Source of the DNA: Callorhinchus milii
Taxonomy: Eukaryota
NCBI RefSeq assembly: GCF_018977255.1
Contig: NW_024704742.1
Location: 98,270,001 to 98,334,000 of the forward strand
Length of the DNA: 64,000 nt
Reading direction: 5' to 3'
Part shown: in pieces, positions 1 to 64,000 of the stretch
Layout of the letters: every line of letters starts with the position of its first letter
Numbering within the stretch: the first letter of the stretch is position 1
Program-made: the position numbers and the translations under genes
Notes under the pieces: generated by a model
Database searches by the model: none
The model's input: the letters and a program-made list of their open reading frames with translations, nothing else
What the model was told of the DNA's origin: nothing

Positions 1-814
1 GCTTCAGCCAACGGTTTATGCATGAAAATAGTAATAAAGAGAGCATTAGTGCATTGAACTGCATACTTCACTGCCTAGTATATATCTAAGAGTTACTCAT
101 CTACTCTCAGTTACAAAAGGTTTAATTCACATTAACCAAGTCTAAAACGGTAATTTTCCCCCTTCATTAAACGTTACAAGATGCACAATAGCCATTCTTC
201 TGAATAAAATTAAATCCCCATTTAAGGGGCTTCCTCCAACTGTTTAATTCATAAATGATATATATGTCAGTGGTTGAAATGACTTGAGATCACTTTTGCA
301 AGGATCACATTAAAAACACAACCCTTTGTCTCGGGTGAAAGTGAGATAAATGAATTCATTATTTTTTCTTGGACCTGGGTACATATTTGTTTATTGTGTA
401 TCTTTTGCTCAAGGAAAAAAATCCTTTTTGGCCACAAAGCATAATTTTACTGCAATATTATATTGTGAATGAACAGCAGATTATAGCAATACTGCCTCAA
501 TGGATAGTCGTCATCAATTAAACTAATAATTGAAGGGCAGAACACTCTGAATTAAGCGTTTGAGTGCTCAGGATGGGTTCGCTTGTTGGCAGCACTGACA
601 TCCTGTTTCTGGTGTAACTGTCATGTGAAGGATTGACCTGATCACGGGTATGATATGCCTATGTTAACCATGAGAGCCTGGTATTTTCACTGCTGCAAAA
701 CCAGATGTTTGTGCTGTTTCTTTCAGGTGAAGGGATCTGCTGTTTGACAAAGGTTGCTCCCACCCACTTCCAAAATGGTTTGTAGGAGTAGGGAGATTGA
801 AAAAGAACAGTAAG

Positions 815-950
815 TGATGGTTTTAACAATCAGCTACAAGGGTACGGGAGAAGAGAAGGTAAATGGGACTGAAAGGATTGTTCTTGAGGGAGCTGACATA
901 GACAGCATGGGTTGAACGTCCTTCTGTTCCGTAAATTTCTATGGTTCTAA
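815..950 (+). mobile_element. Degraded CR1 LINE 3' end/3'UTR remnant
   Basis: Resembles the CR1 3' ends elsewhere in the window (…GACAGCATGGGTTGAACGTCCTTCTGTTCCGTAAATTTCTATGGTTCTA). Confidence 0.45.
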
Positions 951-1130
951 CTTTTAAGGTCAGAAAAAAAGAATGAAGGCAGGTAAAATAGAGGTGGACT
1001 AGGCAAAACCGAATAAAAAATGTAAATAAAAATGGGAATTATTGGGAAATTAGGAACAAAGAAAAAATAGAAGGAAGAAAGGAATGTCAAGGCAAATGTG
1101 GATAAAATATTTCAAATGCTTGTAACATTT

Positions 1131-1362
1131 ATTTTGGCATTTTAGGGTTAATATTAGGGCTGATTTGCAAGTTGTGTGAAAACATTGCTGGTTGGATTAA
1201 CCATGTGCAAAGGATCATAGATGCTCATTGTTATATGATTCACAACTAATCAAAATGATGATATCTGATTCTGCAACATAAAAGAGCACAATTTATTATA
1301 TTTGCCCATGGTTAACCCAACCTGCAAAGTTTGTGCATGGGTATTAATCTAGTACCAAAATT
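1131..1362. mobile_element. Imperfect palindromic MITE-like element (family shared with 21217..21366)
   Basis: GGTTGGATTAACCATGTGCAAA (1190-1211) is a 20/22 inverted match to TTTGCCCATGGTTAACCCAACC (1301-1322). The outer ATTTTGG/CCAAAAT ends are also inverted. Confidence 0.6.
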
Positions 1363-1834
1363 AGATCCCAACATGCAAACATAGCTATCCTAATGTTTAA
1401 ATCTGTTAATATTTTCAGTATCACAGTGAATGAGACAGAAATGTACAGATACAAAAATGTTCAGGGAGTGTATGGGTTAAGTGGAAGACTGGTTTTCAGA
1501 GGGTTTGGATACTGAATGGAAGTGGAATTCAGATCCATTTCAACTGTTGTAGTTATTTCCTGTAAGAGAAATACAGGGTCACAAATCTGTCTCACATCTT
1601 CTATTATGTATGAAAATCCTTTGATTTGCAGAACTATTGGAATTCACTAACAATGACCAGGGGGTAATCAAAGAGCAATTTTAGAATTTGTGAGTAATAC
1701 ATAATATTCACAAGCTACAATCATGTAATGCACACAATGGAATTGCAATGCATGGATAGAAATGGCAATTTATGAACTATATTGATAAATTACCCAGTGC
1801 AAAATAAAAGTAGCTGCTACATTCATGGGTTTTC

Positions 1835-2170
1835 AGTGGAGCAGAGCAGGTTAAGGGGGAATCTAAACTTATGAATGGTTTTGATAGGTTAAATAAATAC
1901 TATTTCTACTGCTCGGCAAGCCAAGTAAGAAAGCATAAATTGATGATAATTTTTTAAAAAGCAAAGGGTTATTAGACTGGAATGCTTTACCGGATCTGGC
2001 TGTTGAAGCTGAATCCATAATAATGTTTGAAAGAAAGCTGGATAAATAGTTGAGGAAATATAATGTTAATCGTTTTAAGAACAGATAGCTCTCAAGGGGA
2101 AGTGAGCGCCAACACAGACACAATTAGCAAAATGACCTCCTTCAGTATTATAAATATTTTAGGATTCCAT
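1835..2170 (+). mobile_element. Degraded CR1 LINE 3' fragment
   Basis: Remnants of the CR1 ORF2 C-terminus (RLRGDL-like AGGTTAAGGGGGAATCTA; QRVIRLWNALP-like CAAAGGGTTATTAGACTGGAATGCTTTACC; FERKLDK) followed by a 3'UTR-like segment. Confidence 0.65.
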
Positions 2171-2344
2171 CTTTAAAGTTAAAGGTATGATGTGATGTTT
2201 TGGATTAAAACACTCTGGAGTAAAAGAGGAATATATAAGCCAAATTTACAGTGACTTTCCCAAGTGAAAGTCCAGCAATCCTAAAGGGTTCCAGCGGTCC
2301 TAAAGAACACCTTCATCCCGCTACAATACAATGGCAGGATTGAA

Positions 2345-2537
2345 GTAATAATAATGATAATCCTTGCAATTGATATAGCGCCTTATCATGTCTTGGGACG
2401 TCTCAAAGCGCTTCACAGAATATACTGTAAAGTGAATTGACTGTATATTTTTTGGGTGAAACACGGCAGCCAATTGTCAAACCCAGGTCTCTCTCTTGAG
2501 AGGTGAGAGCTCCAACCTCTGAGCTACAGGAGTCCAC
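2345..2537 (-). mobile_element. tRNA-derived SINE, internally deleted (head joined to tail)
   Basis: Reverse-complement tail (TAATAATCCTTGCAATTGATATAGCGCC…) at 2345-2475 and head (…GAGCTACAGGAGTCCAC) at 2478-2537. Confidence 0.85.
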
Positions 2538-3024
2538 AGTAGAAGGTGGTCCTTGTCCTCTCTGCATCTGCAGATCAGATACTGCTCTGGAGCTATTCCA
2601 CTCTGTCTCTCTTCATCCTCACAATTTAATTTCACTGCATTGTCTCCCTATCTCATCCTGGTTTCTGCCATTTATATTCCTTATTCTTTTCCATGATGAA
2701 CCTCACCTTACCTCTTTCATGTGTTCCATTCTCATTTGTTGCTCCTCCATCTCCTCATCTTTTTCTGCTGCTATCTCAGGATATCATCTCACATAAAAAA
2801 GCATATGGTTTCCTTTTGTTATAAATTGGGAATGCTCCATCATGCCCACTATAGCACTGGTAATTAGGTCTCTTAGAGCTGCCATGCAGACTGACTCACA
2901 AACTGACTCATTCTCCTCTCCTAGCACTTACCTTACTGCCATTGCTCCAACTTATCATCATATTGGACCCTTTGACCTCCCATGGGATCACTGCAATCTG
3001 AAACTTCTTTACTATCATCTGATC

Positions 3025-3185
3025 AGGCAGACGGGATCTTGGTTTGACACCTCATCCAAAAGATGGCAATGCTGCACCCCTTCAGCACTGACTAGACTGT
3101 ATGCGTTTTAAAGTCCCAATGTGGGGCTTGAACTCACCGCCTTCTGACTTAGATATGAGAGTGCTACCAATTGAGTCAGGCTGGC
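3025..3185 (-). mobile_element. Deu-domain SINE, 5' part with tRNA-like head
   Basis: Reverse complement reads CTGACTCAATTGGTAGCACTCTC…GAGTTCAAGCCCCAC…TTTTGGATGAGGTGTCAAACC. It matches the copy at 62700. Confidence 0.65.
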
Positions 3186-6100
3186 ACCTAAGCTACTAAC
3201 CCTTCAACCTGTCTTCAAAGACATTTTATACATATAACATTAAAAAAGACACTTGTCAATCACATTCCAAGTTCCCTACCACCATTGATATCTCCCCTGC
3301 CCCCTCACCCCTCTTGTTCCTGGTGACTTTAACTTGCACATTAATTCACCCAGACACTATTCTCAAATTTTGTCCTAAATTGTACAAATTGGATCCCGTT
3401 AAATAATGTATTGTCTTCACTGATGAGAAGCCGAAGTCAAGAGGCCTGTGGAGAAAGGTGGACTATGATGTTGCCTGACCATTTCCGATTTGTAACCATC
3501 ATGACTCCTCGTCAGTTACAAATATTCGGCTCCTTGGATTGGTAAACCATGTCAGATTTGTGCTGGGCAAACAATTGGCAGAGATATGTGAAAAAGACTG
3601 GAGCAAGTGTGGAAATTCTCAGGAAATCTCAGCTCCACTTGTCACTGCCGTGTCTTCAGTGAGATCCAAAGGCTTTATCTACCCAGTGATGGAATATTGC
3701 ATCTTGTTTAGCAGACAACAGGAAAGATGCATTTCTGTCCAATTAAAAATATCAAGTCCACATTCCGTAACACGTGCCTTGAGTCTCAAAGCAGCATTTC
3801 TCATGAATTTGCATTCATGGATATTAGTTCTTATTAAATTGTGGAAATATTAGACACTACCACTAAACATAAAGAAAGAATCATCAACTATTCTCAAAAG
3901 TCTGTTCTCAGCTGTCCAGGTGCCCAATTCAATTATTTGCACATCTCATTAACTATGTTGTAGCATAAATTTAATTAAAATTTAAATATGTATCTTTTGT
4001 GCTAGCAAACTAATTAGATTTCTGTATATGTTTACTGATGAATATTAGAGAGTGGCATTGGAGACACACATTGAATCTCAGAACACATCTTTATTCACAA
4101 TACCTTCCTTCGATTATTCAAAGGAATTATTAGCGATTTTTAAAAAAATCACACATTTGACTTGAAAGCACAAAATATATTTGGAATTGTCTGTAATAAC
4201 AGAGTCTGGTCCCACTGGCTGCTTAGAATTGTTTTGTGAATGTCCTTGACCATTCTGGACTTGCAGAAACATTAAAATTACTCTCAGTATTATATTCCTG
4301 TCTTTGGCAATGAGGTGCCTGTTATTGTATGATTCCATCATTTCCACCTCTGTGGTACTGGAATTTCCCTCCTATATTTTTTCTTATATTTTTAATTAAC
4401 TTTTATATCAAGCAGTTAATTAAATAGAGCACACCACAAAGTTACCAACAGTAGGAAATAGATATGAAAGGTCTATCAGCTTTCTGGGCTATAGACAGGA
4501 ACAAATATGAAGAGTGAAATTCCTCTTATATCGATAATAGGAAATACGTAGTTATACACAAAGAGTACATTTGCTTCCTCTAAGAACCCTTTTTTAGCAA
4601 ATGGCAGAAATATATCAGAGACATTTTACCCCTGGATTCTGCATAATCCAAAGTTGTACAGATTTGTGTACTGATAATGATGGTGTACTTCATGTCAAAG
4701 TCCAAAACTCTCTAATGTGGAAATGATGGGGCAAAACTGTCACTCTTTTATATAATTAAGGCTTGGGTACCACAAATTACCAAGTACTGTATTTATGACA
4801 GATCTTTTGTTTGGCACAGAGTCCATTGCAACTCAACATTTGTATCAATCTTTGATTTAGGCAGCAAGAAATTTATTAAACAATACATTTTTACCATTAA
4901 ATCTGTCTTTATGTTACATTATTTTCTAGTTTGTTGGACATTGCTGTGAGTAAATTGGCTGCCATGCTCCCCTACAAAGTATAGACACTGCACTTTATTC
5001 ACAGCATTTTCTGTGAAGTGCTTTGAGACATCATCCTGATGTAAAAGGCATTAAATGTACAAAATAAAATTTTTACCTAAGTTATGTGTGTCTATTGCAC
5101 AAAAATTGATAGTCTTAACATTTAACTTAATTGTTAATATTTCAACTGAACTGACCAAGTTCAGTCATTTTAGCATTGTTAGAAATAATATACAGCTTAA
5201 TATACAACTGTTCTTGTATGAAAGCAGAATAATAATAAAAAAAGAATAAATTGAATCTCATTTTTAATACAGCCACAAAGAAAAGAAATTGTTTCTAGAT
5301 CACTTAAAGGCAGAAAGGAGTTACATCAGGTGATCAATGTTAACAGGAAAATGAAAATAAAATAAAACCAATAAAATACTGCTTTGCATTAATTATGTTT
5401 TCCGTGCTGAATTCAAAGAATAATGCATGAGCAAAACAAAGAAAAACTTGGCATTGTTGACATGCATGGGCAACATTTCTCTGATATAATTGCTTTAATG
5501 CAAAAATAGTTGCTGACTGTTTTTCAAACACACTGAAATTGGTCTGTACTGCACCAGTCTAACCATTTCACAAACTGCTGCTGAATCACAGTCATCTCTC
5601 ACAAACAGAAGTCTCCAGCCCAAAACCAATCATCTTCAGTTCTCTTGGATTGCATCCAGCTCTGTCTGCAGTGACTATTTTAATGAACATCCCTTCCAAG
5701 TAGACAGTTCAAAGCTCCAGCACTGCAGACTCTGCACTGGATCATATTCCTGAAATGGAAGCAACTGTCAGTTATAATCCAGACTGGCGTTGGTGCCAAA
5801 AGGATGAAAATGTCTGTTTTTTGTAACAATGTTAACCCTCTGGAACTGTGGTATTAATTTTGACTCCAAATAGAAATAGAAGACATGGATTCTTTTCATT
5901 ATATTAAGCAATCTGAGATGCTACCCAGTGCGACGATCGCTACATAACTGCAAATTGTTGTTGAATATGCCGATAATGCAGTATCAAGGAAGTTGTTTTC
6001 CTGTGGCTGCACGTATGATCAGATTTTATTACACTCAGTGACCCCTCTATAACTCTAACTTGACATTATGCCCAATATAAAATGCTTTATAAAAGGTTTC

Positions 6101-6675
6101 CTCATTATTTGGGAAAACACATCAAAACCTTTCTTTTATAGGACTCCTCCTGCTCTCATACTCTTTTTATGCAACTTCTAAAGGCACTTTAATAACATGA
6201 GGTGGAAGGAGGGGGAAGGGGCTCTGCTTGCACACAGTGTAAGACTACACACGATAACTGAGAGGCGACAAACACTGTTCATTAATATCTTAACACTTTG
6301 AGGAAAATTTTGGTGTGTGGTGAAATAATTATTATTGGTAATAATTGTCACATCCCATACTGCATTTCCTCTATGCTCCACACCCCTCACCAACAAACAC
6401 ATCTTGGTTTCAGACATGTGAAATATGTGACACCTCTGTACATAAATCACAGAATGTGGAATCTACCTGACTGATGTGGCTTTGCTCATGGGTAAAACTT
6501 TAATTGGTTAATCATTGGCCTTTCATTGTGGAGAGAGACATCTTCACAATGTACAGTCTCTTTAATCATCCGGAAAGCAGTCAAATGTAGTTTTAAAACC
6601 TTTTGTTTTCAGTCGAAATCCTTATAGTAATTGTCACAATTTTTGAAAAAAAAATCTGACCTGCTTCTCTAGGTG

Positions 6676-6911
6676 AAAATGCAGGTCAACTGTATTCTTC
6701 ATGATATACAGCAGTTGTCTCACCGATCATTAAAATATAGTGATCTTTCCCATTCATCTTTATAATGGGGCTTCATGCCAATTAAACATTCATAAATCAG
6801 ACCCACAAGGTAACAGGATTGATGCTCAGTTTGTGCTGAGTTAACTAATCTTAGGCCGAGAAGCACTACAACTGGGCATCAGCACTCCTGATCTCTATCC
6901 AGTCTTTCCTG
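6676..6911 (+). repeat. Local direct duplication, copy 1 (~235 bp)
   Basis: Near-identical to 7395..7637 (AAAATGCAGGTCAAC…CTCCTGATCTCTATCCAGT). Confidence 0.95.
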
Positions 6912-6970
6912 GAATGTGTGCATGTGTAAATGTTTGTTGGGGATGGAATTTGGCTTGGCTGCTTGGGTGG
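6800..6970 (+). mobile_element. Old interspersed repeat, probably a separate SINE family (also at 54675..54820)
   Basis: Shares GTGCT…CTACAA(C/T)TGG…CTCCTG…TATC(C/G)AGT…TGGAA(A/T)GT motifs with the 54.7 kb copy. Confidence 0.45.
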
Positions 6971-7013
6971 GGATGAATGATGAGCAAGAGAGAAGGGGAT
7001 GATCAAAGAGGTA

Positions 7014-7310
7014 GGTGGACTCCTGTTGCGTCTGGGTTAGAACACTTGCCTTGCAAGTGGGAGGACGTGGATTCGATTCCCGGGCAGGGCGCAAGTTTTT
7101 TTTACACACCTCTGTTTACCTAGCAGTAAGTAGGAATGCAGTTGTCAGCTGATTGGCAGATCACTTTCCAGGGGCAATAATCCCTTCAAAAAAAAAGATA
7201 ATAATAATTTGGTCACTAACTCCACAACTATTTGTGGAACACTGCTGTGCCCAATTGGTTGGCTCGTTGTCGTGCACAAAATATACAGCCAATTCACTTT
7301 GCAGTGTGAT
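7014..7310 (+). mobile_element. tRNA-derived SINE lacking its 3' stem-loop and tail
   Basis: GTGGACTCCTG head, B box GGATTCGATTCCC, and a body matching the 58635 copy. It ends at CACTTTGCAGTG. Confidence 0.85.
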
Positions 7311-7317
7311 CCTGTAT

Positions 7318-7392
7318 TCTGATCTTCTAACCTAATTCCATTTACCCGCCCTATCCCCATATCCTTTAATCCCTTAGTTCTTAAAAATCTTT
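7318..7392 (-). mobile_element. Short CR1 3' fragment
   Basis: CTAATTCCATTTACCCGCCCTATCCCCATATCC is identical to the CR1 sequence near 21542. Confidence 0.8.
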
Positions 7393-7394
7393 TA

Positions 7395-7637
7395 AAAATG
7401 CAGGTCAACCTTATTCTTTGTGATATACAGCAGTTGTCTGTCTCACCGCTCATTAAAATATAGTGATCTTTCCCATTCATCTTTATAATGGGGCTTCATG
7501 CCAATTAAACATTCATAGATCAGACCCACAAGGTAACAGGATTGATGCTCAGTTTGTGCTGAGTTAACTAATCTTAGGCCGAGAGGCACCATAACTGGGC
7601 ATCAGCACTCCTGATCTCTATCCAGTATCCTTTCCTG
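7395..7637 (+). repeat. Local direct duplication, copy 2
   Basis: Near-identical to 6676..6911 with a few substitutions and small indels. Confidence 0.95.
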
Positions 7638-7974
7638 ACAGTGGTTATTCTGAGGTGTTCTGTTGGGCTTCAGAGGTTGGATGAACTGGGAGGAGGTTCT
7701 GGTATCTTCTTGCCTGGCCCACCCACTCGGCAAAACCTCACCTTTTCGATGAGGAGAGCCCATTTTCCCCCCATCCCTGTTGGTCAATGCTAGAAAATAA
7801 ATATTCACTGAAACAAAAAACAGAAGATCGCTCTTGGTTTTACAATTGAGAAAACAAAAATTGCTTAGCTCAAAGAGAAATTAAAAGGCAGGCACTGAGA
7901 TTTGAAAAGGGAGAAACTGTTTACCTGGAGGGTCCACTAACATCTGGTGTATGATAATTCAGGTCAGCCTTAGT

Positions 7975-8088
7975 TTCGCCCACAAAATATACAGTCAATT
8001 CACTTGACAGTCTACTCTATGAAGCGCTTTGAGACGTCTCAAAGACATGATAAGGCGCTATATCAATGTAAGGATTATTATTATTATA
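7975..8088 (+). mobile_element. 5'-truncated SINE (3' tail)
   Basis: …AAGCGCTTTGAGACGTCTCAAAGACATGATAAGGCGCTATATCAATGTAAGG(ATT)n. Confidence 0.85.
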
Positions 8089-9714
8089 GCTAAGCTCCAC
8101 AATGTTTCTAAACCCCAATATTACTATGCTTACTTTCCAACACTGCTGCTCAATATGAATTTTGCAAAAAATTTGGTGCTTCTATCCTTCCCAAAATCCT
8201 CAAAGGGTTAATTCAAAGCAAACTGATGATACATTGATGTCTCTCTTCATTACCCAGAATGCAGCCTTCCAATCTGGATTGAACACTGAAACAGAAAAGA
8301 GGATTAAACTAAAAATCCCCTTCAGTAATAAGCACCGTCAATAGTTACCAACAGCATCAGAGTTTCAACTAACATTGACAGATTCGCTTGATAGAGAGCA
8401 CCAAAAGCCTATTGCAGCTTTCAAAAGATGCATGTTTTCCATCTTACAGATGATGCTAAGCACATTTCTGAAGCTGCATATCATGGCAAAATACACAGAA
8501 TCACAAGAGTATGAATAAAATATATGAAAATGTCTTGGTGGGCTTTTGCTATTTTGAACCTGAAATGCCACTGCAGCTCTCAAGAGCTTAATTAAATGTG
8601 GAAATAAAATAACTGGTACTGGTTCAGATAAATACAATTTAAATTTCGGTTGTCTGCCCCAAAGATGGTGAAATTGAAGCAGTTATTTCCCTAAAAAAAA
8701 AGGAAGCTGCCATCGTATCATCCAATTTAAATGATTATGTCAAATTCATTTTGTCATTTTGCATTGAAATATTCTTGGTATTAAATGATGATTAAAAAAA
8801 ATCCTATATAGATATTTTAATATATACATTATATAATATATCTTTCTTTAAAAGCCTAGTAAAAATTCAACATCAGGTCTGTGTGTGAATCCCAGTGATC
8901 CTGTTGAATTATTCTGTAGAATTAATGCTAGATCGAAGACGACACAAGTTCTGAAGGCTCCAGAAGACTTCTGAGAAATCCATGTTGTAAGGTAGCCACA
9001 AGCTGATCTTTCATTTCATAATACAAACAGAGGATCTGGTAAATTAATCATAAGCTGTACATGTTTTAGTTGGGTAGCTTTGAATTTTTGGTGAGATCTA
9101 CTAATAGTAATTGACCTAAATAATAAATTGTGCACATGCTACAAAATATAATCACTCACTCTCAATAATTGGGAATTAACTTTTTTATACACTAAAGAAA
9201 AAAAATGAAATGGAGTTAATAAAGCTTACATTTATTTTGTAAAAATGGTTACTACACTTTCCACATAAGGAATGTTTTCAAATGCCACGCTAATCCTGCA
9301 TTAAGGAAAAATAACACCTTTTATTAATTGCCCAAGTTTTGGTGACCAACAATTCCTTCTAATTAAAGTCCTTCATTAATCAAGGACTCACAGGATCAAT
9401 CTGAGTTAAGATGGTATCCCATGAAATGCAACTGATATGCCATGTTCTGTAGTCAGCAACAACAGTGACAGTCACTGGTGGGGTAGGCTAAAAACAAACG
9501 GTATCACTGAAAATTTCAGACAGATTTAATTCCCAACCCATTGTACCAAAGTCGGGTGAAGAGGGTTTCTTTACATCTGCGAATTGCTCCAAAACCCATT
9601 CATGGTAGTGCCTCTGTTACAATTAATTTCATCCAGTATTTCTTTGAACCTGTGAACTTGTGCACAGCAAGTTCAAAAAAATGACTTTCCTAACCACAAG
9701 GTTATACTACTAAC

Positions 9715-9993
9715 ACTACTAATACTAACATATACTGATTTACAGAAGGGTTTTGATAAGGTGTTGCCTAGGAGGCTTGCTAAAAAATTAAGGATTAATG
9801 GAAAGGTAGCAACATGGATCGAAAGTTGTTTAAAATGGGAAACAGAGGGTGGGAGTAAAGAGTTGAAATCCACAATGGATTGGTCAGTGTTAGGACCATT
9901 GCTTTTCTCCATTTATAAAAATGAACTAGATTCTGGTATAAGTGGCAACATTTCTAAATTTGTAGATGCCTTGGAATTGGGGAGTGTAAATTG
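9715..9993 (+). mobile_element. CR1 ORF2 reverse-transcriptase fragment, left part (split by an L2)
   Basis: Translates YTDLQKGFDKV…KVATWIESCL…[28 protein letters not shown]…LGSVN, which are CR1 RT motifs. Confidence 0.85.
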
Positions 9994-9997
9994 AATG

Positions 9998-12900
9998 AAC
10001 AACAACAACAACAACAAGATACCATTTATTGAGCGCCTTTCACGTCGGGAGGACGTCCCAAGGTGCTGTACAGTTGGGTCAGGACCCGAGCAAGGGGGGA
10101 AATGGTCAGGGTGAGGGGAGGGAAGGGAGGGAGCGAGGAGGGGGTAGAGAGTCGAGAGGGGAGCTGAAGGCACGGTCAAAGAGAAAGGTCTTGAGACCGG
10201 CCTTGAAGGAGGAAAGGGAGGAGGCGGCGAAGGCACTGGGGATAGAGTTCCAGAGCCTCGGGGCTGAGAGGCTGAAGGCCTGGCCACCGATAGTAGGGCG
10301 GTTGGGGCGGGGGATGTGGAGCAGACCGGAGACAGAGGAACGGAGGGTACGGGCGGGTAGGTAGGGGGATAGTAGGTCGGAGAGGTAGGAGCCATGAATG
10401 GCCTTGTAGGTGAGGGTGAGGATCTTGAATTCGATCCTCTGGGGGATGGGGAGCCAGTGGAGGCGAGCGAGGGTGGGAGTGATGTGGTCGCGAAGCCTGG
10501 TGCGGGACAGTACACGAGCTGCAGAGTTCTGAATGACCTGCAGCTTGTGGAGGGAGGTGCCGGGAAGGCCGGCGAGGAGAGAGTTCCCATAGTCCAGCCT
10601 TGAGGTGATAAAGGCGTGGACCAGAGTTTCAGCAGCGTGAGGGGTGAGGTAGTGCCATAGTCTGGCGACATTCAGGGGGTGATGGAAGGCGGTGCCAGTT
10701 GTGGCGCGGATATGGGGGAGAAAGGACAGGTCAGGGTCAAACAGAACCCCGAGGTTCCTGACTGGCTTTGAGAGGTGGAGAGTGCAGCCTTGGATGCTGA
10801 TGCTGTCAGCGCCTGAGGTGCGGAGGCGCTGACGCGAGCCAATCAGGAGGGCCTCAGTTTTGCGCACGTTGAGCTGGAGAAAGTTATCTCTCGTCCAGGA
10901 CTCGATGTCGGACAGGCAGGCTGTCAGGACATCGGTGGTTGTGGAGTTGAGGGTAGAGGAGGAAAGGTAGAGTTGGGTGTCATCCGCATACATGTGGAAG
11001 TTAACCCCATGTCTGCGGATGATGTCACCAAGGGGGAGCATATAGAGGGTGAAGAGGAGGGGACCGAGGACAGAGCCTTGAGGGACACCGCACGAGACAG
11101 TGCGGGGCCGGAGGAAAAACCATTTGTGGAGACAAAGTGAAGACGGTGGGAGAGGTACGACCTAAACCACTCAAGGACAGGGCCTTGAAGGTTTAGGTGG
11201 GAGGACAAGCGGTGGAGGAGGATAGCATGGTCGACCGTATCGAATGCTGCCGATAGGTCGAGGAGGACGAGGAGGCAGAGGGAGCCCTGGTCACAGATGG
11301 TCAGGATGTCATTGGTGACCTTGACCAGGGCAGTTTCTGTGCTATGGGCAGCACGGAAACCCGATTGAAGGGGTTCGAATAGTGAATGGTTGGAGAGGAA
11401 AGAGCGCAGCTGGGAGGCGACAACTCGTTCCAGGACCTTGGATAGGAAGGGGAGGTTGGAGATGGGCCGGTAGCTTGATAGCTGCGACACATCAAGGGAG
11501 GTTTTTTTTAAGGTGGGAGTGATGGTGGCAGTTTTTAAGGGAATGGGAATAGAGCCAGAGGAGAGGGACAGGTTGACGATGTCTGTGATATGTGGGGCAA
11601 GGAGGTGGAGCTGGGAGATAAGGAGTGGAGTGGGGATGGGGTCAAGGGAGCAGGTGGTAGGTTTCAGGGAGAGGATGAGTTTGGTGACAGAGGGTGGGGA
11701 AACGGGTACGAAGGTGTGTAGGGGAGGATGGGTAGGAGTCGGAGTGTGGGAGGGAAGGGGTGGGTGGTGGGTGGATGTTGGAGGGGAAGTGACCGCGGAG
11801 CGGATTCCCTTGATCTTGGATTCAAGGAAATCCAGCATCTCCTCGCAGTGAAGGTTGGAGGAGATGACCTGCGCGGGGTGGCGGGGGGGACGGAGGAGTT
11901 GGGATGTGGTAGAGAACAGTAGCCTGGGGTTGTCCTTCGCCTCCAGGATTATCCTGGAGTAGAAGGACGATTTGGCCGAGGCTAGAGTGGAGCGGTAGAT
12001 TTTGAGGAGGTCCAGCCAGATTTGTCGGTGGAACGTTAGACCAGATTTGACGCAGGTGCATTCAATGGCCCGCACCTGGCTTTTCAGTGAGTGAAGGTGG
12101 GTGGTGAACCAGGGGGAGGAGCGAGAGTAGGAGACAGTATGGGAGGTGATAGGGGCAAGAGTGTCAAGTGTGGAGGAGAGGGTGTTTTGGAGGAGGGTGA
12201 GAGCAGAAGAGGGGTCGGTGAGGGTTGAAGGCCAGAGGGAGAGGAGTTCAGAGGACTCCAAGGCAGCGGTTAGGGATTGTGGGGGTAACTTCTTCCAGGG
12301 GCGGTAGAAGATGGTGGTGGGTCTGGTGGAGGTGGGGGTGGGGGGGGGTGGAGGTGGTGAAGGAGAGGGAGAGGTTGAGCGAGGAGAGCAGGGAAGAGAA
12401 ATCTGAGGAGATTGAGCAGGAGGGGGTGAAGTGAAGTGCAGGTTAAAGTCGCCCAGGATGATGAGGCGATCAGAGCAGAGGCAGAGAGATGTGAGAAGTG
12501 TTGAGATATCAGAGATAAAGGTGGGAGAGGCTTTAGGGGGCCGGTAGAGGGGGAGGATTTTAAGTGAGAGGAAGGAGGGGTGGGAGAGGGTGAGGTGCTC
12601 AAAAAAGGGGAAAGAGCCAAAGGAGTAGGGGGATAGGGCAAGTGGTGTCCTTGAGATAAGGGCAACACCACCGCCACGGCGGTTGGGGCGAGGGATGTGG
12701 TGGGAGGTGTAGCCGGGTGGCGTGGCCTCCGTGAGGGGGAAGGTGTCACTTGGGGTGAGCCAGGTTTCCGTTAAGGCCATGATGTCAACGCTCTCATCAA
12801 GGATGAGATCGTTGATGACCAGGGCCTTGTTACAGAGGGAGCGGACATTTTGTAGTCCGATGTGGATGGAGCTGTTGACAGAAGGGTGTGTGGGGAGGGA

Positions 12901-13110
12901 GGGGGGGTCCCGGTTGTGAGGCAGGGGTGGGGGAAATGGGGGTAAGGGAGGAGAGGTTGGCTCCCCGGGTCTGTGTCCGGAGTGGCTGGCGAGTGTGGTG
13001 GGGAATGGGGCAGTCGGTGTGGCTGCTGCTGGACAGCCAACGCCGAATGCCACGGTGAGCCCGGCGGAGGATTCCCAGGCTGGAACAGAGGGAGGTTGTG
13101 GGAGGGTCAC
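9998..13110 (-). mobile_element. Young L2 LINE (~3.1 kb), 5'-truncated just upstream of the APE domain
   Basis: APE endonuclease motifs (LQNVRSL, ALTETWL, RGGGVAL, YRPP, GDFNLH); RT motifs (YRPISNLP, QSGFR…[27 protein letters not shown]); L2 C-terminus ([16 protein letters not shown]); 3' stem-loop and (TTG)n tail near 10000-10070. Confidence 0.97.
10106..13110 (-). pseudogene. Disrupted L2 ORF2 (APE endonuclease-reverse transcriptase)
   Basis: ORFs 10924..13110 and 10106..11041 are split by a 1-nt frameshift near 11105 (the 47 kb copy reads [19 protein letters not shown]). There is a compensated frameshift plus deletion near 12330-12430 and a 9-nt deletion near 10393 (HG-SY versus HGLTPSY). 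Confidence 0.9.
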
Positions 13111-13200
13111 TGTAGAAGAAGACTGTAAGCAACTTCAGGAGGATATACACAGAGTAGTTGATTGGGCAGAGAAATGGCAAATGAAATTTAACGTATCAGA
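13111..13200 (+). mobile_element. CR1 ORF2 fragment, right part (continues 9715..9993)
   Basis: EEDCKQLQEDIHRVVDWAEKWQMKFNV directly follows …LGSVN. Compare VVNSEEDCNQLQADIHRMVEWADMWQMDFNV in the CR1 at 47.5 kb. Confidence 0.9.
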
Positions 13201-13865
13201 AATTTGTCTGAAAGAGCAGGATTAACAGGATTCATTATAAGTGTGGCGATTGTCCTTCCTGTTCAAATGTCAGCTAATTTATTTGTGCCTTTTTCTGAAT
13301 TGTGAATATACAAACAGGAATCGAATTGCATATGCACTAGAGTGTAAAAAAATAGTATTTTGTGCATCAATGCTCTTCTAAAGAATCAAGATAATTTGCA
13401 GTTTAATGTTTCATTTTCTCTGGCATTGGAAATAAAGGCTACAGAAAAGCTTTCCTTCCTCAGTATTAAATTGCATATGAATGTGCATGCATTTTTAAGT
13501 TAACATTGCTATGTTGAACAGTTTGTCACGTTGTTTCAGAGCAAACTTGAGGCATGATGCCACACATCATTAATCCTTTTATGTTTCTGTGATCATATTT
13601 GTGAATAATTCAGGCATAAAAATCCAGATTATTTGAGATATGAACAATGACCCTGTTCAGTAAGGGTTAAATTAAATGCTTGGGCAGAGACGTTTCAGAG
13701 CATTTGGTGTTAAGTGGCATTTTTAGTGGTGGGAAGAATGCAAGATGTTTTCTATTATCTTGGCATCCTCAGTCTCCGAGATAAACTGGACCTGACTAGT
13801 TCTGACTATCCTTCAAAACACAAATACATGTGCCATGGTGTTGGAGTTTAGAATGATAAGCTATC

Positions 13866-14415
13866 AACAACAACAACAAAAGAATTACATTTGTATAGCA
13901 CCTTTCATGTCAGGAGTATGTCCCAAGGTGCTGGACAATCAGTGTTTCTGACCCGAGCTGGGATAGGGATCATGGAGGCAGGGGGATAAGGAAGGTGACT
14001 GAAGACATGGTCGAAGAGGAGGTTCTTGAGACGGGTCTTCAAGGAGGCAAGGGAGGGGTGAGGCAGAGGGATTGCGGGATGGAATTCCAGAGGATGGGGG
14101 CAGAGTGCCTGAAGGCCCACCCGCCAATGGTGGGGTGGTTGAGGCGGGGGACGTGAAGCAGGCCGGATGCCCACTGAACGGAGGGAGCAGGCAGGTTGGT
14201 AGGGGGTTAGGAGGTCACAGAGGTAGGGGGAGCAAGCCAATGGAGGGCTTCGAAAGTGAGGACTAGTATCTTGAACTGTATCCTCTGTGTGATGGGAAGC
14301 CAGTGGAGTCGCGCGAGGATGGGGGTGATAGGGTCCAGCTGCAGAGTTCTGGATGATCTACAGCCTATGGAGGGAGGAGTTGGAGAGGCTGACAAGCAGG
14401 GAGTTTGCATAGTGA
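13866..14415 (-). mobile_element. L2 3' fragment (second subfamily)
   Basis: [27 protein letters not shown]; CDLLTPYQPACSLRS; (CAA)n tail on the + strand at 13866. Confidence 0.92.
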
Positions 14416-15874
14416 AGAGAAGAGAGCTTTGCAGGAGGGTGTTTGTTGTGAGCAGCTTCCAAAACAACCTTCTGGTAAAGAAAAGTCAGCCAAAGGTACA
14501 GCTACACATAGTTTAAATGGCCCTCCCTCTCCCCAATTGCTGACCTGTTTGATTCTCCCTTCTCCTTGTCTCTAGAGATGTGTGGAATGAAATTTCAGTT
14601 GGTGTTACAAATAATGCCTTGCTTGTAGGGTCTTACATTGTGAGATTAAAATTGGGAAAATCGCATTAGCGGCTGATATCGCCAAAGATGCTAAGCAAAA
14701 TGCTGACTGAAATTTCAGATGACCACTGTAACTAAATTGACTTCCGCTATGTTCGGATGTAATGTGTATGAAATAAAACTATTTACTTGTTATTAGCTAT
14801 CAATTCATTAAAGTTAGCTTGCTTTATTCATCCTTTATTGCTGGGCTCTGTTGTCAAGTTGTGTATTGAGAGTCCAGTGACACTAGGCCTAGGATACAAC
14901 TGTTAACATCACCTGCAGGGTTGTTTTTCTCAAGAATTATTTTTTGTATGTATTCTACTGCTCACCTCTCTATTTGACCTGAACAGCTCGATGCTGTAAG
15001 ACTGAAGAGGATGGGATTGATAATCTGAAAAGTTGAGATCAAAAGGGCTGAAGGGCCTTCTTCACCTGAACCACTCTTGAGTTAGCAAGAAGAATAAATG
15101 CCTCTATACTGTGGCTGTATGCTTCGCAGCAATAGTCTTAGGTCATACTCAAGGGCAAAAAAACAGCTAGCTGACCGAACGCAGCCTTTAATTTCAGAGG
15201 ACTTGTTTAAGGAGTTTCTCAGTGGCTATGCATACCTCAAGAAGTTTGTGCTCACAATTATGTTCTTTTATTGAACATAGAGTATGTCAGACCAGCACAA
15301 ATTGATTGGCGTTACTCCCCATGTGATCAACTGCATGTGATGTTGTCCACTGGTTTAGTGGGAAGCCATGCTTTTCCTTTGTTTATTGTGTGCCAAATGT
15401 TTATTATATTTAGAAAAAATCTAAATCAAATTGAAACCAGCGAATGAGCAACCTTACAGATTCATCTGTGCTCAGTCATATCATTTAGATGATTTTTGAT
15501 TTTGGAACTGATTTGATATGTAGCCATAAAATTAACTTTTATAAAGGCAATGCTTTTCTCTGTCTTTTTTAAACAAAGTTTATTTGTTGTTTTTTAGGTT
15601 TTTGCAGATAGTGTATCTTGATAGGATCCTTGGGTCATACACACAGCACCACCTTCTCAACTTGCATTATATATGAGTTTCTGACAAGCCAAGTACAATA
15701 AAGTACCTGTGGATGACGCTGACAGCTGGTGCTGTTGTTCAGTTTTGCCCAAGAGGGGATGGGATGGTTTAGAGGGCTATTGGCTTACTCGACCAATCAT
15801 TGAATTCTTGTCATTTTTTCTTCAATTGGTTTGGATTTTTTTTGGTTGAGACTTTAAATCAAGTTTAAATCTGG

Positions 15875-16085
15875 TTTTCACCTGGATGCTAAAGATTCCA
15901 TTGATGTTATTCGAAAAGAGAAGGGAGTTTCTGCCGTTGACCTGGCCAGCAAACCTACAAATAAATTGCTCATTGATTTCATGACTATTTATTTATGGGG
16001 TCTTGCTGGTTCGTAAAAACTATGTAAAAATATAGTTTTTACTTTAAAGGGTAATTACTTGTGAAACATTCAAGACATTCAACTT
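15875..16085 (+). mobile_element. Degraded Deu-domain SINE
   Basis: TGGATGCTAAAGATTCCA…GAAAAGAGAAGGGAGTTTCTGCC…CCTGGCCAGC is the Deu core. Confidence 0.6.
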
Positions 16086-16127
16086 GACAAGGCCCAATCA
16101 AAACACAAGTCCAAAACAGTTCAAACT

Positions 16128-16417
16128 GTGGAGTCCTGTAGCTCAGTGGTTAGAGCACTCACTTTGCAAGCGAGAGACCTGGGTTCAATTCCCAGTAGGG
16201 TGAAACCTTGGGCAAGTTTCCTTACTCTACACGCCTGATAATAATCCCTCCAAAAAAAAATTCGTAATTTCAATCCACGACTGTTTGTGGGACACTGCTG
16301 TGTGCAATTGGCTGCCACATTTCGCCCACAAATATAGTCAATTCACTTTACAGCATATTCTGTGAAGTGCTTTGAGACGTGAAAAGCGCTATATCAAATG
16401 AAAGGATTATTATTATT
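16128..16417 (+). mobile_element. tRNA-derived SINE with both head and tail
   Basis: GTGGAGTCCTG head, A box TAGCTCAGTGG, B box GGTTCAATTCC, L2-type tail and (ATT)n. Confidence 0.95.
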
Positions 16418-16864
16418 AAATGGTTGAGTACTTTTTGGGGATTAGTACTTGCAGTGTGTGCCCATGTTTGTACGTGTATATGGTAGCAGGGTGCTGTGTG
16501 TTGTATTCTTCTGTTGTTGCTTATACTTCAGGAGTGAGGCCTGGATCCTCTGACTGATTTAATTTGCGTTACATTTGTTTTTCATAGAACTGTCTGACTG
16601 AAGGAGAAGGTCTCGTGCATGAGTACAGTACATAAGTGTGGGAATGATTTGGAGCCATAGAAAAGCTAACCCCTAAGCCTCACTTTCTTGAAATGCTTGG
16701 ACCATTTCTCCTTCACAGAGATCCTCATAACTTTCACTTTGTTTGTCAATTGTGACCCACATCACTCAATTACTCTTGCCCTGATCTCTGTTCACAGCCA
16801 GGCTACCAAATTAATTCCTGTTGAACCAAGCTCCATGTACTTGAACTGGAGAAGGTGACAGTTC

Positions 16865-17136
16865 TAATAATAATGATAATCCTTGCATTTGATATAGCAC
16901 TTTATCACATCATTGTGCTGTGCGTAATTGGCTGCCACGTTTCGCCCACAAAATGTACAGTCAATGCACTTTACAGAATATTCTGTGAAGTGCTTTGAGA
17001 AGTCTTAAAGCCGTGATAAGGCACTATACTAAATGCAAGGATTATTATTATTATAGGATTACTATTATTGAGACATTTTAAAGCACTTCCCAGAATATAC
17101 TGTAAAGTGCATTGACTGTGTATTTTGTGGGTGAAA
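16865..17136. mobile_element. Cluster of three SINE 3' fragments in -,+,- orientation
   Basis: Minus tail 16865-16910, plus fragment 16915-17055 and minus fragment 17070-17136 are mutually inverted. Confidence 0.85.
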
Positions 17137-17214
17137 TCTTGAAGAGGACTGCCTGCATCTTATTATTCACTTGATCACATGGTCCCACTCCGTTAGACAT
17201 CCAAAAGTACCGCA

Positions 17215-17570
17215 TGTTAAAACAATGTGAGGCAGCAGTAAACAAAGCAAACAGGGTGGACTACCTTGCCAAATCAGTTAAGGTTAGATTTCCAGATACC
17301 ATGGTCAAGATGTACAGTGCTCTGGTCAGGCATCGAGTACAGACCATAGCACAGTACATCTTGAACATGACTTCAAGTACAGTGTGCATATGGAGTACTG
17401 TATACCTCTGTATACCTCATCTGGTCACTGTGACATAAGGGAGTCCAGACCCTACAGGCGTTGGGGAGGAGAGCAACAAGGATGATACCCAGTATTAGAG
17501 AATAAGCTAGGGATCTTCAGCCTTGAAAAGAAACATCTGAGAGGGAACCTTACAAGGGTGTACAAGAATT
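17215..17570 (+). mobile_element. Degraded CR1 ORF2 fragment
   Basis: QCEAAVNKANRV…MVKMYSALVR, then QRRATRMIP-like and LEKKHLRGNL-like segments. Confidence 0.75.
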
Positions 17571-18020
17571 ATATTTTGCCCCTCTCAAGTGCCTTTGGTT
17601 TTTTTCTGCTGGTGCAGTTTGATGAAGACAATAATAATAATGCTAATGAAGACAATGTGGGGACTATGATGAAGAACATTTTGAATGGATGTAAAAGACT
17701 GGGAAAGATATTCATTGAGGAAACACAATTGTGGCTATTAATATATTGGAAGGGATGACCTTCAAGACATGTTTACTTGGGGAATGAGGTATTGCATTGA
17801 TCCCAAAGCACATGAATGCTCATCTATGATGACCATTTATTTCACAAAGGACAGTATCCATTGTAATATTTTGGATGGTGGCTATTAGGGAACTGCCTGA
17901 TGTTAAGGTAATTAAAAGAAAATTAAAGATTTTTAAAACAAAGGCTTGGTATGTTTTATTATCCAGGTGTGCTTTTTGATGACTTCAACACAATGTGCTT
18001 GCTATTGATTTCTTGACAAG

Positions 18021-18100
18021 CACTGCATTTCATCCTCATTATAACACAATCCTTGGGAGCCAAACTCTGTCTGTGTTATAATGAGGTATGCCTTACAGTG
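18021..18100. mobile_element. Small hairpin MITE-like element
   Basis: Perfect 15-bp inverted repeat CCTCATTATAACACA (18034-18048) / TGTGTTATAATGAGG (18072-18086), with outer CACTG/CAGTG. Confidence 0.6.
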
Positions 18101-19223
18101 AATGTCTCACATTTTCCATAAAATGGACCATTGAAAAGTCAGAAGCCAAAGTTCAGTTGCCCTAAAACAGAATCAGTGTTATTGTAAAGATACCATGTAC
18201 CTGTTCCCCAAACCTGTTAGCTAACATTTTGCTGTCTTTTACTTTTATTGATCCACTTATGCTCCAACCTCTCTGGTTTTGACCTGGATACTTTGGTAGT
18301 GGACATTAAAAGTTGTTGTATTTTTATATTTTATGATCTTTAATTCACCTCTGACCTCAATTCTTTTGTTCCGTTGCAGGTTTCTGTGGTTAGTTTTTAG
18401 GCTTCTAAAAATAAAAGATGCAGTAATGGCACAGACACATTGGGCAGAATGACTTTCTTCTGTGCTGAAAAGTTCTGTGTTTCCTGTTTCTGTCTACACC
18501 AATAAGGTGTTATCAATTGTATTCCAAATTTTCCTCTGGATCCTCCCTCTCAAATTTAAAACTCATCAAAATTTACACTCTAGCAGATTCTTTCTCAGGA
18601 TCTTAGCCGTGTAAATCCATATTTCCCCCATCTTCCCGCCCTTGTACATGACTTTTAAAACTCAGGTTTGGTTTTGCTTAACCTCTGATTCTTATCTTAT
18701 ATTACTTTTTCTCTGCAATTCTTTTCGATCCTTCATTTAAGTTCTGAATGTTTGTGTTTTTTTAATATAAAAAACAAGTTATGTCTTATGATTAGAGCTA
18801 TTAATTATCACTGTTTCAATGAATTTCCGTAATCCAGAAAGCAAACTAATGTCATGATCCCACCTTTTGCTTTGCCCGATCTCACTCCCCATCCGGTTTT
18901 GTACTTGGCAAAGGGTGGAAGTCTAAATCAATGGTTCTCTCACCAATCTTATATCCTCCATCTTTCTTTAGGCACCAATTTTGGACATTCTAAAATGCTA
19001 AGAAAATATAGTAAACTAATATATTGACCCTGGTTAACTTGTCATGACAACTTAAGTAGCCATGCTGTCAATATCCTGGTCACTTCCCATGCAAATATAT
19101 TAATAAGGGTCTCCACTTTACTTGTCACTCAGCTTAACATATATCTAGCCGTATTTAGAAAAAAAAATTAGAAATTTTTGTAAGTACTTACTTTGGATAA
19201 CTTGTCCTGTAAGTTGGTGTCTT

Positions 19224-19516
19224 GCATCACAGAGGCCTCCCACCCTATCCTGTGATTGGTGCAGGTGTATGGCGTAGATTGGGTGCGCATGTTCAGATGC
19301 ATCGCAGAGGCCTCTGTTCTATTGCAGGGCCATGTGATGGGCTCCTGCCCCACCTCCCACCCTATCCTATGACAGGATAGGACAGGTGGCCACAGCACAG
19401 CCCTCCAACAGACCAGAGGCCACTGTGATAGGTGGGAGACAATGGTGTGGCCCTCCAATAGACCAGGCGTCTCTATGATGCATCTGAGCATACTCGCCCA
19501 ACCTCTGCCAAGCACC
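19224..19516. repeat. GC-rich foldback (long imperfect palindrome) with internal direct repeats
   Basis: Arm 19264-19332 is inverted with 19448-19516. There is an internal hairpin CCTATCCT-atgac-AGGATAGG, and CTCCCACCCTATCCT occurs twice. Confidence 0.75.
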
Positions 19517-19798
19517 CCTTTGTGGCCAGGGAGGTCCTATGCCTAACTCACCCCTCTGGATAACTCGTCGCTGAGCTCTTTTCCCTTGGAGTGATGACTT
19601 ATCTGGGGTAGAATGTAGAATAAATCCAAACCCAGGTGGAATTTCTGCCCCATGATGTTTAGAGATTAATGTTTGTTCACACATGACATTTCTTTCTCCA
19701 AGGAGCCATTCTTACTCTTGGATACTGGATAGTGAGTCTCACCAAACAGTTCATCTCCCAAATGAGTCCTTAACCAGCATCCGTACAGAAAGACCCTT

Positions 19799-20030
19799 AC
19801 AGGAACTGAACTACCATTCTCAGCGGAACTGAACAACTATGTTCAAAGGAATTGAATGTCAATCCCAGAGGAACTGAAGAACAGTATTCAGAGGAACTGA
19901 ATATCTATCTCATAGGAACTAAATATTCTTCTTAGAGGAACCGAACAGCTGTGTTCAGAGGGATTCAGCAACAACATTCCGAGGAACTGAACAACAATGT
20001 TCAGAGAAACTGAACAACCACACTCAGAAA
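19799..20030 (+). repeat. Degenerate minisatellite, ~10 units of 22-23 bp, core AGAGGAACTGAA
   Basis: Units start at about 19799, 19822, 19845, 19867, 19890, 19912, 19934, 19957, 19980 and 20003. Confidence 0.9.
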
Positions 20031-21034
20031 TCGGAGCATTACATGCCCTTAATACTCCACTGCTAAACCATAGGAACAGACTGAGCTTCTTCTGAAGTAC
20101 AGATATACGAGTAGCAATTCAGGGAAATAGGAGTTTCAAAATTCTCTTTAGAACATCACTATCTTTCTTTTCCAGTTCATTTTCTTGCCTCTTCCTCCTC
20201 CCTACCAATCCTCTCCCACCTCATTTCTGTATTTGTTTATCTATTTTTTCTTTCCTTATTCGAAAGTAATTGCCTCTCATCACACATATTCATTCTGGCA
20301 TGATCAAAAAAAAATGCAGTTTGGAGAGTATGAATTGTTCAGCTGTTTACTTCATATCTGTTTTACGTATTCATTATCATAGACTATTAGCGTGTAATGT
20401 ATTATTTTGCCTCTTCAATCCGGATGAAATGTTTCACCTGCAATTGCAAAAATGCATAAGAACAATCTGAATGACACAGAGACTGACATTCCCTCTTGAT
20501 ACTAAATTGGGGGAATTATGTGTTCTTTAAAATTATTAATGAAGCACCAACAAAATCGCACAAGTGTCAAGAATTGCTAAGTGTCCTATGTGAGGAATGC
20601 TATTTTATTAACGTTAATGAAAAAGTAGCAGTCACTGCTCATTTTCGAAGCCGCCAACAAACCACTTAACACCTATAGAATGTGAAAGGAGAAACTTGCA
20701 TTTTATAGCGCTTTATAATATCGCAACATGCTTTGCGAATAATTATGGTCAAGTATTGTGACTGTTTTCTAACGTTCTAGGATGCACCTGAGGAGTAGGG
20801 AATAACCATGAAAAGGACATTTTACACGTCCTTGTGAGAAACAATCATTTGCAAATGACATGGTAGCTGTAGCGGAGGTGGGAAAGAGACATGGTCAGTG
20901 TGAAACTGACTGTTATTGTAAAGTTGTTCAAATACTAGAATCAATCTCAAGGGCATTTCACTAGAAATTGAAACAATCTAACTGTCGTCCTCCAGATATG
21001 TCAAAGATGAGCGACATTTGGAATGACGTGTGAA

Positions 21035-21440
21035 ATTATGGCCAGTCTACCTTGAAAAGGACATTGAAGCAAGCTTCAGAGAAGAGCAGCAAGGATGTTC
21101 CCAGGACTTCAGTTATGAGGAGAGGATCAGAGAACAGAATTTATTACATTAGAAACACAGATAAATCTGGACATGATCCATGTATTTAAATGACGAGAGT
21201 TAGAGATGATAGGGTCCAATTTGTGAGCTTGTTAACACCACATTTACAAATATTTGTGTTGGGTTAGCCACGGGCAATTGCATAGCAAATGCCTTTATTT
21301 GAATTTGCATACGGTAACCCAACCTGTTCATTTTGTACATGGGTTATTAACCTAAATCACAAATTGAAGCGAAAGGTTAATATAAGTAAGGCTGAGATTG
21401 TATGGGCCGAATGGCCCTCTTCATCCAAACCAATCTTGTG
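21035..21440 (+). mobile_element. Old CR1 3' remnant interrupted by a MITE
   Basis: KDIEA…QRRAARMFPGL…SYEER-like segment, and 3'UTR TATGGGCCGAATGGCC. Confidence 0.6.
21217..21366. mobile_element. Palindromic MITE-like element (family shared with 1131..1362)
   Basis: Terminal CAATTTGTGA/TCACAAATTG; inner GTTGGGTTAGCCACGGGCAA / TTGCATACGGTAACCCAAC. Confidence 0.65.
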
Positions 21441-21441
21441 A

Positions 21442-22014
21442 TAAGAACATAAGAACATAAGAACATAAGAAATAGGAGCAGGAGTAGGCCATTCAGCCCC
21501 TCGAGCCTGCCCCGACATTTAATAAGATCACGGTTAATCTTCTAATTCCATTTACCCGCCCTATCCCCATATCCCTTAATCCCTATAGTTTTTAAAAAAT
21601 CTATCGATCTCAGTCTTGAATATGTTCAATGGCTGAGCATCCACAGCTTTCTGGGGTAGAGAATTCCATAAATTCACTATCCTCTGAGTGAAGAAATGTT
21701 TTCTCAACTCAGTTCTAAAGAGCTGACCTTTAATCCTGAGACTATGACCCCTAGTTTTAGATTCTCCAACCAGGGGAAACAGTCTCACACTATCTACCCT
21801 GTCAAGACCCTTAAGAATCTTATTGGTTTCTATAATATCACCTCTAATTCTCCTATATTCTAGAGAATATAGACCTAGTCTACTTAAACCGCTCCTCATA
21901 GGTCAACCTCCTCATCCCAGGAACTAACCTAGTGAACCTACGTTGCACCCCCTCTAAGGCGAGTATATCCTTTCTTAGATAAGGAGACCAAACTGCACAC
22001 AATATTCCAGGTGC
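21442..22014 (-). mobile_element. Young CR1 LINE 3' fragment with octamer tail
   Basis: ORF 21576..21899 reads LGLYSLEYRRIRGDIIE…TRGHSLRI…FFTQRIVNLWNSLP; (AAGAACAT)n tail on the + strand at 21443. Confidence 0.95.
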
Positions 22015-22039
22015 AAATAAATTGACCTTTGCAACCCTA

Positions 22040-22470
22040 TACCAGTGATCTCTTGTTCTGCTGTCTCAGGGCATCTACAATCACATTTTGTGTAAGCCAG
22101 TTAATCAGAAAATCATCTCAGCTAGCCTTACTGATAACTACATAATACCAACAATAGCAAAGTTACTTAAGAAAGCATCAAACAACAAACGGCCATTTGA
22201 TCATTAACCCACTTCTTCCACAGATAACACAAAACATATCATTGACTTCAATTCATCATTTCATCCAATGCCCCACCAATGCCCTTGCTGTCTTTCCCAG
22301 AATTCTAGGAATGATTGACTGCACAAATGTGGAACTATATTCACCTTCAGACCCTGAAATCATTGAATCCACTCAGAAACTTTATGAACAAGGAAATACA
22401 AGGTGTTGCCAAACATATTGCCCATGTTATGGTAGGCTCTAGAATACTTTCTTGACCCACACATTGTTGC
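22040..22470 (+). mobile_element. PIF/Harbinger (HARBI1-like) DDE transposase remnant
   Basis: ORF 22197..22442 contains AVFPRILGMIDCTNVELYSP, matching the Harbinger motif GFPxVxGAIDCTHVxIxxP around the first catalytic Asp. Confidence 0.65.
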
Positions 22471-24199
22471 TAAAGAATTGGTGTATTAGAATAGCTATGA
22501 ATAAGAAGTATTGACTGTTCTGGGGGTTCCCCACAGTTTAAGTTTTATTCAATGTGACATGTCTTTATAGCCTGCTATGTTTTCTCTAACACTAGCACTA
22601 GTCCAGGGATCAAGGTTACGTATGCAGAGGAAGCAATCACACGTGCCTACCATAGCTGCAAAGCGTTTGACAAGAGGCAAACTAGGGCTAATAAGCAGTT
22701 GAATAGATAAAGTTGTCTCTTACCTCCTCCAATTTTATGATCTTTTAGCTTGGACCATTTCTTGCTCATGATTAATTAAGAAACGCCTGAATATCATCAA
22801 AAAAAGCTAAAAAAATGTTAAAGCAAATTAACTTTTTATATGTTATTGAACTCAATCATTTCGTTTTAAATAGGTTTTTATATGGCAATCCTGGGGTTTG
22901 TGTGGATGGTTAGTGCTGTGCATCATGAATTTGCTGTCTTCTTCCTGCTGGAATGAGATGATGAAGCAGAAGCATTACCGCTGGCTTTTTGACAGGCCAA
23001 AGAGCTGTCAGACTCAAGCTGAGAGGAAGATTTCTCCCCCAGAAGAATCTCTAAAATATCCTCAAGAAAAGTTTGACAGGATTATTTCAAGGGACGGTGC
23101 TGTGGATATTAACCTGACTCATAACTAGTCTAAATCCAGTCCATCAGTATGATTGGTTTTGGGAAACCAGATTGGAGGAAACTCTTCTGCTGGATGTAGC
23201 TGAGTGGTTGTCATCTAGTCAGAGTCCTGTCTTCTTGTCACTTAAAGAACAAAGCACCAAAAGATCTTAGCCACTGCAACCTGAATTAATGCATTTGGGG
23301 GATTCTTAAGGAAATAGTCAAAGGGTTTGGCAAAAATATTCGGGTTAAAAACTGTTGTGTCTTGTGATCACTGCTATTAATTATGCCATTCATTGCAAGA
23401 TCACTGTTAACAGCTAATGGCATTGAGTATTCCAAGGGTGTGTCGTGTCATCTCCCCACTTGCCCACCACCCTCTGCCCCCCACCCAACCAGCTTTACCT
23501 GACGCTAGCCCCTGGCTACCATTAGATTAGTCAATTTGTAGATAGTGGATTAATGGGTAGAGATTGGAGAGGGGGTCAAACCCAGAGATCAGACAATGCC
23601 TTTAGGTAATTGATAGGATGACATTTTCAACCATATGATAATTAACGCATCACGGGGGACCAATTTTCACCTCCATTGCATTTGGATTGGAAAGGTACAA
23701 GGATTATTACAGGCCAGTTATTCTGACATACACATGTAGCAGTGTACACAATGGTTCAGGAGAATATTATAACAAACAGAATTCATAATAATTTACACAA
23801 AACACACACAATCAATAAAAGTCTTCAAGAATATATGAACAGGAGAGTATATCCTTGGACTTTGTTGAGAATGTAAGTGGTTAGTTGATGGCGAGGTGGA
23901 AGGGTTGCAATACATTCTGTATACTTTGGCTCGCAATACTGTTTTCAAAAGAACCCAAAAGAGAAAATGAGTGAGCTATAAAATTAAGAGAGACACAGGG
24001 GGGAAGAATAAGTAATAGCTTTTTCTAATCATCATTCGGCTGAGGACTTACCTGCTTATTAAATACAGCTGAAAGGATTAATAAAAAGATATGCAGAATT
24101 TCTAAATTTGCAGATTATATAAAATTATACATGATAACAAGGTGAAGAAGAATATTCTGGTGAGATTTAGCTGGTAACCAATGATTGACAAATAGCATA

Positions 24200-24385
24200 A
24201 TAAACCTTGCATTTGATATCATGTTGGCAAGATATCTCAAATCGCTTCACAAGATTTTACTGTGAAATGTAATGACTGCATATTATTTAGGTGAAGCCAA
24301 CAGCCAATTTGTGTACAGCAATGTCCCACAAACAGCCGTGGAGTGAATGATTAGTTTCATCTGGGGGAATGTTGGCCAGAATATG
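24200..24385 (-). mobile_element. SINE 3' portion
   Basis: CCTTGCATTTGATAT…CAGCAATGTCCCACAAACAGCC. Confidence 0.7.
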
Positions 24386-24864
24386 ATTTTGGAAAAAAAT
24401 TAATGAATTAAATGTGTGCAAATGACATGGACTTTCCAGTTTATATTGTGGTGAAGCAGGAGAAGGATTTGTAATTAGATATTTAAAAATGTATTTGAGA
24501 ATGTGAAATAGCACTAAAAATGTCTAATAATGACTTCTGCTTTGTGAATGAAAATGCAGGATTTGCTACAAAATGTATTTTATAACTGTGAAACAAAAAT
24601 CCAAATGTTAAAGACTTTGGAGAGGGTAGTGAATTATCCAGCATCTGCAGTATTTTGCCTTTCTTAAAAACTTTGCTTTCTGACCATCTGATGGACTTTT
24701 CGAATGTTTTCTCAGCTGATAAACAATTGGGAAAGTCAAATTTGACTGTAAACACAACTTGTGGTTTGCAATCACAGCTAGCATCGAAAAGTCAGAAAAT
24801 TAAAAACTGATTACCAAAAAAGACAAACATAGAATAATGCCCTAAATTTACCCACAGACTAACA

Positions 24865-25180
24865 TTACACCGCAGTGTCAGGGAAGCATTAGATTGTCGG
24901 TCATGCTGTTCTTTGGATGAGACGTTAAATCAAAGTCCCTTCTGCTTGTTCAGGTGGATGTTAAAGATCCCGTTATACTGTTTGAAAAGAGAAGGGAGTT
25001 TCTCCCGGGGTCTTGGGCAATAATCCTCCAAATAAATTGGTCATTCACATTGCACTGTAACAAATTGACTATTGTATTCACCCAGAAAGTATATTGTGGC
25101 TACATTTTATAGCAATTCCCTATGAAACACTGATATATTATAGGTACCATATGAAATGCGGGGATTATTGTTCTATTATA
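24865..25180 (+). mobile_element. Deu-domain SINE
   Basis: TTTGGATGAGACGTTAAA…TTCAGGTGGATGTTAAAGATCCC…GAAGGGAGTTTCTCCCGGGGTCTTGG is the core known from SINE3/AmnSINE1/SacSINE1. Confidence 0.75.
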
Positions 25181-25297
25181 ATCAATCAGACTCCAAAAGG
25201 AATATGTATTCTATCCTGAGAATATAGCAAAGAACAACACAGATCCTAGATAAGCTAATAGGGTTCTGATTATTCTGTATATCAAGAATAGGATAAA

Positions 25298-25510
25298 AAT
25301 AATAATAATAATCCTTGCTTTTGATATAGCATCTTATCGCATCCTCTAGCTATCTCAAAGCGATTCACAGAATATACTATAAAGTGAATTGACTGCATAT
25401 TTTGTGGGCGAAATGCGATAGCCAATTGCACAGAGCAGTGTTCCACAAACATTTGTGGAATTGAGTGACCAACATTTTTTATTATTTTATTTTTGTTTAA
25501 GGGATTATTA
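25298..25510 (-). mobile_element. tRNA-SINE 3' half
   Basis: (AAT)n CCTTGC…GCCAATTGCACAGAGCAGTGTTCCACAAAC. Confidence 0.85.
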
Positions 25511-25539
25511 CAACTAAAAAAGGGGTTCTACTTGCTAAG

Positions 25540-25972
25540 ATAGATACAGAGAATTGTTTTCCTCTGGGAGGGAAATTGAACCGTAGAAGTTTACAGAAGA
25601 GAAGAAAGCCATTGACACATCATGTCTCTACTGGTTGTTTTAAGAGAATCCTTTAAGTCTCGCATTCAGGACAAGAGGCTGTGATTTGAACATTAAAGCT
25701 AAGCCAATGAAGAGTAAAATCAGAAAACACTTTTTCACCCAAAAGGTGGGGGGAATGTGAAATTAACTGCTCTTAAAGGTTGTTGATGCCGAGTCAATTG
25801 TAAATATTTAGGAAGAATTTAGATGAATATTTGGTTGGCAGGGGTATCAAGGCATACAGTGAAAGGACAGAGAAATGATAAGTTACAGATCAGCCATGGT
25901 CTAATAAACTGGTGGAACAGGCTGAATGACCTGAATGGTCCATACCTGTTCCTATCATCTTATGTTCTTATG
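25540..25972 (+). mobile_element. CR1 3' fragment
   Basis: RKHFFTQKVGGM*N*L-like segment and 3'UTR ending CTTATGTTCTTATGT. Confidence 0.7.
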
Positions 25973-26573
25973 TTAAGTATGATCTTTAAAGGAACATTGG
26001 TGCATGTAACATTGCTAAATCACTTACTGAAAAGAAGATTGGCAAGTACTCTAACTATAATTATATGAATAAGGTATTTAAGATAATAAGATAATTAGAC
26101 AAAGTAAAATAAAACATTAACTGTTCAAAATTATTTGAGTGGAAATTTTAGGACAAGATGTACCTTCAAAGCTAAAAAGTCACTTGCTTAGATAGATACA
26201 GAGAATTGTTGCAGGATAAATCAGGACTAGAATAATGGTAGAGGGGTAATGGCTGGAGCTGAAATCTTTTTGGGATCTTTTCTTGAGATTCTATGTTTGT
26301 GAAGCGTTTTATAAATCCCACAAATTAGGGCACACTATATGTAAGCTGGTGTAATAACATGATGAACTTCACTGGATTAAATTACTTTTACTCACCCTGA
26401 AAATTTGCTGAATTCCGATCCTCAGCTACTTGTGTGGCAGTGTCATATGAACATAATCACAAATTGCAATGAAGGTTGTTGTGGGATGTTAGCTAGAGTT
26501 GAAAGCATAACATAAAACCCACAGATGTCCGCAGTAACTAGCTCAATACTGGATAAATACTGCATCTCCATAA

Positions 26574-26888
26574 AATAATAATAATAATAATAATAATCCT
26601 TGCATTTGATATAGCGCCTTATCACGTATTTGAGACGCCTCAAAGCGTTTCACAGAATATACTGTAAAGTGAATTGACTGTATATTTTGTAGGCAAAATG
26701 CACCAGCCAATTGCGCACTAGTGTCCTACAAACAGTCGTGGATTGAGTGACCGCATCATTATTATTTTTTGGAGGGATTATTACCTCCAGAAAGCGATCT
26801 GCCAATCAACTAACAAGCAGGTTCCTTCTTACTGCTGGGTAAACAGAGGTATGTGTGTGGAACAAGGAAACTTGCCTAAGGTTTCGCT
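26574..26888 (-). mobile_element. tRNA-SINE lacking its head
   Basis: Tail and body match the 33550 and 58635 copies. Confidence 0.92.
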
Positions 26889-28925
26889 ATAAATGGTTTT
26901 ACAGACATATTAAAGATTGATGGATAAAATAAACTGCCTGCAATGGTAATGCTTGTTTTCTCCTTATGTTTGTTGTTTTCTCAGACTCGGGGAAATTTGT
27001 AGCATGCAATCACATCGGCAAAATTGCAGATGAAGATGCAAGGATTATTAATAGATATCGGATATCTTAGGTGTAGGAGAAGGGCACTTCACCCCCGAGG
27101 TCAGTGATAACTAATGATTTCTTTAGATTTTTGGTTGATGTGATAATAGCACCAGTGATAAATATATCTTACAATTTTTAACTAAATCCCCTCCCATCTT
27201 TCAGAAGTTTCAAAATCAGAAATATTGATTGGCAATGAGAACCTTTCTTTACAGAGTCAAGTTGTTAATATGCTGCTAAACTGTGATCATGATGAATTTC
27301 ATAAGGAATGGCTCATGAAATCTTATAAACAATGGGCACCATGGGACCAGTCAGGAGAAACTGCTGCATTCATCTTTGCCCGTAAATTATCACTCTTTGC
27401 ACAAACAATTTCCCTGTTAAACATTCTAATAGACAACAAATGGAAACTTTATCAGTTTATTGCTGAATTATTTTAGACAGCAACATTTTAATTTACAGAC
27501 CATGCACAAATAATCGAGTCACCATCAGATCTGCAACAGTCCTTATGCAAGAGTTGCACTGAAGCTGATATAATAATTTGCAGCAGAAGGTGATTATGAA
27601 TAATTGAATGGTCCTTTCACCATCTGTCCAGTTAGGGCTCTGGCGTACAAAACCTTCCATGCCTAGCATCTTAGGATAGGCAAGTGCATTCATTTAGAAT
27701 TATTGAAGGCCCCACAATGTAAACACACAACTTTATGTGCCAAACCACATCAGATTAATCTGATCTGTGCAATGCATTTTGTGCTCCGTTGATTGGAACC
27801 AATTAGCTCTGTTCCTTGTTTATAACACATGTCCTTGTTAGGCGGCTAAGCTAAATCCACAAAATCGTTGTGCTAAAAACCCACAGTGGCACTGTCCGCA
27901 GCACGTCAACCTTCTCAGGGTGTCATTGGATGTGTCTGACAGGCATTTGGTTTGTTGAACTCCTGACCCATCTTGCAATGTCTTAGATTGTTTTTTTTCA
28001 CACCCCCCCCCCCCCCCCACACAACCCACACACACAGAATCAGCTTGAATATCAAACATAAACTGCATGGAAGTTAACCAGCAAAAAAAGAGGTATCAAA
28101 AGAGTTCGTAAGATATTGGGAATAATAAAATATATTTAAAAAAATCTAATTTTGCTCATCCTTATGGAAATGGATACCCTTTGTGATGAGATGCTGATGA
28201 TCAGAACATAGAGATTCTAGAAACCTCTGAACGCCAAATATTTGTAAACCTCAAAAGCATACATATTAAAATTAATAAACTTTTGATACCAGGTCAGAGC
28301 TGAAAGAAATTGCAAAGAACTTTCTCTGATCAGAAGGACTCTGATCTGAGGCACACTATGAAATAAAAACATTGGAAAAGGAAGCCACCTTTCACACTAC
28401 AAAATATAGAGGGGTCTTGAAATTGCTCATGTTGAAAAATAATATTAAAGTTAGTGGCCTTTTGGAAAGGCACAGAAGGTAAACATCAGTCATTGTTTTC
28501 TGTGCCTGTTACTTAAATATTTAGTCTTCAACTCAGGTATTGAGAGTGAAGGGGTCACCAGGAAGTTCTGGCATGTGACTGTGGCTGATTTGTGTTAGAC
28601 ACCATATTACATCTTAGACATTGCAGGCTAAAGGTTCTGGAAGCAAGAAGGAAAATGATCTCCTCTTATTATAACTTAAGAGTAAACAAAATCTTCAGAG
28701 AGGAAAGAGTAAGAAAATGCTTCAGAAACAAAGGTATTAAATGTGCTATGCAATCTCCTGCTCATTACGTTGGATCGAGAGTTTATTAGATCTGTGTTTG
28801 GCACAGGTATGAAGCTTAAAGTAGTCAAAGTTGATACCTTGGCTTATCCTTAATGTTCTTTCCTCTCTCTATGCTCTCTCTCCACTCTGCTCTGTGGCAA
28901 AGGAACTTAAAAGTACTTTGTGTGT

Positions 28926-29020
28926 ATGGAGTCCTGCAGCTTAGTGGTTACATGGAGTCCTGTTGTTCATTGGTTAGAGCACTTGCCTCGCAAGTGAGAG
29001 ATCTGGGTTCGATTCCCAGG
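28926..29020 (+). mobile_element. SINE head only, with duplicated 5' end
   Basis: TGGAGTCCTGCAGCTTAGTGGTTACA-TGGAGTCCTG…GGTTCGATTCCC. Confidence 0.8.
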
Positions 29021-29584
29021 TCTGTATTGCTCATCAATTTTTTTCGTTACTCGAAGACTTGATTGATGTCCTAATAATATTAACTCAGAAAGTGAACAGA
29101 GGCTTTTCCCTTTGTCAGCCCTGCACTGTCCAAAGAGATTGGGGTGTTCCAGCACAGAAAGAATAATAATCCTGGCAATTCACATAGCGCCTTATCATAT
29201 TATCAAAACATATCGAACAGAATTTACTGTAAAGTGCAATGACTGTGAATTTGTGGGCGACTGATCAGTTTTCAAAATGTTAGTACTAGGAGCGACTGGG
29301 CATGTTGCCTATTGTGGCACTAACTTTTCTGCGGTAAAAAAATAAATGAGCACTTTTTAACAACATATTTTTGAAGAAACATTTTTTTTCAGGGAGGTAG
29401 TTTAAGTTCTAAAAAACCCAAGGAAATGCTTTTAAACGGGTTACCCAATAACAATGAGCAAAATGCCATATGAATAAGAAAAAACAAACCAGGTTAACTA
29501 CACTTCTTTTTTCTCTGGTCCAGAACATTCCTTTATTCTTATATCAGAAAAAAAACATTATTTTTTCTTGCATTTGACATAGTG

Positions 29585-29785
29585 CTTATCAGCCTCCCCA
29601 ACTCTTCCCTCCAGAGGTTGCAAATCATCCAGAACTCTGCAGCCAGTGTCCTCTTCCACACCAGCTCCACGACCCTATCACCTCATCCTCACGCAACTCC
29701 ACTGGCTTCACATCACATAGAGGATACAGTTCAAGAGCCTGGTCCTCACTTTCAAAGCCCTCCATTGCCTTGCTCTGCGACCTTT
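29585..29785 (+). mobile_element. L2 ORF2 C-terminal fragment
   Basis: LISLPNSSLQRLQIIQNSAASVL, followed by an LHWL motif in another frame. Confidence 0.85.
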
Positions 29786-30899
29786 TTGAATAGTACAATG
29801 AGATCTTCAATATCCACCTAAACAGACAGATTCAGTTTTAGCCTCCAACAATACAGTTGTGCGCTGCATTGGAGTGTTAGCCCAGACAATATGAGTTCAT
29901 ATAAAACACAAATAAATACCATGCAGGGACTTGATTTCTCCCGCAACATTAGGAAAGCCTACAGTAGAACGAAAGGCAGGTTTGACAAGCTCTTAATGCT
30001 GAGTAATGAATGACAAAACATTATTGATGGTTTTTATGCTTCAATGTAGCTGTTAGGTGATTAACAGGGTTGGAAATGGAGCTTCAAGTAATTCCTAAGA
30101 TAATTTCAGGTTCTGGAAAATCCTTGTGGAGAGTAAGGACAATAGTTACCTTGACAACCACAGGTAGAGCATGGGTTTCCAGATTGCCCTTTCAGAGGTC
30201 ATAGAAGTCTATTAAAATCTGCTCATAAGAAGTTTGTGACATAAGACTCGTGCCTCAGGCAATCTAGACTTGGCCTCCAGGGTCCAATAAGTGTGGCCTT
30301 AATGGTACGCCTGCCTTCCAATCTTCCTCTTGTTGCAGTAGCATTAGAATTATTGCCCTTGAAACCTTTGTGGTGAATTGTCCATGTATGTCGTGAGACT
30401 GAATTTGTTACATTTCTGAATTCATTTGAACAGAATCTGAATAGGTCTAAGTCATTTTGCTGCAAACAATTCAGGAAGAAATGTATTCTGTAAGAGAGTA
30501 GTAGTAGCACAAGTACTATGCTTTAATCCTGTATGAAAGGAAAGTCCCTGACAAAATAAGATTTTAAATAAGCGATTGAAAATACCAAAGTTTAAAAAAA
30601 ATCTGTGAAACACTTAATCAGTGTCATTTGTAGAATCAAAAGTTAACATATTCTGTTTCAGGGATACCAACATTGTGGTTAAAAAAAAGCTTATAGTTTA
30701 GCACAAAGAAATGCTGATGTGAATTTAACTGTAGAGTTCTAGGTCTCGGCTTGATGGGTTTTAAGTATTGAAGTTGATAGTAATGTAATATGAGTGTCTG
30801 GTCTGAAGTCTGACTCTCATTTCTCCCAGAGATGTTACCTCATCCAGAGTTTCCATCCACGCAACAAATATATGTCTGCACGAGATTTATTTGTTGAGG

Positions 30900-31125
30900 T
30901 AGAATCATAGAATCATAGAATATTACAGCTCAAAAGGAGGCTACTCAGCCCAATGTGCCTGTGCCGGTTCTTTGGAAGAGCTACCCAATCAGTCCCACTC
31001 CCCTGCTCTTTCCCCATATCCTTGCAAATCTTTCCTTTTTAAGTACATATCTAATTCCGCCTTGAAAGTTGTTATTGAATCGGCTTCCATCACCCTTTCA
31101 GGCAGTACATTTCAGACCGTAACAA
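30900..31125 (-). mobile_element. CR1 3' end with octamer tail
   Basis: TAGAATCATAGAATCATAGAA tail on the + strand; PALSPYPCKSFLFKYISN is the antisense of the CR1 C-terminus. Confidence 0.85.
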
Positions 31126-31254
31126 CTCTTCCAGACCATAACAACTCTGCAATAAAGGTAATACAAGATGAGAACAACTTGACATGCAAGTATTTTATCA
31201 ATGTCAATGCAGAAGCCTTTGCAGCACTTTTTAATATACATGGCCTTGCTGTTG

Positions 31255-31365
31255 GCATTGATTTGTATCGTGCCCTTCACGTAGGGAGGACGGCCCAAGG
31301 GGCTGGACAATCAGTGTTTCGGACCTGAGCTGGGGTCGGGATTGGGGAAGGTGGAGGGCAGGGCA
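31255..31365 (-). mobile_element. L2 3' tail (same subfamily as 13866)
   Basis: GCTGGACAATCAGTGTTTC(G/T)GACC(T/C)GAGCTGGG is shared with ~13930. Confidence 0.75.
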
Positions 31366-32832
31366 GGAAAGGAGATGAATGAATAAATGGCCTCCTTCTG
31401 TGCTGTGAATATCCTATGATATTTCACAATTCATACTGTACAGATCAGCAAGGAACATTGCATTGAGTAAAACAAGGACTCTCCCCAAAAACAGTTAGCT
31501 GAACTTAAATCACTGCTCCTAGTCCTTTATCTCATTTTTGCGTTGCAATTTATTTATTATTTTAACAAATGTATTTCTGAGATGCAATAAATATTTCCAT
31601 TCCAACTGTGCAGAATGCTCTGGAAAGAAACTTTCATTGAAGTGAATGCTTGCAGCATTGCCGTCACTCCTGAAATGGCCAATTATAAAAAAAACAACGA
31701 TGATAATGCTGTCATCACACATCCAGTTGTTCCCATATGTACTTACAGATACCAAGAATTAACATCAAGTTGCCCTTTAACAAAAAATGACAAAATTCAC
31801 AATTCTCCACTAATATTTAATAATAATAATAATAATAATATTGTTACATTTAATACAACCCTTTATCACGTTAAAAGGATGTCTCAAAGCCCTTCACAGG
31901 ATACTTGCGAGTCTTCGAGTACAGTAATCTTCCAGATAATAATAATAATCACATTTGATATAGCACCTTTCACATTAGGAGGATGTCTAAAAGTGCTCCA
32001 CTGGGTTTACTATTAAATGTAACTATATTTTGTAGATAAACGGTAAGTTATGAATGAAGGGATGCATTTGTGTTTGATAGATTATGTAGGAAACTGAAAT
32101 TCATCAGAATAACATTGAGCTGAATGCATGGTGCTTGGCTTGCACTGATGTTAACATTAGATAATTTTACACCCTATTAATTTATGTTACTGTTCAATTT
32201 TTAATGCATTCTCCTTCGTCGTTTTATGTTGAATACAAACTCAACTCGTATCCTGATGTATGGCTAGAATTGCATCGAAACCAATTATTGCTGTCAGTCA
32301 TGGTTATTAACTGAAAACTTATACTGACTTCAGAGGATTCTTCAAGTCTGTCATCTTCATTAGGAATCTAGAAATTCTCATTTCATTTTCTAATACACAG
32401 GTCAGCCCCCTTGCACAGAAACCAATCGACAAGCCATGCAAAAGTGGAATCTACTTTCATGCCCTGTTTTGTACTGCTGGAAGTCAAGCGTTATTGTTTC
32501 CACATCAATTTGCAGTGCTGCTTTCATGCAGCAGAAGTGCCAATCGATGTGCTGCTGAAACCACCCTCTCGTGGGGGTCTCGGAAGCTCAGCTTCAGAGT
32601 GATTTGCTTTCGGATCATACTGCTCAACCGCAACTTACACTGAGCCTTTCACTTGAACAGGGTGTTATTTCCAACTGAAAGGAGAGCATAACCTACTGCA
32701 CTTAGGTATTTATGTGCAAGTTCAAATGCTGATTGCAGTGAATAGCAAATCTATTCAATCTTTAGTACTATACCATGTATTTCTTATGGCTATGGGAATT
32801 AAAATTGCGCTTTGTGATAATATCATGGGTGC

Positions 32833-33050
32833 TAATAATAATAATAAAAATATTCCTTGTATTTTGATATAGCGCTTTTCACTTCGGGAGGACGTCCCAA
32901 AGCGCTTCACAGAACACACTGTAAAGTGAATTGACTGTATATTTGTGAGCGAACGCAGCAGCCAATTGCGCACAGCAATGTCCCACAAACAGTCGTAGAT
33001 TGAAAATGAACAATTTTTATTATTGTTTTGGGTTTTTGGAGGGATTATTA
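32833..33050 (-). mobile_element. tRNA-SINE 3' half (subfamily of 56606)
   Basis: Near-identical to the reverse complement of 56720..56920. Confidence 0.92.
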
Positions 33051-33172
33051 ATATCACAGAATTTCATTATACATTATTTTGACTATAGGAGGTCAATTAT
33101 GGCATTCTAATCCTCAAATACAAGGATCATTGTACCATAATTTGACTTCCTACATTCCAAAATAATATATAA

Positions 33173-33380
33173 GAACAACAACTTGCATTCATATAGTGCC
33201 CTTCATGCGGGGAAGCATTTCAGAGCGCTGAAGAATGACCGAGAAAGGGAGAAAGGAGGTGATTGTAGGTAAAGTTGCAGAGGAAAGTCTTCAGGTGTAA
33301 TTTGAAGATGGACAAAGTGGAGGCAAGGCATAAGGATTGAGGCAGGGAGTTCCAGAGGCTTGGAGAGTAATGGCTGAAAA
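33173..33380 (-). mobile_element. Old L2 3' fragment
   Basis: FSHYSPSLWNSLPQSL…IFKLHLKTFL, with a (CAA) tail on the + strand. Confidence 0.75.
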
Positions 33381-33549
33381 TTGTTTCATGGAAGGTCTCA
33401 ATCCTTCCCAACTCCCAACCCCCACTTCCAAAAATCATTGATTCTTTGCCAGACAGCAGCTTAAAATTGATTTTAAAACTTGAATTCAAATAAAGCATCC
33501 ATTGCTGGGTTTCGGTCTCTCGCAAAGTAAAAAAGATCCTGCCATTTAG

Positions 33550-33927
33550 AATAATAATAATAATTCTTGCATTTGATATAGCGCTTTATTACGACTTCGA
33601 GACGTCTCAAAGTGCTACACAGAATATACTGTAAGGTGAAATGACTGGTTTATTTTGTGGGACAAATGCGGCAGCCAATTGCACACAGCAGCGTCCCACA
33701 AACAGTCGTGGATTAAGTGACCAATTTATTATTAATTTTTTGAAGGAATTATTGCCCCCGGAAAAGCGATCCGCCAATCAACTAACAACTGGGTTCCTAA
33801 TTACTGTTCGGTAAACAGAGGTGTATGGAGAAAGGAAACTTGCCCAACCTTTCACCCTGCTGGGAATCGAACCTAGGTCTCTTGCTGATGAGGTGAGTGC
33901 TCTAACCAATGAGCTACAGGACTCCAC
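33550..33927 (-). mobile_element. Full-length tRNA-derived SINE
   Basis: Head …GAGCTACAGGACTCCAC at 33927, B box GGAATCGAACC (as read on +), and (AAT)n tail at 33550. Confidence 0.95.
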
Positions 33928-34739
33928 GTGAATGTGAAATATATATGGGAGAAACCATTATCCATATATGGGGAATGAAGGAACCTTTCCCTTCTACCTG
34001 CCTTATGGATGATGGCTTCTCCCACATGTACTTCACATTCTAAATACAGTCCTAACCTTGTCGTTTTTACCACATTTTTCTCTACTATTCTTTTATTATC
34101 CATAGCATTAGTGAGTTCAAGAATATTACAGATTGGAAGATCTTGGATTGCGTTTGCATCCTCCATTACCTAGCATTAATTTCTCCACAAAAATACACAG
34201 TCACTCCATTTTACACTATATCCTGTGAAGGGCTTTGAGACGTCCTCCTGGTATGAAAGGTACTATATCAGATGCAAAGATTACTATTACTTATTATTTT
34301 CGTGCATTATGTTTCCAACATGGCTATAGAAAACAGAGGGGAAGTTTGTCACAATCCCACCAAAGGTGAAAACATCCCTTTTAAGTTCCTTTCTGAAAAA
34401 TAGAATGTGGTTAAGACAGATTGGCAGAAGATTACATTTGTGAGTAAACTATTGAAAAATACTCTTTTTAAAATGTGGTACTTTAAACATCTCTGAGTAA
34501 TTTGCATTAATTCTTGTTTAACAATAATCAATTTTAGATGATATAATATGCAATAGCTATCCTAATAATCTTGTACGTCTGAGCTAGGTAAAGAATTTAT
34601 CTATTGGAGTAATATTTCACATCACTCTTTTAGAAAGCTGCTTAAAAATTTTGAGTCTAAATTTCAAAAATTGTACCACATGTCTGATTCATTTACATTC
34701 TATTTGAATGGCATAAACTGACACATTGGAGTTGAACTA

Positions 34740-34990
34740 ACAATAAAAAGTGATATAGTACCTTATTGGGTCAAAAATATTCTCATAGCATTCTGTAAAG
34801 TGCAGTGACTGTATATTTATAGGCAAGCATGACAACCAATTTGTGCACAACAAAGTCCTACAAACAGCCATGAAAGGTCTGACCAATTTCTTCTCCATGT
34901 GATTGTAGGCCAGTATCCTGGGGAAAAAATATTTTCTCTTACCATGTCATGAGATCTTTAAAGTCCATCTACCCATTAGGGCTTTGGATC
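34740..34990 (-). mobile_element. Degraded Deu-SINE 3' part
   Basis: GTCATGAGATCTTTAAAGTCCATCT plus an L2-type tail remnant. Confidence 0.5.
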
Positions 34991-35858
34991 TCAGGATTAA
35001 CAGGAGCTGAGTGGGAAGAATCCTTGTCCCCAGTGTCCATCTAAGTTACGCCGACAAGCCAGGCTATGTGGTCATTCATCAACTGTGCCTTAGAGTACTG
35101 AGGACGCACTTGGCTCAGGAGCCAATCTACTGAGACCAGCATAGAGAACTCACTCAATTCCCCTTTTGCATTACCAAACACATCAGCTTAGCTTGAACCA
35201 GCTCAGCCACATGAAAACCCCATTTACTTCCACACTCGTCCCCAAGAAGGATATTATTATCCAACCATTGTCTGCATTGTGTTTTGCTTATCTTTTGATT
35301 CTGGTGGGCAAAAATGACGAGTTTTGATGGTTTAAATAATTCAATTTCTCTTCAGTAAACTGACAGCTGGGCCCCTTTGCAATATTGGGCTCACACATAG
35401 TCTTGATTTGAAAGCTTGTGGTACAGATCAGAGAGCTGGATGCAAAATAAAGCTGGGAAGTAGAGAGGTGATAATAATGACATAGTAATAAACATGAGAC
35501 AGGAGCAGATGGAGAATGCCAGAGGCATGAAGGAGAGCAAAGAGCAACAGGGCAGTGCAGAGACAGATTATGCCTGGGAGGAGAGGACCAAATCTGCAGA
35601 GAAATACTGCTCATTGGGTGGGAGGGAAAGAAGCCAGAAGAAAGACATGTTGGGTGTTGATAAACAAGCCAGGGATGGAGACCATTGGGGAAGAGAAAAA
35701 TAACTTGGCAGAAGGACAGAACATGTCTGCAAGGTACGAGATCAAGAGGAAAAATAAACCCAGAGAAAAAGATTAATTAGAAAGCCATAGAGAAAGTTTC
35801 AAGTGCCTCTACCCCTTTTTGGCACGTTGCTTGATTTGGAAATCCCAACGACCTATAT

Positions 35859-36512
35859 TACAACAACAACAAAATTACATTTATGGAGCGCCTTTCACGT
35901 CGGGAGGACGTCCCAAAGCGCTGAACAGTCAGATGTCGGGGCCCGAGCATGGGGGAGGGGTGGTGTAGGGGTGAGGAAGGCAGAGAGGTGGGAGGGAGAC
36001 CAAAGGCACAGTCGAAGAGAAGGTTCTTGAGACTGACTTTGAAGGAGGCAAGGGAGGAAGCGAGGCGAAGGGCCCGTGGGATGGAGTTCCAGAGTGTGGG
36101 GGCAGTACAGCCACCAATGGTAGGGCGGGTCGGGCGGGAGACAAGGTGCAGGCCGAAGCCCGATGATCGGAGGGAGTGGGCAAGTTGGTAGGGAGTCAGC
36201 AGGTCAGAGAGGTAGGATGGGGCAAGACCATAGATGGCCTTAAAGGTGAGGATGAGGATCTTGAACTCGATCCTCTGGGGAATGGGGAGCCAGTGGAGTC
36301 GGGCGAGGGTGGGAGTGATGGGGTCACAGAGCCTGGTGCGTGAAAATACACAAGTGCAGAGTTTTGGATGATCTGTAGCTTGTGAAGGGAAGAGTTGGGA
36401 AGGCCGATGAGGAGGGAGTTCCCATATTCAAGCCTTGAGGTGATGAATGCGTGGGTGAGGGTTTCAGCAGCCTGAGAAGTGTGGCAGTGACGGAGTCTGG
36501 CAATGTTGAGGA
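35859..36512 (-). mobile_element. L2 3' fragment (third subfamily)
   Basis: Colinear with 10000..10670 but with a different 3'UTR; (CAA)n tail on the + strand. Confidence 0.93.
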
Positions 36513-39500
36513 GAAATTACCAGTTTGTCTTTCAATACTAACAAGTGGAAGTCACAATTATTATCACTCCAAGTCCCATTGACGAAGATCAAAAATTAGA
36601 TCCCAATATGGCTATGTTATATCTTTAGCCCTTGCTGTAAGCAAAGTGGTCATTGTATTCAACTGCTATACACAGTAACCACACTTAAATGTAATTAATG
36701 TTAAGTGCTTTGAGATATTTTTACACTATCATATTGAAATAGAAAGATAAGACTTGGGCCTTTTGATCAGTTAAAAAAACTACTTTGACTTTTTTCTCCC
36801 ATTTCTAAAATGGATGGTGGGAACCAAGACAAAGACGAATTGGGATAACAAGTGTTTTAAAATTAGATTTTGTTGAAGTAAATTGTTAGTAAAAGGTAAA
36901 ATGAGCTTGAAACAATACAATCAGGAGTAAAATATAAGAAAGAAGGGAACAAATGGTAAAAATATAAAACAGGATAAGTATATTTAATCAAAAAATGTTT
37001 GCTTAAATTGCAATTTGAATCTTAGGGCATGACCTTTCCCTTAGGGGTTGCAGTGAATCAATTGTGCACTTCCTATATTAGATGGAAAAATTGCAGTCAT
37101 GGTGAACTTGGACATCCAAGATGTTAGCACTTAAAGTGATTGCAAGCAATGCACCTGGGCAGCTATTAAGGTTGTGTGTTTGTGGAGGTGTCTTTAAATG
37201 AACTGTATCGTCTTTAGGACCAATTGGTTACCAAATAATTGAATGCGTCAAATAATTATTGAAATCATTGAATCCATGTCCAAATTCTTCATTGGCAATT
37301 TCCTAGTCCTATCCAGAGCACTTAATACTGTTTATCCTTAGGTTCTCATTGGATTGCATTTTTGTTGGCAATAACCCTTCACTTTATTTGAACCTCTATG
37401 ATCAAAATAAAAAGAGCTTAGAACTGGCTTTGGACACAACCTCTCTGCCAACGTGAGAAGTCTTTAGAAATAAACAGAGAATTCAATTGATCACACCAGA
37501 TTTCTTCAACACGTTTAATAATGTTTACCCCATAAAATAAATTAGAGTAAGTCTGGAGCCATCCTTTGGTAAGAGTTTGGATGCCCCCCCAGTTTGGGAT
37601 CTCTCCCTCACAGACCTAAATATAGAATGGTATCCTTCTGCTCAGTATCCTTCCTCTCCACTTTTGGAAACCTTCTAAAAAATATACCTCTGCTCCTTCA
37701 ATCATCATCTTCATTGCCCAACCCCTCACCCTCCTGCATCTGCTACCCTGCTGTGGCTGCTACCCTATTTCTGTAAAGTGCTTGGAGACATTTATCCAGG
37801 TAAAAAGTGATATATAAGTGAAGTGAAGTTGTTTTTGTTGTTTTACCCCAGGAACAAACTAACATTGGAAGCTCATTATACTTTAGACTTGTGCAAGAGT
37901 TCTCTGTATCCTCAGTGAAAATTTTCACGTTTCTTTCCAGGGTTTATACAAAGGGAAGCAGCACTGGTCCCTTCTCAGTGTGATTTGTTTGTTCACACAG
38001 GAAAGGCCTTGTCCCTCTCTCCCCAATGTATTTTGTTTGCAATTATTTAAACAAAACACAGCATATGCCACATTTGTACTATTTCTGGCTTCTAAAAGAT
38101 ACACTAAAGATCCTTAAAGTTATAGCACAGCCCATCAGTTAAGAAGCACGAGTCTCATTATTAGGAGAAATCAAAGTTAAGTAAAATTCTGTGATTTGTG
38201 TTTATCAGAACACAATTCACCAACAGTCACAGTACTTTACAGTGTATCCTATGAAGGTCTTTGAGATGTCCTCCTCATGTAAAATGCGATATATCAAATG
38301 CAAGGATTATTATTATTAGAATACAAACCTATAATATATTTAAGAACTAACTGAAAAAAATGCAGATGCTCTATTTATTAATATCTTGCCAAAAACAGAC
38401 CAGGATTTTTTTACAAAGTAATTATGATACAAGTGGAACACACCTCACAGCCCATAACACGTGGCTGTATGGTGAGGGTATAAGCCATTGGGTCCTGAGT
38501 GTAATGAACAGCTTATCACCTCTAGTCCATTCAAGGATGCTGTTGATACAGTTTTATTTCCCATTTAAAATATAGATACAGCTGCTTTCATTTATTTATT
38601 GTGGGAATGTTTCAGCTGCTTCATTGATTCAGGTGAGGGTTTCTCCATGTGGAAGTGAGAGATCACCAGAATTTGAGGAGTTTGTGTGGATGGGGGTGTT
38701 TGTTGCAGGGGTTAGGATTTGCCTTATTTGGAGGAGCTGGTTGTCAATTGTTATGCCTGCTTTACGCACATTAAAGTAGATTGAGAAATACTCTAAATAC
38801 ATTAGCTTTCAGCTCTATACATGCCTTCTGGACAAAATAAGCCTCAACAGTCAAAGTCCTCCAGTCCTTCAATGCACTCCCTCCTGACCAGCTGCATCTC
38901 TACCTCCTCTCGGAGTATAAGTTCCCCTTTGTTGCCTTTAGTTAAAGGCTGTTTTGTATGACAAAGCAAAGAAGAAATAGGTGATTGTCCAATCATCTGT
39001 ACATTTGCTGACCTTGATGGGTGGCACATCTGATCCTTTTCTGTTGGGTAAATATCGTGACCTTGAATGTGTGAGCCTTTAATGAGATATTCCCACAGGG
39101 AGGCAGATTTCTTGATGGATATCTTAATTCACTTGAAAAAGTTTTATCCTGCATCTCGCCATCAGGGGCCTACACGTTTCACCCACAAAATACACAGTCA
39201 ATGCACTTTACAGTATATCCTGTGAAGTGCTTTGAGATGTCTTAACAACGTGATAAGGCGCTATATCAAATTAAAGGATTTAAATTAAAAAATAAACCCC
39301 CACATCTCTGGAACTTGATTAATTTTCTGCTGGTGCAATGTAAGTTAATTCAGAAATATTATGGAATGAGGATTCTTTCTTTGTTGGGGAAGATAGGGAT
39401 GGGTTGAATACACACCACAAGTCAGTGAGAGTTACATGGTGCCTGTTGAGGGAATATCTGAGGAAAGACAAAATAATTCCAGATGTGCTGTTATCACACA

Positions 39501-41242
39501 GTATGATTAATTTTGCATTTCAGTTGATTGTGATAACACCTCTTCATCTTGTTGGAATTTATTCAAATATCAGTTGTATGAATTTAAGTTTCATCTGTTT
39601 TGGATGGGATCAATGTGTTTCAAACAACCACAGTTTAATGCCTTTCGGGAATGCTGTGCATACCATTGAAATAATAAGGGACATTCCAGGGCAATCAAGA
39701 ATAAGAAGCTGAAAGAAGGAGGAAGGCAAAAGTCTTGGATCTGAAGTCTACTGCAGCCTGGGGAGAAATCAGTTGGAATCCTTTACTGAGAGGAGAGAAA
39801 CACACACACACCTCAGCCAGCCCATGATCTTTCCTTCATTTGTTGAGTGAAAACAATCAAACAAAGATAGAAGTTGCTGAAATATCTGAGTGTCAAGGAC
39901 GATGTTCCTGTGCACCAGGTTTATTAGTTCAATAATCTCTAATGCAGTAATGGATTTGTGAAAAGTTCAGCTTTTTAATGTTCAGCTGCTTTGATATCAG
40001 TGAGACAGTTAACCTGCCACAGGGCGGTAGGACAAGCACCACATTCACAGAGCACCAGGTTCCTGTATTACAGTGCCCATGCTTGTTTTACAAAGTCGTC
40101 AGCATTAGCATTTTCTCAGAAAACAATAATCCTTGCCGATTCTTCCTTCACCTCCAGCCAAACTGCGTAATTGTTGCATTTGTTCCAGTCACTGCCAGAT
40201 GACAGCTGCTGCCAAATATCTCAGGATTTTAATTAACAAGGACCAGTACAGGCAGATTAAATGTCAGATCATTCTTTGTGACTAAACATTGTTTTACCAC
40301 TTACTTCTTAGTTCAAAAGATCCATTTATTGAATCGGATAAAATGCCGTGCCGCATTATTGACCCGATTTCCAATGATCAGAACTCTGTTGTTACATTTT
40401 AATTAAAACAATATTACCCTTCGGGCATAAAGTCATATTCAGTGCATTGTGAATTAAATGCCCTTGAGAAAATGAATTTGATGAAATCAACTGTATATAT
40501 TACACACCTACTTTCATTTCTTTCTTATTCTTAAGTAAGGTGACAAAATATGCAAAGAATTGCATTCCTTTAAAGTTCCCGTGAATTAACATGAAACAAA
40601 TGAAAGAAAACTCCACAGGTCAAGTAAAGAGGTTCCAATGGCACATGAATATAATGCATATTACAAGATCTCCCTTGTGGTATGCGATTTGTTTAAATTT
40701 TCAGGGCTCTTTCTGTGATGTGAAATTTTGCTCGTTTCTTTTCTGAATGAACTTTTTATTATGGAACACAAATAATGTATAAGTGGACAGATTTCAGAAT
40801 TCAGGATTTACAGCACTATTAAAAAAAGGTTGACTACTCCTAACATTTCAAACAGTCACTGAAAAATTGTTTACCTGATTTGACCTGAGATAGGGTGCTG
40901 GGAGAAGCTCCTACACAGCACAGAGTGAAATAAAAGCATTCAGATTAAAAAAGTGTTTCTCAGGAAAACATTAGCATTACTTGGTGGCTTGCCATCGGAA
41001 GGTGCGTGTTGCAGCATAAACTTCCCAACAGGGAATAACTTGTGCACCATTCTGACTTGTGAGACATTGGTTATCATCAGAAATCCCTCTGGAGTCAAGT
41101 TAGTAAAAATTCCATTCAGTGCTATACTAATAACCCTTGCATTTGATATGGCGTCTTTCAAGTCGGGAAGATGTTTCAAAGCGCATTCACAGGATCCCCT
41201 GCAATGTGCAGGAACTTCACATTTTTAAAAAAAACAAAACTC

Positions 41243-41550
41243 TACAACAACAACTTGCATCTATATAGCACCCTTCACCTGGAGCAGTATCTCGGAATGC
41301 AGCAGCAAAAAGTTGCACTTAGCAATGTCCACAAAACAGTCATGAAGTGAGTGATCAATTTAATTTGGGGATTGTTAGCCAGGACACCAGGAGAAACTCC
41401 TTTCTCTTTTCGAATGATCTAATGGGATTTGTAACATCTCATCTGAAGGATGGACGGCACCTCCAAAAATGTAGAATACCCCAAGCACCTCATTGGGGTG
41501 TCATCTTGGACTTCATGACTTCAAAGTCCTGACTTGGGTCTTAAATGTGG
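41243..41550 (-). mobile_element. Deu-domain SINE
   Basis: GCCAGGACACCAGGAGAAACTCCTTTCTCTTTTCGAA…TCTCATCTGAAGGATGG. Confidence 0.7.
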
Positions 41551-42186
41551 GATTAAGGGTATATGCGACTAAAATGGGAATTCTCATCACTATGCGAACA
41601 ACACTGACCAGAATTGTTAACCAAAGACCGTGTAAGTCACTGTAAAGTATGGGGTTCATTGCTGGAGCCACAGTTTGCGTGAGAGGTACTGTTTCTGTCA
41701 GTGAGTCGACAGTGACACAAGTGCTTTTCCTGAGGACCCTTGTCTCAACTACATTTAAAAATGAGTTAGGAAAATAATGAAACTGAGCACCCCCAATGGA
41801 GGTTTAGGAAAAAGCAAAAGCAGATAAGGAAGCAATAAAATGTGAAATTTCAGCACAATTTTGCAACCAAAATATGGAAAGGAGTGGGACATTAGAGGAG
41901 GCAATTCAAGATGTTAAACTTGACATGCAAAACATCAAAGATAAAGATAAAATGCTGCTTCATTGGTCAGCGATGTTTTTAGCATCATTTTTAGTGATTA
42001 TATTATAGTTGGAGTTTCCATAAAGCTGTTCAGTATTCCAAAGATTAAAGGTTATGCATTCGGAGGTTGGTTTTACTAGGTTGGGTCGACTGATTCTCTA
42101 CCAATGTACATATATGAGCCCCATGATTGGTAAGGTATTGGTGTGCAGCAAACACAAGCTTTTGTTTGCAGTTCATTGAGTTACCT

Positions 42187-42400
42187 ATACACAGAAAACA
42201 AATGAATAACCACAGTTGTATCTTCATCCACCTCCTCCTCCATTTTGGTAGAGTCTTTTTTAATCTTCTAAAGTTCCTCCAATTCTTTCTGTAGTAATTT
42301 TGTTCTGTTTCTTGCTCCAAATTCTGTTGTGGACTTTGTTTCAATTTTTCCTCAATTTTCCTCAGTTCCAGAAACCTGTTCACGCTGTCGCGTGTGTCTA
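42187..42400 (-). pseudogene. SPC24: Degraded SPC24 (NDC80 kinetochore complex) fragment, apparently intronless
   Basis: One frame reads LLQKELEEL*KIKKDSTKMEEEVDEDTTVVI…SVY, versus recalled human SPC24 YLTRELEELKEIEADLERQEKEVDEDTTVTIPSAVY. The upstream frame DTRDSVNRFLELRKIEEKL resembles ETQDGAEKQLREILTMEKEV. It has a frameshift, a stop and an apparent internal deletion. Confidence 0.75.
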
Positions 42401-42503
42401 CAAAATACACGGTCATTACACTTTACATTAAAGCTTGTGAAGCTCTTTGAGATGTCCTTCTGACATGAAAGAAACAGTATCAAATGCAAGGATTATTATT
42501 ATT
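42401..42503 (+). mobile_element. 5'-truncated SINE tail abutting the SPC24 fragment
   Basis: CAAAATACACGGTCA…GAAGCTCTTTGAGATGTCC…CAAATGCAAGG(ATT)n. Confidence 0.8.
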
Positions 42504-44859
42504 TTTCATATGTCAAATATGTGCATTTGCTCTGCTGCAACAAACTATTAATATTCATTCCCGCTGTAACATGGCCACAGAACAGCCTTTCCTATACCCA
42601 TGGAATATCGACACGTTAGTGGTCAAGGGTGATTTTACAAAGTAGGTCAAGTTTTTAATGTTTTCATTGCAATATAATTTTTTTTATAGCAGGAGTTTTC
42701 ACAAAGCATTCCAAGCATGAAATATTAATTCATTCGGAGGTTGCTTTCATCATACTGGGGCCAAACAATGTACCACTAATGTACATTTACTAGCTCCATG
42801 AATTGTAATCCATTGGTGTGCAGCTTGTTTGCAGTTCATTGGGTTACCTGTGCCTTTCGGCTCTCACAGTGACATGTCCATATTTCGTGACTAGCAACCG
42901 TGCAACATGCAGCCTTTATATAACCAACTAAAAATTGTTCCCTTACAGTAAAGACTCTGGCTGCAAAAAGGAGATTTTATTTGCAGTAATTTCTAGGAAA
43001 CAGAACTGTGAACAATGTCGCAGCCTATTCAGTGCAGTGAAGAATGCTAATGTGAAGAGTATTCCACTTTCCCTTAGCCTGACAGCACACAACAGATAAA
43101 TCAGGATCAATACAGCCCTCACACATAGACTCAGCAGTCAGTGCATTCCCGAAGATAACATAGCAGTTCAACCTCCATTCACCTGTCAAATGAATGGATG
43201 AGAAATCGGGGCATATGTTTAGATAGGCATGTATTTATTTTTTAACATTAACTCAGTAATTGTGTACCATCAGTTGCTGAGGATGTGCTTTGTGGATTCA
43301 GTGGGAATTCCTGTAGGCATTCTGGACTATTGGACCATAAATAACACTGCACATGGGTGACATATTTGAAGTGACACAAGAAAAATAGGTGGAGCCTAAG
43401 TAAGTGCCCTGTAATACCACTGTGTAAGAGCATGTTTATGTGGCATCAGAATTACAGTCTAAGCAGATATATGCTGACATCACGCTAATGCTTTTCTATT
43501 CAGAGGTTGTTGCTTCAATATTACTACCTGTAAATAAAATAAACTTCTGTATTCTTTACCATGTCGTGCTTCTGTATTTTTTCATTTACCCTTCCTAACC
43601 TAAGTCATTTTTCAACATGACTTCCCACGTTCCCAGAGTATACGCTCAGCACAAGTTCACATTGGTGAATAAATCATGTTCAACACGCTACAGAAATAAA
43701 AATGGCTTTTGTTTAATTACCAGAAGCAATGACATGAAACAAAACATGAACAAACTGTCATTTAACTAATTGTTTGAAAAAAAATCAACTCTCATGGATA
43801 ACAGGCTTGATTTAAAAAATCAAAGTACATTCTGATAAATAAGCAGTGTCATCTTTCAATAAAAAAAGCATGGTGAGAAAGAAAAGGGTGTCTGTGTTGC
43901 ATTTTCAAATGATAGTGCTTATTCCTTCTAATGATAATAATATAACAATAACAATAATTTAATATAGTGCTTTTCACTTCGGGAGGATGTCTCAAAGCAC
44001 TTCACAGGATATAGTGACTGTGTATTTTGTTAGCGAACTTGGCAGCCAATTTGCACATAGCAATATCTTATAAAACTTTCTACCAAACAGTTCTGCCAGA
44101 GTTATTCTTACTTTTAATTGTACAATTCTTTTAAAAAAACTCCTTTTGTTTCTTAGTTTAGTGAGAGATGAGAGATGAGGAATGAAGAACACAGATCATA
44201 GAAAACCACTGAATGCCTGTCACAGAGCTATCTTATCAGCAGCAGCCTTGGATATGTCAGCAAAACAAGTAAAGGCTACAGGGGCTTCCTGTAGATCAGT
44301 CAGGATCAGATAATTTCAATGTAAAAACATAGCAATAGCAGCATGTCCATCAACACATGATTAGAGTCTTGAATTTAAAGCATCCCAGGGGAGGAGGACC
44401 CCTGTGCCTGATTACAGAGTGCGCTTACAAAATATCTTTTTCTGTCATTCTCTTGTAGCCTTTCTGCTCTAAGGCATAAACTAATAGACCACAGAAATGA
44501 CAATCAAAAATATTTCTCAGTAGCTGCAACAAAAGGAACGATTCGATAATCCAACACTTTGAACTTTCTGTTGTGACAGGTGACATATTGGGCTCTTACA
44601 ATTATATGATTACACAGATTGGAATTACCTACCGACAAGCGACTGAAATGGAAAGTTGTAAGTTATTACCACAGTGCCCTACAATTATCAGCACAACAGT
44701 CTCAATTTGCCATACATCATGTTGGATTGACTCGAGTTGTTACGTGCAAGGTATTTGTAATGTATACTATAATTTGCGTATAGCTGGAAGCAAAGACAGT
44801 CCTATGATTTGACTGTGCGTTCACCAACTCTAGGCTTGACTTCTTCATTGTTTTGCTCT

Positions 44860-45300
44860 CTGGCCTCCCTTGGGATCTTCCCTCCACAATCTCCAGATCA
44901 TCTTGAGCTCTACATTCTACTTTCTCTCCTTCACAGTACTCAACGATTCCATCGTCCCTTCCGCTCCAGACTTCCAGCTCCGTATCTCCCAGCAATGCAA
45001 CTTTAAAATCCACGTCCTTACATTCAAATGCCTCCAAGGGTTTGCCCCATCCTTACCATGTTGAGCTCCTGAATTTCTACTCTTCCTGTCCATTCCCTCT
45101 GCTCTGGCCACTCTGACTTGCTTCATGACCCCCACCTCTGTGGTTGAGATTTGAGCCATTTCTCTCCTTCTCTGGCACTTTCTACCAAAATTCCTCCATC
45201 TACCCCCCCACCCCCCCCCCCCCCCCACCCCGTTTTCTTTCCAAACCTGTCTGAAAACCAATCTCTTTGACCTTCAGTCACCTTCCCCAACCCACAATCT
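44860..45300 (+). mobile_element. Old L2 3' fragment
   Basis: SSLHNLQII…FKIHVLTFKCLQGFAPSL; FQTCLKTNLFD-like segment. Confidence 0.7.
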
Positions 45301-45408
45301 CCCATCAAGAGTAGGTTCACTGACCATCTAGGTATGGCAATTTGAGACAGAATCTTACATAAAAAGCATTGTAAAAGTGTAAACAAACTCTTGTTGTTAT
45401 ACCTTGTG

Positions 45409-45858
45409 TTTCATAGATTCATAGAATGTTACGGCACAGAAGGAGACCATTCGGCCCATCGAGTCTGTGCCGGCTCTTTGACAGAGCAAGTCACTTTCAC
45501 TAACCGCAATCACCAGCTTTCTCCCCATAACCCTGCAAACCTGTCTTCCCCAGATACCTATCCAGTTCTCTCTTAAAAGCTGTTATCGAATCGGACTTCA
45601 CTGCCCTTTCGGGCAGAACATTCCAAATTCGAACAACTCGTTGAGTGAAAAAATTCCTTCTAACCTCCCCTCTGCTTCTTTTGGTAGATATCTTAAGACT
45701 GTGACCATGGGTCACAGACACACCTACCAGCGAAACAGCTTTTCCTTATCTAGCCTGTTGAAACCTTTTATGATCTTGAAGACCTCTATCAGGTCCCCGC
45801 GTAACCTTCTCTGCTCTAATGGGAAAAGTCCTAACTTCTCCAGTCTGTCCTCATAGCT
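45409..45858 (-). mobile_element. CR1 3' part (host of an L2 insertion)
   Basis: [28 protein letters not shown]…FFTQRVVRIWNVLP; (TTCATAGA)n tail on the + strand. Confidence 0.93.
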
Positions 45859-47112
45859 AACAACAACAACAACAACAAGATTCCATTTATAGAGTGCCTT
45901 TCACATCGGGAGGACGTCCCAAGGCGCTGTACAGTTGGGTTAAGCCCCGATTAAGGGGGAAATGGTCAGGGTGAGGGGAGGGAAGGGAGGGAGCGAGGAG
46001 GGGGTAGAGAGTCAAGAGGGGAGCTGAAGACACGGTCAAAGAGAAAGGTCTTCAGACTGGCCTTGAAGGAGGAAAGGGAGGAGGCGGCGAAGGCACTGGG
46101 GGATAGAGTTTCAGAGCCTAGGAGCTGAGAGGCTGAAGGCCCGGCCACCGATGGTAGGGCAGTTGGGGCGGGGGATGTAGAGCAGACCGGAGCCAGAGGA
46201 ACGGAGGGTATGGGCGGTTAGGTAGGGGGTTAGTAGGTCAGAGAGGTAAGAGGGAGTAAGGCCGTGAATGGCCTTGTAGGTGAGGATGAGGATCTTGAAT
46301 TCGATCCTCTGGGGGATGGGGAGCCAGTGGAGGCGAGCGAGGGTGGGAGTGATGTGGTCGCGAAACCTGGTACGGGACAGTACACGAACTGCAGAGTTAA
46401 TAATAATAATAATTATAATAATTCTTGCATTTGATATAGCGCTTTTCTGAATGACCTGCAGCTTGTGGAGGGAGGTGCCGGGAAGGCCGGCGAGGAGAGA
46501 GTTCCCATAGTCCAGCCTTGAGGTGATAAAGGCGTGGACCAGAGTTTCAGCAGCGTGAGGGGTGAGGTAGTGCCGAAGTCTGGCGATGTTTCGGAGCTGA
46601 TGGAAGGCGGTGCCAGTTGTGGCGCGGATATGAGGAAGAAAGGACCGCTCAGGGTCGAACAGAACCCCGAGGTTCCTGACTGGCTTTGAGAGATGGAGAG
46701 TGCAGCCTTGGATGCTGATGCTGTCAGTGCCTGAGGTGCGGAGGCGCTGACGTGAGCCAATCAGGAGGGCCTCAGTTTTGTGCACGTTGAGCTGAAGAAA
46801 GTTGTCTCTCATCCAGGACTCGATGTCAGACAGGCAGGCTGTCAGGACATCGGTGGTCGTGGAGTTGAGGGTAGAGGAGGAAAGGTAGAGTTGGGTGTCA
46901 TCCGCAGACATGTGGAAGTTAACCCCATTTCTGCGGATGATGTCACCAAGGGGGAGCATATAGAGGGTGAAGAGGAGGGGACCGAGGACAGAGCCCTGGG
47001 GGACACCGCACGAGACAGTGCGGGAGTTGGAGGAAAAGCCGTTTGTGGAAACAAAATGAAGACGGTGGGAGAGGTACGATCTAAACCACTCAAGGACAGG
47101 GTCTTGAAGGTT
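45859..47112 (-). mobile_element. 5'-truncated young L2 (same family as the 10-13 kb copy)
   Basis: Highly similar to ~10000..11193; [27 protein letters not shown]; (CAA)n tail on the + strand. Confidence 0.97.
46399..46446 (-). mobile_element. 48-bp SINE 3' tip inserted into the L2
   Basis: Interrupts GAGTT|CTGAATG, which is intact near 10525-10535, and adds [16 protein letters not shown] in frame. Confidence 0.92.
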
Positions 47113-47660
47113 CCCCATTCCTGGTATCATTCTCGTGAATCTCCTCTGCACCCTTTCCAGTGTCTTAATGTCCTTCCTGAAGTAAGGTTCCTAGAACTGG
47201 ACGCAGTACTCCAGCTGAGGCCTAACCAGTGTTTTGTATAGATTAACCATAACCTCCCTACGCTGAAACTCTATGCCCCTACTAATAAAGCTCAGTACAC
47301 CAAATGCCTTTTTTACTGTCTTATCTACCTGCCCCGCTACCTTTAATGATTCACTTACTTGAACACCCAGATCTCTCTGTACGTTCACCCCCCTTAAGAT
47401 TGAGCTACCAAGTCTATATTGCTTCCAATCATTTTTCCTATCTAAGTGTATCACCTCACACTTATCCACATTGAAATCCATCTGCCACATGTCAGCCCAT
47501 TCCACCATTCTGTGTATGTCTGCTTGCAGTTGGTTACAGTCCTCCTCACTATTTACTACCCTACCTAACTTTGTTTCATCTGCAAACTTAGAAATAGTGC
47601 TCTCTATGTCCAAGTCCAGATCATTAATATATATTAGAAAGAGCAGTGGTCCCAATACCG
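47107..47660 (-). mobile_element. CR1 ORF2 RT fragment (5' part of the split CR1)
   Basis: GPLLFLIYINDLD…SKFADETKLG…LVRPQLEYCVQF*…[14 protein letters not shown], which continues as SYE at 45858. Confidence 0.95.
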
Positions 47661-49564
47661 ATAAAGGGTTTTAGCACCAACATTTCTGCTCTATTTTACA
47701 ATCCATTGTACGTTTATTAAATCTAACATCAGGTGGGATTTCATCCTGCTAAAATCATCATAAATTGACAGGTGATTTTGCTCTTCTCTGTTTTCTGGTC
47801 TTACATTCTGATTTGAGGTAAAATCTGGAAAGTGTGATTCACAAAAGATCAAAAATTGCCATTGAGACAGTTGATAATCATGGACTAACTACAGCCCTCC
47901 AACTCCAGCACAATGTTGGGTTTTAAGCCTCCATTAGAGTTCCCAGTGGGGGAATGTTGGTTCTCGGGACATTGGCTGGAGTCAGATTTTCTTTTGCTGC
48001 TTTAAGATGGTATCCTGGGAGACAATACTCAAATGGTCTAATCTAGCAACTTCAAATTTTTGGGCCCAACCAGTGATATCACATCACTCCTCACTATTTT
48101 TGCCCCAAGATTTTTATTTATTTAATGGGAGTGATACAAAATTTTCATCTCTTGTTCAGTTATTTGGCAATTATGATTTCAGCACTGCAGTAAAATGAAG
48201 AATTATAATTTGTTGTAGCGAATTATAACTAAATAATTAATCCACTAGGTTGTTGCCCCAGAGCTGTGCATCCTTCTCATCTCAAACTTGTAACAAAGAC
48301 TGCAGCAAATGTCCTGGTGCAATTTGAAAGCAAACCATAAAAGCTTGAAGGTATGGAAAAACATAAATGATTTGTCAAAATCTGTCTGCTAGAACGCTCT
48401 CAGTGATAAATACAGAATTTTATATGCAAGATCTATCTTCTAACTAGATCTTGCTTACAAAAAAAACCCTGCAGGATTTTGACACTGTCAAGCAAGGTCT
48501 TGGTTTGATCACAGAAGACATAAAAAAAGCTTTTGTAGCAGCTTTAAAAGTGGAGTCAGGTCTAAATGTGTGTTTATAGAGCCTCAACTTTTAAAACTGT
48601 CAAAATTGCTTTTTTTAATGTAACATATCTTGCATATTCAATCTGTCTAAAAAGGTCTTTGATATCACTGAACCGGCTGTGTTGCGAGCAGCAGTGCCAG
48701 CACATAATGAGTTTTCAAAACTGAAAAAGTTTATGCCTTTGCAAGCTAAAAATTCTGGAGACACAGAAAAGAAGAGAGAGTACTTAGACTTTTTTGGGCT
48801 TTAAGTGATCTGTCTAAAGTTCCCGGCTGTAAATTGATAATACGATAAGCAGACCACTGCATTAATTATTTTGTACAGACATCTTTTATTTTTAGTGATA
48901 ATATTATTAATTCTTTACAATTTTATAGTGCCTTTCACATTGGAAGGATGCTTCAAAGTGCTTCACAGAATTTACCGTGATTTGGAATGATTGTCCAATT
49001 ACACACAACAATGTCCCTTCCCAAGTATCATAAGGAAAATTGCTGCACAAATATTTGCTAGTCCCAAAATGTAATTAAATCAAATTCTAGAATATTTATC
49101 AATCCCTAAATCTCTATTATTAAACATTGACACTATTACAGTCAGTCCACTTTACAGTATATCCTGTGAAACACGTTGAGATGTCGCATCGACATAATAA
49201 GGCTTTAGATCAAATGCAAGGATTATTATTATTATTATATTTCCGCTTCCTCACACAAACCAGGAGCTGAGAAACTATTGTCTTCCATTCCATATTTGAT
49301 CATCTTAATTCATACCTAGTTCTTTATCCTCCTATTGTGTTCTGCCTCGCATGTCTCAAGCTCCTTTTTGAAGGAGTTAATACTTTGCCTAATGGCCTGC
49401 TAACTGTTTCTCGTGGGGATAAAGATGAAAGACAGGAAATAAGAATATAATAAGCTTCTACTTGCATTACCTTTGGATTCACCTTTCTTGAAAAGGGGGA
49501 GGGGAGTGGAAAAGCCGGGAGTAATATAATTTATTTGAGTTTTAAATCTTGGTCTTCAAGCCTG

Positions 49565-49880
49565 GGGCCATTTCATGTAATGTATTGGTTAGAGCACTCG
49601 CCTAGCAAGTAAGCGGACCTGGATTCAATTTCCTGGCAGCGCAAAACATTAGGCAAGTTTCCTTACTGCACACGCTTCTGTTTGCCTAGTTGTTAGTTGA
49701 TTGGCGGATCCCAATCTCTTCAAAAATAAATCTGGTCACTCAATCCAGTGTTTGTGGGACAATTTGCTGTTATGTTTCTCCCACAATATATATAGTTAAT
49801 TCACTTTAATTCTGTGAAACGCTTTGTGATGCCTCTAAGACGTGATAAGGCGCTATATCAGATTATTATACTATTATTAT
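49565..49880 (+). mobile_element. Degraded tRNA-SINE
   Basis: TGGTTAGAGCACTCGCC…GGATTCAATTTCC…GACGTGATAAGGCGCTATATCA. Confidence 0.85.
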
Positions 49881-50807
49881 TTCATGGTCTCTAGCTCTTT
49901 CTTTCATGCCAGAGTCAGCATTCTATATCATCTGTAAAACAGCAGTACGTCTGCCAGGAGCTTGTGAAACAATAATGAATTTGAACATAATAATAATTCT
50001 TACATTTGATATAGCACCTTTCACATTGGGTAGGATGGCTCGCAGAAAATACTGTAAAGCTGAAGTGACTGTATTTTGTAAGCAAACACGGCAGCTAATT
50101 TCTACACAGCAATGTCCCACAAATAGCCATGAAGTGAAGGACCAATTTTATTTGTGTTATTGTTGGCCAGACCACCGGGCTGACACAGAATGATTTCTTA
50201 ATTAGTATCAACCTGCTGCACTGTACTTGGCAGGTAATGAAACCAAAATTGTCTTCCTGGCTAAGGGTAGGTGGAAATTTGGGCCTCGGAATAGATAAAG
50301 CAATCCTAGCTAAATGAACAGCGGGATGCCTTGTACTGGGAAATGGCATAATTTTGGCTGGTTCTTTTCGAGCAGTACAGCAGTACTCCAAAGGACATTT
50401 TGGTGTCCCGAATGATTTGGATTCTGGCAATCAAACGTTGTGCTCTCCTTACATTAGCAAGTGAAGTGCGTGTGTGAATCCCCCTCCCCCCTGAAACTGG
50501 CAATGAGATGACTATAATAAAAACAAATAGAAATTCTGCTATGATTTTTCAGTAGCTGGAGTTTCCGTGCCTCTCAGACATAACATCTGGATTGTTGCTG
50601 ATCCCAGAAAACACCAGTAGCAAAATGGGGTGAAATTGTGACATTTCATAAAAGAATCAATGTGATAATTATGAAATATCCCAAATTTACTCTATATTTC
50701 TTAACCAGCATACATCACTAATTAAGGCTATGTTACAGTTTCTAAGGACTTATGTAGCCCAAGCACATTGAGTTGGAAGTAGGTTTGTTACCCACAAGTC
50801 TAGCTCA

Positions 50808-51630
50808 GAACAACAATGACTTACATTTGTACAGCACCTTTCACTTAGATTAATGTCTTTGGAGTGCTTTATAAAGACGGGCAGATGCCGCACAGGGTGA
50901 GGTAACCAAAGGCACTATCAAAGAGGTAGTTTTAAGGTGAGACTTGAAGACAGAGAAGGGATGAGATGGAATTGGCCACTGATAGGACAGGGGTTCGTGT
51001 AGGACAGAGGTAAACAGCAAGCCTGAGTTCAATGATTGTAGGGGGTGAGCAAAGCAGTGGGGTAGGAGGAGATCGGAAAGATAAGGGAGTGCTAGAGCGT
51101 GAAAGATTTCTTTATAGGTGAGAGTGAGGGCCTCAAAATCAATTCACTGAGAGACAGTGAGGTAATGGAGACTGGTGATGACTGGGATGCTGATCATATG
51201 GAATTTAATGCATGTGAGGATGTGAGTGGCAGAATTTTAGATGCGTTGAAGTTCATGGTGCAGCTAGGGAGACCAGCATTAGAAACTTCCAGCCAGGAGG
51301 TGACAAAGGCCTGGCTAAGGAGTTTGGTGGCATGTTAGATGAGATGGGATGGAGTTAGGAAGTAAAGAAAAGTAATTTTGGTCAGAGGCTGGATGTGAGG
51401 GAGAAAGCAGAGGTGAGGATTGAAGATTCCAAGGTTGGTCATTGGTTCATTGAACTTGAGAGAGAGTTCGGGAGGTTGAGGAGGTCGGAGCCATAAGTGA
51501 GGAAAGAGGATGGCTTCCATCTTGTCCATCTTTAGTTGCAGGAAATTTGATGTTTGACAGTCAAGCAGACAGGATCATCAACAGACCTGGAATCAAGCGT
51601 GGAAGAGGAAAAATAGATTTGGTCATGATC
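50808..51630 (-). mobile_element. Old L2 3' fragment
   Basis: KMEAILF…NLGIFNPHLCFLPHI…; FSVFKSHLKT; CAACAA tail on the + strand. Confidence 0.7.
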
Positions 51631-52129
51631 TACATACATATCGAAGAACTGGCAATAATGGGACAAAGCTCACCACAACAAGGAGACAGCGCAATCATGA
51701 CTGCAAGTGGGAACTTTTGGCACAAAAGTACTAATGCTTTGAGAGAGCTCGGAAAACCAAAACATTATGCCCAGGGCTAATAAAGTATTAGTGACATAAA
51801 ATGTTGAAACTCTCGAGAGATCCAATTACTGAACTGTGTCAAATGGCAGTGGATGTCCTGATGATCTTCTCTTTGACTGGAATTGGCTCTGTCTGTGAGT
51901 ATAAAGGTCACTGCTCTTCTGAAGGACGTCTGGCTTATTTAAGTCAACAGTTGTTCACTTTGTGGGCATTAGGCAGAGTATGGTGTCCACCTACATTCAA
52001 GTGATATTATTGTTCCAGAGCAGTCATAGATTCTTCCATCATACAAAGTTACAGAGTAACAGTGCAGAGATCACATTAGTACAGTACCTTTGTTGTCTTC
52101 CACCAAGGGCTTCAGTCTAATCAAATCCC

Positions 52130-52443
52130 CTCATGTGGAGGCATCAGAATGACCTAAGGATATCAATGTCAATCCCATTTCCTGCATCAACTGCAGTGCC
52201 TCTCATTCCATAAAGATCCTATGGCACTACTCGGAAAGAGAAGAGAGTTTCTGTCGGTGTTCTAGCCAACAATCCCCAAAATGCAACTGGTAATTCATTT
52301 CACTGTTGTTTGTAGAACTTTGCTCTGCACAAATTGGCTGTGGCATTCACCTACAAAAAACACAATCTATATCATGTGAAGTGTTTTGAGATGTACTCTT
52401 GAAGTGAAAGGCACTATATCAAATGCAGTGATTATTATTATTA
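52130..52443 (+). mobile_element. Deu-domain SINE 3' part
   Basis: AAAGATCCTATGGCACTACTCGGAAAGAGAAGAGAGTTTCTGTCGGTGTTCTAGCCAAC plus an (ATT)n tail. Confidence 0.7.
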
Positions 52444-54674
52444 TAAATAAACCAGTGGTCTGTGGTCCATAATGAAGAATCTTGCATATGAATGCACAAT
52501 TAGCTTACATCTGAACCTGATGACTGCGTAGCTATCAAACTAGCCTGAAAATATGGCTCATAACACAAACCCTCTGTACTATGCTTCCACACTAGTACAA
52601 TATTAGTTCAACCAGACAGATAAGAAAACATATTCCACCATTGAGTGAATAATTGGTATCCTCAAGCAGCAATTCATGAACTTAGATCGCTGGGGGAAGG
52701 GATCTTATAGCAGGAAACTCTCACCATTGTATAATAATGTGGTCTCCTCTATTTTAGATCACTGTGGCCTTAAGAATGGACTTTACTTTGAATTGAATGA
52801 GAATCTTGAATAGGGCCCACTCTATTTCTGTTGGTAGAAGGGGGTGGGGTAAAAGGTTGCCAGTGGTAATCTTAACTCTGCAACGATCGATTTTCTCTCA
52901 ATCAACAGATATCGTGGGACTGCTCAGAGTTCAGGCTCAGGTAACTGAGCATGTTCTGGTAAAACCTATTCCCTAGGGTAGTACCTCCTGCCAGTGGTAT
53001 CTTACAGACTCTCCAGATCACACACAAAATATATAGTCGTGACACTGAACAGTAAATCTTCTGAACCGTTTGAGACATCCTCCTGACGTGATAGGTTATT
53101 AGGGTTATTATCATCTTCTGTTCCACACCCATATCTCCTGCCAGTGCTTGCTACAACCTATTGTCACCATATCAAAAAGCGGTTGCTCAAAATGAATTTC
53201 AATGTGTACTGTTGAACCACTCCTGCTTCTCACAAATCCTCAAAATTATTCATGTGGTTTTAGCTAGTTTTAAACTCCAGTAGTACCCCAACGCACACTC
53301 TGAGGTCCCCAAACCTTGGCTCTTACCATCATGCACCTAAACTTTCTGGAATTAGATAGCAGGGATTCATCCCTCCAGGGAGAGAGTGCACATCCCATTC
53401 CAACAATCTATCTCTGGAATTTCTATTTGTAGATGGGATGCATAGAGTTTGATTTGGGATACTCTTAAGCATGGCAATGGGTTGACACCTGGCTGATCCA
53501 AAACAAATCATCCGTCACTGTTTGGTCACTAATATGAGGGATATCTTGGTTGTAGGGTTCTCACAGAACACGTTCCATTGCATTGAGGGTTAGTCACAAG
53601 CAAGTTATGTCGACAGTGCTTTTGCTCAGCAGTGAGAACATTGGAAGCACTAATTTAATTGCAGTGAGTATAGCAAAAAGTTGGGTGAAGCTGTAATGCT
53701 AATTAACAGCTCAGTGCTTGCTACTGGAGTCGTTATCATTTATCATATATTGTGTCTGTCAAGCTTGCAAACAATAGAGCAGTATATAATGTCTCCTGGG
53801 GTTTCGAGCATTAGGGCTGTGTTTTTTTTTAATATTTCTGTTCATTTAATTAGATCTACATCCCATTTTACAGCCTAATTAGGATAGTCACCTTTTTTGC
53901 GTAAGGTTGAATGTTATAAGAATATGCTGTATGCTGTTGCATATTTAGGGTTTATTTTAATGCCCTCCTCCTTTATTTGTCTTTTTATGCTGTCCCGTTC
54001 CTTACGTTTGCCCCCATGACATGTACCTTGCTGTGATCAAGAAAGCAAGTAAGCAAGACAATTTCAGCCTTTGCTAATCCTTTCTGTAACTGTCTATTCA
54101 CATAAAATATAAAACCTGAAATGAATCGACTCAGTCACAACTTCCCCTCCTTTGGAAAAAAATCCTGAATATGCTGGGTGGATAGCAACATTATATGGCA
54201 ATTCATAAACCTGAATCCTTGTTTCCTACATTGCAGACAACTCATGCGCATAACACAATGCACCACTGGGCTATCCTAGAACGATGTGTACACATCTCTA
54301 AATAATGCAGAGCTATTTAATTTTTTTTCTGTAATCTTAGACAAAATGATTAGCTTACCAGGCATTTTTTTTCAATTATCACAAACATTCGCACTGAAAT
54401 ATAAACCCTTGTCTTCGATTTCAAACTCTGCTATAATGTTTTTAACTGTAAGTTAGACTTTCAAAATATAAATAAATGTTTTCATAATAAAACAATCTTG
54501 CATTTGGTAGAGTCAAATGAATATATTCATTACGGTAGCTTGCTTTCAGGCTGTAAAGGGACTGCATACTTAACTGGAAACATGGAAAATATTTGAAGCA
54601 GTCCAGAGGTTGTTTACCTTTAAAGTAGATTACTTCAAAATATTTGTAAATTAATGTGAAGAACAGGCATTTGA

Positions 54675-54820
54675 TTTGTGCTACAATTGGCCACAATATC
54701 ACTGGCCTGTAAAAAAAGAAAACTGGTCAGGATTCCTGCTTCTGCTTGCTATCGAGTGATCGCTGCTGGAAAGTATATATGTGTAATTTCTGGTAAGGAC
54801 CAGATTGAATCCGAGGATTA
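54675..54820 (+). mobile_element. Old SINE-like repeat (family of 6800..6970)
   Basis: GCTACAATTGGCC…GGATTCCTGCTTCTG…GCTATCGAGTGATCGCTGCTGGAAAGT. Confidence 0.45.
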
Positions 54821-56605
54821 TTAACTGGACCGGGTTGTCAAAAGGGTCATTGGTCTCATTTAAAAAGCGGCTTGATGTTGTGTTGGGGGGACAGAAGCGT
54901 GGATATTCTGGAGGGACAAGATCAGTTGGGCTGAAAGGACTTCTTCATCTGAATCGATATTGTGATCTTTGAATAGAATGCTAACCCCCAATCCTTGATC
55001 TCATTGTTTGAAAAAAGCCACTTGAGTTGAAATAAAGTAGGCAGCTTCCATTCACCAGAACCATACACTGGAATCATTCTGACTCTTTGGAAGAAAAAAA
55101 TGGAAGCAAGAGAAAATATGAACAAGTATTTGCTGAATAATTATCAGACTTATTATTTTTCCAAATTGTTAGATGTAATGTTTATATTTTTATAACAGAC
55201 CCTTTCATAACAGTGCATTTGCTCTTGTTGATGTATTTGTGCAGTTCTACATAATGTAAAATCTTAATGTATCCAATACTGTACATTGCAATATATCATT
55301 TACTAGCAGGTCAAGAAGCCATTCACTCTTCCAAAACAAACTTCTTAGGGAAAGTAACTGTTTGTGTCCCAGAACAGTAAATAAAATTGATTTGTAAATA
55401 ATAAGGAACTGGGCCTGAGTAACGTTTGTGTTTGGTTTCCTATTATTATATTTTATTAATTTCGTACAATCCTTTATATTCTGTGTTGTATATGTATGTT
55501 ATCTTATTCCTAGCAGATCATTAGTTCAATTATAATTGGAAAATGATGCTGATGAGATTGCTGATATTTTCTCCTCCTAAACATGAGACAGAAACAAAAT
55601 CCCAATTTGTCCGGTCTGGGCATGTCATTGTACCAATGAGAAAGTCACAATAGACTTGAGAGAAGCTAAATAGGGTGCAACTGAGATTTGTAGCAACTTT
55701 GGAGGTAAGTGTGCTACAGAGGGCAATTAATATAGCTGAAGCCAGGCAAAGATACAAACTCATGACAGACTATGAACGTAAATGATTTTACAAACATCAT
55801 TCTGGAACATTACATAGGAGTTACAGGCTTCATCTTTATAATTATTTTTAATAATATATAAAAAAGCACATTTTTCTCCTGGAAAGCTAATAAAATGTGT
55901 TGATTTACTCTGTCAATTGAGCTCGTGTTGGCTGACTATTACTGTGCCACTTTGCCTTCTTGGCCTGACTGGTGTTATTACTTATTGTTCAATATGAAAG
56001 AGGAATGTTTCAATAATGGAACTTTACCTTTCATAAAAGCAAAGAAGAAGCCAGGAAGAAGCCTGACTGATTAGGGAAAGAAATAAGGGCAGGAAGCTGT
56101 CAATGGACAGGCGAAGTAAACCATCTACCTTTCCAGTGCCAATACTCTATTTTCACAGTCCAATTACTTTTGCTATATTTGCACTCAGACCTCTTTGCAT
56201 GAAAAAATAAACTCTTCCCTTTACTCTAATTGAATGGACAAGTGCAATCCTCAGTGGTTGCATGAATATATAGGACTGTAAATCAAAAGTTGGGCATTGC
56301 ATGATAAAAATAAATAAATAATCCTTGCAATTGATTTTGTGCTTGTTGGGTTGGGAGGACGTCTCCCAAAGCATGTCACAAGATATGTTGTAAATTGTAG
56401 TGACTGTGTATTTTGTACGAGTGAGTGTCAAACAGTATATTGTATGTTGTATAGTATGTTAAAGATTACCCATCTCCTGACAGGCAGAGCAGGTTTATAA
56501 GTGGAGATAGACATAAGACTATCCCTACAACTCCCCAAAAAACTTCTTATAGGAGAAAGCTCCAACAAAACATAACTGGAGTCCATAAACATGTTTGTGG
56601 ACATT

Positions 56606-56923
56606 GTGGAGTCCTGTAGCTCAGTGGCTAGAGCACTCGCTTTGCAAGTGAGAGACCTGAGTTCAATTCCAGGCAGGGCGAAACCTTGGGCAAGTTTCCT
56701 TACTCCACACGCCTAATAATAATCCCTCCAAAAACCCAAAACAATAATAAATTGGTCATTTTCAATCTACGACTGTTTGTGGGACATTGCTGTGTGCAAT
56801 TGGCTGCCGCGTTCGCCCACAAATATACAGTCAATTCACTTTACAGTGTGTTCTGTGAAGCGCTTTGGGACGTCCTCCTGACGTGAAAAGCGCTATATCA
56901 AATCCAAGGATTATTATTATTAT
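56606..56923 (+). mobile_element. Young tRNA-derived SINE with both head and tail
   Basis: Intact A and B boxes and a near-perfect 3' stem-loop AGCGCTTTGGGACGTCCTCCTGACGTGAAAAGCGCT. Confidence 0.96.
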
Positions 56924-58634
56924 AACTGAGACAGATGGAATAACATTGGAAATGTAACTTTTTTTCTTTTACAAGCATTTATCAGTTTACCTGCTCTGCA
57001 TTAAACACTAAAATATACTAATTACACTAAATTATTACAATAATTTGAATACTTTTGAAATATAAGCAAATAATCCAATATTGATTAAAACGTTTACTAA
57101 AAATATACACCTATTAAAAGTTCTCAAGTTTTTGTAACAAACATCCATTTGCCACAACTTATATAAAGGCATTCAAAGAGGTTTCTTAGATAAAGATATT
57201 TTAATTGCAGATAAATCCCAAAGTTTCTTAGCATCAGTTAATGTTTTTGTGTCAAACATTTTGGTGCGTTCAATGGTTGGCACTTTAGGTCTGCCTTCTT
57301 TCACTGTGCTAATGTACTTGCATGAGGTGTTGTATGGTTTAAAATCTGATCAATTGTGCTCCAGAATTCTTCAATTCTTCAACCTTATTTCTGAAAAGAG
57401 ATTTCCCACAGTTTATGCTGCATTCCAGAAAACTTCCACCCAGTTTATTTTGCCGATTTATGTAGATTACACAAATTTCTCTCTCTACAGATAGATAAGT
57501 GCACAGACAGATGTTGGACAGGGCACAGGAGTGGTGTCCACTTGGGTCCAGGATTACTCTATTTTCTTAGCATTTCAGAGCATCTTGGAAACTATTTAAT
57601 ACATTCACCAGCTTCGAAACTGCATCACGGTAAGTTATTTTGTGAGCTACAAAAAAAGTCTTCAACTTTAAGACTGAATTTGACAACTTGCCAAATTCTG
57701 GATGCTATAAAACTATACATAAATGGAGTAAATCGAGACCCGGGTGGAATTTCTCATAGCACCTTCCCTTTATAGGGATCTCTGGGTTTGGTTCTGTCTC
57801 AACTGCTGTCAAGCTTAACTATTTGTCTTTCCTGGACTTCATTGCCACTGCTCAGTTATTCTGCAGCCAATGCAACTATTGTAAGATGAGCAGCACATTA
57901 ACACCAAGTGATAGGAAGAAAGGGTGACTGGTTATGCCTTGCAGCATATTCTCAGGATGTCAGCAATAATATTACAGATTTTACAAATTTTACTGCATTG
58001 CTATAATAAAAGCACCTCTTTCAGTGTCATTTGTTGAAAGTTGAACATAGTGGGCTTCAGAATCTGCTTTATTGTTCAGTTCAACTAGGGTCTATTTGAA
58101 CTGGACAATTTAAAATATTCGGATTTCAGATAGCAATTTACTCTATTTTAGTTAACTGCAGTGAAAGCTTTTTTTTTAATAAACAGCAGTGGAAGATGAA
58201 TCTCAACATTGTTCCTCCAACAAGAGACTAGCCTAGGGTCTGAAATTCCAGGAGCTGAACATTGAAAGTTTACGCTTTATCCTGGGGGTTTAAGTAGTGG
58301 CCAATAATTTCTAGAAGTGGGGTACAAGTGAGAAGTGGCACAATTGATATTACAGTCTGACATGTGAGGGGCTCGTCTAACAGCCAACTTATCAAGAATA
58401 ATGAGCTCCCATCACTCAGTAACAATGCAATAGGGAGGAGCTGGAGCACAGAACTGTTCAATTCATGTCAAAGGGTCACAACACTGAATACTGGGCATCA
58501 TCTGTTGACATCAGAAGGCAAAACACTGCTAATATTTTCCTTACAGTGTGCATTGCATCACTGAAAACATACTGCCCCTGTCAAAGTCCCATTTAGTACC
58601 CTACAGAAGTTCACATTAATATGAAAAATATACA

Positions 58635-59006
58635 GTGAAGTCCTGTAGCTCAGCGGTTAGAGCACTCGCCTCGCAAGCGAGAGGACCTGGGTTTGATTCC
58701 CAGCAGGGTGAAATGTTGGGCAAGTTTCCTTATTTCACATACCTCTGTTTACCTAGCAGTAAGTAGGAAACTGGTGTTAGTCGATTAGCAGATCACTTTT
58801 CCAGGGGTAATAATTCCTTCCAAAAACATTAATAAATTGGTTACTTAATGCACGACTGTTTGTGGGACACTGCTGTGAGTAATTGGCTGCCACAATTCTC
58901 ACACAAAATATACAGTCAATTCACTTTACAGTATGTTCTGTGAAGTGCTTTGAGACGTCTCGAAGACGTGATAAGGCACTACATCAAATGCATGGATTAT
59001 TATTAT
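58635..59006 (+). mobile_element. Full-length tRNA-derived SINE (long body variant)
   Basis: Head TAGCTCAGCGGTTAGAGC, CCTCTGTTTACCTAGCAGTAAGTAGG body, and tail with TCGAA loop. Confidence 0.96.
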
Positions 59007-60774
59007 GAAATTTGCACAACGTTCAAGCGGTCAAAAATATTTTATTAAGTGCGTAAATCAGTAATTGATGCTATATTAAAAAAAACTATGTTGCACCTCA
59101 AGTATTTAGTAAAAGCTGCAGAAAAATAATCATAATTACATATATTGAATTAGCATGCACAAATATCGGATACATTATATTTCAAAATCCTTTAGTCTGC
59201 ATTAGAAGGTTCTTACACTTAAAAGAATATTACAAAGATAAAAGTACATTATTGTTGTCTATGTAAAAGTAGAGTATAATGCTATTAATAGTATTTGATC
59301 CGTCATGTGTATATCAACAAATCACATCTATGTACATATATGTTAATTAAATGTGTGTGTGTATATATATATATAAACATCTGAAAAAAAGACCACAAAT
59401 GAAATTAATGGTACCACAAAGACTCAGTGACATCCTCAATATCATAAAGATGATGGTATTGATCTGGTATTTTGTATTCTTAATCAGTAGCAGTCCTTCA
59501 AACGTGATACATCTTTGACCTTAAAAACAGCTGATGGTGATCTTGGAGGCACTGAAACTTTTCTACAAGAGCCATACCGTTATGTCCAGGCCTTAAATTG
59601 TGAAACTAATTGAATATAGAATCCAAGAGAATATCAACATCAATATCAAAGAGTCATTTGAGTTGGTTGATATTCTTGTCATGCTTCATTTTACAGGTTA
59701 GTATTAAGAATTGTGAGAATGCATGATTCTGGTTACTGCTGCCAAGAATGTTGCAAAGCATATCAAAATTTCTTCCATGCTGAGTGATGAACTTACCTGC
59801 TGCTGCCTTCCATCTTTGTCTGAAATCTGCCCACTTTTGCTAAAAGTGACTATCTGCTCTTGGTTGTTGTCCCGAAGTGAAAGCCACCATACAAATGTAA
59901 TTTGTTGTTGTTGTGACCAGTGATGTTGTTTGCATCATTAGATGTTAGCGAAGGAGTAGGTGAAACAAATAATGCACAATGGAGGCTAGTTACAAGCATT
60001 CAAATTATTTGATAAAGCTGGAAATTAATAAAATATTTTCCCATGGTCTAAGACAACTAGTACCACAGTGAGGTTTGAAAGTAAAGACAGTGAATGTGGG
60101 CGGTGAAGGTTTGAAAATAACAGTAGATTTCTGTCCTTTGAGAAAATATAGAATAAACAGTGTCTAATATATTTTAAGAGGATAATAGACAGGCTTTCTT
60201 GCAAGCAGAACACAGCCAATACGTATAAAATAGATTAGTTTATTAGATTATCAGCACATATTGTTGAGAGACTAAGATGACACTCCAACTAATCACGTTT
60301 GGCTGTTGGATTTGAATCTAGAATGATCAGATGCAACTATTTTCTGTTTGCACCATTGTTATACAAAGGATGCTCCTCTCAGGAAGATTGAGAATTTTTT
60401 TCTGGGCAGAGAGCTAGGTATTGTCTACATCCAGCATTTTCTGGTCATGTTGCACCAAAGATGGGTGCATTGATATCAATAGCATTATTTACTCTTTATT
60501 TTAATTAGCCACAAATGTACTATTATCTTTACAATAATCCTTTATGTTTAATACCCTTTCATTTGCAGAAGAGACTTTGATAGATATTTGATGATATTTA
60601 TGCATACAAGTTCTATCTGTTTACTAATGACTGTCTATGTACGTTTTTTACTAATTATATTTGCCGAAATCGTGTCTTTAAAGATCATTATTCTGGTCAG
60701 AAGTTCTGAATGCATCAGAGTTTGGATTCCAATCAGTCACTAGTTGCTGGTCCTGTGGAGTCCTGCATTGTATT

Positions 60775-61116
60775 GTGGAGTCCTGTAACGTATTGGTTAG
60801 AGCACTCGCCTCGCAAGCGAGAGGACCTGAGTTCAATTGGACATGAGGCAAGTTTTCTTACTCCATAATCCTCTGTTTATCTAGCAGTAAGTAGGAATCT
60901 GGTTGTTAATTGATTGTCAGGTCACTTTTCCGGGGGTAATAATCCCTTCAAAAAAAAGTAATAATTTGGTCACTCAATCTATAACTGTTTGTGGAACACT
61001 GCCAATATAAAATATGAAAACAATTCACTTTACAGCATATTCTGTGAAATGCTTTGAGACATCTTGGAAACTTGATAAGATGCTATATCAAATGCAAGGA
61101 TTATTATTATTATTAT
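60775..61116 (+). mobile_element. tRNA-derived SINE with duplicated 5' tip at 60755
   Basis: GTGGAGTCCTG occurs twice, followed by the body and an (ATT)n tail. Confidence 0.92.
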
Positions 61117-62519
61117 AATCACTCCATATTCCAGCCTTTTGTAACTCCTCCTTATTGTGTGGTTACTAAATTCGAGGAGCTTGTTAATCCCACTAAACTG
61201 AGCAGTTAGATGGCCCCCCACATGCTATCCTATGATTAGTGGCGCCACTTCCCACTTGCTGGAAGTTTATAGGGAAGATGCATACCTCTCTCGGAATATT
61301 TGAGCCCTAGGGAACCGACAGAAACACAATATATAAATAAAAAATATAAACTCACATGGACTATCACCATGGTGATTCTGCTATGGCCTGGAATTTCAGG
61401 CCATAAGCAGAATGTTGACTAGCTGCACCAATGATTTACAGTCTGAAACGTATATGATATCACTAACATTACTAATTCTCACTTAGTGCAAATAGGTTCT
61501 TCTGGGACTGATCTCCCATTTCTAAATTAACATTCTATGTACAGAGGGGCATATACGACCAAGTAGATGTGAATGCTTATAAAACATTGACATTGCTCAT
61601 TTGTAACCTCTGTTATTAGCATCACTAGCCAGTCCTCCCACTAAATAAGCCATACATCCAGGAATCCATTTGCTTGATTAGGATTCTTAACTGGATGTTT
61701 ACACATGCAAGATCTTTTTCTACAATAATTACACATGTTCTCTGGTGAGGTAATAAGTAATTTTTCAACAAGCTTCGCATTTTTTGCCATGACACCACAG
61801 TCAAAAACAGACTCCTCGCTGTTTGGTTTGGGCCTAAATTGCAGCATTTAATTGGTCACCTGGTGGTTAGCCAATAACCCATTCTACAGGAGGTAATGCT
61901 CTGGTTGTTAATGGCCTGGAGACACACTGCTCCCCCCAGGACACTCAGCGGTGCTGGGAATAAAGCAATTTCCTATGCTGCACTCTGTGCCCAATAGCTA
62001 ATCTTCTCTACTTATGAAAAGCACACTATTTAGTTATATGTGTTATTGTTGGTCTACTGACTGCTGGGATGATAATAGGCAGTAATTCTGCAGTGTGTGG
62101 TCTTCAGTGAAGTAGAAATCTGCTGTAGCTTGCTGATTTCTAATTAAGTTTGGTACCTTGTGACAGGCTAACCTGATCAGAACTTCTTAAGATGCTGCTA
62201 TGCATCTTGAATTTTCTGTAATCGTTTTATGTGCACTGAAAGTTTTTTTTATTTGTCTTCCACTTACCCTGCTATCTTTTATTTCTACTGAACCTGGGTC
62301 AATCACATGGTTTGCGCAGTTATGTTTTCTGATAAATATTTCATTTTAAAATTCCAATTTTGTATTTTTTGTTCTGCATGCATTTGAGCTTACTGAAAAC
62401 ACCAATATTCCAGTCCTAGGAAAATGATTAATGGTTAATCTGTTATTTTGCATCCTCTGGGCACACAAACACTTTTTTCCTGTCATTACCTATGCTGCTG
62501 TTGCCAAAAACTGAAGAGT

Positions 62520-62580
62520 TCCTGACGTGAAAAGCGCTATATCAAATGCAAGGATTATTATTATTATTATTATTATTATT
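62520..62580 (+). mobile_element. SINE 3' tip with long (ATT)n
   Basis: TCCTGACGTGAAAAGCGCTATATCAAATGCAAGG(ATT)9. Confidence 0.85.
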
Positions 62581-62699
62581 ACAATGGCTTTGTTTCCTTT
62601 GCATTGACAGAACAATAGTTAGCATAAGGCAAACTTATTGAGAAATAAATGAAGATATTCTCATAATGTGAGTCCATGCAAGGTGAGCAAGTCAAGTAT

Positions 62700-63090
62700 C
62701 ACCCTGACTCAGTTGGTAGCACTCTTGCCCATAAATCAGATGTGGGTCCAAAAGAGTCAGGGGGACTGCTGCATTGTTGGAGGTATTGTCCTTCAGGTTT
62801 CATGAGTCTTGAAACCATCTGTTTAGGTAGACGTTAAAGATCCCATGACACTGTTTGAAAAGATAAGAGAGATTCTCCCAGTGTCCTGGCCAACAATCCC
62901 CTAAATAAAATTAGTAATTAATTTCATGATTGTCTGTTGGACATTGTTGTGTGCAAATTGGCATTTGTCGACAGAAATTCACAGTCACTTGCAAATCTTA
63001 CAGTCCAGATTACTGTAAATCTTGTGAAGCACCTTGAGATGTCCTCCCAATGTGAAAGGCACTATATCAAATGCACAAATTATTAATAAT
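62700..63090 (+). mobile_element. Near full-length Deu-domain SINE with tRNA-like head and L2-type tail
   Basis: CTGACTCAGTTGGTAGCACTCTTGCC head, GACGTTAAAGATCCCATGACACTG core, and GAAAGGCACTATATCAAATGC tail. Confidence 0.8.
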
Positions 63091-64000
63091 ATGAATCAGC
63101 ATTCTCAGGCCCTTAGAACTATTGTAAATAGTACCTGGTAAAGGAGATGCAATAGATAATTGGTGAAATTTCTCCAGCCTTGTGGAAACAAATTTCACCT
63201 TATCCCCTTACCAGATTTAGGTGACTCTCAATCGAAAGTACAGTAAATCTTCTGCCAGGGGAATTTGCAGGTGAATTGAAGTACCTCATCATGTCTTTGA
63301 GACGTCTCAAAGCGCTTCACAGAATATACTGTAAAGTGAGTTGACTGCAGATTTTCTGGGCGAAACAACTTGATTTACATCATTATTTGTTTGCCTTCAA
63401 GATTTATTCATTTCGTGAAGACATTTTGCCAGATAAATGTAGAGCAGAAAAGGATTTGAGTAAATAGTACCATAAAATAAATATATCAGCTAGTTTTTGA
63501 TAAACATCATTTGTTTTTAAAAAAATTGTTTGTTCATTACTATCTATGACTGGACAGGGTTTGGCAATGGTAAAGCAACGAACACAGAGTGAGAGTAAAC
63601 GATAAATCTACTTTTGTTTTTAGCGTATTGAAAGCTTTCTAACTGCAGTTATAAATTCTCACTAGCTGTAACTTAGTATGTCTTCCAGCCGAATACAGTG
63701 GTTTGCATTATCTGGAGAATGCCTATCAAACTGTACACCTACACCTCACTGTTTCACAGCTGCCAGAGAAATAAAGACATTTAAATATCCCATATCTCAA
63801 CGAATGACATTAAGACTTTAGTTGGCTGATAAAATGTACAGTATGTCAGGATTCTCTTCTGAGCAGCTTTCCATTATCATAATTTTCAACTGCCTGCTGA
63901 ATACCAATGTTTGAGTTGGAAGATGCACTATCTGATTGATAATTAAACAGTTTATAAGGAAAAAGGCCAAACTGGGACTCATATGTATAAGCCTGCTGAG

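What the first reader, a model, noticed from the sequence alone, without database searches (positions are those of the whole stretch)
42187..42503. Internal SPC24 cDNA-like fragment fused head-to-head with a SINE 3' end
Seen: the minus strand encodes LLQKELEEL*KIKKDSTKMEEEVDEDTTVVI…SVY and, one frameshift upstream, DTRDSVNRFLELRKIEEKL. Its 5' end abuts, at 42400/42401, the truncated 5' end of an oppositely oriented SINE tail. Knowledge (recalled, not searched): EVDEDTTV is characteristic of vertebrate SPC24, and this span crosses exon junctions in mammalian SPC24. L2/CR1 machinery recognises its own 3' tail and rarely makes processed pseudogenes. Inference: the fragment has no 3' end or poly(A), so it is not a standard retrocopy. 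It may record mRNA capture during an L2-driven SINE insertion (a twin-priming-like event on two RNAs) or RNA-templated break repair.
Basis: partly seen in the sequence, partly recalled or inferred. Interest (0 to 1): 0.7.

Follow-up and report, generated by a model that had tools for sequence, protein, structure and literature searches.

The report
Backwards SPC24 mRNA piece beside SINE
A dead 174-base piece of spliced messenger RNA from the chromosome-segregation gene SPC24 sits backwards against the tail half of a short jumping element in a chimaera genome, and the two were possibly (about even odds) written in together from the two ends of one DNA cut, a by-product known from human LINE-1 but little documented for this class of element.

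Summary
The feature is real. Window 42201-42374 (minus strand) is 87% identical to the spliced SPC24 mRNA of a five-exon parent on another contig. It crosses a junction where a 456-nt AT-AC minor intron is removed exactly. It has no poly(A) and faces a 5'-truncated SINE tail starting at 42384, not 42400; 'DTRDSVN' and 'SVY' are not SPC24. Taillessness is ordinary here: 12 of 12 dispersed HSP90AA1 copies stop before the poly(A) signal, 10 of them within one 20-nt stretch. Head-to-head co-insertion is not common: 0 of 15 surveyed fragments show it cleanly. For one event: exact abutment (chance 0.5-2%), overlapping ages, a 190-bp local duplication ending 10 nt from the cDNA, and a young precedent. 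The scan had already noted that precedent on other DNA (a DMRT-type piece plus SINE), and I checked its layout. Against: no provable shared target duplication, no junction microhomology, the SINE looks slightly older, and no empty site is available. Verdict: two-ended priming on two RNAs about 0.5, sequential insertion about 0.37. It is an ancient, inert variant of a known L1 by-product. The internal priming hot spot is the more interesting side result.

The parts
41997..42190 (+). Upstream copy (Z') of a two-copy local direct duplication; ends 10 nt from the cDNA's 3' end. It may be the remnant of a long target-site duplication or a flank-templated junction insert (inferred).
   Evidence: 133 matches, 40 mismatches, 4 gaps to 42678-42853, K2P 0.278; HOXD70 score 7200 against a maximum of -794 in 200 random windows; only these two copies found genome-wide
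42191..42200 (.).
   Evidence: Outside the alignment to parent mRNA and outside the alignment to the downstream duplicate
42201..42298 (-). SPC24 exon 3 part of the cDNA fragment; in-frame stop at 42268-42270; ends a few bases before the end of exon 3, at a (G/A)TT-like triplet run of the mRNA
   Evidence: 89% to G000:C29:2714306-2714403; stop; tail-likeness score in the top 1-8% of mRNA positions, a post hoc score
42299..42374 (-). SPC24 exon 2 3' part of the cDNA fragment, joined to exon 3 without the 456-nt AT-AC intron; 1-nt deletion just before the junction
   Evidence: 88% to G000:C29:2714864-2714936; spliced alignment and U12 5' splice site and branch site; the same 456-nt skip in RNA-type contigs of 3 of 4 runs, 2 studies
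42375..42383 (.). 5'-to-5' junction zone, 9 nt, fits parent mRNA poorly and the SINE consensus not at all; no microhomology shown
   Evidence: Alignments
42384..42503 (+). 5'-truncated tRNA-head SINE, model positions 194-313 of 313, with (ATT)n tail; member of the oldest subfamily in the sample
   Evidence: nhmmer E=2.2e-19; 18.3% (all sites) and 15.3% (non-CpG) from its subfamily consensus, subfamily median about 20%
42504..42677 (.). Unique right flank (Y); no significant counterpart left of the insertion
   Evidence: 125-267 of 594 random windows score as well as 41830-41996 under three scoring schemes
42678..42853 (+). Downstream copy (Z) of the local duplication

Best explanation
A spliced, tailless SPC24 cDNA fragment lies head-to-head with a 5'-truncated SINE tail, and the two were likely written into one chromosomal cut in a single event, each RNA likely primed from one of the two DNA ends by the L2-type reverse transcriptase that is thought to move this SINE. 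In this model the bottom-strand end primed on the SINE's (ATT)n tail and the top-strand end primed inside the SPC24 mRNA at a tail-like triplet run. The two short cDNAs were then end-joined 5'-to-5' without microhomology. The two nicks may have been far apart, which would leave a long duplication now partly lost (Z'/Z). Shown: mRNA origin, geometry, junction positions and the duplication. Inferred: simultaneity, the enzyme, the priming chemistry and the origin of the duplication. The product is an old, non-coding relic: about 0.10-0.17 substitutions per site, or roughly 100-170 My at the SINE rate of PMC5499810.
For: (1) Geometry equals that of two-RNA twin-priming chimeras: the inverted partner is 3'-truncated and the element is 5'-truncated with its tail (PMC4476161 passages; PMC13174262 passages). 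(2) Abutment within 9 nt; the chance per fragment end is 0.46-0.65%, or 1.9% if a 70-nt landing window with deletion is allowed. (3) Ages overlap: cDNA vs parent 21/174 (95% CI 0.076-0.179), SINE 14/92 non-CpG (0.086-0.242), duplication pair 40/173 (K2P 0.278, so about 0.14 per copy); Fisher p=0.14-0.57. In the three-way clustering 193 of 270 tails fall in younger subfamilies. (4) A low-copy duplication ends 10 nt from the cDNA; only 7 such duplications exist in 864 kb. One of them is a perfect 212-bp target duplication around a young truncated SINE (C2:30.134 Mb), so this SINE does make long duplications. (5) A young precedent at C1:42.747 Mb: an antisense DMA-domain piece (Pfam E=2.4e-10) plus SINE 214-313 sit at one site inside a 94-99% young LINE whose two halves rejoin with 3 nt lost.
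Against: (1) 0 of 15 other dispersed mRNA-like fragments (12 HSP90AA1, 2 EEF1A, 1 HSPA8) show clean co-insertion. The one head-to-head case (C3:4.810 Mb) has collinear SINE pieces on both sides (124-168 and 226-313), so it is better read as a cDNA landing inside an older SINE. (2) Stand-alone tailless copies are common, so SPC24 needed no SINE partner. (3) Point estimates make the SINE older (0.15-0.18) than the cDNA (at most 0.12, part of it the parent's own change; non-synonymous sites 0.085). (4) The duplication does not reach the SINE tail: the 174 nt between them have no significant left counterpart, so a duplication bracketing both pieces is not shown, and the duplication fits sequential insertion equally well. 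(5) No junction microhomology and no clear priming complementarity. (6) Abutting SINE pairs are not enriched head-to-head (8 vs 13 tail-to-tail among 537 hits), and 0 of 392 tailed SINEs had a tailless inverted piece of the window's LINE at the 5' end. (7) Zebrafish ZfL2-1 made no 5' inversions in cell assays (PMC4245944 passages). (8) This case and the precedent were picked because they abut, which inflates the coincidence.
Confidence: 0.5

Rival explanations
1. Two separate insertions. The SPC24 piece is an ordinary stand-alone tailless retrocopy, primed at a tail-like triplet run. It landed at or inside the 5' part of an older SINE and removed any upstream SINE sequence by target deletion; less likely, the SINE landed later at the cDNA's 5' end.
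For: 12 of 12 HSP90AA1 copies are tailless and most have no SINE partner. SINEs cover 9.9% of the sampled DNA. The HSP90AA1 copy at C3:4.810 Mb shows this route leaving a head-to-head joint. The SINE looks slightly older than the cDNA. SINEs also abut the 3' end of 2 other HSP90AA1 copies, so abutment has other causes. The SPC24 3' end is as tail-like as the HSP90AA1 hot spot.
Against: No upstream SINE remnant lies left of the cDNA and no SPC24 remnant lies beyond the SINE tail. Landing that precisely has a chance of only 0.5-2%. The ages are statistically compatible.
Confidence: 0.37
2. A free SPC24 cDNA was captured as a patch in endonuclease-independent repair of a double-strand break at or next to the SINE (class 2 templated insertion), with the local duplication made during the same repair.
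For: No poly(A), no short target duplication and filler bases at both joints. The size (174 nt) is near the 191-nt median of experimental templated insertions (PMC5110952 passages).
Against: Short target duplications cannot be seen at this age anyway (5 of 146 old copies vs 8 of 146 shifted controls). The clustered 3' ends of HSP90AA1 and EEF1A copies point to site-specific priming rather than random patches, and the SPC24 end looks like such a site.
Confidence: 0.09
3. Classical twin priming on one RNA: an SPC24 transcript that itself ended in this SINE (in its 3' UTR or a read-through) was copied from the SINE tail while a coding piece was inverted.
For: Earlier scan notes describe retrocopies in this genome that end at a SINE carried in the parent's UTR (unchecked). 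Same-strand SINEs lie in SPC24 intron 1 and 2.6 and 6.2 kb downstream of the stop.
Against: None of 24 SINE hits in 30 kb around the parent looks like the donor. They are 23-46% distant (one hit too short to score) and share 0-2 of this copy's 14 rare states, no more than background; 52 of 269 random copies share 2 or more. L004 is repeat-free from 2407 to 5306, which covers the 3' UTR. No UTR sequence precedes the SINE in the insert.
Confidence: 0.04

Closest known systems
Two-RNA twin-priming chimeras of mammalian L1: inverted 3'-truncated U1/U2/U5/U6 with L1 or SVA (Doucet et al. 2015, PMC4476161, passages read); antisense tRNA, 5S and mRNA/L1 chimeras (Law and Burns 2026, PMC13174262, passages read)
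   Same: A cellular RNA piece, 3'-truncated and in opposite orientation, directly 5' of a truncated retroelement that keeps its tail.
   Different: Here the partner is a non-autonomous SINE with an L2-type tail in a cartilaginous fish, not L1. No short shared target duplication, priming complementarity or phylogenetic co-arrival could be shown. A long local duplication lies at the joint instead.
Tailless retropseudogenes (Noll et al. 2015, PMC5322556, passages read)
   Same: 3'-truncated copy without oligo(A), attributed to internal priming, with preferred end points.
   Different: That paper ties them to relaxed L1 and found none in platypus or chicken. Here they come from mRNAs in a genome whose commonest SINE has an L2-type tail, and the end points sit at (G/A)TT-like runs (post hoc score). 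Which enzyme made them was not tested; earlier notes mention L1/Tx1 elements in this genome (unchecked).
CmiSINEs and SacSINE1-CM mobilised by L2-2_CM in Callorhinchus milii (Luchetti et al. 2017, PMC5499810, passages read)
   Same: tRNA-like head in the consensus, a 3' tail shared with a LINE (47 of 69 columns to the window's endonuclease+RT LINE; my count), very high copy number.
   Different: Only the shared 3' 120 nt is present, so CmiSINE and SacSINE1-CM cannot be told apart here. No Repbase consensus was available for a direct comparison.
Class 2 templated sequence insertion polymorphisms (Onozawa and Aplan 2016, PMC5110952, passages read)
   Same: Short cDNA patch, no poly(A), no short target duplication.
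   Different: Fixed and ancient here; adjoined to a SINE 5' end and a local duplication; microdeletion at the empty site untested.

Membership tests
Processed pseudogene (mRNA retrocopy) | Exon junction joined without the intron | tested here: met
   456-nt AT-AC intron removed exactly; same skip in RNA-type contigs of 3 of 4 runs
Processed pseudogene (mRNA retrocopy) | Dispersed from the parent, no flanking intron, disabled | tested here: met
   Parent on C29, copy on C1; one stop and one frameshift
Processed pseudogene (mRNA retrocopy) | mRNA 3' end with poly(A) | tested here: not met
   Ends in exon 3; exons 4-5 and the 3' UTR have no match in the window
Two-RNA twin-priming chimera | 3'-truncated cellular RNA inverted against a 5'-truncated tailed element | tested here: met
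Two-RNA twin-priming chimera | One target-site duplication brackets both pieces | tested here: inconclusive
   No short duplication (best 5-6 nt), but short ones are undetectable at this age; the 190-bp duplicate starts 174 nt beyond the tail and that gap has no significant left copy
Two-RNA twin-priming chimera | Complementarity between the target end and the RNA at the second priming site | tested here: inconclusive
   A 10-nt unassigned linker separates the two
Two-RNA twin-priming chimera | Both pieces arrive at the same phylogenetic node | not testable with these tools
   No relatives' genomes are held; run holders with a share of 0.3 or more are all one organism; divergence clocks are only compatible
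Tailless retropseudogene (Noll 2015) | 3' truncation without oligo(A) | tested here: met
Tailless retropseudogene (Noll 2015) | Made by relaxed L1 with an L1-type target site and short duplication | not tested
   No L1 survey was made; the target site is not recoverable
CmiSINE / SacSINE1-CM (L2-2_CM tail) | 3' tail homologous to a partner LINE | tested here: met
   Alignment to the 3' end of the window LINE, which carries endonuclease and RT domains; assignment to clade L2 follows PMC5499810 and was not tested by a tree
CmiSINE / SacSINE1-CM (L2-2_CM tail) | Identity to the published consensus and CORE or Deu body | not testable with these tools
   The body is absent from this copy; no Repbase library on hand
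Class 2 templated insertion (break patch) | Microdeletion or microhomology at the empty site, no duplication | not testable with these tools
   No empty allele among the 8 joints listed for 4 runs of one study

The most novel reading that the evidence does not exclude
The supposedly stringent L2 machinery of this chimaera retroposes ordinary mRNAs by priming at internal (G/A)TT triplet runs that mimic its own tail, which makes tailless retrocopies with fixed end points. At widely staggered cuts it primes two different RNAs at the two ends, giving head-to-head mRNA/SINE chimeras flanked by duplications of hundreds of bases; the SPC24 locus would be an old product of this route.
Probability: 0.3. 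Interest if true: 0.62.

Novelty: new variant of a known kind. Interest (0 to 1): 0.38.

Why it matters
The locus itself is an inert relic. If the co-insertion reading holds, it extends two-RNA twin priming from mammalian L1 to an L2-driven SINE, although a fish L2 gave no inversions in cell assays. It would also suggest that long nick spacing is what permits second-end priming. The side result is directly testable in existing fish-L2 retrotransposition assays: retrocopies of HSP90AA1 and EEF1A end at fixed internal tail-like sites rather than at poly(A). That bears on how genomes dominated by stringent LINEs still make retrocopies. The fragment also preserves an AT-AC minor-intron junction that the UniRef protein model of the parent reads differently.

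Tried and rejected
(1) A 350-bp target duplication bracketing the whole insert was suggested by a local alignment. I rejected it as shown: its 5' half scores at background. (2) I first counted the HSP90AA1 copy at C3:4.810 Mb as a second co-insertion (1 of 14, p=0.06-0.09). I withdrew it because SINE pieces on both sides are collinear; its inner piece was too short to join the alignment. (3) Donor SINE in the SPC24 locus: none. (4) Head-to-head excess among SINE pairs or SINE/LINE pairs: none. (5) Uninformative searches: Pfam Spc24 over the genome and Pfam GAPDH found nothing, not even the parent genes; Pfam gave no hit for the fragment's peptide; HSP90AA1 5' exons found paralogs and one 73% hit. 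(6) Rows dropped before the count of 15: 15 HSP70-family loci (13 matched intronless HSP70 genes at 70-88%, so splicing is untestable, and 2 did not); paralogous gene exons; EEF1A hit L214 (69%, no match to the piece tested); HSP90 hit L197 (the script stopped before it); and the LINE-tail hits that crowded (40 of 373 candidates scored, so EEF1A is under-sampled). (7) Host gene: 82 of 318 stop-to-stop frames were scanned; apart from two weak DUF hits below cut-off, only LINE domains were found. A coiled-coil-like frame at 41808-42005 had no PDB hit. (8) Expression: no RNA holder listed for the locus. (9) Literature searches that found no report of tailless or inverted mRNA captures by L2/CR1 in cartilaginous fishes: (open-access library only; listings and selected passages; no supplements read, and the 17 mRNA/L1 chimeras of PMC13174262 Table S5 were not seen).

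Full report
1. What is there. The minus strand of 42184-42303 reads as a broken Spc24 peptide whose best PDB hit is human Spc24 (E=0.0017). A genome search with 42180-42402 found, besides itself, only two matches, 460 nt apart on contig C29. That locus holds a five-exon gene of 597 nt. Its exon 5 matches Spc24 structures (E=1.2e-10) and its exon 2 is identical to a UniRef Spc24 labelled Callorhinchus milii. Introns 2 and 4 carry U12-type splice and branch signals, and intron 2 is AT-AC. Mouse Spc24 is a known minor-intron gene (bioRxiv 10.1101/182816, passages). Window 42201-42374 aligns to the spliced sequence over 175 columns at 87.4% across the exon 2/3 junction. RNA-type contigs of 3 of 4 runs, from two studies, skip the same 456 nt. 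So the fragment comes from spliced mRNA. It lacks exons 4-5, the 3' UTR and poly(A). It carries one stop and one 1-nt deletion, with 9 synonymous and 12 non-synonymous differences.

2. The neighbours. A SINE profile built from 68 near-full copies places model positions 194-313 at 42384-42503 on the plus strand. The SINE consensus has a tRNA-like head, and its tail aligns to the 3' end of an endonuclease+RT LINE in the window. This fits the CmiSINE/SacSINE1-CM and L2-2_CM pair (PMC5499810, passages). On the left, after 10 unassigned bases, 41997-42190 is a direct copy of 42678-42853 (23% mismatch, K2P 0.278), found only twice in the genome. The 174 nt between the SINE tail and that copy have no significant left counterpart. 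Contigs of four runs from one study bridge the cDNA/SINE joint, two in one piece from 41757 to 42463, and none of the 8 listed joints skips the insert. No host gene was found in the 82 of 318 frames scanned.

3. Is taillessness special? No. A search with the last two HSP90AA1 exons and the 3' UTR up to the poly(A) signal scored all 16 candidates. Beside the gene and two paralogs it gave 16 matches at 12 dispersed loci. Five of the 12 cross the last exon junction; RNA origin of the other 7 is inferred. All 12 stop before the poly(A) signal, 10 of them between mRNA positions 491 and 510 with unrelated flanks; one has a 7-A run. Two EEF1A fragments end 7 nt apart (under-sampled search). These end points and the SPC24 end score high for (G/A)TT triplets like the SINE and LINE tails: top 3% of mRNA positions for 6 HSP90AA1 ends, but top 34-82% for the other 6; top 11% for EEF1A; top 1-8% for SPC24. 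I designed this score after seeing the data. Retrocopies in cartilaginous fishes are numerous (bioRxiv 10.64898/2026.06.26.734816, passages). Tailless copies were previously tied to L1 (PMC5322556, passages).

4. One event or two? For one event: the joint is within 9 nt, against a chance of 0.5-2%. Three clocks overlap: 21/174, 14/92, and 40/173 for the pair. A rare duplication ends at the other joint (7 in 864 kb), and this SINE demonstrably makes long target duplications (a perfect 212-bp one at C2:30.134 Mb; a 1228-bp one is reported for ZfL2-2 in PMC2666801, passages). A lead from an earlier scan note held up in layout: at C1:42.747 Mb an antisense DMA-domain piece and a young SINE tail sit at one site within a young LINE whose halves rejoin with 3 nt lost; its splicing and parent I did not test. 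Against one event: 0 of 15 surveyed fragments show clean co-insertion (upper 95% bound 22%). The one head-to-head HSP90AA1 copy is flanked by collinear SINE pieces and is best read as landing inside an older SINE. SINEs abut two other copies at the 3' end. The SINE here looks slightly older than the cDNA. SINE pairs show no head-to-head excess (8 vs 13). ZfL2-1 gave no 5' inversions in cells (PMC4245944, passages). The duplication fits either order of events; the same paper says that 5' extra bases of L2 inserts are often copied from flanks. The lack of a short duplication says nothing at this age. A SINE-ended SPC24 transcript as a single template is unlikely.

5. Mechanism and odds. Most likely (0.5), both ends of one staggered cut were primed, one on the SINE tail and one inside SPC24 mRNA, and the cDNAs were end-joined. 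Next (0.37), a stand-alone tailless retrocopy landed at the edge of an older SINE. A break patch (0.09) and single-RNA twin priming (0.04) follow. mRNA origin, geometry and the duplication are shown; simultaneity, the enzyme and the priming mode are inferred.

6. Comparison and novelty. It works like the inverted snRNA/L1 and antisense mRNA/L1 chimeras (PMC4476161; PMC13174262; passages only). Membership is unproven because a shared target duplication and co-arrival could not be shown. In the open library I found no report of such captures, or of tailless mRNA retrocopies, for L2-driven elements in cartilaginous fishes, but subscription papers and supplements were not seen. PMC3747384 (passages) and PMC5110952 (passages) gave background. 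I rate it a new variant of a known kind, inert, interest 0.38. The internal priming hot spot deserves the follow-up more than this locus does.

Noticed in passing
G000:C9:4.890 Mb (L097) and 12 dispersed copies, among loci L242-L257: All 12 HSP90AA1 retro-fragments are tailless, and 10 end within 20 nt in the 3' UTR, about 150 nt before the poly(A) signal, at a tail-like triplet run: an internal priming hot spot.
   Followed up: partly
G000:C2:30133935-30134574 (in loci L049-L068): A young 5'-truncated SINE flanked by a perfect 212-bp direct duplication, a very long target-site duplication; an assembly check was not made.
   Followed up: partly
L004:5405-5860 (SPC24 intron 2) and protein P0002: The UniRef SPC24 model reads through the AT-AC donor into intron sequence, whereas RNA contigs and the retro-fragment both use the AT-AC junction; the database model is probably mis-spliced there.
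   Followed up: yes
window 6676-7637: A 93% identical 240-bp direct duplication brackets a tailless SINE and another repeat piece; possibly another long target duplication.
   Followed up: no
window 16863-17144: A short inverted SINE tail abuts a truncated SINE head-to-head, followed by another inverted piece: a hairpin-like three-part SINE cluster.
   Followed up: no
window 42201-42374: 14 of the 21 differences from the parent have A in the copy (9 G/A, 5 C/A) and none is C-to-T; direction unknown without an outgroup. GC-biased change in the parent is one possible cause.
   Followed up: no
L246 (G000:C2:39.56 Mb): An HSP90AA1 fragment is followed after 7 nt by a near-full SINE in the same orientation: a candidate template-switch chimera.
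   Followed up: no
L157 and L159-L167: Ten dispersed 90-200-nt pieces 70-79% like intronless HSP70, all from the same part of the gene; perhaps an old repeat carrying an HSP70 piece.
   Followed up: no
window 9916-13200 (-): A LINE with long endonuclease and RT reading frames in two pieces; other copies match it at 94-99%, so the family is young.
   Followed up: partly
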